In this document: positions 1-31,200 of the stretch, piece after piece
How the letters are laid out: each line of letters opens with the position of its first letter
Position numbering within the stretch: position 1 is the first letter of the stretch
DNA from: Planctomycetaceae bacterium
Lineage (GTDB): Bacteria; Planctomycetota; Planctomycetia; Pirellulales; UBA1268
Reading direction: 5' to 3'
Length of the DNA: 31,200 nucleotides
Assembly: GCA_009691925.1 (NCBI GenBank)
Contig: SIAG01000001.1
Coordinates: forward strand, 1 to 31,200
Notes under the pieces: model-generated
Told to the model about the DNA's origin: nothing
The model's database searches: none
The model's input: only the letters and a program-made list of their open reading frames with translations
Program-made: the position numbers and the translations under genes

Positions 1-80
1 GGGGAGCCAGGGCAGGAAGGGGAGCCGGGGTAGGAAGGGGAGCCAGGGCAGGAAGGGGAGCCAGGGTAGGAAGGGGAGCC
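1..80. repeat. 18-bp tandem repeat (GGGGAGCCRGGGYAGGAA), 4 full copies plus 8 bp, possibly continuing left of the window
   Basis: Units at 1-18, 19-36, 37-54 and 55-72, plus partial GGGGAGCC at 73-80. They differ only at unit positions 9 (A/G) and 13 (C/T). Confidence 0.95.
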
Positions 81-120
81 AATTGGTCCGCTGCCCTGGC
101 CGGTGGGGGCGTCTGGCCGG

Positions 121-1050
121 TCATGGTGCCACCCCACGGTGCACCTGCACGAGCCGGCCGAAGATCCCCTCGAGCGACCGGTCTCCCGGCACGAGCTCGC
201 GGATCAGAATCCCCTCGGCGTTGGCCGCCTCGACGACCCGATCCGCCAGCAGCCGCGGGGCCCGGGTGTCGACGATGAAGGCGTCGGCACCGACAAACCG
301 CACCGCCTCCGCCTCGGGGCAGCGGCAGGCCAGCTCCGCGAGCCTGCGGGGCGCTGTCGAGACGACACGCACCTCCGAAGGGAGGGTGTCGATGAGTTGG
401 TTGATCTCATGGACGCTGCCGCTGGCGACCAGCCGACCGCCGAGGATCACCGCCAGCCCCGCTTGGAGGGCCTCCACCTCGTGGAGGAGATGGCTGGCGA
501 CGAGGAGGCTGCGCGACTGCGCCCAGGTCCGCACGAGCGTCACGAGCTCATGGCGGGCCACCGGATCGAGGCCGTCGAACGGTTCGTCGAGAACGAGGAG
601 ATCGGGATCGTGGGCCATGGCCCCGGCGAGCTTGGCCCGTTGCCGCATCCCCTTGGAGAGCGTCGAGAGGGGGCGCCCGGCCGCCTCGCCGAGCCCCACA
701 CGTTCGAGGGTTTCTTCGGCCAGCCGCCGGGCCGCGGCCGGTGTGAAGCCCGACAGCTGCACGAGGTAGCGGACCCACTCCCGCGGCGTCGCGGAACGCT
801 CGGTGAGATCGGATGCCGGGCAGTAGCCGATCCGCCGCAGCACCCGGGCGTTGAAGAAGGGGCGCTCGCCGAAGACCCGGACCTCGCCGATGGAGGGACG
901 AAGCTGCCCGGTGACGAGACCGAGGAACGTCGTCTTGCCGGCGCCGTTGGGGCCGAGCAGGCCGTAGGCGCCCGCGCCCAGTTCGACCGTGACATCGTTG
1001 ACGCCGATGACGGAGCCGTAGAGCTTTGTGACGTGGGACAGGGAGATCAT
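121..1050 (-). CDS. ABC transporter ATP-binding protein (ABC-2/exporter type), 309 aa
   Basis: Walker A GPNGAGKT, signature LSKGMRQR, Walker B LVLDE, H-loop ASHLL. Confidence 0.93.
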   Translation of the reverse strand: MISLSHVTKLYGSVIGVNDVTVELGAGAYGLLGPNGAGKTTFLGLVTGQLRPSIGEVRVFGERPFFNARVLRRIGYCPASDLTERSATPREWVRYLVQLSGFTPAAARRLAEETLERVGLGEAAGRPLSTLSKGMRQRAKLAGAMAHDPDLLVLDEPFDGLDPVARHELVTLVRTWAQSRSLLVASHLLHEVEALQAGLAVILGGRLVASGSVHEINQLIDTLPSEVRVVSTAPRRLAELACRCPEAEAVRFVGADAFIVDTRAPRLLADRVVEAANAEGILIRELVPGDRSLEGIFGRLVQVHRGVAP

Positions 1051-1086
1051 GGGGGCTCTGGTGCGGGGGACTGCTTGCGGGGGGCG

Positions 1087-2313
1087 TCAGGCACGGGCGG
1101 GGGCGTCGACGCGCCACCAGAGCACGACGGCCGAGACGACCGACACGCTTCCCAGCGACAGCAGCGGGGGGAGGATCGCCTCCCAGCGGTGCTCAATGCC
1201 GAACACCCAGGCCTGGATTACCCCGAGGGCATGATAGGGGGAGAGCCAGGCCCAGCGATCGATGGTGGCGTCGACCCCAGTCACCCGGGAGAACCAGCGA
1301 GCTCGTTGCGCGTTGGGCCGTCGGCCGTCGCCCGGCCCGCGTCCCTCGAGTCCCTGGATGAAGTCGACGATGGTCTCGCCGAGATCCTCCGCCGGCGCTC
1401 GACGGCGGACATTCGCCCGGCTCGTTGGCACCGCTCCCTCCTCGACCGAGAACTGCCCCGGAACCGACGGTTGGGAGGCGACCGAATCGTCGCTCACCAG
1501 CCGGGCCATGTCGGCGGTGGACAGCGACGTGTGGGCGATCCAGCAGGCGGCCCAGGTGGCAAACCACGCAAAGCTCGCGATCCGGCTCTCGGCGGTGACC
1601 GACGAATAGGCCAGCGCCATCAGCACCGTGGGGATCGCCAGGGCGAGGCTGGCCACGATGATCCGCAGGGGCAGATCCCAGGTCGTCACCGCCACCCACA
1701 GGCTCGGGCTCACCGCCACCCCCGCCACCCACAGGCTCAAGGCCGGGAGCATCGTGATCGAGGCGACGAGGAGGCCGAGGATCAGCAATTTCCCGGCGAT
1801 GTACTCAAACTTCCCCACGGGGCGCGTGAAGTAGATCAGCCAGGCCTTGACGCGCAGATCGCGCGACACCAGCGTCGGCGCCACCAGCCCCACCACGATC
1901 GCCAGGAGGATCGCCTGGGGGGAGCGCATGAAGGCGAGCATCAGCCGCGCCCAGACCATGCGGCGCGCCTTGTTGGCCCGCTCCTCAGGGCCGAGATGCC
2001 GATCGGCCGGGTCGTCGACCGGGCCGAGCGACCCGGCAATCACCCGCCCGAGGATCCCCACGCCGTCGACATTTCGGCCGAGGCGGGCCGATTCACGGAT
2101 CGAGTCGAGTCGCCCTTCGTCGATCGCCTGCTCGAAGACGAAGAAACTCCCGGCGAAAACCAGCGCCGGGCTCCAGGCGAAGAAGACGGCGCGGCGCAGC
2201 CAGCGGCTTGTCCACGCCAGGGTGAGGCCGGTCGTGGCGATGACGAAGATCGCGGCGAGCGAGCCGGAGCGCCGGCCCTGCCAAGGGCGGTAGCCGACGT
2301 CATGGAGCGGCAT
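1087..2313 (-). CDS. ABC-2-type transporter permease, 408 aa
   Basis: Several hydrophobic helices and a YFTRPVGKFEYIAGK motif (xxRPxxRxxYxxGK type) typical of ABC-2 permeases. Lies between two ABC ATPases and overlaps the upstream ATPase stop by 14 nt. Confidence 0.85.
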   Translation of the reverse strand: MPLHDVGYRPWQGRRSGSLAAIFVIATTGLTLAWTSRWLRRAVFFAWSPALVFAGSFFVFEQAIDEGRLDSIRESARLGRNVDGVGILGRVIAGSLGPVDDPADRHLGPEERANKARRMVWARLMLAFMRSPQAILLAIVVGLVAPTLVSRDLRVKAWLIYFTRPVGKFEYIAGKLLILGLLVASITMLPALSLWVAGVAVSPSLWVAVTTWDLPLRIIVASLALAIPTVLMALAYSSVTAESRIASFAWFATWAACWIAHTSLSTADMARLVSDDSVASQPSVPGQFSVEEGAVPTSRANVRRRAPAEDLGETIVDFIQGLEGRGPGDGRRPNAQRARWFSRVTGVDATIDRWAWLSPYHALGVIQAWVFGIEHRWEAILPPLLSLGSVSVVSAVVLWWRVDAPARA

Positions 2314-3349
2314 GGAGGGACTCCAGTGGGGGGGCCTGGAGGGCCTCGAGAAACACCTCCTCGAAGGGCCGGCAGGCCGCCGTCAGCGATCGGACACGGA
2401 TCCCCAGATGGCCCACCTCCGCCCACATTCCGGCGAGGGCATCCGGGGTGGAGAGCTGGAGGAGAACCACCCCTTCCTGCGCGCCATCCTCCGCCGCCAT
2501 CGTCCCGACTGCGGCGCAGAATCGACCTGCGGAACCGGCCGCAGTGGGGAAGAAGTCGGCAGAGTGAGCGCGGCGGGCAGGGATCCCGCGGGCCACGAGG
2601 CGGCGGACGAGCTCGTCGACCGGGCCGGCCACCTCGAGCCGCTCCTGCGGGGTCGGCGGGTGCGTCAGCGCGCGGATCGATCCCGTCAGCCGGACGCGGC
2701 CGGCGGCGAGAACGATGACCGAATCGCAGATCGCCTGGACGTCAGGGAGGACATGGGTCGAGATCAGGATCGTCTTGCCGTGCTCGCGGGCGAGGGTGGT
2801 GAGCCGGCCGAGCATCGCCCGCCGTTCGATCGGATCGAGGCCGTTGGTCGGTTCGTCAAGGATCACCAGCCGGGGGTCGTGGACGATGGCCGCAGCAAAA
2901 GAGATCTTCTGCCGCATCCCCACCGAGAGGGTTTCCACCGGCCGGTAGCGCTCTTGGCCGGCATTGCACCAATCGAGCACCTCGTGTGCCCGACGGAGTG
3001 ACTCGATCCCAGGGATCCCCGAGAGACGGGCGGCGTAGCGGACCATCTCCACCCCCGACAGCCCCGGTACGGCGCATTCGTCCTCCGGGACGACGCCGAC
3101 AAACCGGCGCACGGCGCGGGGCTCGCGGCGCGGGTCGATCCCGAACACGCGCACGCTCCCCTCGGCGAGGCGGACCAGCCCGAGGATCGCCTTCACGAGC
3201 GTGCTCTTGCCAGCGCCGTTGGGCCCCACGAGCCCGGTGATCCCCGGTTTCACGCTCAGCGACACGCGGTCGAGCACGGTGCGCTGCCCGTAGCGCTTCA
3301 CGACCCCCGTGGCCTGCACCGGCGCTTCCAGAGGTGGCGATCCAATCAT
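2300..3349 (-). CDS. ABC transporter ATP-binding protein, about 349 aa
   Basis: Walker A GPNGAGKS, signature LSVGMRQK, Walker B VILDE, H-loop STHVL. Start placed at ATG 3349 rather than the ORF-track start at 3415, which overlaps frr. Confidence 0.9.
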   Translation of the reverse strand: MIGSPPLEAPVQATGVVKRYGQRTVLDRVSLSVKPGITGLVGPNGAGKSTLVKAILGLVRLAEGSVRVFGIDPRREPRAVRRFVGVVPEDECAVPGLSGVEMVRYAARLSGIPGIESLRRAHEVLDWCNAGQERYRPVETLSVGMRQKISFAAAIVHDPRLVILDEPTNGLDPIERRAMLGRLTTLAREHGKTILISTHVLPDVQAICDSVIVLAAGRVRLTGSIRALTHPPTPQERLEVAGPVDELVRRLVARGIPARRAHSADFFPTAAGSAGRFCAAVGTMAAEDGAQEGVVLLQLSTPDALAGMWAEVGHLGIRVRSLTAACRPFEEVFLEALQAPPLESLHAAP

Positions 3350-3411
3350 GCGTGCCGAGTGCCCGGGCCCTGAAAAATCGACCCCACTCCCGACGACCGG
3401 CCCGGAGGGGC

Positions 3412-3972
3412 TCATCCGTCCATCACTTCCGCTTCCTTGACCCGCGCCAGATCCGCGACCTTCGCCTCGTAGGTCTTCGTGAGCTCCTGCACCTCCTCCT
3501 TGGTGGAGTCGCAGTCGTCCTCTGTCAGGGTGCCGTCGGTCTTCTCGGTGTCGGCCGCCTTGTTGGCATCGCGGCGGACGTTGCGGATCGCCACCTTCGC
3601 CTCCTCGGCGAGCTCCCTGATGCGCGACGACATCTTCTTGCGGACGTCGGTCGACAGGGCGGGGATCGTGATCCGGATCACCCGGCCGTCGCTCTGCGGG
3701 TTGAAGCCGAGGTCGGAAGCCCGGATCGCCTTCTCGATGTCCTTGATCGTGCCGGGGTCGAAGGGGCGGACGACGATCTGGTTCGGTTCAGGGGCGCCGA
3801 CGCTGGCGAGGGCCTTGATCGGCGTCGGCGAGCCGTAGACCTCCACCCGCAGCGAATCGACGAGCCCGGGGTTGGCCCGTCCGGTGCGGATACCGGTGAG
3901 CTGGTGACGGAACACGTCGACCGCCTTCTCCATCCGCCCCTCGGCATCCAAGAGGATCTCGTCGACCGGCAT
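3412..3972 (-). CDS. frr: Ribosome recycling factor, 186 aa
   Basis: MEKAVDVF...IRTGRANP...IRITIPALS...AKVAIRNVRRDAN motifs, AAGGAG RBS before ATG 3972, and typical RRF length. It is the C-terminal part of track ORF 3412..6255. Confidence 0.97.
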   Translation of the reverse strand: MPVDEILLDAEGRMEKAVDVFRHQLTGIRTGRANPGLVDSLRVEVYGSPTPIKALASVGAPEPNQIVVRPFDPGTIKDIEKAIRASDLGFNPQSDGRVIRITIPALSTDVRKKMSSRIRELAEEAKVAIRNVRRDANKAADTEKTDGTLTEDDCDSTKEEVQELTKTYEAKVADLARVKEAEVMDG

Positions 3973-4051
3973 GCGGGCACACTCCTTCGTGGGGCTGTCG
4001 TCGGACCATGGGCCAGATTGTCGGGCCGGCCGCCCCGGCCCGACGGGTGCG

Positions 4052-4085
4052 GAATTGTCTCTCCGCCGCGACCGAGTCACAATTC
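4052..4085. promoter_or_regulatory. Symmetric element: GAATTGT-N20-ACAATTC inverted repeat, readable as overlapping divergent sigma70-like promoters
   Basis: Plus strand TTGTCT(4055-4060)-N17-CACAAT(4078-4083). Minus strand TTGTGA(4082-4077)-N17-GACAAT(4059-4054). Located between divergent frr and the hydrolase gene. Confidence 0.35.
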
Positions 4086-4185
4086 TCACGGGGGGGGAGT
4101 GGGCACGCAAGCGTCCTGCGGCCAGAGCGTTCCCGACTCCCATCCCGGCGGTGATCCCCGCCGACACGCACGCCCCGAGGCCTCC

Positions 4186-6234
4186 ATGATCATCCCTCCC
4201 CCCCGTGCCCCGCTCGCCCCCCGCCTGGGTCTTCTCCTCCTTTCGGTCATGGCGACGGCCGCCGCCACGGCAGCCGACGCGATCGAGCGCCGCCTCCCCC
4301 CTCCGGCGCCCCCGATCGCCGACCTCGTCGCCCAGCTCGACGACGCGCAGCGCCTCGCCTGGGAGCAGGTGCCCCAGCGGCTCGCAGCTCTGCAAGAGCG
4401 GATCGCCCAGACTCCCTTTGCCGACGACGGGCTGCGGGCGGAGATCGACGTGTTTCCCAAGGCGGTGGCGTATGCCGTGGAATGCGGCGAGTGGTGGGAG
4501 CCGCAGCACCTGGAGCGGGCGACCTGGGCGCTCGCCGAGGCCGAGCGTCGGCTCGACGGGGTGGCGCTTGGGCAGACAAACTGGCGCGAGGGGGGATTCG
4601 TGCCGCTGGCCTATCGCTCCCAGATCGACGGCTCTGTGCAGCCCTACGGGATCGTGGTGCCGGAGGGGCTCGACCGCTCCCAGCCGGTGCCGGTGTGGAT
4701 CTGGCTCCATGGTCGCGGCGAGCGCGACACCGATCTCCACTTCCTCTGGCAAAAGGCACGCAAGACCGGCGAGTTCTTTCCCCACGACGCCATCGTCCTC
4801 CATCCCTTCGGGCGCTACTGCAACGGCTGGAAGGGGCCCGGAATGATCGACGTCTTCGAGGCCCTCGACGCCCTCGACTTGGTCATCCCCGTCGACCGCG
4901 ATCGGGTGGTGCTCGCCGGCTTCTCGATGGGAGGAGCGGGGGCGTGGGAGATCGGCGCCCGCCGCACCGATCGTTTCTGCGCGGTTCATGGCGGCGCCGG
5001 CTTCGTCGACACCTCGCGCTTCACTCATATTCAGCCGGGCGACGTGCCCCCATGGGAATCGCGGCTGTGGCTCCTTACCGACGTGCCGCCGGTGGCCCGC
5101 AATCTGCTCAATCTCCCGGTGATTGCCTACTCGGGTGAGAAAGACGGCCAGCGGGCCGCCAGCGAGATCATGGTGGCGACGCTGGCTGCCGAGGGCCGCC
5201 ACATCCCGCACCAAATCGGCGCCGGGATGGAGCACCGCTACGACGATCCCTCGCGCGCGGCAATCGCCGCCTTCCTCAGGCCCGCCATCGCTGCCGGCCG
5301 GGCCCGATCCCCCGACACCGTTCACTGGGCCGGCACGACGCTCGCCGATGGTAACGCCTGGTGGGTCGAGCCGCTGGGGCTCGGCGAGCACTGTGCGCCA
5401 GCGCGGATCGACGCGGTGCGTTCTTTGAAGTCGTCGAGCCTCGACGTCACGACGGCCAACGTCACCGTCGTGCATCTTCGCGACATTCCCGCGCCGTGCC
5501 GGATCGAGATCGACGGCACCCCGATCGCGTACTCGAGCCCCGATCCGGAGGGCGACACCGGGGCCGTGGTCCTGGCCCGCGCGGGGCTCGCTCCCGACGG
5601 CGCGTGGGGCATCGTCGACTCTTCCGTGCTTCCGACGAAGCGCAAGCGTCCTGGGCTGACCGGCCCGATCGACGAGGCCTTTGAAGCGCCGTTTGTCGTC
5701 GTGCCGCCGGTCGGGCCCGGCCTCTCGCCCGCGGTCGATCACTTTGTGGCGGAGGAGTTTGCCCACCTGAAGCGCCGCTGGCACGACCTCTACCGCGGCG
5801 AGCTGCCGGTCGTGGAGGCCAACGACGTCAGCGACGAGATCCTCCGCACGAAGCACCTCGTGCTCTTCGGCGACGAGTCTTCCAATCCGCTCATCGCCCG
5901 CGCCCTGCCGGGATTGCCGCTGCGCTGGACGCCTGAGGGGATCGTTTTCGGGCCGGGCACCGCCGGCGAACGCCGCTTTCCCGGGGCCGGCCGGGTCCCG
6001 GTGCTCATCCACCCCAATCCGCTCTCGCCTTCCGCCGCAGCGCCGCGGTATCTCGTTCTCAACTCCGGCTTCACCTTCCGCGAGGAGCACGACGTCAACA
6101 ACGCCCTCCAGAACCGCCGCCTCCCCGACTGGGCGGTGATCGATCTCGCCGTGCCCCCCGATGGCCGCGATCCGGGGAGAATCGTCGCCGCCGATTTCTT
6201 CGACGAGGCCTGGGGGGTGAAGCCGGTGCGGTGA
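4186..6234 (+). CDS. Secreted alpha/beta-hydrolase (prolyl-oligopeptidase/esterase-like), about 682 aa
   Basis: N-terminal signal-like segment (RLGLLLLSVMATAAATAA), WLHGRG oxyanion region, nucleophile elbow GFSMGG, and candidate catalytic Asp (SGEKD) and His (GMEH). ATG at 4186 lies inside track ORF 3334..6234. Confidence 0.85.
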   Translation: MIIPPPRAPLAPRLGLLLLSVMATAAATAADAIERRLPPPAPPIADLVAQLDDAQRLAWEQVPQRLAALQERIAQTPFADDGLRAEIDVFPKAVAYAVECGEWWEPQHLERATWALAEAERRLDGVALGQTNWREGGFVPLAYRSQIDGSVQPYGIVVPEGLDRSQPVPVWIWLHGRGERDTDLHFLWQKARKTGEFFPHDAIVLHPFGRYCNGWKGPGMIDVFEALDALDLVIPVDRDRVVLAGFSMGGAGAWEIGARRTDRFCAVHGGAGFVDTSRFTHIQPGDVPPWESRLWLLTDVPPVARNLLNLPVIAYSGEKDGQRAASEIMVATLAAEGRHIPHQIGAGMEHRYDDPSRAAIAAFLRPAIAAGRARSPDTVHWAGTTLADGNAWWVEPLGLGEHCAPARIDAVRSLKSSSLDVTTANVTVVHLRDIPAPCRIEIDGTPIAYSSPDPEGDTGAVVLARAGLAPDGAWGIVDSSVLPTKRKRPGLTGPIDEAFEAPFVVVPPVGPGLSPAVDHFVAEEFAHLKRRWHDLYRGELPVVEANDVSDEILRTKHLVLFGDESSNPLIARALPGLPLRWTPEGIVFGPGTAGERRFPGAGRVPVLIHPNPLSPSAAAPRYLVLNSGFTFREEHDVNNALQNRRLPDWAVIDLAVPPDGRDPGRIVAADFFDEAWGVKPVR

Positions 6235-6251
6235 GACGGTGCCTTGGCAGC

Positions 6252-6365
6252 GCACCGCCGGTCAACCCCACGAGGCACCGCCGGTCAACCCCACGAGGCA
6301 CCGCCGGTCAACCCCACGAGGCACCGCCGGTCAACCCCACGAGGCACCGCCGGTCAACCCACGAG
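6252..6365. repeat. 23-bp tandem repeat GCACCGCCGGTCAACCCCACGAG, 4 perfect copies plus 1 with a 1-bp deletion
   Basis: Units at 6252, 6275, 6298, 6321 and 6344-6365. The last unit contains the stop codon and last codons of the convergent transporter gene. Confidence 0.97.
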
Positions 6366-8327
6366 GACCGTTGGTCGCCGCCCCGTGTCGGGCACGGCCT
6401 TCTCGACGAGGTCGTAGACAACGTTCGGCACGTCCCCTTGGCCGAAGAGGAGGAACTCGAGCGCGAGCTTGAGGCTGCTTCCCTGGCTCCAGCCGAAGAC
6501 GACGTCGAGCGGCCGGCCCAACTTGCACATCTCGATGGCGATCTGGGCGATCGTGTGCGACACGCTGACGACGTCGCGAGCGACGATCACGAACCGCTCC
6601 CCCTCCTGCTTGGCGGAGAGGATCGGGGCATTGGCGAACTCGCTGGTGTCACCGTAATGGACCTCGAGAAACACGATCGGCACCTCGGCGGGGATCCGGT
6701 GGCGCTGGCGGATCTCCGCCTCCTTCTCGTCGAGTGAGCGGTGACCGGGCCGGTGCGGCACGAGGACACGGAAGGCCCCCTCGGCGCAGATGTCGGTCCA
6801 CAGCATGCGCGCGGAGTCGTCGGCGAAGCGAAACTCCTTGTGACGCAATTCCTGGCTCCGCCACACACGCGACACGATCGAGATCACGAGCACCGACGCG
6901 ATGAACATCGAGGCGATAATGATCCCGTCGGGGCGCTCGGAGATGTTCGTGATCGTCGTGTAGATGAAGACAAGCGTGATCAGGGCGAAGGCGACGCGCT
7001 TGAGGAGGTGGTGATCAGCCCCCGCCGAGGCCTCGTGCTGCATGTGCACCAGCGACGCGATGCAGGCGCTGGTCATGAGCACGAGCACGCCGGTGGCGTA
7101 GGCGCCCCCCTGCGCGGTGACATCGGCCTTGAAGGCCCATGTCACGAGGAGATTGATAACGGTAAAGGCGATCACGAGGGGGCGGTAAGCCGACGCCCAC
7201 TCCGGCGCCATGCCGTAGCGCGGCAGGTAGCGCGGCACCATGTTGAGGAGGCCGGCCATCGCCGAGGCCCCGGCGAACCAGAGGATAAGGATCGTGGAGA
7301 TGTCGTAGACGGTACCGAAGATCGGGCCGAAGAGCGGGCTGATGTTGAGCGGGCTCTCGCCATGGGCGACGTAGGCGAGTGCCCGGTCGAGGGCCTTCCC
7401 TTTGTAGGTGATCTCGCCGGCGTCGTCCTTCTCCATCCGCAGCTCGTCGGCCGGGATGATCGTGTTGGTGCCGGTGACGAGCGAGGAGCCGATGAGGAAA
7501 AACGACATGATCAGGGCGGCGGTGAGCATGAGCCGGCGCGTGTTGAAGATCCGCGCCTGTTCGTCGTCTGGGTTTTCATCACTGCCGCGGACAAGGTGGA
7601 TCAGGAGCACGCCGGTTTCGAAGCCGGAGAGGCCGAGGGCGAGCTTGGGGAAGATCAACAGCGAGATCCCCAGGGCCACCCACAGGCCGTGGCCCTCGAG
7701 CGGCGCCTCGTGGAGGTGGTAGGTGCCCGAGGCGATCTCCGCAAACCACTGTTGGAGGAGGGCCGGGTGGCTGAGGAGGTGCCACAGCCCGCTGGCGATG
7801 ATCAGGAACGACAGCCCGAGGAAGACGATGACGAGGACCGTGGCGATGCCCACGACCTCGGAGTAGCCCTTGAGGAACATCGCCCCGAGGAGCAGGAGGA
7901 GCACCGCCGCTATGACAATCTGATTGTGGGCCCAGGGGGGGGCGCTCCCTGCGAAGATCGAATTGCTGATGAGGTGCGCGGCGGCGTCGGCGGCGGAGAG
8001 CGTCTTGGTGATCACGAAGTCGGTGGCAGCAAAGCCGATCAGAACGAGGACGCCGATCTTCCCCTTCCAGCCGCTCACGAGCCGCTCGATCATCCCGATT
8101 GAGCCGACGCCGTCGGGGGTCTGGCCGGCGACGTAGCTGTAGACGGGGTAGGCCCCAAAAAGGGTCACGAGGACGAGGACCAGCGTCGCGAGGGGGGCAA
8201 GGGTGCCGGCCCCTTCGAAGGCGATCGACGGTTGGTAGCCGAGGGTACTGAAGTAGTCGACGCCGCACAGACACATGATCAGCCACCACGCGTAGTGGTG
8301 ATGCTGACCGTGGGAAGACTCACTCAC
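6354..8327 (-). CDS. APC-superfamily membrane transporter, KimA/KUP-like, 657 aa
   Basis: About 12 hydrophobic segments plus a soluble C-terminal domain of about 150 aa. Motifs GVDYFSTLGY, TDFVIT, LSGFETG and AYATGV. GTG start. Confidence 0.85.
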   Translation of the reverse strand: MSESSHGQHHHYAWWLIMCLCGVDYFSTLGYQPSIAFEGAGTLAPLATLVLVLVTLFGAYPVYSYVAGQTPDGVGSIGMIERLVSGWKGKIGVLVLIGFAATDFVITKTLSAADAAAHLISNSIFAGSAPPWAHNQIVIAAVLLLLLGAMFLKGYSEVVGIATVLVIVFLGLSFLIIASGLWHLLSHPALLQQWFAEIASGTYHLHEAPLEGHGLWVALGISLLIFPKLALGLSGFETGVLLIHLVRGSDENPDDEQARIFNTRRLMLTAALIMSFFLIGSSLVTGTNTIIPADELRMEKDDAGEITYKGKALDRALAYVAHGESPLNISPLFGPIFGTVYDISTILILWFAGASAMAGLLNMVPRYLPRYGMAPEWASAYRPLVIAFTVINLLVTWAFKADVTAQGGAYATGVLVLMTSACIASLVHMQHEASAGADHHLLKRVAFALITLVFIYTTITNISERPDGIIIASMFIASVLVISIVSRVWRSQELRHKEFRFADDSARMLWTDICAEGAFRVLVPHRPGHRSLDEKEAEIRQRHRIPAEVPIVFLEVHYGDTSEFANAPILSAKQEGERFVIVARDVVSVSHTIAQIAIEMCKLGRPLDVVFGWSQGSSLKLALEFLLFGQGDVPNVVYDLVEKAVPDTGRRPTVLVG

Positions 8328-8408
8328 GGGGGCGCATCGCTCCTGCTGGTAGACCGGACGAAGCTCGCAGTTTAACCATCATGCTGGTCGTCGTGGCGGC
8401 CGCCCCGC

Positions 8409-9095
8409 TCACTGCCATTCCGGAAGATCGACGCCGCGCTTCTTCGACTGGGCCTGGAGGGCCGCGGCGTAGCGGTTGAAGAGCTTGCGGCGGTCGGCGT
8501 CCTTTGGCGGCTTCTGGCGGCGGCCTTTCTCTTCGTGCGCCTGCGGCGAGAGGCCGAAGCGGAGTTTCCGGTAGGCGATCGTCCGGTCGATCCCTTCGTC
8601 GGCGAGGCGCGGCCGGTCTGATTCCGGGGCGGCCACGAAGGCGTCGATCGCCTCGTCGCGGCACTGCTTCCATTCCTCGTCGAGGGCCTTGCGGGCGGTC
8701 TCAAGCTCCCCTTTGGTCATCTGATCGGCGTTGCGGATCACCTCGGCGACCGCCTTCTTCCCGACTGCCCCGCGCATCTCGCCACTCAGCAGCCCCTTTT
8801 GGATCGTGGCGGTCGCGCCGACCAGATCAGGCCGCCGGCCGAGGGTCATCCAGGCCCCCCCAGCAATCGTTCCCATTCCGATGACGCCGAGGATGGCGAG
8901 GATCACGATGCCGCTCCCCTTCGATCCGGGCGCGGGGGGCGCCTCCGGAGAGGGCATGGCCCCCGGAGCCGATCCCAGCCGCGGAGCCGCTTGGGCCTTG
9001 GTGCCCGGGGCAGCGGTGGGGAGCGGTTTTCCCTGGGCAACCGCCCGGGCCGCTGCGAGGCGGGCCTGGGCTGCGGGGCTCAACTGACGGGCCAT
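8409..9095 (-). CDS. Hypothetical single-pass membrane protein, about 228 aa
   Basis: AAGGAG RBS before ATG 9095, Ala/Pro-rich N-terminus, one hydrophobic helix (IVILAILGVIGMGTIAGGAWM), then a charged helical C-terminus. Confidence 0.75.
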   Translation of the reverse strand: MARQLSPAAQARLAAARAVAQGKPLPTAAPGTKAQAAPRLGSAPGAMPSPEAPPAPGSKGSGIVILAILGVIGMGTIAGGAWMTLGRRPDLVGATATIQKGLLSGEMRGAVGKKAVAEVIRNADQMTKGELETARKALDEEWKQCRDEAIDAFVAAPESDRPRLADEGIDRTIAYRKLRFGLSPQAHEEKGRRQKPPKDADRRKLFNRYAAALQAQSKKRGVDLPEWQ

Positions 9096-9268
9096 GGTGA
9101 TCTCCTTCAAGGGCTTCAAAGGCAGTGGAAAAAGCCCACCTTGGCATTGTTCCACGGCACGAATCGTGGAACGTCCCGCCCCTCAACGGCTGGCGGGGGC
9201 GTCCACGGTCGGCGCAGACTCGCGTCGGGCGAGGGGCCGGGTTTTCGGGGCTCGAAGCGGTGGCCGCG

Positions 9269-10198
9269 TCAGGTTCCCGTGCCAGCAGCGCCGTCGGTCG
9301 GCTTGGTCGGGTCGTTGCCGTCGCTGATCGTGGAATACCACCGCAGCACATCGAGATCGGTGTCGGGCGTGAGCCCCTCGACATGGCCGTCGAGGAACAC
9401 GAAGTTCACGATTCCGGCGGCATGCTGGCTGCCGAACTTCCGGTTGTTGGTGTCCTTCGGACCGCTGGCGAGCCCCCGGGCCGTGTCGCGGAACAGGCAG
9501 TGGGGGGTGTCGGCGGCGAACATCGAGGTGTCCCCCTGCCAGTACTGGACCATGTTCTGGGGCCAGGCCGGATCGACCGGGATCAGATGCCGCTCGCCGA
9601 GGGCAATCGTCTGGCTCAAGCCGTCGGTCACCCACGCCGCCTTGACCGCCGAGAAGGTGAAGATCGGGCCGGCTTGTCGACCGTCGACACCCGCCCCATT
9701 CTCGGCGCTGTAGTTGAAGTATGTCCCGGCATTGGCGGAATAGTCGCCGCCGGCCGCGGCCGCCACGACGACAGGAACGTCATTGTTGTTGTCGAAGTTG
9801 CGGGTGTTGTTCGGGGCCCGCCGGCTGGGGCAGAAGAACGCGGCGACGGCCGTTCGCATCGACTGCGAATTGAGGGTGTCATCGGCCCGGGCCGTCGGCA
9901 CGTAGGCATTGGCGATCGCCGTCTCCTCCATGTAGGGGAGCATGCGGAAAGCCCAGGAAGTCCCGATCTGCTCGCGGGTATTGCGGCCGGAAGGGAAGGT
10001 TTTCTTGGCGTCGTGGTGGAGTGTGACGGCCAGCCCCTGCTGCTTGAGGTTGTTGTTGCAGGCCATCCGGTTGGCTGCCTCACGGGCCGCCTGGACCGCC
10101 GGGAGGAGGAGCCCGACCAGGGTGCCGATGATGGCGATCACCACGAGCAGCTCAACGAGCGTGAAGCCGCGCCGGACGCCCCTGTCGATCGACCCCAT
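9269..10198 (-). CDS. DUF1559 / prepilin-type N-terminal cleavage-methylation domain protein
   Basis: RRGFTLVELLVVIAIIGTLVGLLLPAVQAAREAANRMACNNNLKQ and C-terminal HAAGIVNFVFLDGHV. An alternative start at ATG 10255 has a GGAG RBS. Confidence 0.93.
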   Translation of the reverse strand: MGSIDRGVRRGFTLVELLVVIAIIGTLVGLLLPAVQAAREAANRMACNNNLKQQGLAVTLHHDAKKTFPSGRNTREQIGTSWAFRMLPYMEETAIANAYVPTARADDTLNSQSMRTAVAAFFCPSRRAPNNTRNFDNNNDVPVVVAAAAGGDYSANAGTYFNYSAENGAGVDGRQAGPIFTFSAVKAAWVTDGLSQTIALGERHLIPVDPAWPQNMVQYWQGDTSMFAADTPHCLFRDTARGLASGPKDTNNRKFGSQHAAGIVNFVFLDGHVEGLTPDTDLDVLRWYSTISDGNDPTKPTDGAAGTGT

Positions 10199-10565
10199 TG
10201 AAGCCCCACGACTCTTCCAACCGTTGTTCAGACGACTCTTCAGCGTGCTAACCATGGTGAACTCTCCCGGCCGCAACCCACCCAGAGCCGACGAGGCAGG
10301 GGGAAAGAGGTGACCGCCAAAAGAACCATTGTTAAGCGGTGGGGAGGGTCAGTCAAGGAAGACTGGGGGCTCAAGGTCGCCCTAAAACCCGCAAGCCACC
10401 AGGACTTCCCAGGCTCTGGGGGGATCGGTAGCCTGCGTCGAAAAGGAGGCCGTGATTCACTCTGGATGGGGGGTTCAGTGAGAAAGATTCGACCGATGAG
10501 CGGGCTCAAAAAACCCCGGGGCCAGTTTCGCTCCCCCCCTTTGAGAGTGACTTTTTCGACGGCCT

Positions 10566-11375
10566 TCAGCCCGGCCGCGAGACCCGACTCCCGATCCGCT
10601 CCCCCGCGATCGCCCGGACGATGTTCCCTTCACGGCGGTAGTTGAACACCAGGATCGGCATGTCGTGCTCCATGCACTGGGAGATCGCCGTGACATCCAT
10701 GACCCGCAGGTTCTGGTCGCGGATCTGCTGGTAGGAGAGATCGCGATAGAGGATAGCGTGGGGATTTTTTTCCGGATCGTCGGAGTAAACGCCGTCGACC
10801 CGGGTCGCCTTCATGAGAACATCGGCCTCGAGCTCCAGGGCCCGTTGGGCGGCGGCGGTGTCGGTGGTCACAAACGGGCTGCCGGTGCCCGCCGCGAGGA
10901 TCACGATCCGCCCTTTCTCGAGATGGCGGCGGGCGCGACGGCGGATGTAGGGCTCGGCGACGCCGTCCATGCGGATCGCCGTCATCAGCCGCGTCTGGGC
11001 CCCCAGGCTCTCGAGGGCATCCTGGAGCGCCAGGCCATTGATCACGGTGGCAAGCATCCCCATCGAGTGGGCCGTCGCCTCGTGGACGCCGGAGTTCCCG
11101 GCGGTGAATGAGGCCCCGCGGAGGATGTTGCCACCCCCGATCACGATCGCCAGCTCGACCCCCCGGGAGGCCGCCAGGAAGACCTGTCGGGCGACGAGGA
11201 GGACTTCGTCCATCGAGATCCCGCGCTCGCCGGGGCGGACGAAGCTCTCCCCCGAGAGCTTCAGGAGCACGCGACGGTAGACCACCGCCGCCGCTTCAAC
11301 GGCCCCGTTTGCCTGGCCCAAGGCTCCGACCGGCCCGGCTTCCGGTCCCTTCCCGCCACTCTGTCTGGCCTCCAC
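10566..11375 (-). CDS. pyrH: Uridylate kinase
   Basis: [38 protein letters not shown] and KATRVDGVY motifs, directly downstream of tsf. The start is uncertain: GTG 11375 (GGGAG RBS) or GTG 11285. Confidence 0.96.
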
Positions 11376-11401
11376 AAAAGAGTCTCCCGCACGGGCGGAT
11401 G

Positions 11402-12244
11402 TCAGCCGCCGAGTTTCCAGTTCTCGACACGCTTCACCTCGAGCCCGGCCGACTTGGCCAGCTGGCCGACGGTCTGCTTGTCGTCTTTCACAAACGGCTG
11501 TTCGAGGAGGACACACTGGCTGAAGAAGTTGCGCAGCCGTCCTTCGATCATCTTGGCGATGATGTTTTCGGGCTTCCCTTCGCCGCGGGCCGCCTCGGTA
11601 AGGATTTCGCGTTCCTTGGCGACCGCCACGGGATCGAGGTCTTCCTTCGTGATCGCCTGCGGTGCGAGGGCGACGACGTGCATCGAGATGTCCTTGGCGA
11701 CGGTGGCCACGTCGGGGCCGGTCGTCTTCCCCGCGACCTCGACGATCGCCGCCTTCGAGCCGTCGTGGTGGGCGTAGCCGCCACAGGGGGCGTCAATGCG
11801 GCAGATCCGCGCCAGCTCGAACACCTCGCGCATCCGGTTAAAGAGATCGTCCTTGATCTCCGCCAAGGTCTTGTCGGGGTGGGCGTGGCTCTTCTGGGCG
11901 AGGAGCTCGGCGGGGGTCTTCGCGCCGGGCCCGAGGGCGAGCGTCGTGGCGATGTCCTCGGCGAGGGCCTTGAAATCTTGGCTGTTGGCCACCGGGGCGC
12001 TCTCGCACTTCAGCTCGATGATCGTGCCGACGTTGTTGGCGGGATCGGCGTAGACCGCCAGACGCCCCGTCGAGGTTTCACGGTCGGCGCGCATCGCTTG
12101 CGTCTTGACGCCCTGCTTGCGGAGCCATTCCACCGCCTGCTCCGTGTTGCCGCCGCACTCCAGCAGGGCCTTCTTGCATTCCATCATCGGCAGTCCGGTC
12201 TTGTCCCGGAGTGCCATCACCGCTGCGGCTGTGATCTCTGCCAT
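11402..12244 (-). CDS. tsf: Elongation factor Ts, 280 aa
   Basis: [47 protein letters not shown] and LLEQPFVKD motifs. Confidence 0.98.
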
Positions 12245-12443
12245 GGAAAAAGCTCCTTCCAGAAATGGACGTGGAAAATGGAATCATTCCTGATCGGTTC
12301 AAGAGCCCTTAGCCCCGCCCCGGACCAAAACAAGACAACCGGCGAAGCGCCCCGTTGTGGAGCGCTCCTGCCGGCCGTCGGAGGACAAAAGACAAAGCAG
12401 CCACCATCCCCCGCGCCATGCCGGGCAGTCGGCCCGCGGCCGA

Positions 12444-13244
12444 TCAGGTCTTCGGCGGACGGGGCGCGACCCGCTTGGCAACATTCGACCGAGCCTTCGG
12501 AGACGACTTCCCGTCGACGTCAGCCCCTTCGGCAGCAGCTTGGGCGTCGGACGAGGTGTTGACCTTCCCCTCGAGGATCGCATCGGCGAGCCGGGAGGCG
12601 ACCAGCTCGATTGAGCGGATCGAGTCGTCGTTGCCCGGGATCGGAAGATCGACCAGATCGGGGTCGCAGTCGGTGTCGATCAGGGCGACCGTCGTGATCC
12701 CCATCTTCCGAGCTTCGCTGATAGCGTTCTTTTCCTTCTTCGGATCGAACACCACGAGGCACTCGGGGAGCCGCGACAGGGTGCGGATGCCGCCGAGATT
12801 CCGCTCCATCTTGCGGAACTCCCGCCGCAGCGACGATTGCATCTTCTTGGAATAGGCGCCGAACTCGTCGGAGGGCATCAGCTTCTCGAGCTGCTCCAGC
12901 CGCGCTAGCCGGTTGCGGATCGTGCGGAAATTGGTCAGCGTGCCGCCGAGCCAGCGGTCGGAGACGTAGGGCATGCCGCAGCGCAACGCCTCGCGGGCGA
13001 CCGCCTCGGCCCCCTGCCGCTTCGTCCCGACAAACAGGATCAGGCTGCCGGTCGACGCGACCTGCTTGAGATACTTCCGGGCCCGGAGCAGGCCGCGGAT
13101 CGTCTCGCGGACGTCGATGATGTGGATGAGATTACGGCGCCCATGGATATAGGGCCGCATCTTCGGGTTCCAGCGGCTGGCACGATGGCCAAAGTGCACG
13201 CCGGCTTCGATCAGTTCCTGGGCCAGGACGTTCGACACGCTCAT
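12444..13244 (-). CDS. rpsB: 30S ribosomal protein S2, about 266 aa
   Basis: [45 protein letters not shown] and PGNDDSIRS motifs. Start at ATG 13244. Confidence 0.98.
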
Positions 13245-13320
13245 CACTCGTGGGGTGGAAAGAAAGGGAGCAGGCGGAAAGTGCCTTGACAGACCGCCGC
13301 GATCGCGGGGGCAGTCCCGC

Positions 13321-13350
13321 AAACTATTCCTATTTTCCGGGCCATGTCAA
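13321..13350 (-). promoter_or_regulatory. Candidate sigma70 promoter for rpsB-tsf-pyrH
   Basis: Minus strand: perfect TTGACA (13350-13345), N18, TAGTTT (13326-13321), about 75 nt upstream of the rpsB ATG. Confidence 0.5.
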
Positions 13351-13399
13351 CGCTTACTTGCCAGGACCGGGCGTGACGGGGCATCGCCATGGGCACCGC

Positions 13400-13429
13400 T
13401 TGAATCGTCCCGGCGGGCCGAACTACACT
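13400..13429 (+). promoter_or_regulatory. Candidate sigma70 promoter for ilvN-ilvC
   Basis: TTGAAT (13400-13405), N18, TACACT (13424-13429). Divergent from the rpsB promoter. Confidence 0.45.
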
Positions 13430-13680
13430 TGGGATACCTTCCGGCTGCCATTTTCGGCCTGTTTTCGCTATTTCCCCGTGGGCCAAGGCTGTGGGGACGC
13501 GCGTTTCGCAGAGCTGGGTGCCCCCCGGCCCGGCCGGCTTGTGTTCCTCTGCATCCCATTTCTCGCTCCAGACTGCGTCCACCCTGCCCCCCGAAACGAC
13601 CCCGTCTTCCCGATCGTCATCCCTCGATTCCGCCTCGGTTTCGGTCTCGCTCCCACTCTTTTCCTCCGGTCTCCCCCCCC

Positions 13681-14238
13681 ATGCGACACGTCCTTTCGGC
13701 CACCGTCCAGAACGTTCCTGGCGTACTGGCCCATGTCTCGGGCATGCTCGCCTCCCGGGGCTACAACATCGACAGCCTCGCCGTCGGCGAGACGGAGGAT
13801 CGGCGTTTCTCCCGGATGACCTTCGTGCTCCGGGGTGACGACCGGGTGCTCGACCAGGTTCGCCGCCAGCTCGAGAAGATCGTCACGGTTGTCCGCGTCG
13901 ACGACATCAGCTCGCGGAATTACCTCGAGCGCGACTTGATGCTCATCAAGATCGCTGCCACGGCCGGTGCCACGCGGACGGAGGTCAAGGAGCTCGCCGA
14001 GGTGTTCCGTGGGAGGGTGGTCGACGTCGCCGCCGACAGTGTTGTCGTCGAAATCTCCGGGACCGAAAAGAAGATCGAGGGCTTCATCGAGCTGATCCGC
14101 CCCCTCGGGATTCTGGAGCTTGTCCGCACCGGCCGGATCGCGATGGTGCGGGGGAGCCCGCCGACCCGCGAGCTCACCGAGGCGGCCGACGGCGCCCGCC
14201 CCACCGACGAGGCGTCGATCCGCGAATCGCTGGCCTAA
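13681..14238 (+). CDS. ilvN: Acetolactate synthase small (regulatory) subunit, 185 aa
   Basis: MRHVLSATVQNVPGVLAHVSGMLASRGYNIDSLAVGETE ACT domain, and C-terminal ERDLMLIK...ELVRTGRIAM. ATG at 13681. Confidence 0.96.
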   Translation: MRHVLSATVQNVPGVLAHVSGMLASRGYNIDSLAVGETEDRRFSRMTFVLRGDDRVLDQVRRQLEKIVTVVRVDDISSRNYLERDLMLIKIAATAGATRTEVKELAEVFRGRVVDVAADSVVVEISGTEKKIEGFIELIRPLGILELVRTGRIAMVRGSPPTRELTEAADGARPTDEASIRESLA

Positions 14239-14267
14239 ATCGCTTGCCGAAGCCTAAATCGCTTGCC
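14233..14267. repeat. 16-bp direct repeat GCCTAAATCGCTTGCC x2 (period 19) including the ilvN stop codon
   Basis: Copies at 14233-14248 and 14252-14267. TAA at 14236-14238. Confidence 0.9.
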
Positions 14268-14285
14268 TCAGTAAGACAGTTCTCC

Positions 14286-14317
14286 TGAAAGGTGTGGGGC
14301 CCGCCCCACGCCTTTCA
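14286..14317 (+). terminator. 14-bp stem hairpin between ilvN and ilvC (terminator, attenuator or stabiliser-like)
   Basis: TGAAAGGTGTGGGG-CCCG-CCCCACGCCTTTCA with one G-U pair. It is followed by a pyrimidine tract rather than a clean U run. Confidence 0.5.
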
Positions 14318-14377
14318 CCTCCCCTTTCCCCTTAGCCCCCCTCCCCTTTCCTTCAGCCTGATCCGAGGAGTGATCCC

Positions 14378-15382
14378 TTGCCCGCCACGATCTATTACGA
14401 CGCTGATGCCGATCTCAAGGCCCTCGATGGGAAGACCATCGCCGTCATCGGCTACGGCAGCCAGGGGCACGCGCAGGCCCAGAATCTCAGGGACAGCGGG
14501 CTGAAGGTCGTCGTCGCCCAGCGGCCGGGTGGTCCGAATTACGATCTCGCCAAGAAGCACGGCTTCGAGCCGATGAGCGTCGAGGATGCCGTCAAGCAGG
14601 CCGACTTGATCAACATCCTCCTCCCCGACGAGGTCGCCGCCGACGTCTACAAGGCGTCGATCCAGCCGCATCTCAAAAAAGGCGCCGTGCTGATGGCCAG
14701 CCACGGCTTCAATTTCCACTTCGGGCAGATCGAGGCCCCCGTCGGTCACGACGTGATGCTCGTCGCCCCGAAGGGCCCGGGGCATCTCGTCCGCAGCGAG
14801 TACGTAAAGGGTGGGGGCGTCCCCTGCCTCATCGCGCTCGGGGCTGGAGCCTCGCCTGAGACCAAGAAGCTCGGGCTGGCTTACGCCAAGGGGATCGGCG
14901 GCACCCGTGGCGGCGTCATCGAGACGACGATCGCGGAGGAGACCGAGACCGACCTGTTCGGTGAGCAGGTCGTTCTCTGTGGCGGTGTCTCGGAGCTCAT
15001 CAAGGCGGGCTTCGACACGCTCGTCGACGCCGGCTACCAGCCGGAGATGGCCTATTTCGAGTGCCTCCACGAGATGAAGCTGATCGTCGACCTCCTCTAC
15101 CAGGGCGGGCTCGAGTACATGCGCTACAGCATCTCGAACACCGCCGAATACGGTGACTACACCCGCGGCAAGCGGATCATCACCGACGAGACCCGTGCGG
15201 AGATGAAGAAGATCCTCGAAGAGATCCGCTCCGGCGAGTTCGCCCGCGACTGGATCCTCGAGAACCGTGGCGGAGCGGCGATGTTCAAGAGCACCCGCCG
15301 CCGCGAGCGCGAGCACAAGCTCACCGAGACCGGCCGCAATCTCCGCAAGATGATGAAGTGGATTGAAGCGAAGGAAGTCTGA
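14378..15382 (+). CDS. ilvC: Ketol-acid reductoisomerase (class I), 334 aa
   Basis: [54 protein letters not shown] and YFECLHE motifs. TTG start with GAGGAG RBS. Confidence 0.98.
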
Positions 15383-15392
15383 GGACTTTCTT

Positions 15393-15445
15393 GTCCGTGG
15401 CCCGAGGGAACGCCGAGGGTTCCCCGGGTCGGCACGGACCGTGCC
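15393..15445. other. Overlapping alternative hairpins downstream of ilvC
   Basis: GTCCGTG(15393-15399) pairs with CACGGAC(15433-15439), with inner GCCCG/CGGGT and GGAAC/GTTCC stems. This competes with the palindrome GGCACGG-A-CCGTGCC (15431-15445). Confidence 0.4.
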
Positions 15446-15506
15446 CTATGAATCGAGTCTCGAGTCGTCGTAGGTGTGTCGCCAGAAGAGAACCGGGAGA
15501 GCCGAT

Positions 15507-15782
15507 ATGACGCCAGAAGAACACCAGTCGCGGACGCTCTACGAGCAACTCACCCCGGGGGACCGGGTCGAGGTGATCCATGGCGTTCAGGTTGGGTCGA
15601 CCGCCACCTGGAGCACGACGACGGTGGGAAAGGTGTTGCGGCGCGAGCGTCGTCGGCACGGCCTCCACTTCCGCCGCAACCCCGACGACAAGGTGTTCAG
15701 CGACGTTCTGATCCTCTCCCGTGACGACGGCGAACTCACCACGGTGACGATCGACGAGTACACGCAGCTTCGCAAGCTGTAG
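15507..15782 (+). CDS. Small hypothetical protein, 91 aa, predicted beta-rich
   Basis: GGGAG RBS, ATG 15507, GC3-rich codons like the neighbours. The GDRVEV...TTTVGKV...ERRRHGLHFRRN...TTVTIDEY pattern suggests short beta strands. Confidence 0.75.
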   Translation: MTPEEHQSRTLYEQLTPGDRVEVIHGVQVGSTATWSTTTVGKVLRRERRRHGLHFRRNPDDKVFSDVLILSRDDGELTTVTIDEYTQLRKL

Positions 15783-15995
15783 GAGCAAAGCTCAGGGCCG
15801 GAAGCCCGGGTGACGTGCCAGCGGGCGGATGCCTGCCAAGCGAACACGAGCCGGACGCTCGTGGTTCGCGTGCAATTCCCGAGTACACGCAGCTTCGCAA
15901 GCTGTAGGAGCAAAGCTCAGGGCCGGAAGCCCGGGTGACGTGCCAGCGGGCGGATGCCTGCCAAGAGAACACGAGCCGGACGCTCGTGGTTCGCG
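15755..15995. repeat. 125-bp tandem unit x about 1.9 (REP/BIME-like, multi-hairpin), starting inside the 3' end of the 91-aa gene
   Basis: 15755-15870 versus 15880-15995: 116 bp with one mismatch (C15841/A15966). The unit contains hairpins CAGCTT-CGC-AAGCTG, GGGC-CGGAA-GCCC, GCGGGC-GGAT-GCCTGC and GCGAAC-ACGAGC-CGGAC-GCTCGT-G-GTTCGC. Confidence 0.95.
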
Positions 15996-16030
15996 GTGTG
16001 TGCCCACCACCGCCATCCCCTTGCTGAGGC

Positions 16031-16059
16031 CAGAAGGGCCTTTTGTGGGAGGCCCTCTG
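16031..16059. other. Hairpin just inside the left end of the insert
   Basis: CAGAAGGGCCT-TTTGTGGG-AGGCCCTCTG: a 10-bp stem with one bulge. Confidence 0.4.
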
Positions 16060-16217
16060 AACTACTTCCGCCCCAGTCAGCGATTGGCTCGCTTGATCGC
16101 CCTCGCCTCGGCACGGTGGCGCCTCGTTTCCTGGCGATCGAGTCTCACCGTGTCGCGGGTTGCGGCTCCTTCCTGGTGTCGGGCCGCAGTGATCCGACTG
16201 CATCTTCAGTGCTGTAC

Positions 16218-16943
16218 TCAAGTCTCATCCAAATCCTCTACTTCGATGACCATAACAATGCCCCATAAGCAATCGGTGAGCCTTTCGAGTGGATCCATGC
16301 GCAGAACAGACGTTGCGTTCGGCAACATTACGTGTTGCCATACCGCATGAGTATTGGAAGGACTTACTGACGTCGACTCTGTCATCCCTCCCGTGCCAGA
16401 TAAACCGCCTCCTCGCGGCACAACGACCACAGTTGGCTCTTGAGTGGCGACTGTGTGGCCATATTGCAGCACCATTTGAACCTCCACTCGCGGGTTCCCG
16501 TCATCGCTTGCGGCCAGGGGCTTGAGTGAAATGGAAGCTTCCCACTTAAAGTTTGGTTCATCACCCTGTCCAGTCCGCGTTCGCTTCATCCCGACTCCAG
16601 GACCTGGAATATCCGCTTTTTTAACACCATTTTCCCATACTTGGCAATTGACTCTGACGAGCAATGGCCGATCGGCGGGTTCGACTTCGACACACCCCGC
16701 GGCGATCCAGCCTAGATGAGGCCAGATCCGAATCAGGTCGCCGCGAAAAAGGTGCGGAGTTGGGGATATGACAATGGTGTCATGCGAATCAGGCAAGGCG
16801 ACTTCTCCCGAGCATAACGTTGCAATCGCCTTCGAAAGCACAATCGCCATGAAAAAGACAATCAATCGCGAACAGAGTAGCCCAGCTTTCGCGGTGGGTT
16901 CTCCAGTAAGCGTAATTGAATAAGGCTTGGGAAAAAAAATCAT
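16218..16943 (-). CDS. Orphan hypothetical protein, up to 241 aa, probably exported or membrane-anchored
   Basis: Long ORF in AT-richer DNA. An N-terminal hydrophobic stretch (LLCSRLIVFFMAIVLSKAIATLC) is followed by alternating beta-strand-like segments. Alternative start at ATG 16850. Confidence 0.55.
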   Translation of the reverse strand: MIFFPKPYSITLTGEPTAKAGLLCSRLIVFFMAIVLSKAIATLCSGEVALPDSHDTIVISPTPHLFRGDLIRIWPHLGWIAAGCVEVEPADRPLLVRVNCQVWENGVKKADIPGPGVGMKRTRTGQGDEPNFKWEASISLKPLAASDDGNPRVEVQMVLQYGHTVATQEPTVVVVPRGGGLSGTGGMTESTSVSPSNTHAVWQHVMLPNATSVLRMDPLERLTDCLWGIVMVIEVEDLDET

Positions 16944-17558
16944 AGCAATTACCTTTTTTCTTCTTACGGCCTACGTCGCCGTAGCGGCCGCTCATGAAAA
17001 CGGAACGAAGAACCTCCATCCGCGAATCACTCAGGGAATCCACTGCCCCTACCGCAGAACCCCGCGTGAGTTCCGCGATCCGCTCGCTATCCCCGCTCTC
17101 TGCCCGAGAAAGACTCGCCTTCCCGAAGTGCCGAAACGTCAGGCAATCCGAAACATAGTCACCAATGCGAGCATGGACCAGCAACGGATCGAGAGCCGAA
17201 GCCGAATACAGCCACGGAAAAAACGATTCGGGAGCCCCGCATGCAACCGCTTGACAGCTCAGTAAAGAGATCCTGCGGACAACCCCCTAGGGCCCCTCAG
17301 TGGATCTGTTCTTCCCCAAAAACCCGCGCCGATCCTATTGATCCCGCAATGGCTGTAAAGTGCGGCCAAAGCGGTGTTTTTGTCGGCCCCTCCGCGGCAC
17401 GGGATCGGTCTAAAAAACCCCGACCCGTACTCGCGGCCATGGGGCGAACGGAACACAAGCGACGCGATCGATCACTCGTTATGGACACGGGCGCCGGGCA
17501 CTGCGGCCTGCGGCTGCTCGCCCGGATAGTCGACAGCCAGCCGGATTGCGCAGGTCAC

Positions 17559-17804
17559 CTATGAGCAGCCGCCGCCGCTCGTGTCATGGGACCTCCGATC
17601 TGTCGAGCCTGGCATTAAGCAACAGCTCAAACGCCTGCTCGCCACCCGAAGCAAGCGAAGGACAAGTCGGCCAATCATTTGGCAGATCAGCAGGTCGCCC
17701 CGTGCGAACGTCGCGAGCACGACGGCGGGCCGACGCTTGCTCGACTGAAGATCGGTGAAAGGAAACGGCACGACGACCACGTCGCCACCTACAAATGCCG
17801 CCAC
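17559..17804 (-). pseudogene. Truncated PemK/MazF-family toxin
   Basis: N-terminus GDVVVVPFPFTDLQSSKRRPAVVLA...LLICQ is PemK/MazF-like, but similarity stops at about codon 43 (near 17676) and the remainder is unrecognisable in any frame. The GTG start overlaps the antitoxin stop by 16 nt. Confidence 0.75.
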
Positions 17805-18001
17805 GCATCATCCTCTTCAGGAGTATCCCAATCCGCCGCCCAGGCTGACTCCGCGAGCGGCAGCAGGGCATGCCCGTCCTCGCTCCCATCACTGCCGGCA
17901 CCGCGTGTCCGTAGGTGCCGCAGAAAAGCGAGCACCTCCCGCTGCACACTCTCCGGTGCGTGCTTGAGTTCCTCGATCAGGGATTTGGTTATGGGTGACA
18001 T
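17789..18001 (-). CDS. DUF2281-like putative antitoxin, 70 aa
   Basis: N-terminal LIEELKHAPESVQREVLAFLRHL and acidic C-terminal LAESAWAADWDTPEEDDAWRHL. This pattern is typical of DUF2281 proteins that precede PemK-type toxins. Confidence 0.75.
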   Translation of the reverse strand: MSPITKSLIEELKHAPESVQREVLAFLRHLRTRGAGSDGSEDGHALLPLAESAWAADWDTPEEDDAWRHL

Positions 18002-18010
18002 GCTGCACAA

Positions 18011-18040
18011 AGGATAGGTCGGCCAATGACACTTCGGCAA
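18011..18040 (-). promoter_or_regulatory. Candidate promoter of the toxin-antitoxin operon (short or leaderless transcript)
   Basis: Minus strand TTGCCG (18040-18035), N18, TATCCT (18016-18011). The ATG lies 9 nt after the -10 box and has no SD. Confidence 0.4.
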
Positions 18041-18150
18041 GCGTCGGCCTGGCGGGGCGGATCATGAGGAGCAACATCCGGGACCGGTCGGCCTGGATGC
18101 GACCCGACCGTGGAGGAGCCGAGGCTCGCGACGAACCCGGTGTTGGCTCG

Positions 18151-18320
18151 CGGACGCCCGCCAAGTGAACACGAGCCGGACGCTCGTGGTTGGCGTGCAG
18201 TTCCCGAGTACACGCAGCTGCGGAAGCTGTAATCGCGGCTTCAGGGCCGGAGGCCCGTGTGTCTTGCCAGCGGGCGGATGCCCGCCAAGCGAACACGAGC
18301 CGGACGCTCGTGGTTCGCGT
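18151..18320. repeat. Diverged 124-bp-period copy of the same multi-hairpin unit (about 1.4 units)
   Basis: GAACACGAGCCGGACGCTCGTGGTT at 18167-18191 and 18291-18315. 18205-18319 aligns to 15755-15870 with 8 substitutions plus a replaced 8/9-nt block after the stop codon. Confidence 0.93.
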
Positions 18321-18332
18321 GAAGCCTCAGCC

Positions 18333-19694
18333 TCAGGCCACGCGGGCGATGACGCACTTGAGGTATTCCCCCTCGAGGCAGCTGGCGCTGACGGGGTGAT
18401 CGGGGGCGGCGCCGCGGCATTCGAGCATGGCGATCTGGCGGCCGCTCCGCTGGGCCACCGCGGAGAGCATCTCGAGGAAGTCGTCGCGCGAGACGCTCCC
18501 CGAGCAGGAACAGCTGACGAGGATCCCCCCCGGCTCGAGGAGATCGACCGCGACGCGGTTGATGCGGTGGTAGGCCCGCAGGGCCTCTTCGATGGCGCCG
18601 CGGCTGCGGGCGAACTTCGGCGGATCGAGGATCACCATCCCGAACTTTTCACCGGTGGCGGCCAGGCTGTCGATCCGCGCAAAAGCGTCGGCTGTCTCCA
18701 CCGCGACGTTCGCCGCGCCGTTGAAGTCGGCGTTGGCCCGGGCCAGCGCCGTCGCCTTAGCGCTGCCGTCGACGGCGAGCACGCTCCTGGCCGAGCCGGT
18801 GATGGCGCAGGTGACGGCGAAGCCGCCGGAGTAGCAAAAGAGATCGAGGACGCGGCGGTCGCGGGCGAGGAGCGCGGCGGCACGCCGATTCTCACGCTGG
18901 TCGAGGTAGAAGCCTGTCTTCTGCCCTTCGGTGAGATCGACGCCCCAGGAGAGGCTCCCCTCGCGGATGAAGACCGGCCCTTCCGGAGCGGTGCCGCGGA
19001 TGACCCGGTCGGGGAGATGGAGCCCCTCGAGCTTCGAAAGGCCCCGGTCGGCGCCCCGCAGAAGGATCCCGGCCGGTTTCACCGCCGCTTCGAGAGCGTC
19101 GCAGATCGCGTCGAGGCGACCGGCCATGGCCAGGCCCGTCACCTGAATGGCGAGATGGTCGCCGTAGCGATCGACGACAAGCCCGGAGAGATCATCTCCT
19201 TCGCTGTTGATCAGCCGCGCGGCGCCGGAGCGGTCGTCGAGCCCCAGCGTCCGGCGAAGGGCGATGGCAGCATCGATCCGCGATCGCCAGAAGGGGGCGT
19301 CGAGCGGCACGTCGGATTCAAAGGCGTAGAGCCTGACGCGGAGCCGGCTCGAGGCATTCCAAATCCCGCGGGCGATAAACCGCCCCTCGTGCGTGGCCAG
19401 ATCGACGACATCGCCGTCGGCGGGGGTCCCTTCAACGCGGTCGATGGCGGTGTCGAGGACCCAGGGATGGCGCCCGAAGAACGGTCGCGCCCGCTTCGCC
19501 TTCACCAGCACCGTCGCCGTGGGAAGGCCGGGCTCGTCGGTGGCGCGGGCCGCCGGCGGTGGGGGCGGCGCGGGGGGCCGTTCATCGCGACGCCGCCCCT
19601 CGGGGGCGGAGTCACTCCGATGGCGCTGGTCTTTGGCATCGTGCCGTGGGCCCGATCCCGGCTTCCTGCCGAGGCGGCGCCTGCCTTCAGGCAT
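18333..19694 (-). CDS. rlmI: Class I SAM-dependent rRNA methyltransferase, RlmI (m5C1962) family, about 453 aa
   Basis: PUA-like RHPWV...GDVV, NSEGDDLSGLVVDRY, GQKTGFYLDQRENR, VLDLFCYSGGF, ILDPPKF and EGEYLK motifs. ATG 19694 overlaps the MMPL stop (ATGCCTGA). Confidence 0.85.
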   Translation of the reverse strand: MPEGRRRLGRKPGSGPRHDAKDQRHRSDSAPEGRRRDERPPAPPPPPAARATDEPGLPTATVLVKAKRARPFFGRHPWVLDTAIDRVEGTPADGDVVDLATHEGRFIARGIWNASSRLRVRLYAFESDVPLDAPFWRSRIDAAIALRRTLGLDDRSGAARLINSEGDDLSGLVVDRYGDHLAIQVTGLAMAGRLDAICDALEAAVKPAGILLRGADRGLSKLEGLHLPDRVIRGTAPEGPVFIREGSLSWGVDLTEGQKTGFYLDQRENRRAAALLARDRRVLDLFCYSGGFAVTCAITGSARSVLAVDGSAKATALARANADFNGAANVAVETADAFARIDSLAATGEKFGMVILDPPKFARSRGAIEEALRAYHRINRVAVDLLEPGGILVSCSCSGSVSRDDFLEMLSAVAQRSGRQIAMLECRGAAPDHPVSASCLEGEYLKCVIARVA

Positions 19695-22209
19695 GCACGA
19701 CCTGCTTAGCCTGACCGGGGAGGACATGGGGGGGAGAAAGTTCGTCGCTCCCCGCATCCTCCTTCACGGTCGTCCGGCCGTTGCGGAGCGCCTTGTTGCG
19801 TTCGATCCGCAGCACGCTCCAACTGAAGACGGCTCCGAGGGGGCCGGAGAGGAGCGCGGGCATGAAGACGAGGTTGCCGACCAGGGCGATGGTCAGCATC
19901 GCGAGCATCATGTAGCCGAAACGCTGCGTCGGGCCGAACGGCGAGAGTGAGAACACCGACAGACCGATGCCGATCACACCCCAGCTTTGGTACATCGCGC
20001 GGGCACAGCCCTTGTAGGCGAGCATCGTCGCCTGTTTGCGGTCGAGCCCGTCGGCGATCCCGCGGCGGAACCAGAGCATGAAGTGGACGACGTCGTCGAC
20101 GGTCACGCCCAGCGCCACGCTCGGCGCCATCACCGTGCCGATATCAATGAGGAGATGGCCGTCGGCATAGGCCTTGAGGAGGTGGTTGCCCCAGCCCATC
20201 GCCCCGAACACCATGACTGCCGGGAAGGCGGCGGGGAGGAGAAGAACGAGCCCCGCCGACGTTGCCCGGCAGAGGAGGATCATGACCGCGACGATGATCG
20301 CGAAATCCCAGATGAAGCCAATTTTGAGACCGTCGAGGAGCGAGTGCTGGGCCTTATAGACCAGCGGCACCAGCCCCGTGTAATCGACCGAAACGCCATC
20401 GATCCCCTTCTCGGTCATCCTGGCGAGGATCGGGTCGATCTTCGTCTGGAGATCGGCCTTGAAATCGGCGTAGTCGACCTCCTTGACGGCGCTGACGCGG
20501 GCGCTGATCCGCCACAGTTCCTGCTCGCGGCCGTCGTCGAGGACGGCGTCGCGGAGGTAGTCGCCGGCGAGGAAGTCCTCACGGTGGGCCAAGAGCCGCC
20601 GATTGAGAACGTTGCGCTTCGTCCGGGCGCCGAGGCCAAAGGCCCGGGCAGCCGCCCCGCCGATCCCCTCGCCGCCGTCGCCGGTCTCGAGGCTGCGGCC
20701 GAACGTGACGGTGGAAAGCGAGCTTCCGACTTCGGCGAGCGCGCCGATCTCCGACTGGATCTCGCCGACGAGCTCCATTCGCTCGAGGAAATTGAGCGGG
20801 CAGGTCTTTTGGTCGATGCGGACGAGGATCTCCATCGGCACCAGCGGTCCGAGATGGGTCTCGAGCCAGCGGTAGTCTTCGCGGATCCGCGCCTTGGGGG
20901 AGAACAACCGCATCAGCTGGACGCTGCTCTCCACCTTCGTCATCCCATAGCCGACGCCGGCCATCACGAGCAGGCAGGCGACGGTAACGAGGCCGTTGTT
21001 TCGCGTCACCCACTCGCCGGCACGCCACCAGCGGCTGTTCTCCATCGAGCCGAGATCGACCCCCTCGCCTTCGTCGGTCGAATGGCCAGCGAGGTTCGGG
21101 GGAAAGAGCTCGAGAGCGGCGGGCATGAAGAAGACGAGGATCAGGAAGCTCACCACCACGCCGACGGCCGAGAAGATGCCGAACATCCGGATCGGCACCA
21201 GCTCGCTGACGGCCAGTGTGGCCAGGCCGATGGCCGTCGTGCCGGTGGCCAGCGACAGCGGCAGGAGAGCGTGATGGACCGAGCGTCCGGCCGCCCCCTC
21301 CTGAATGCCGGTCTCGGCGATCTGGTCGCGATAGTAGTTGGCCAGATGGATCGCTCCGCTCGTGGTGGCGACATACACCAGCGACGGCATCGTGAGGAGG
21401 ATCGCATCGACGGGGTAGCCCGAGTACCAGACCACCGCGAGGCTCGCGAACATGCTGTACACGCCGGAGGCGAGCACCAAACCGACCAGCAGTTTGCTCT
21501 TCAGGCTCCACCAGCTGACGAAAAACCCGACCACGAGTGAGAGGCCGAAGAGGATCGTGACGCTCGTCTGGCCGGCCTTGTCGATCGAGACGTTGTCGAC
21601 CGGCGGGCCACCCATGTGGAGGGTAGCGGCCGGGATGCCGCATTCCTTCGTCGCCACTTCCTGGATCGTGTCGATGGCGCCATGGAGATTGGCACGGGCG
21701 GTGTCGGAGAGCGTCAGGACGAGGCACGTCTGGCGCAGCTCGGGATCGTCGGGGAGCGGTTCGCCCGTGGCCGACTTCGGCGGCGCACCGATGATCGCCC
21801 CGGTAAGACGCTCGATCGCCTCTTCGCGGTCGAGGTTGAGTGGTTCGGCCATCATCAAGTCGACGGCCCGCGGACCGGTCTGGGCCGATTTGTAATAGAG
21901 CGGCCGATCGATACGCGAGGCTTCCTCCGGCGGGGGGAGGAGTTTCTTCGCCAGCAACTCGAGCCTGGGATCGGCCATCGTGCAGCCGTCCCACGACACG
22001 AGGATGAACTCCTCGCCGGCAAAATTGCGGCGGAAGAACCGGTAGACCTGCGTCTCCGGGTATTCCAGCGGCAGCCAACCCTTGACGTCGTTGCGGTTGT
22101 TCCCTTTTGCCTTCACCGCCCCCACCAACACCAGTGGCAGCAGGAACAGCAGGACCGCCATGATTGCGACGCTGTACCGCTGATAGAAGTTGTTGCGGGA
22201 GTGCGTCAT
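19687..22209 (-). CDS. MMPL/RND-family transporter, about 840 aa
   Basis: Two repeats of (TM, periplasmic loop, 5 TM). GGPPVD and TGLVPLVY loop-end motifs, GVTVDDVVHF motif, GPTQRFG. Start at ATG 22209 or GTG 22212. Confidence 0.88.
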   Translation of the reverse strand: MTHSRNNFYQRYSVAIMAVLLFLLPLVLVGAVKAKGNNRNDVKGWLPLEYPETQVYRFFRRNFAGEEFILVSWDGCTMADPRLELLAKKLLPPPEEASRIDRPLYYKSAQTGPRAVDLMMAEPLNLDREEAIERLTGAIIGAPPKSATGEPLPDDPELRQTCLVLTLSDTARANLHGAIDTIQEVATKECGIPAATLHMGGPPVDNVSIDKAGQTSVTILFGLSLVVGFFVSWWSLKSKLLVGLVLASGVYSMFASLAVVWYSGYPVDAILLTMPSLVYVATTSGAIHLANYYRDQIAETGIQEGAAGRSVHHALLPLSLATGTTAIGLATLAVSELVPIRMFGIFSAVGVVVSFLILVFFMPAALELFPPNLAGHSTDEGEGVDLGSMENSRWWRAGEWVTRNNGLVTVACLLVMAGVGYGMTKVESSVQLMRLFSPKARIREDYRWLETHLGPLVPMEILVRIDQKTCPLNFLERMELVGEIQSEIGALAEVGSSLSTVTFGRSLETGDGGEGIGGAAARAFGLGARTKRNVLNRRLLAHREDFLAGDYLRDAVLDDGREQELWRISARVSAVKEVDYADFKADLQTKIDPILARMTEKGIDGVSVDYTGLVPLVYKAQHSLLDGLKIGFIWDFAIIVAVMILLCRATSAGLVLLLPAAFPAVMVFGAMGWGNHLLKAYADGHLLIDIGTVMAPSVALGVTVDDVVHFMLWFRRGIADGLDRKQATMLAYKGCARAMYQSWGVIGIGLSVFSLSPFGPTQRFGYMMLAMLTIALVGNLVFMPALLSGPLGAVFSWSVLRIERNKALRNGRTTVKEDAGSDELSPPHVLPGQAKQVVHA

Positions 22210-22450
22210 CACGCCGTTGATGCTCGGGGCCGAGGGACGGGCAGTAGCTCAAGGTGCGCTGTCCGAACACGCAACCGTACAGGGCAAAGGCGCGCCAGTC
22301 CATATCGCCTGCCCCCGCCGAATCGAGGTTCTGAGTCCATCGACCGAGCGCAAGTGTCTTGGAGCGAAGAACTTCCGTCGCACGCAGGGTCTTCCCAGCC
22401 GGCACAGTCAGCGTGTCTTGCCAGTGAGAAAATGGGAAAACCAGGGCCGT

Positions 22451-22813
22451 TTACCCTTCTGTGTGGGGGTTTCTCTCGTGTTCCTCCAGGGGCCCGGACG
22501 GGGTCTGGTCCGCGCTCGGCACATCCGGGGCGGGGGGAGAGGGAGCGATCTCCCGGGCGGTCCACGAGCCTTTGTGCGCCCCGTCGCAGAAAGGCTTTCG
22601 GGCGGAGTGGCCACAGCGGCAGAGGGCCAGCGGTCGGCCGGCGGGGAGCGGGTGCTCCCGCCCTTCGTGGTCGGTGACGCGGAGGCTGAGGCCGAGATCG
22701 GGACAGTCGGCGGAGAGTTCCACGACCAGCGGGCCATCGATCCGGCAGCGGATCGTCACGCTTCGGGGTGGGAGCGGCCGCTGCGGGGGGCGGGGAGCGT
22801 CGCCGTGGCTCAT
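22451..22813 (-). CDS. CDGSH iron-sulfur domain protein, 120 aa
   Basis: LCRCGHSARKPFCDGAH fits C-X-C-X2-S-X3-P-X-C-D-G-(S/A/T)-H, with upstream TIRCRIDGPLVV. ATGA overlap with the upstream gene. It is the C-terminal part of track ORF 22451..23275. Confidence 0.9.
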   Translation of the reverse strand: MSHGDAPRPPQRPLPPRSVTIRCRIDGPLVVELSADCPDLGLSLRVTDHEGREHPLPAGRPLALCRCGHSARKPFCDGAHKGSWTAREIAPSPPAPDVPSADQTPSGPLEEHERNPHTEG

Positions 22814-23208
22814 AACGCCAGCGGGGGCTGGGGAAGGCGGTCGACGGTCTCGGCGCCGGTGTCGGCCGTGGTCCCCTCCTCGGCGCCGACGCCCGGTCCC
22901 AATTCGTTCGGAGAGGGGGGGCGGAATCCGACCGGGGCCGGTGGCGGCGGGGCGGCCGGCCGGCGGGCCGCCAGGGCGACGTTCACCACCACAGCGAAGA
23001 CCACCCCGGCGAGGAGGGCGGCGGCAAAGCCTCCCCACAGCCATCCGGAGGGGGGAGGTGGCGTGGTGCCGCCGAGGTCCTCGCGCGCCTCGGCCACCTC
23101 CTCGGCAACCCGGTCCGATTCGAGGCGCTTCCATTCGACGTCGACGGCCAATTCGTCGGCTTTTGACGCGGCGGCGGGTGGTCCCGGCGGGTTGGAGCGC
23201 TGCTTCAT
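22810..23208 (-). CDS. Hypothetical single-pass membrane protein, 132 aa
   Basis: One hydrophobic helix (WLWGGFAAALLAGVVFAVVVNVALAA) between charged and Pro-rich segments. The stop is coupled to the CDGSH start. Confidence 0.65.
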   Translation of the reverse strand: MKQRSNPPGPPAAASKADELAVDVEWKRLESDRVAEEVAEAREDLGGTTPPPPSGWLWGGFAAALLAGVVFAVVVNVALAARRPAAPPPPAPVGFRPPSPNELGPGVGAEEGTTADTGAETVDRLPQPPLAL

Positions 23209-23221
23209 GGCGGGACCTAAA

Positions 23222-23259
23222 GCGAGAACTAGGGCGAGAACTAGGGCGAGAACTAGGGC
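23222..23259. repeat. 12-bp tandem repeat GCGAGAACTAGG x3
   Basis: Perfect units at 23222, 23234 and 23246, 13 nt upstream of the 132-aa gene start. Confidence 0.93.
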
Positions 23260-23311
23260 AACCCCGCTGCATCAACGGGTGGAAGAAGTTTGCCTGCCGG
23301 GATGACGTCCG

Positions 23312-24394
23312 TCAAAGCCGCCCCCCGGCACTGATCCCTCCCGGGCCATCGGGGGTGCCGTCCCAGGGATGCCGCGGCGGTTGCCGGCCGATCCACCACC
23401 ACAGTCCCCCCGCCAGACTGATGAGGATCAGCGCCACGACCTGGGAAATCGAGAATGGCGTGCCAAGGGCGGGGGCCTCGTCGATTCGGATCATCTCGAG
23501 AAAAAAGCGCGAGATCGGGTGAAGCGTGAGCACGAGTGCGAACACGGCGCCGTCCCGTTTTGCAAGCGGGGTGAAGGCAACCGCCAGCCAGGCGAGGATC
23601 GCGGCGTCGACCGTCGCGTAGAGCTGGGCCGGATGGATGGGGAGGCTCCAGGGGCGGGCCCCTGCCGGCAGCGGCGGAACCAGCCCCCGCGCCGCCTGAT
23701 CGAGCCAGGGAGGGCTGTCCGGGGGGAAGCGGACGGCCCAGGGAAGATCACAGAGGCCGCCGAAGCAGCAGCCATTGAGAAAACAGCCGATCCGGCCGAT
23801 GGCCAGGCCGAGGAGCAGGCCCGGCGCGATGCAGTCGGCCAGGCGGGGCAGCGACAGGCCACGCCGCACCGAGAATCGCCACGCCGCCAGCGCGGAAGTG
23901 GGGATCGACCCGAACACCGTCAGCCCCCCGGCGGCGACATTGAGCACGCCGGGAAGCCCAGCCAGCAGGCTCCGCCCCGGCGGGAAGAACTGATCGTGGT
24001 ATTCGATCACATGGAACAACCGGGCACCGACGATGCCCCACAAGAAGACCTCGAGCCCGAGGGCGAGGATCGTGTCGGCATCGTAGCCGGCGCGGCGGCC
24101 GCGGAGGATCGACAGCCACGTTCCCGCCGCCGCCGCCAGGAGGAGCATCACGCCGTAGCCGCGCACCGGGACCCCCGCACCGTCGTCGAGCGCGGGGAGC
24201 AACCAGAGGATCATCGCGCCGGCCAGTGCCAGCGGGAGCCCGAGCCCCAGGAGGGCCTCACGGGCGCCGGTCCTGCGCCAGGCATAACCCAGCCCAACCA
24301 CACCGGCCACGGCCCAGACGGCCAGGAGCAGACCCCAGCCAAAGACCGGCAGTCCGCCGAGATCCGCGGGGAGATGGAAGAGGGTGGAGTGCAC
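23312..24394 (-). CDS. lgt: Prolipoprotein diacylglyceryl transferase, about 360 aa
   Basis: YGVMLLLA, GARLFHV, GGLTVFG, IGRIGCFLNGCCFG, HPAQLY and RFFLEMIR motifs. GTG 24394 inside track ORF 23312..24727. Confidence 0.92.
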   Translation of the reverse strand: MHSTLFHLPADLGGLPVFGWGLLLAVWAVAGVVGLGYAWRRTGAREALLGLGLPLALAGAMILWLLPALDDGAGVPVRGYGVMLLLAAAAGTWLSILRGRRAGYDADTILALGLEVFLWGIVGARLFHVIEYHDQFFPPGRSLLAGLPGVLNVAAGGLTVFGSIPTSALAAWRFSVRRGLSLPRLADCIAPGLLLGLAIGRIGCFLNGCCFGGLCDLPWAVRFPPDSPPWLDQAARGLVPPLPAGARPWSLPIHPAQLYATVDAAILAWLAVAFTPLAKRDGAVFALVLTLHPISRFFLEMIRIDEAPALGTPFSISQVVALILISLAGGLWWWIGRQPPRHPWDGTPDGPGGISAGGRL

Positions 24395-24446
24395 GGCGGC
24401 AGGGATCCAGGACGGGCGGCGGCCGCCGCAGGGGAACCGGAGCGCT

Positions 24447-25313
24447 TCAGGGGCGCGGCGGCAGGAGAAGGTTGTCGAGGAGGCGGGTGGTGCCGACGCG
24501 GCCGGCAACGAGGGCGACGGCGGCGCCGCCGGGCCGGGGGGAAACGAGTGACTCCGGATCGACCACCCGCGCGTACTCGACCGGGACGTCGCGGGCGCGG
24601 AGGGCGGCTCGGATCGCCTCCTCGACCAGCGCCACGTCATCGCCTGCCTGCCAGTGCCTGGCCGCCGACTCGAGCCCTTCGTGGAGCGCCACCGCCCGCC
24701 GCCGCTCGGCGGGAGAGAGGTAGGCATTGCGCGAGCTCATCGCCAGGCCGTCGGGCTCGCGGACGGTAGGGCAGACCTCGATGGCGATCGGGATCGCGAG
24801 GTCGGCGACCATCCGCCGGACGACGACGGTCTGCTGCCAGTCCTTCGCGCCGAAGTAGGCGGCATCGGCGGCGACGACGTTGAACAGCCAGCAGACAACG
24901 GTGGCCACACCGGCAAAGTGCCCCGGACGGATCGCCCCCTCGAAGTCGGCCGCGGGAGCAGCGACGACGACGCTCGTGGCATGGCCGGCGGGGTAAGCTG
25001 TCGACGCCTCCGGCAGAAATACCCACCGCGCCCCGCTGGCCCCCAGCAGCGCTAGGTCGGCAGGGAGCGTCCGCGGGTAGCGGGCCAGATCCTCGCGGGG
25101 GCCGAACTGCTTCGGGTTGACGAAGATCGAGACGACGACATCGTCGCACTCCACACAGGCGCGCTCGACGAGGCTGGCGTGGCCGGCGTGGAGCGCGCCC
25201 ATCGTCGGCACGAAGCCGACCCGTCGGCCGGCGCGGCGGGCGGCGAGGATCGTGTCGCGCATCAGGCAGGGCTCGGCCACGACGAGCGGTGCCGGTGAGG
25301 AAGGGGTATTCAT
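24447..25313 (-). CDS. panC: Pantoate--beta-alanine ligase, 288 aa
   Basis: GFVPTMGALHAGH, VSIFVNPKQF, RPGHFAGV, YFGAKDWQQ, REPDGLAMSSRN and TRLLDN motifs. Confidence 0.97.
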   Translation of the reverse strand: MNTPSSPAPLVVAEPCLMRDTILAARRAGRRVGFVPTMGALHAGHASLVERACVECDDVVVSIFVNPKQFGPREDLARYPRTLPADLALLGASGARWVFLPEASTAYPAGHATSVVVAAPAADFEGAIRPGHFAGVATVVCWLFNVVAADAAYFGAKDWQQTVVVRRMVADLAIPIAIEVCPTVREPDGLAMSSRNAYLSPAERRRAVALHEGLESAARHWQAGDDVALVEEAIRAALRARDVPVEYARVVDPESLVSPRPGGAAVALVAGRVGTTRLLDNLLLPPRP

Positions 25314-26407
25314 CCCGTTGCCTCCACCGCAGCAATCGCCTCATCGATGGCCCGGCCGAGGTCGTCCGCCCCGACGACGACGACGGCCAGCGGTCCGTTG
25401 CCACCGCGCGTCCCGCACCGCAGGCGCGTTAGGAGCCGCTCCTGGAGGCGCACGAGACCGGCGGTCGGATCGCTCCCCGGGCTCCCCAGCTCGGCGAAGA
25501 GGTTCGTGGCCTGCTCGCGGCCGGCGGCGTGGCAGGTGAGCCGTGCGGCGAGGGCTTCTGGCGAGGCTCGCAGCAGGATCGCGACATGCGGTGCCACCGT
25601 CCGGGCCGACGCCGCGCCATAGTCGGCCTGGAAGCGCTCCAGGGCCGACGGGGCGAGTGCGTCTTCGGCAGCCACCAGGAGCGTTCCGAGCCAGTAGTCG
25701 GTGACGGTGCCGTGTGGATCGTCGGGCCAGCTGGCAGTCTCTAGCGCCGCGGCGCAGGCCGAGAGCGCGTCGCTCCACGGCAAGGTGGCGGCGACGCCGG
25801 AGCGGGAGGGCTTCCAGGGGAGCGCCCGTGGAGCATGGACGAGGCGCGCCAGCGTGGCATCGGCAATGGCGCTGGCCACCTCGGCCGCACCCGCCCCCGG
25901 CACGCCGACGACGGCCACGTGAAGGTGCGGGTGCGAGATGTTGTCGAGGAGCTCACGGAGGCTGCCGCCGGAGAGAGGGTGGCGGAGATCTGGGGCGATC
26001 TCAACGGCAGGCTCGAGCACGAACCGGCGCGTCGACATCCGCGGGTGGGGGATCGTCAAGGCGGCGCCGGCGACGATGCTGTCGTCGAGCACGAGTTGGT
26101 CGTAGAGAAGGATGTCGAGATCGAGCGTCCGCGGGCCCCAGCGCTCCGTCCGGTCGCGGTGGAGCGTGTTCTCGACCGCGGCGAGCACGCCGAGGAGCTC
26201 GTGCGGCCCCAGCTCCGTCTCGACCAGGCAGGCACCGTTGAGGAACGGGGCCTGATCGGGAGGGCCACCGATCGGCCTGGTCTCGCGGTGTCGGCTCACC
26301 GTCCGCAGCGTGATGCCGGGCATCACGCCGAGGAGCTCGATAGCGTGATCGAGTTGCTCGCGCCGGGCCCCCTGATTGGAACCGCATCCGATCAGGCAGC
26401 AGGCCAT
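25310..26407 (-). CDS. folK: HPPK (FolK) with a C-terminal deoxynucleoside-kinase-like extension, about 365 aa
   Basis: IGCGSNQG, FLNGA, RWGPRTLDLDILLY and PHPRMSTRRFVLEP motifs in the first about 155 aa, followed by about 200 extra aa. ATGA overlap with panC. Confidence 0.9.
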   Translation of the reverse strand: MACCLIGCGSNQGARREQLDHAIELLGVMPGITLRTVSRHRETRPIGGPPDQAPFLNGACLVETELGPHELLGVLAAVENTLHRDRTERWGPRTLDLDILLYDQLVLDDSIVAGAALTIPHPRMSTRRFVLEPAVEIAPDLRHPLSGGSLRELLDNISHPHLHVAVVGVPGAGAAEVASAIADATLARLVHAPRALPWKPSRSGVAATLPWSDALSACAAALETASWPDDPHGTVTDYWLGTLLVAAEDALAPSALERFQADYGAASARTVAPHVAILLRASPEALAARLTCHAAGREQATNLFAELGSPGSDPTAGLVRLQERLLTRLRCGTRGGNGPLAVVVVGADDLGRAIDEAIAAVEATG

Positions 26408-26656
26408 GTCGCACTCCCTGCAGGTCCGGCGGGCGGTTCCCTGCCGCGGCCGGCCGGGGAGGTCATCGATTGCGGGCGCCTTCGGCCGCTGGAGAAGATT
26501 GTTCCCCGCCTGGTGGCCCGCCGGCAAGCGCTGCCGCAGGGATCGCATCGTCCCCGCTGCGGGGCCCTTGGTTGGCTGTCATCGGCCTCACCGAGCGATC
26601 GGCGGTCCCACCCCATCACCGGGAACGTCTGGCAGCCCGCCCGAGCCGAGCACGCC

Positions 26657-26809
26657 GGCATCACCGATCCCCACTCCGGGGCGATGAAACGGGGAAAGTG
26701 GGGGGGACATCCAGGCCACGACCGAGGTCGTCGACATTCGCTCCGTCGTGTCGTCGCCCCCCAAGCTCTTTTCCCGTTGCACGGCGATCCGGACAGTCCT
26801 CCGGTTGCC
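26657..26809. ncRNA. Candidate structured RNA (long rod with branched apex), class unknown
   Basis: Nested stems 26675-79/26789-93, 26688-98/26768-78 (11 bp) and 26699-705/26757-63 (7 bp), with inner hairpins 26718-31 and 26732-53. Lies in a 970-bp gene-free gap. Confidence 0.3.
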
Positions 26810-27080
26810 ACCGCGCCCAATCTTTAAGTCTTCAATCGACCCATCATGCTCCTCGTCCGCGACCTTCGTCCGGCATCGTTCGAATCCCCATGCGAGGCAA
26901 CGAGTCGAAGGGAAGGACTTCAGCGGACCAGTGCCGTTCCATCGGCGAATCGATCGTGATGCATGGCAGTGAATCTCTTCTCCGGCAGGCATGACGACCG
27001 ACGCTGGGCCGTGTCGAATCGCTCGGCCGTTGATCCGACGTGATGCGGATCAGCAGCCGTCGAATCCTCGACGCGTCGCC

Positions 27081-27109
27081 ATTCTTGTGGGATGCGCTGG
27101 GTTGTCAAG
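27081..27109 (-). promoter_or_regulatory. Candidate leftward sigma70 promoter in the folK/CPBP gap
   Basis: Minus strand: perfect TTGACA (27109-27104), N17, AAGAAT (27086-27081). Confidence 0.4.
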
Positions 27110-27381
27110 CAAGGGGCTTGGGAGCCGCGCCATACGCGGAAAAAACGTGGAGGGTGTGCGGCGCTGAAGCGCGCGGAGCGTTGCTGGCATGGGTTGACAG
27201 CAGCGCCAGCATCGTCGCGCTTCACGGCAGCAGCGGCGCGGGGCTCTTGCCAGTCCGCCCGTGGGCGGCCACAACTGATGGCCGTGCCCGTCGCCAGCTG
27301 ATCGATCGCGCTCCACGGCAGTCTCGATCGAAGTCGCCGGCCGAACTGAAGTGGTTGTGGCGAAGGCTCGGGGTGTCGTTG

Positions 27382-28209
27382 ATGGCTCCACGTGACGACG
27401 GTGAACGTGACTGGCGCGATCCGGCGGCGGAGGCCGACGAGGCGCTCGACAGCCTGCTGCGCGAGGTCGATGCCGATCCTCCAACCCCGGCCGGAGCCGA
27501 CGGCGCCGGCGCGGCCCCCGCCGACAACTACTGGGCGCTGTCGCGGATGCCGCTGACGAGCCTCGTCTTCATTCTCCCGCTCGTGCTCGCGTACGAAGGG
27601 GGCGTGTTGTTGCTGGGACGGAGTTCCCCTCGCAACGGCGCCGACGTCTGGCTGCGGCACCTCCTCGATGCGCTCGGATTCGGCGAGTATTTCCTCCTCC
27701 CGGTGCTCACGATCCTCGGCTTGCTCGCCTGGCAGCACATCGAACACGACCGCTGGCGCTTCAGTCCGGGGGTGCTTGTCGGGATGGTGGCGGAGTGTTG
27801 CCTCCTGGCCGTCGTGCTCGTGGGGGTGGCGCGGCTGCAAAACCGCCTCTGGCCGCTTCTCCTCGAGCCTGGCCTGGAGGGGATCTTCGCGCGGTTCATC
27901 GGATTCTGCGGGGCGGGGCTCTACGAGGAGGTGCTCTTCCGCCTTCTCATGCTCCCAGCCGTGGCCTGGGGGCTGGGGCGGATCGGCACGCCGCCGGGCC
28001 CGTCGATCGCCTGGTCGGCGATCCTCACGAGCCTCCTCTTCAGTGCCGCCCACTACGTCGGGCCGTTAGGCGACAGCTTCCAGCTCTACAGCTTCACCTT
28101 CCGCACCGTCGCCGGGCTGTTCTTCGCGCTCCTCTTTATCGTCCGCGGATTCGGGATCGCAGCGGGGACGCACGCCGCCTACGACATGTTCGTCGCGCTC
28201 CTCCCCTGA
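27382..28209 (+). CDS. CPBP-family (CAAX/Abi-type) intramembrane glutamic endopeptidase, about 275 aa
   Basis: Motifs GLYEEVLFR, LLFSAAHY and GTHAAYD, with multiple TM helices. The start is uncertain; ATG 27382 was chosen. Confidence 0.88.
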   Translation: MAPRDDGERDWRDPAAEADEALDSLLREVDADPPTPAGADGAGAAPADNYWALSRMPLTSLVFILPLVLAYEGGVLLLGRSSPRNGADVWLRHLLDALGFGEYFLLPVLTILGLLAWQHIEHDRWRFSPGVLVGMVAECCLLAVVLVGVARLQNRLWPLLLEPGLEGIFARFIGFCGAGLYEEVLFRLLMLPAVAWGLGRIGTPPGPSIAWSAILTSLLFSAAHYVGPLGDSFQLYSFTFRTVAGLFFALLFIVRGFGIAAGTHAAYDMFVALLP

Positions 28210-28410
28210 TGATCCGCGGGAAAAATGCAAGGAGAATTTTTTCCAGGCGTCCACGGTGGAGTTGCCCGCCGATCGGCCGATCCGGGGAGCCGGGTTGGTG
28301 GCGGCGACGGTGATTTTTATACTTCGGTCCCCGGTCGCGGCGTGCGCTGGCCGACGGAAGGAGGTCGACGGGCACGGTCGTCACCAATCGCTCAGAGGAG
28401 AATCCCCCGC

Positions 28411-28950
28411 GTGCTGTCGGCCCGTCCCAAAGTCACCGACCTCGTCTTCCAGCTTTACGGGCGCGTTCTGCATCCGGAGCTGTTCGAGATCCATGCCACG
28501 CGCTCGATCGAACGGGGCGGCTACTCGGCCAGCGTCTCGATCACCAGCGCCGGCCATATCATCTGCTGGCGCAAGGATGGCCTCGTGCTCTCGGAGGTGG
28601 CGACGGCGGCGACGGCGCCGCTGCCCCAGAAGCGCAGGCTCTTCTCGTACCGTCTCTGCGGAGAGCGGAGTGACCGGATGGAATGCCGCGGTGGGGCCTG
28701 CTACCAGATGTGCTTCCAATTGGAGACGGTGGCGCCGGAGCTATTCTGGACCTTCCAGCAGGAGCTCTGTACCGATGGGGGGCGCAACGGACTGCTCCAC
28801 CGCTTCGAGGCGGGAAGCCGGATGGCGCTGGGCGCCATCAGTTGGATCAATCTCGAGACCCGTTCGAAGAGCCTGCACGTGCAGGCCTTTCACACCTTCC
28901 CCGACGACCTGGCGATCGTGAAGAGCCAGACCCTGTTCGAGACGCCGTAG
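28411..28950 (+). CDS. DUF2617-family protein, about 179 aa
   Basis: RPKVTDLVFQLYGRVLHPELFE...GHII...HTFPDDLAIVKSQTLFE pattern, recalled for this family. GTG with GAGGAG RBS. Confidence 0.75.
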   Translation: MLSARPKVTDLVFQLYGRVLHPELFEIHATRSIERGGYSASVSITSAGHIICWRKDGLVLSEVATAATAPLPQKRRLFSYRLCGERSDRMECRGGACYQMCFQLETVAPELFWTFQQELCTDGGRNGLLHRFEAGSRMALGAISWINLETRSKSLHVQAFHTFPDDLAIVKSQTLFETP

Positions 28951-28982
28951 CCCCGGCGGCCCCCCCGACGAGGACCGAGACC

Positions 28983-29456
28983 ATGAGCCGATCCGCCGCC
29001 GATCCCGAGTCACCGCGCCGCAGCCGCGTGCTGATCGCCGACGACAACGAGCCCAACCGCGAGCTCCTCGAGGTCTATCTCGCCGACATCGAGTGCGATA
29101 TCGCCACCGCGGTCGACGGCAAGGACACGCTTGAAAAGGTGGCGACGTTCCACCCCGACGTCATCCTCCTCGACGTCATGATGCCGAAGCTCTCCGGCTT
29201 CGAGGTCTGTCAGCGTCTCAAGGCCGACCCGGCGACGAGCCCGATCATGGTCCTGATGGTGACGGCCCTCGGCGAGCTCGGCGATATCGAGCGGGCCGTC
29301 GAGTCGGGCACCGACGATTTCCTCTCCAAGCCGGTCAACCGAGTGGAGCTCGTGAAGCGCGTCGAAAACATGCTCAAGCTGCGGCATGTCACCGACGAGC
29401 TCGAGCGGCTGCGGAGCTACATCAGCAGCATGGACGACGACCAGCCGCCGCGCTGA
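28983..29456 (+). CDS. Single-domain response regulator (receiver plus short C-terminal helix), 157 aa
   Basis: VLIADD, PDVILLDVMMPKLSG, VLMVTA and FLSKP receiver motifs. No output domain. Confidence 0.93.
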   Translation: MSRSAADPESPRRSRVLIADDNEPNRELLEVYLADIECDIATAVDGKDTLEKVATFHPDVILLDVMMPKLSGFEVCQRLKADPATSPIMVLMVTALGELGDIERAVESGTDDFLSKPVNRVELVKRVENMLKLRHVTDELERLRSYISSMDDDQPPR

Positions 29457-29562
29457 CGCCCCGTGGCAAAAGCTCGCCGTGGCTGTCCGACGGCGGGCGG
29501 CCGGTGGATCCAGCGCGACTGGTCTGATCCGGACGCATCCGGCGGCGCGCGTGGCGCGGTCC

Positions 29563-30444
29563 TTAGGCCCGGCGGCCGCCGATGCCGACGGCCTCGAGAA
29601 CGCGCGACGTCGCCGGCGATTTGTTGAGCACGTAGAAGTGGATCCCGGGGACGCCGGCAGCGACGAGCTCCTCGACCTGCTTGGCAGCGAACTCGACCCC
29701 CGCCTCGAACTGGGCGGTCTCATCGTCGCCGGCAGCTTCGAAGCCGCGCGTGAACGACTCGGGGAGCCGGGCCGCGCAGAGCGAGGCGATCCGGCGGATC
29801 TGCGGGAAGTTCGTGACGGGCATCACACCCGGCACAATCGGCGCCTGGATGCCGAGGCGGCGGCAGGCGTCGCGGAAGCGGAGGAAGTCGGCGTTGTCGT
29901 AGAACAGCTGCGTGACGATGAGGTCGCCGCCGCTTTCCACCTTGCGCTTGAGGTTTTCGAGGTCGGTCTGTGGGGAAATGGCTTCCTGGTGGGTCTCGGG
30001 GTAGCCGGCCACGAGGATCCCGAAGCGGGGGAACTCAGCGCGAATCAGCGCCACGAGCTCGGAGGCATAGGAGAGCCCGCCGTCGACAGCGTGGAACCCC
30101 GTTTCTCCCTTGGGGGGATCGCCGCGGAGGGCAACGATCGCCGTCACGCCGAGGGCCTCGGCCTCGCGGAGGTAGCCGCGCAGTTCATCGACGGTGCTGC
30201 CGACGCAGGTGAGGTGGCTGGCGACGGCGACGCCGTGGCGCTGCCGCAGGCCGGCGAGGATCTCGAGGGTCTTGCCGCGGGTCGAGCCGCCGGCGCCGTA
30301 GGTGCAGGTGATGAGCGCCGGCTCCCAGGCAACGAGGTCCTCGACGGTCTGCCACATCGCGGCTTCCGACTCGGCCGACTTGGGGGGGAAGAGCTCGAAG
30401 GAGAGGCCGATTCGGCCGGGGGGATAGCTGTGGAGGATCGACAC
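29563..30444 (-). CDS. metF: 5,10-methylenetetrahydrofolate reductase, about 293 aa
   Basis: SFELFPPK, CTYGAGG, SHLTC, ALRGDPP, AGYPETH, VTQLFYDN, IVPGVMP and IHFYVLN motifs. GTG 30444. Confidence 0.96.
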   Translation of the reverse strand: MSILHSYPPGRIGLSFELFPPKSAESEAAMWQTVEDLVAWEPALITCTYGAGGSTRGKTLEILAGLRQRHGVAVASHLTCVGSTVDELRGYLREAEALGVTAIVALRGDPPKGETGFHAVDGGLSYASELVALIRAEFPRFGILVAGYPETHQEAISPQTDLENLKRKVESGGDLIVTQLFYDNADFLRFRDACRRLGIQAPIVPGVMPVTNFPQIRRIASLCAARLPESFTRGFEAAGDDETAQFEAGVEFAAKQVEELVAAGVPGIHFYVLNKSPATSRVLEAVGIGGRRA

Positions 30445-30600
30445 GGTGGCGGATCTCTGGGGTGGGGCTGACCGGAAGTCGGCAGAAGGGGGGGCGCTGA
30501 ACCGCGGGCTCCCGCCAACAGAACGATTGTAGCGCCCTCCCGCTCGGGATGCAGCGCCGGGCCGGGGGGGAGAGTCGGACCGGGCGAAAGCCGAGGAAGC

Positions 30601-30636
30601 GGTGGGGGCGGTGGGGGCGGAGGGGGCGGAGGGGGT
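30601..30636 (+). repeat. 9-bp tandem repeat GG(T/A)GGGGGC x4, forming four G5 runs (G-quadruplex motif)
   Basis: G5 runs at 30604-08, 30613-17, 30622-26 and 30631-35 with equal 4-nt loops. Confidence 0.85.
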
Positions 30637-30726
30637 CGCTCGAGCCACGCTCGGGGGGCGCCGCGACGGAGGCTGGCGTCGAGAGTCGGGAATCCGTAGG
30701 CTTCTGCGGCGTTCACGCGCCCTCGA

Positions 30727-30809
30727 GCCGGAGTGGCGAAATGGCAGACGCGGCGGACTCAAAATCCGTTGCCAGCAATGGCGTGTGGGTTCAAGTCCCA
30801 CCTCCGGCA
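30727..30809 (+). tRNA. tRNA-Leu (anticodon CAA); CCA not encoded
   Basis: Acceptor stem GCCGGAG/CTCCGGC, D-loop TGGCAGAC, anticodon arm GCGGA-CT-CAA-AA-TCCGT (CAA at 30760-30762), long variable arm, T-loop GGTTCAAGTCC. Confidence 0.97.
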
Positions 30810-31062
30810 CTGCAGAAAACAAGGAACAGACGAGGGGGGGGCCTGCGACGTGCGTCCCTCCAGCGGGGCATCTGTTTGCAAAACTGGTAGCAAACCGACC
30901 GAAAAACGAATCAATCGGTCACATCGGCAGGGGCCGCAAAAGCGTCGCCTCCACGCTCGGTAGGTGAACGGCGTGGCACCGGCACGCGGACGACATGATC
31001 TGGCTGACCGTTGCCGAGATACGGCTCCGTCTGCCACTCGCCGTCGTTGATCCATCCGTCAT

Positions 31063-31092
31063 GGCCACGGCCACGGCCACGGCCACGGCCAT
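31063..31092. repeat. Hexamer repeat GGCCAC x4 plus GGCCAT, flanked by a 17-bp direct repeat
   Basis: Units at 31063-31092. GCCACTCGCCGTCGTTG at 31033-31049 and 31094-31110. Confidence 0.85.
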
Positions 31093-31200
31093 CGCCACTC
31101 GCCGTCGTTGCCGTTGGAGCCGACGCTCATCGGGTGCGAAGGGAGCCCGCGGCGGGGGCACTTGTCAATCACGCCGAGCCATCCAAATGAAGACCGGTGC

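Follow-up and report, generated by a model that had tools for sequence, protein, structure and literature searches.

A copy-number-variable tandem array of three-hairpin repeats in an insertion hotspot between convergent genes of a Planctomycetaceae bacterium

The window, the whole stretch of 31,200 nt that was analysed, contains two convergent genes, and inspection of the sequence showed that the gap between them is the home of a tandem hairpin array (Table 1). The protein of 102 aa encoded on the left has no match in Pfam or NCBIfam, and orthologues of its gene were found at 80 MAG loci of Pirellulales/Planctomycetota. On the other side, rlmI forms the right border of an insertion hotspot. 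No tRNA that could serve as an insertion target is present near the locus, and an Rfam scan of positions 15000-19000 with E-values up to 1 yielded no match.

Table 1 Features of the array and its insert (positions refer to the window)
Feature	Position	Strand	Remarks
102-aa gene	15474..15782	+	ORF and translation; downstream of ilvH and ilvC; last 27 nt are the tail of unit 1
Repeat unit 1 (U1)	15755-15879	+	Gene tail, GAGC-AAA-GCTC hairpin, element E1 (15791-15876, covariance model (CM) score 88.5 bits), 10-nt linker
Repeat unit 2 (U2)	15880-15995	+	Element E2 placed at 15916-16002 by CM, 72.2 bits
IS66-family end remnant	15996..16192	-	Terminal repeat and decayed 3' end of transposase gene; abuts Y hairpin exactly
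241-aa conserved hypothetical gene	16218..16943	-	In low-GC module ~16191-16951
DNA without match in relatives	16952..17676		Ends in 18-nt copy (17658-17675) of the start of the 116-nt repeat
Truncated PemK/MazF-type toxin gene	17559..17804	-	Homology to intact gene ends at 17677, ~42 codons in
Antitoxin-like gene, intact, 70 aa	17789..18001	-	Weak DUF2281 resemblance, E = 0.031, below cut-off
116-nt dispersed repeat	18008..18124	+	Upstream of toxin-antitoxin (TA) operon
Element E3, degenerate, full-length, without gene tail	18123-18201	+	CM 39.4 bits, model positions 1-85
Repeat unit 3 (U3)	18204-18325	+	Tail' 18206-18232, element E4 18240-18325, CM 89.8 bits
RlmI-like SAM methyltransferase gene with PUA domain	18333..19757	-	Pfam PF10672, PF17785; convergent; right border of hotspot

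The hairpin part of the repeat is an 85-nt element of three hairpins, among them the long hairpin Y. Units 1 and 2 are identical at 115/116 positions, while unit 3 (18204-18320) agrees with them at 102-103/117. Unit 3 adjoins the stop codon of the convergent gene and is 95% identical to the gene-proximal unit of the relatives G012 and G016. The predicted fold of unit 1 has a free energy of -55.4 kcal/mol (z = -2.0). A 30-nt hairpin is located at positions 15840, 15965, 18165 and 18289, with 0, 1, 2 and 0 mismatches, respectively, as in the repeat layout described in an earlier, sequence-only reading of this DNA. The third copy had there been regarded as a lone Y. The hairpin is indeed present, and the 45-nt Y copies at 15951-15995 and 18151-18195 are identical in 41/45 positions, but it is not alone: it belongs to a full-length, though degenerate, element (E3), which scored 39 bits compared to 72-90 bits for the other three. 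The array therefore counts four elements, and the insert of the window sits between two of them. The left part of E3 matches the sequence located 3' of a miniature inverted-repeat element (MITE) in the relative G009. All four element copies of the own MAG (63% complete) are found at this locus. The proposed check of the copy number of the 30-nt hairpin gave the same result, with no further match elsewhere in the 3.26-Mb MAG and 0 matches for a reversed control pattern.

The 'tail' of the units turned out to be the last 27 nt (15756-15782) of the 102-aa gene, ending EYTQLRKL-stop, which themselves form a small palindrome. The tetranucleotide GTAG, previously interpreted as a foot of REP type, thus consists of the Leu and stop codons of this gene. 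Other copies have GTAA or GTGA at this position, and GTAG is missing from the dispersed copies of the element. A conserved unpaired GTAG/CGTC tag beside the stem was not found; the element ends in CGTG. The tail of unit 3 carries three substitutions, each of which is synonymous or stop-to-stop. The same C-terminus of the 102-aa protein is kept in genera without the repeats. Tails are the same within genomes and different between genomes, and the comparison of distal and proximal tails resulted in 11 synonymous and 4 nonsynonymous changes.

The array is a copy-number-variable tandem repeat (VNTR) of a lineage-specific three-hairpin element. Across the genus, the number of units at the locus ranges from 1 to 4, with the flanks unchanged. 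A strain in run X7 lacks unit 3, with a joint that links 18200 to 18328, and L106 harbours four near-identical tail-bearing units. Neighbouring units of the same genome share 91-100% identity, compared to a mean of 84% between genomes.

Compensatory changes on both sides of the stem were observed in 14 of the 22 predicted pairs (20 family members), and the CM detected the element in four sister genera of freshwater Pirellulales (87, 44, 21 and 13 copies). Both results agree with the earlier description of structured, REP-like repeats whose differences preserve the stems. Genomes of the window's genus contain 0-5 copies (8 in one genome). Sampling of 16 other families of the order gave no copy in 15 and one marginal match in the sixteenth. 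Many dispersed copies per genome are hence a feature of the sister genera and not of the own MAG, as far as its 63% completeness goes. We consider the element to represent a structured, hitherto uncatalogued family of repeats in freshwater Pirellulales, without an Rfam match, for which a working covariance model is now at hand. Clustered copies are all arranged head-to-tail on one strand, without REPIN-style inverted pairs. Tandem arrays with a period of ~122-125 nt, including ~40 nt of upstream flank, are found at many other loci, and the flank is copied at many loci other than gene ends. In the relative G023, a head of ~130 nt is followed by n modules.

The family consensus of the Y hairpin features an A-run, a GC-rich stem and a T-run. 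Bidirectional intrinsic terminators have this form, which makes the element a putative transcript end or stabiliser. In the Y copies of the window, the stem is followed by just two T, and scanning for the terminator consensus gave weak matches only. In a rough test based on crude third-codon-position GC (GC3), 13 of 16 dispersed copies adjoin the 3' end of a gene on the opposite strand. Judged by its form, the element most likely serves to terminate or stabilise transcripts of the genes on either side.

The insert has a G + C content of 58.7% overall and of 53% over positions 16193-17100, compared to 67.4% for the window, and the cargo is AT-richer as stated before. Its IS66 remnant comprises a 197-nt end only. 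The homology of five copies with unrelated outer flanks begins at the same base, and a full copy on the own-genome contig C121 encodes DDE_Tnp_IS66 (213.6 bits) and TnpB_IS66. The 241-aa gene could not be assigned to any Pfam or NCBIfam family. It has 14 homologues of 201-242 aa with 58-99% identity, all hypothetical proteins. Other metagenome contigs carry the gene at this locus, too, and in L175-L177 it is found at an unrelated one. The intact orthologue of the toxin gene in G008 encodes 114 aa (PF02452 at 44.5 bits). An intact type II toxin-antitoxin pair is not present in the window, where the toxin is cut after ~42 codons. In G008 and G012, the same locus contains DNA that is 94-98% identical to the antitoxin region. 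For the 116-nt repeat, a second own-genome copy is located on contig C192 (89%), and copies occur in at least 10 relatives. The cargo is thus a mosaic, with an internal breakpoint inside the toxin gene and an IS66 end at the left edge; it is composite and pieced together from decayed mobile DNA, rather than being a cassette that the hairpins move.

Empty alleles and alleles with other cargo had been predicted and are present in relatives. Arrays without insert were found in G004 and G013, while G008 and G012 carry the TA module alone. The insert of G016 (4.1 kb) encodes kinase, ECF sigma factor and FGE-sulfatase-like proteins, and that of G006 and G009 (5.1 kb) GT8 and sulfotransferase proteins. 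L178-L182 contain the IS66 remnant and the 241-aa gene at the locus, and a MITE of ~190 bp is located 3' of hairpin X in G001, G002, G009 and L182. In total, the locus has received at least four inserts in the genus besides that of the window. No recombinase domain was detected in the inserts of the window, G016, G006, G009, G008 and G012, in line with the earlier statement that the cargo of the window lacks one, and neither integrase nor transposase was found inside the alternative inserts. The junctions of the inserts are scattered over at least five different positions within the element, and the three large inserts (G016, G006, G009) have no element on the far side. A constant crossover point with repeats on both sides of every insert, as is typical of att sites, was not observed.

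These junctions bear on the central proposal of the sequence-only reading, a gene-capture site for the integration and excision of circles with one Y copy. The enzyme that acts in trans would be a RAYT/HUH protein or a tyrosine recombinase, for which the integron integrase (IntI) of the genus is a candidate. The location of the insert between two Y copies of high identity (41/45) and the existence of variable and empty alleles fit this proposal, as do a RAYT-like gene in the genome, IntI in 7 members of the genus and classical attC sites in the own genome. However, junctions at five or more positions, a mosaic cargo that has an IS66 end on its left side and is broken within the toxin gene, and three inserts without a far-side element do not, and we regard a capture site as quite improbable. 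Cargo between hairpin repeats can arise without cassette machinery, which calls for caution when such arrangements are interpreted. Close element pairs at other loci enclose ordinary housekeeping genes (PfkB, ComM-like, ClpX), and cassette-like content between them was rejected. Neither a joint that skips the cargo nor a circle junction, as predicted for excision, was seen in four metagenome runs; the evidence is weak, since contigs, the only data available, drop rare variants.

The candidate enzymes provide additional means to evaluate a capture site. The RAYT-like gene of the own genome (G000) matches NF047646 at 75.5 bits (cut-off 80) and is flanked by a different inverted repeat of 37 nt with 19 genomic copies. 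The three-hairpin element was not found within the RAYT-like gene loci of G000, G021, G023 and G024, and G019, with its 44 element copies, has no Y1_Tnp match. The suggested link to REPIN/RAYT systems was rejected. IntI (TIGR02249) was not detected above the cut-off in the own MAG, and the IntI genes of relatives are located on other contigs. The attC model R2 recovers the arrays of G002 and G013 and 7 own-genome sites, the latter on contig C79, but no site in the window or in the insert loci L027-L031. The element model R1 gave no match on the integron loci. IntI and attC sites exist in genus and genome but are unrelated to the window locus, and the integron link was rejected as well.

Units 2 and 3 enclose the insert and form direct repeats of ~116 nt with the gene end included, the tail of unit 3 differs synonymously only, and inserts vary among species. 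Such features would also be expected of the remnant of an integrative element at the 3' end of a gene, formed by att-like replacement of the gene end and CIME-type accretion with subsequent loss of the integrase. Every unit would then represent an att site with a surrogate gene end, and the tandem units together with the cargo would be the residue of repeated integration. This origin appears unlikely to us, if somewhat less so than a capture site. Tail-bearing units occur in tandem without any insert (G004, G013; four in L106), adjacent units are homogenised within genomes, and none of five insert types contains an integrase. In addition, no unit is present beyond the insert in G016, G006 and G009, the junctions differ, and arrays with copied flank exist at many loci away from gene ends.

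The MAG is fragmented (318 contigs), related alleles co-occur in one metagenome, and in run X2 the intact-toxin allele shows up with a loose end at 17677, all of which could point to two strains that were collapsed or mis-joined at the repeat. However, contigs of four independent studies, many of them with zero mismatches, run across 15995/15996, 17676/17677 and the region from the TA module to unit 3 (17747-18313), and the join of Y, IS66 and the 241-aa gene is shared by other metagenome contigs. With bridging contigs from four studies at every junction checked, we rejected a misassembly, which had been named as a possible refutation of the earlier reading, and consider an artefact extremely unlikely.

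Taken together, we conclude that the locus is probably a REP/BIME-like VNTR between convergent genes, situated in an insertion hotspot and itself probably terminator-bearing. An old tandem duplication, directly visible in the units, took the last 27 nt of the gene along with the element. Unequal crossing-over or replication slippage would, judging from the pattern, expand, contract and homogenise the array. A crossover between two tails keeps the gene intact, so that changes of the array would cost the gene nothing, which would account for the mostly synonymous differences in distal tails. The locus is thus a clean natural case of a tandem unit that includes the last codons of a gene and evolves in concert with it. 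The gap presumably tolerates insertions and its hairpins may attract IS and MITE, and foreign DNA would therefore accumulate by transposition and illegitimate recombination. The 2.1-kb cargo would then be the sum of at least three insertion events followed by decay, rather than the product of Y-by-Y recombination. Three observations fit less well and count against the conclusion drawn here. The same duplication junction in two genera could reflect a directed mechanism instead of shared ancestry, several inserts in one 0.3-kb gap within one genus are much for a merely permissive site, and the insert of the window does have an element copy on either side.

REP clusters can be reiterated in tandem together with flanking DNA (PMC3733652). 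The window element resembles the proteobacterial REP/BIME in being a short, GC-rich hairpin sequence in gaps at gene 3' ends, with compensatory stem changes and family-specific copy number. It differs in combining three different hairpins in one 85-nt module, in occurring as direct repeats only, in lacking the GTAG/CGTC tag and a RAYT link, and in its handful of copies in the genus. REPs are also known insertion targets of IS (IS1397, ISPpu9/10). The mycobacterial MIRU-VNTR, which Supply and co-workers are said to have described in 1997, are reportedly intergenic tandem repeats whose unit extends over the stop codon of the gene upstream. They share units of tens to ~100 nt, strain-variable copy number and the stop-codon overlap with the window array. 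However, MIRUs are part of operons, where they are read as small coupled ORFs, whereas the window array is dominated by hairpins and located between convergent genes. In Streptococcus pneumoniae, BOX elements are dispersed repeats of modular build whose internal modules occur in tandem and in variable number, similar to the head and n modules of G023, but their sequences are unrelated and the module of the window family is terminator-like.

Integron cassette arrays and CALINs (attC clusters lacking an integrase) likewise feature structured repeats of ~90-125 nt between promoterless genes, with TA modules as typical cargo, and the window's genus owns an integron. The attC sites of the genus, however, belong to a different sequence and structure family located elsewhere, and there is no IntI near the window locus. 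CIMEs and accreted elements at gene 3' ends, such as ICESt1 at fda, form direct repeats with the gene 3' end. As in the window, such repeats flank DNA without a recombinase, but the locus studied here has no integrase-bearing partner in any allele, its junctions are variable, and its repeats are homogenised and occur in tandem without cargo.

The three loops of the element nearly always present GGA, often as CAGGATG in the sister genera, and 3-13 CsrA paralogues are encoded in each of 41 sampled genomes of the order. Tandem arrays with GGA loops as binding platforms for CsrA paralogues are a speculation, because GGA is not consistently on the transcribed strand of the dispersed copies, as far as their rough orientation shows. 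We give little credence to such platforms, or, as a separate idea, to the hairpin array being a true recombination site, at which a trans-acting enzyme would recognise Y and capture or release DNA, with the mixed junctions explained by later decay; the odds are about as low as those of the capture site.

This one permissive gap between convergent genes has collected IS66, a MITE, a TA module and further genes. The array is useful as a VNTR for strain typing and is a source of contig breaks and scaffold gaps in these MAGs.

The gap between the convergent 102-aa gene and rlmI contains three repeat units, each composed of a gene tail and an 85-nt element with three hairpins designated X, Y0 and Y. 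The sequence-only reading had described the repeats, the Y copies (41/45 identical on either side of the insert) and an AT-richer insert. All of these were found as stated, with GC at 67.4% in the window but 58.7% in the insert and 53% over the insert's left part. However, the Y part standing as a single copy before unit 3 is not a lone Y: among the four window matches of R1, the covariance model of the element, the third is full-length yet degenerate (39 bits) and is therefore a decayed fourth element. When the whole MAG (3.26 Mb, 63% complete) was searched with the 30-nt hairpin pattern, four copies were obtained, all at this locus, while the reversed control gave 0 matches. Four independent freshwater metagenome studies yielded contigs that run across the Y/insert junction, the internal junction at 17676/17677 and the segment leading from the toxin-antitoxin (TA) module into the last unit, which rules out a misassembly as the source of the arrangement.

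The tail of the unit is the final 27 nt of the open reading frame of a conserved 102-aa protein encoded after ilvH and ilvC. It reads EYTQLRKL-stop, so the GTAG previously taken for a REP-like foot is part of the gene end, namely a Leu codon and the TAG stop. In distant genera the convergent genes are 27-200 nt apart without any repeat and the C-terminal codons are unchanged, hence the tail is the gene's own sequence. The tail of unit 3 (CTG CGG ... TAA) differs from that of units 1 and 2 (CTT CGC ... TAG) by three changes, all synonymous or stop-to-stop. Tails are the same within a genome and different between genomes (EYTQ, EYTK, EFTK or EFTR, ending in KL or KV). Compared with the tail of the gene itself, distal tails carry 11 synonymous and four nonsynonymous changes; two of the latter abolish the stop codon and one is an allele with which the gene actually ends in other species.

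Arrays within the genus comprise 1-4 units. A close strain in an independent metagenome (run X7) has lost the last unit, with position 18200 joined to 18328 and two letters between. Adjacent units of the same genome are 91-100% identical, and the mean between genomes is 84%. The locus is thus a tandem array of variable copy number in which the gene end is included and the units are homogenised; it undergoes concerted evolution, with any unit able to turn into the gene end, and slippage or unequal crossing-over would drive it. Since this accounts for the synonymous tail pattern and recombinase genes are lacking from all inserts, an integrative element with an att site here is not supported. Identity of unit 3 to units 1 and 2 of its own array is only 86-87%, lower than the 95% that it shares with the gene-proximal unit of the relatives G012 and G016; either the insert isolated it from homogenisation or its flank came by recombination. 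Runs of about 100 N were seen within the arrays of G007 (L015) and G011 (L021), which may be tandem-repeat scaffold gaps or stretches masked in the collection.

Features of the window and alleles of the locus in relatives (G, genomes; L, loci or contigs; MITE, miniature inverted-repeat element)
Feature	Position or source	Left junction	Remarks
102-aa gene	15474-15782 (+)		
Repeat unit 1	15755-15879		125 nt, 115/116 identical to unit 2
Repeat unit 2	15880-15995		near-identical to unit 1 (115/116)
Repeat unit 3	18204-18325		102-103/117 identical to units 1 and 2
R1 matches	15791-15876, 15916-16002, 18123-18201, 18240-18325		
Window insert		after whole Y	
IS66-family element end	15996-16192		five copies, unrelated outer flanks; homology of all starts at this base
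Module with 241-aa gene	16191-16951		14 homologues, 58-99% identity
116-nt dispersed repeat	18008-18124		just upstream of TA operon
rlmI	18333-19757 (-)		
Empty array	G004, G013		gene, two units, rlmI
TA module only	G008, G012	within inner right arm of Y (G008)	0.7 kb
4.1 kb insert	G016	within X	Ser/Thr kinase, ECF sigma factor, FGE-sulfatase-like protein
5.1 kb insert, common	G006, G009	within outer right arm of Y	GT8 glycosyltransferase, sulfotransferase
IS66 remnant and 241-aa gene	L178-L182 (metagenome contigs)	after whole Y (L179, L180, L182)	without TA module
MITE	G001, G002, G009, L182 (two copies)	after X	about 190 bp, terminal inverted repeats, directly after hairpin X
MITE sites	L012 1945-2140, L018 1838-2015, L029 about 12310-12470, L182 twice		core GGGGTCGCCCGTGCCCCG

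An alignment of 20 element copies from six genomes, from which R1 was also built, was folded with RNAalifold. Pair-keeping changes on both sides were found for 14 of the 22 pairs, and the hypervariable inner stem of Y retains pairing in every case. Rfam contains no family matching the element. In the family consensus, Y has a GC-rich hairpin with an A-run before it and a T-run after it, as bidirectional intrinsic terminators do, and we infer a terminator or RNA-stabilising function.

The element is a structured, lineage-specific repeat family of freshwater Pirellulales (phylum Planctomycetota), the order to which the window's uncultured freshwater organism belongs. Genomes of the window's own genus have 0-5 R1 copies (8 in one genome), the majority of those checked being at this locus, and 87, 44, 21 and 13 were counted in four sister genera within the family. 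No copies were detected in 15 of 16 other families sampled from the order; the sixteenth gave one marginal match (E = 0.007). Dispersed copies are located at gene 3' ends, 13 of 16 abutting the end of an opposite-strand gene (rough GC3 test), and genes between close pairs are ordinary (PfkB kinase, ComM-like ATPase, ClpX). In the copy-rich genome G023, elements are often in tandem with a 122-125-nt period, and the roughly 40 nt between them copy the sequence immediately upstream of the first element, just as the gene tail is copied at the window locus. Tandem reiteration of REP clusters, flanking DNA included, is described in the literature (PMC3733652).

Hairpins one and two nearly always have GGA in the loop, as the third does in about 60% of copies; the loops of sister genera often read CAGGATG, e.g. 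in G023 (alignment A1; L067-L076). Two publications describe CsrA binding to GGA within hairpin loops (PMC13443453, PMC6546359), and all 41 sampled genomes of the order encode 3-13 CsrA paralogues. The hairpins could be CsrA-binding sites, although the orientation data do not clearly put GGA on the strand that is transcribed.

Empty and alternative-insert alleles, to which the sequence-only reading had looked for support, are present in relatives. Left junctions differ between alleles, no far-side element is present beyond the inserts of G016, G006 and G009, and the MITE appears to target the element. The locus is an insertion hotspot with heterogeneous junctions, whose inserts would arise by transposition and illegitimate recombination.

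The window's cargo is a composite, decayed mosaic. A full IS66 copy in the same genome (C121:7651-9941, L081) encodes DDE_Tnp_IS66 (600-aa transposase) and TnpB_IS66; in related MAGs, IS66 ends often coincide with contig ends. The 241-aa gene is genuine and recurs in metagenome contigs and other MAGs (L175-L177) at a second, unrelated locus, where its neighbours are a photolyase and a 610-aa AAA_15/AAA_21 ATPase; one contig has a fragment of the DDE transposase DDE_Tnp_1_4 nearby. The arrangement suggests a small mobile module. No match was found for 16952-17676. At 17677 the sequence enters a PemK/MazF toxin gene mid-way, and this broken toxin is followed by the antitoxin and the 116-nt repeat. 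G008 has the intact toxin (114 aa; PF02452, 44.5 bits); run X2 also has an intact-toxin allele, in the form of a loose end at 17677. Over the shared 17677-18149, the TA modules of G008 and G012 are 94-98% identical to the window. A second copy of the 116-nt repeat is present in the same genome (C192:6480-6596, 89%), at least 10 related genomes have copies, and its first 18 nt recur at the toxin breakpoint (17658-17675). In G012 the TA module joins, at its right end, the final 7 nt of the MITE terminal repeat, and in G009 the same flank comes after the MITE; even this module therefore came by recombination with an earlier insertion.

Mobilisation of the hairpins by a RAYT protein was not borne out. 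The own-genome RAYT-like gene (C6 2342-3040, 232 aa; Y1_Tnp 44 bits, NF047646 75.5 bits at a cut-off of 80) is single-copy across the genus, R1 found no element in the neighbourhood of RAYT-like genes in four genomes, and G019, with 44 elements, has no Y1_Tnp match. On either side of the own gene lies a different 37-nt inverted repeat beginning AAAAGGTGCCAGCCACCAAA (C6:2295-3161, L080). The MAG has 19 copies of it (control 0), many of them paired in inverted orientation with a spacing of about 60 nt; judged from these features, this appears to be a true REPIN-RAYT system in a Pirellulales genome. In view of these results, the heterogeneous junctions and the mosaic cargo, a REP-based cassette system is not supported, and a trans-acting enzyme acting on Y is highly improbable. 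The attC model (R2) found no sites in the window or the insert loci, and R1 found no element in integron loci. IntI (TIGR02249) exceeds 440 bits in seven species or strains of the genus sampled. Classical attC arrays of about 90 nt follow IntI in G002 (L171, contig C9, 9197-19290), and R2 identified seven sites in the window's own genome, five of them on one contig (C79:9128-11678); with these arrays, freshwater Pirellulales have an integron of the chromosomal type or a CALIN.

Follow-up and report, generated by a model that had tools for sequence, protein, structure and literature searches.

Organization of the Gene X Locus

The window, meaning the whole stretch of 31,200 nucleotides that was analysed, belongs to a 63% complete metagenome-assembled genome (MAG; G000) whose host groups with uncultured freshwater Pirellulales MAGs. 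The features studied here lie between two gene anchors, ilvC and a convergent rlmI-like gene, in the following order:

14378–15382, + strand: ilvC (ketol-acid reductoisomerase; Pfam KARI_N/KARI_C), left anchor
15507–15782, + strand: gene X, a conserved 91-aa planctomycete protein, function unassigned
15756–15880, + strand: unit 1, 125 bp, fold z -3.1; gene tail (15756–15782), variable spacer (15783–15792), D and H2 hairpins (15793–15835), hairpin R (15836–15872), joint j (15873–15880)
15881–15995, + strand: unit 2, one nucleotide different from unit 1 and cut at the R end; orphan tail (15881–15907) identical to the gene tail
15996–16192, − strand: IS66 end remnant, 71% to contig C121, whose ORF is a DDE_Tnp_IS66
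16218–16943, − strand: 241-aa cargo ORF, function unassigned; L033 has an 84% homologue in this interval
17677–18004, − strand: toxin-antitoxin cargo, a DUF2281-like gene and a PemK/MazF-like gene, the latter truncated in the window; 97–98% to the cargo of L003, L012 and L039
18125–18205, + strand: end of a second dispersed palindrome, M, followed by a copy of hairpin R and joint j (18198–18205), ahead of the distal orphan
18206–18321, + strand: unit 3; distal orphan tail (18206–18232; three silent differences, identical to the gene tail of G012), spacer, D, H2 and R
18333–19535, − strand: RlmI-like 23S rRNA methyltransferase (below the equivalog cut-off), convergent right anchor

Gene X is present in 34 of 41 relatives, mostly in single copy, and across the order it is tightly linked to ilvC. 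No Pfam or NCBIfam family was matched by its product, and the Atlas clusters that do match are unnamed Planctomycetota proteins; the nearest named Atlas entry, to be taken as a lead only, is SH3_Rv0428c (score 0.80). The 241-aa cargo ORF had no family match either. The cargo is composite, its two pieces occurring separately in L033 and in L003/L012, and on its left side it is bounded by the R end, not by the tail. No integrase is encoded in the insert, and the three PF00589 matches of the genome all lie on other contigs.

The palindromic element M measures about 145 bp and is found in about ten full copies in G000 (C267, C156, C35, C313, C93, C281, C203, C50, C193), with a remnant at 18125–18149 of the window; in relatives, hairpin D of the unit is a frequent insertion site for M. 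At two loci (window position 15996 and G000:C200, about position 6350) a similar GCGAAC...GTTCGC hairpin is followed by an IS66-type end, which suggests that IS66-type ends prefer such hairpins. Unrelated short tandem repeats are also present in the window at 6252–6366 and 1–90 (23-bp units and 18-bp units).

Three Copies of the Gene Tail

An earlier, sequence-only reading of this DNA had drawn attention to two 27-mers, the end of gene X (15756–15782) and a distal copy (18206–18232), which both read EYTQLRKL-stop and differ at three third positions, all silent (CTT/CTG, CGC/CGG and TAG/TAA), the change from CTT to CTG breaking one pair of the tail hairpin. Each of these points was confirmed, and the chance of about 1 in 27 that had been assigned to the pattern is if anything conservative: enumeration of all three-base changes showed that 681 of 78975 (0.9%) are entirely silent, while 2.9% is obtained for changes at third positions only. 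A third copy, identical to the tail of the gene, was found at 15881–15907, bringing the total in the window to three. All three tails form the first 27 nt of units of 124/125 bp, composed of the tail, a spacer and a dispersed multi-hairpin repeat. Each orphan is directly preceded by the same R end and the same 8-nt joint j; had the cargo brought an att arm, such a shared junction would not be expected. The hairpin predicted at this junction gave no significant sign of being maintained in the window (z about 0.5).

The distal copy is backed by contigs from two other studies (X2 over 17821–18313 with 0 differences, X4 over 17747–18313 with 6 differences; runs with small word shares were left out of the contig comparisons). 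Since these contigs bridge the cargo and the distal copy, the latter is not an assembly error. In X7, which is of the same species, a joint from 18200 to 18328 skips exactly one unit. The X7 contig that carries the unit has about twice the depth of its flanks, with 8 differences, which suggests that X7 holds two co-changed unit copies, contig depth being weak evidence in itself.

Orphan Tails at Related Loci

Orphan tails are widespread among the relatives. We found 38 of them at 29 related freshwater Pirellulales loci with up to about 20% amino-acid divergence, mostly 95–101 nt past the stop codon, and an adjacent orphan is present at 24 of the 30 loci in which the repeat directly follows gene X. 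These loci share kinship, so that all such counts are descriptive and are not independent trials; row L255, which was misplaced in alignments A1 and A2, was left out. The orphans resemble the gene beside which they lie: 17 of the 38 are identical to the tail of their own gene, and the first orphan differs from its own gene at a median of 1 position in 36 nt, compared with about 8–19 positions for other loci. Among 53 differences between orphan and gene, 34 are silent, 5 lead to residues of other working tails and 14 are non-silent changes not encountered in any gene, some of which abolish the stop. At 64%, the proportion of silent changes matches the 62% measured between working tails of the genus. 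Since the orphans track their own gene and their silent share is like that of working tails, they can be regarded as recent copies of functional alleles, which then drift without coding constraint.

The joint has a similar length and, in most orphans, a CCC end across scattered clades. A single clade of orphan-bearing loci was rejected (p-AU 3.6e-7), a result with which one early gain of the orphan and many losses may also be compatible. Adjacent and distal orphans are nearly alike in mean divergence (1.25 and 1.64, respectively); the window, L198 and L217 are cases in which the distal orphan has diverged further. Two units with no cargo, and nothing else before rlmI, are found at L200 and L203. 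The nearly identical loci L012/L205 and L039 are separated by seven changes within about 35 nt of tail and spacer, those in the tail all being silent; this stretch is a short conversion patch. A genome-wide search for duplicates of gene tails returned 8 matches against 6 in controls, and only the gene X locus was repeat-linked.

Two Alleles of the Gene End

The proposal that the orphan was once a functional gene end was supported. The distal orphan is identical to the gene-attached tail in the congener G012 (L003/L198 and L201), where it is also followed by TCGC, and thus it descends from a functional gene end. Conversely, G012 carries the gene-tail version of the window as an orphan. When the loci of relatives were compared, both tail versions and both downstream blocks were found behind working genes. 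Dispersed repeats bearing the tail but no gene, the finding that was to speak against a gene origin, did not occur among the copies examined away from the gene X locus, nor in the available 63% of the host's own genome.

The distribution of the two alleles points to exchange between congeners. Across the genus the distances of ilvC and gene X are decoupled (r = 0.18). Between the window and its nearest ilvC relative, L201, ilvC differs by 2.7% and gene X by 8.5%, and the gene tail of L201 is the distal orphan of the window; for this comparison it should be considered that L201 shares its MAG with L198 and ends inside the repeat, so that assembly cross-talk is possible. The left units are nearest to L197 and the distal unit is nearest to L198/L202. 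Within the species, X7 shows 27 differences over 380 nt across gene X, and 10 in 1559 nt on the cargo contig. The allele swap appears to involve the whole gene, not just its last 27 nt. On the simplest reading of these sequences, gene X and the left units would have been replaced homologously, and the older allele would have been left beyond the cargo.

A Dispersed Hairpin Repeat That Duplicates Its Flank

The H2-R motif was detected in 75 of 151 genomes of the family, where its copy number reaches 63, and a reversed control gave almost none; its stems vary in sequence yet stay paired. In the genus of the host the repeat is almost confined to the gene X locus. Of 82 dispersed copies, 30 are directly followed by a duplicate of their own upstream flank (controls 0), with periods of 75–233 nt and variable upstream breakpoints. 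One of them (L413, G087:C134) duplicates the last 15 codons of another gene, the 45-nt copy behind the repeat being identical; it is the sole case of a captured tail, and recoded tails of other genes were absent from 17 further gene-adjacent copies. The repeat often ends exactly 3 nt away from the stop of a convergently oriented gene (commonest offset +3, 8/21; L114, L115, L121, L122, L127, L128, L129, L137, L144), which may reflect a target rule or mean that the stop is supplied by the repeat itself.

Neither a constant tag at the stem foot nor a GTAG/CGTC motif was found, and no cognate RAYT/Y1 gene flanked by the repeat was detected in G000, in the genus or in the high-copy genomes G021, G023 and G024. 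In G031, which belongs to the same order, it is the D hairpin only that flanks an IS200-type Y1 gene, and this gene is below the RAYT cut-off. The Y1 gene of the host's own genome has inverted repeats unrelated to the hairpin repeat. It belongs to a set of TIRtron-like genes (L155 in G000:C6, L154, L157, L192, L193, L195) that encode a Y1 transposase of about 240 aa between inverted repeats of about 26 bp, and that sit at differing sites in each genome, often beside toxin-antitoxin genes. An integron attC array was considered and rejected, since the hairpin ends misfit the RYYYAAC/GTTRRRY cores and vary freely, and no integrase lies nearby. No description of the hairpin repeat family or of tail capture was found in the literature covered, which was incomplete.

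Origin of the Recoded Orphan

The recoded orphan is most likely a recombination footprint rather than an integration scar. In our view it is likely that a REPIN-like tandem cluster captured the end of gene X, that its units are kept alike by recombination between them, and that the two-allele mosaic arose by homologous exchange between congeners. The starting point is a dispersed multi-hairpin repeat just 3' of gene X. Like many other copies of this family, it is accompanied by a tandem duplicate of its upstream flank with the repeat end as one breakpoint, and at this locus the duplicated flank reaches nine codons into the gene, giving the observed unit of about 125 bp with tail, spacer, repeat and joint. 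The pairing of the repeat end with the Glu-Phe-Thr codons may, speculatively, fix the junction. Recombination between units, by conversion or by expansion and contraction of the array, would then keep the orphans near the tail of their own gene, in agreement with the pattern seen across loci. The interval is also an insertion hot spot that congeneric species swap by homologous recombination, presumably RecA-dependent, as its mosaicism indicates. Gene X and the two left units carry one allele and the unit right of the cargo carries the other, matching the functional tail of L201, and this distal unit probably records an earlier gene end of the host lineage. The differences are silent because they separate two alleles that were both functional at one time; no coding constraint acts on the orphan itself, and the model requires no integrase. 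This tandem-repeat model is supported by the observation that in relatives the position orthologous to that of the distal orphan, right of the toxin-antitoxin cargo, holds a different orphan or none. Against it stand the recurrence of the joint length and CCC end in scattered clades, the nearly equal divergence of adjacent and distal orphans, and the retention of an orphan at about 80% of repeat-bearing loci. Since neutral arrays would be expected to collapse more often, the arrays may be subject to selection or to a dedicated duplication process.

The sequence-only reading had proposed that incoming foreign DNA supplied the current gene end and displaced the old one, and this part of it did not hold. 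In its explicit form, an integrase would have placed 2.2 kb of foreign DNA into an attB in the gene end, as in the e14/phage 21-icd type. The silent differences, the direct repeats flanking the cargo and the identity of the orphan with a functional allele all speak for such an event, and an orphan that is a former functional tail with silent differences is indeed present. But such an event would also lead one to expect a single tail at uninterrupted loci, whereas two are present at the cargo-free loci L200 and L203; a joint gain and loss of element and orphan, whereas the same cargo lies beside a different orphan in L205/L039 (G008) and beside none in L198 (G012) and in X7; and the tail as attP on a free element, whereas neither tail nor gene was carried by any viral contig in the one collection searched. 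Together with the composite nature of the cargo, its left edge at the R end, the identity of the proximal orphan with the present gene tail and the insert's want of an integrase gene, these findings largely refute the integrase, and we hold it to be very improbable. It is extremely improbable that the distal copy is merely an old neutral duplicate with three mutations silent by chance: orphans elsewhere do drift non-silently, but the calculated probability is below 1% and the 27-mer is exactly the working allele of G012. Hardly any weight can be given to a chimera of two strains joined at the repeat. The MAG is incomplete, repeats break contigs and none of the contigs compared spans the whole stretch; nevertheless, contigs from two other studies bridge the cargo to the distal orphan (X2) and unit 2 to the cargo, and L205/L039 share the same right-hand architecture.

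A different kind of mobility would reside in the unit itself. A trans-acting single-strand (Y1/HUH) nuclease would excise tail and repeat as a mini-cassette and reinsert it at the Glu codon, so that the gene receives a new end and the former one is shifted downstream; the outcome would resemble att-type integration, but the mobile element would be the unit instead of the cargo. The conserved joint would fit such a process, as would a junction that is the same within 1–3 nt in scattered lineages whose R stems differ in sequence, and the complementarity between the repeat end and the tail start (Glu-Phe-Thr codons) could set the breakpoint through fold-back or serve as a guide for a nuclease. 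This pairing is also favoured, although weakly, by codon 2 changes in some orphans (L035, L110), and both the D hairpin beside the IS200-like Y1 gene of G031 and the more diverged distal orphans noted above point in the same direction. Nevertheless, we regard this explanation as unlikely, considering that no repeat-flanked Y1 gene was detected in the genomes named above, that the dispersed duplications have variable upstream breakpoints, that the junction hairpin is unstable in the window and that the orphan right of the cargo itself changed after the arrival of the cargo. Quite doubtful is the wider proposal of a self-targeting mini-cassette that is copied by a putative single-strand nuclease guided by pairing between repeat end and last codons, and that would exchange gene ends harmlessly and form, throughout this Pirellulales family, an array in which toxin-antitoxin genes and other cargo can land without a recombinase.

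Comparison With Known Systems

In E. coli, the integration of e14 or phage 21 in icd leaves a silent-variant orphan gene end downstream of foreign DNA. The gene X locus shares this orphan beyond foreign DNA, and it differs in having no integrase and no attP, three tail copies, cargo-free orphans and an orphan turnover that is independent of the cargo. A silently recoded orphan gene end need not, then, mean site-specific integration, as tandem-repeat dynamics together with interspecies exchange give the same signature, and this is a caution for att-site callers. Replacement flexible islands of aquatic bacteria are exchanged by homologous recombination, and they resemble the gene X interval in their variable cargo between conserved anchors and mosaic flanking genes, the gene X interval being much smaller and built on a repeat array.

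The closest architecture is that of REPIN and REP clusters. Tandem REPIN clusters of Pseudomonas fluorescens SBW25 consist of units with the 5' flank, the repeat and a short unrepeated stretch (PMC3116915), and REP clusters are reiterated together with flanking DNA (PMC3733652). Common to these clusters and to the gene X array are a palindromic repeat and its 5' flank in tandem, a short unrepeated stretch between units, the insertion of other repeats, and ends that often abut stop codons (PMC3116915; PMC3733652). On the other hand, the gene X unit is a head-to-tail chain of three hairpins, and its flank takes in nine codons of a conserved gene and is maintained across the family; as neither a constant tag or GTAG/CGTC motif nor a cognate RAYT was found, the repeat is not assigned to the REP family. 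The BIME-derived intergenic VNTRs of Pseudomonas aeruginosa (ms211, ms214 and others; PMC5977238) are likewise palindromic tandem repeats of variable copy number that serve as targets for IS and other insertions, whereas the parts of that report considered here do not describe a gene-tracking capture of a coding tail. The gene X locus offers a compact example of a coding tail and its non-coding copies evolving in concert throughout a family, and the flank duplication at over a third of the sites examined provides a natural test set for how REP/BIME arrays amplify.
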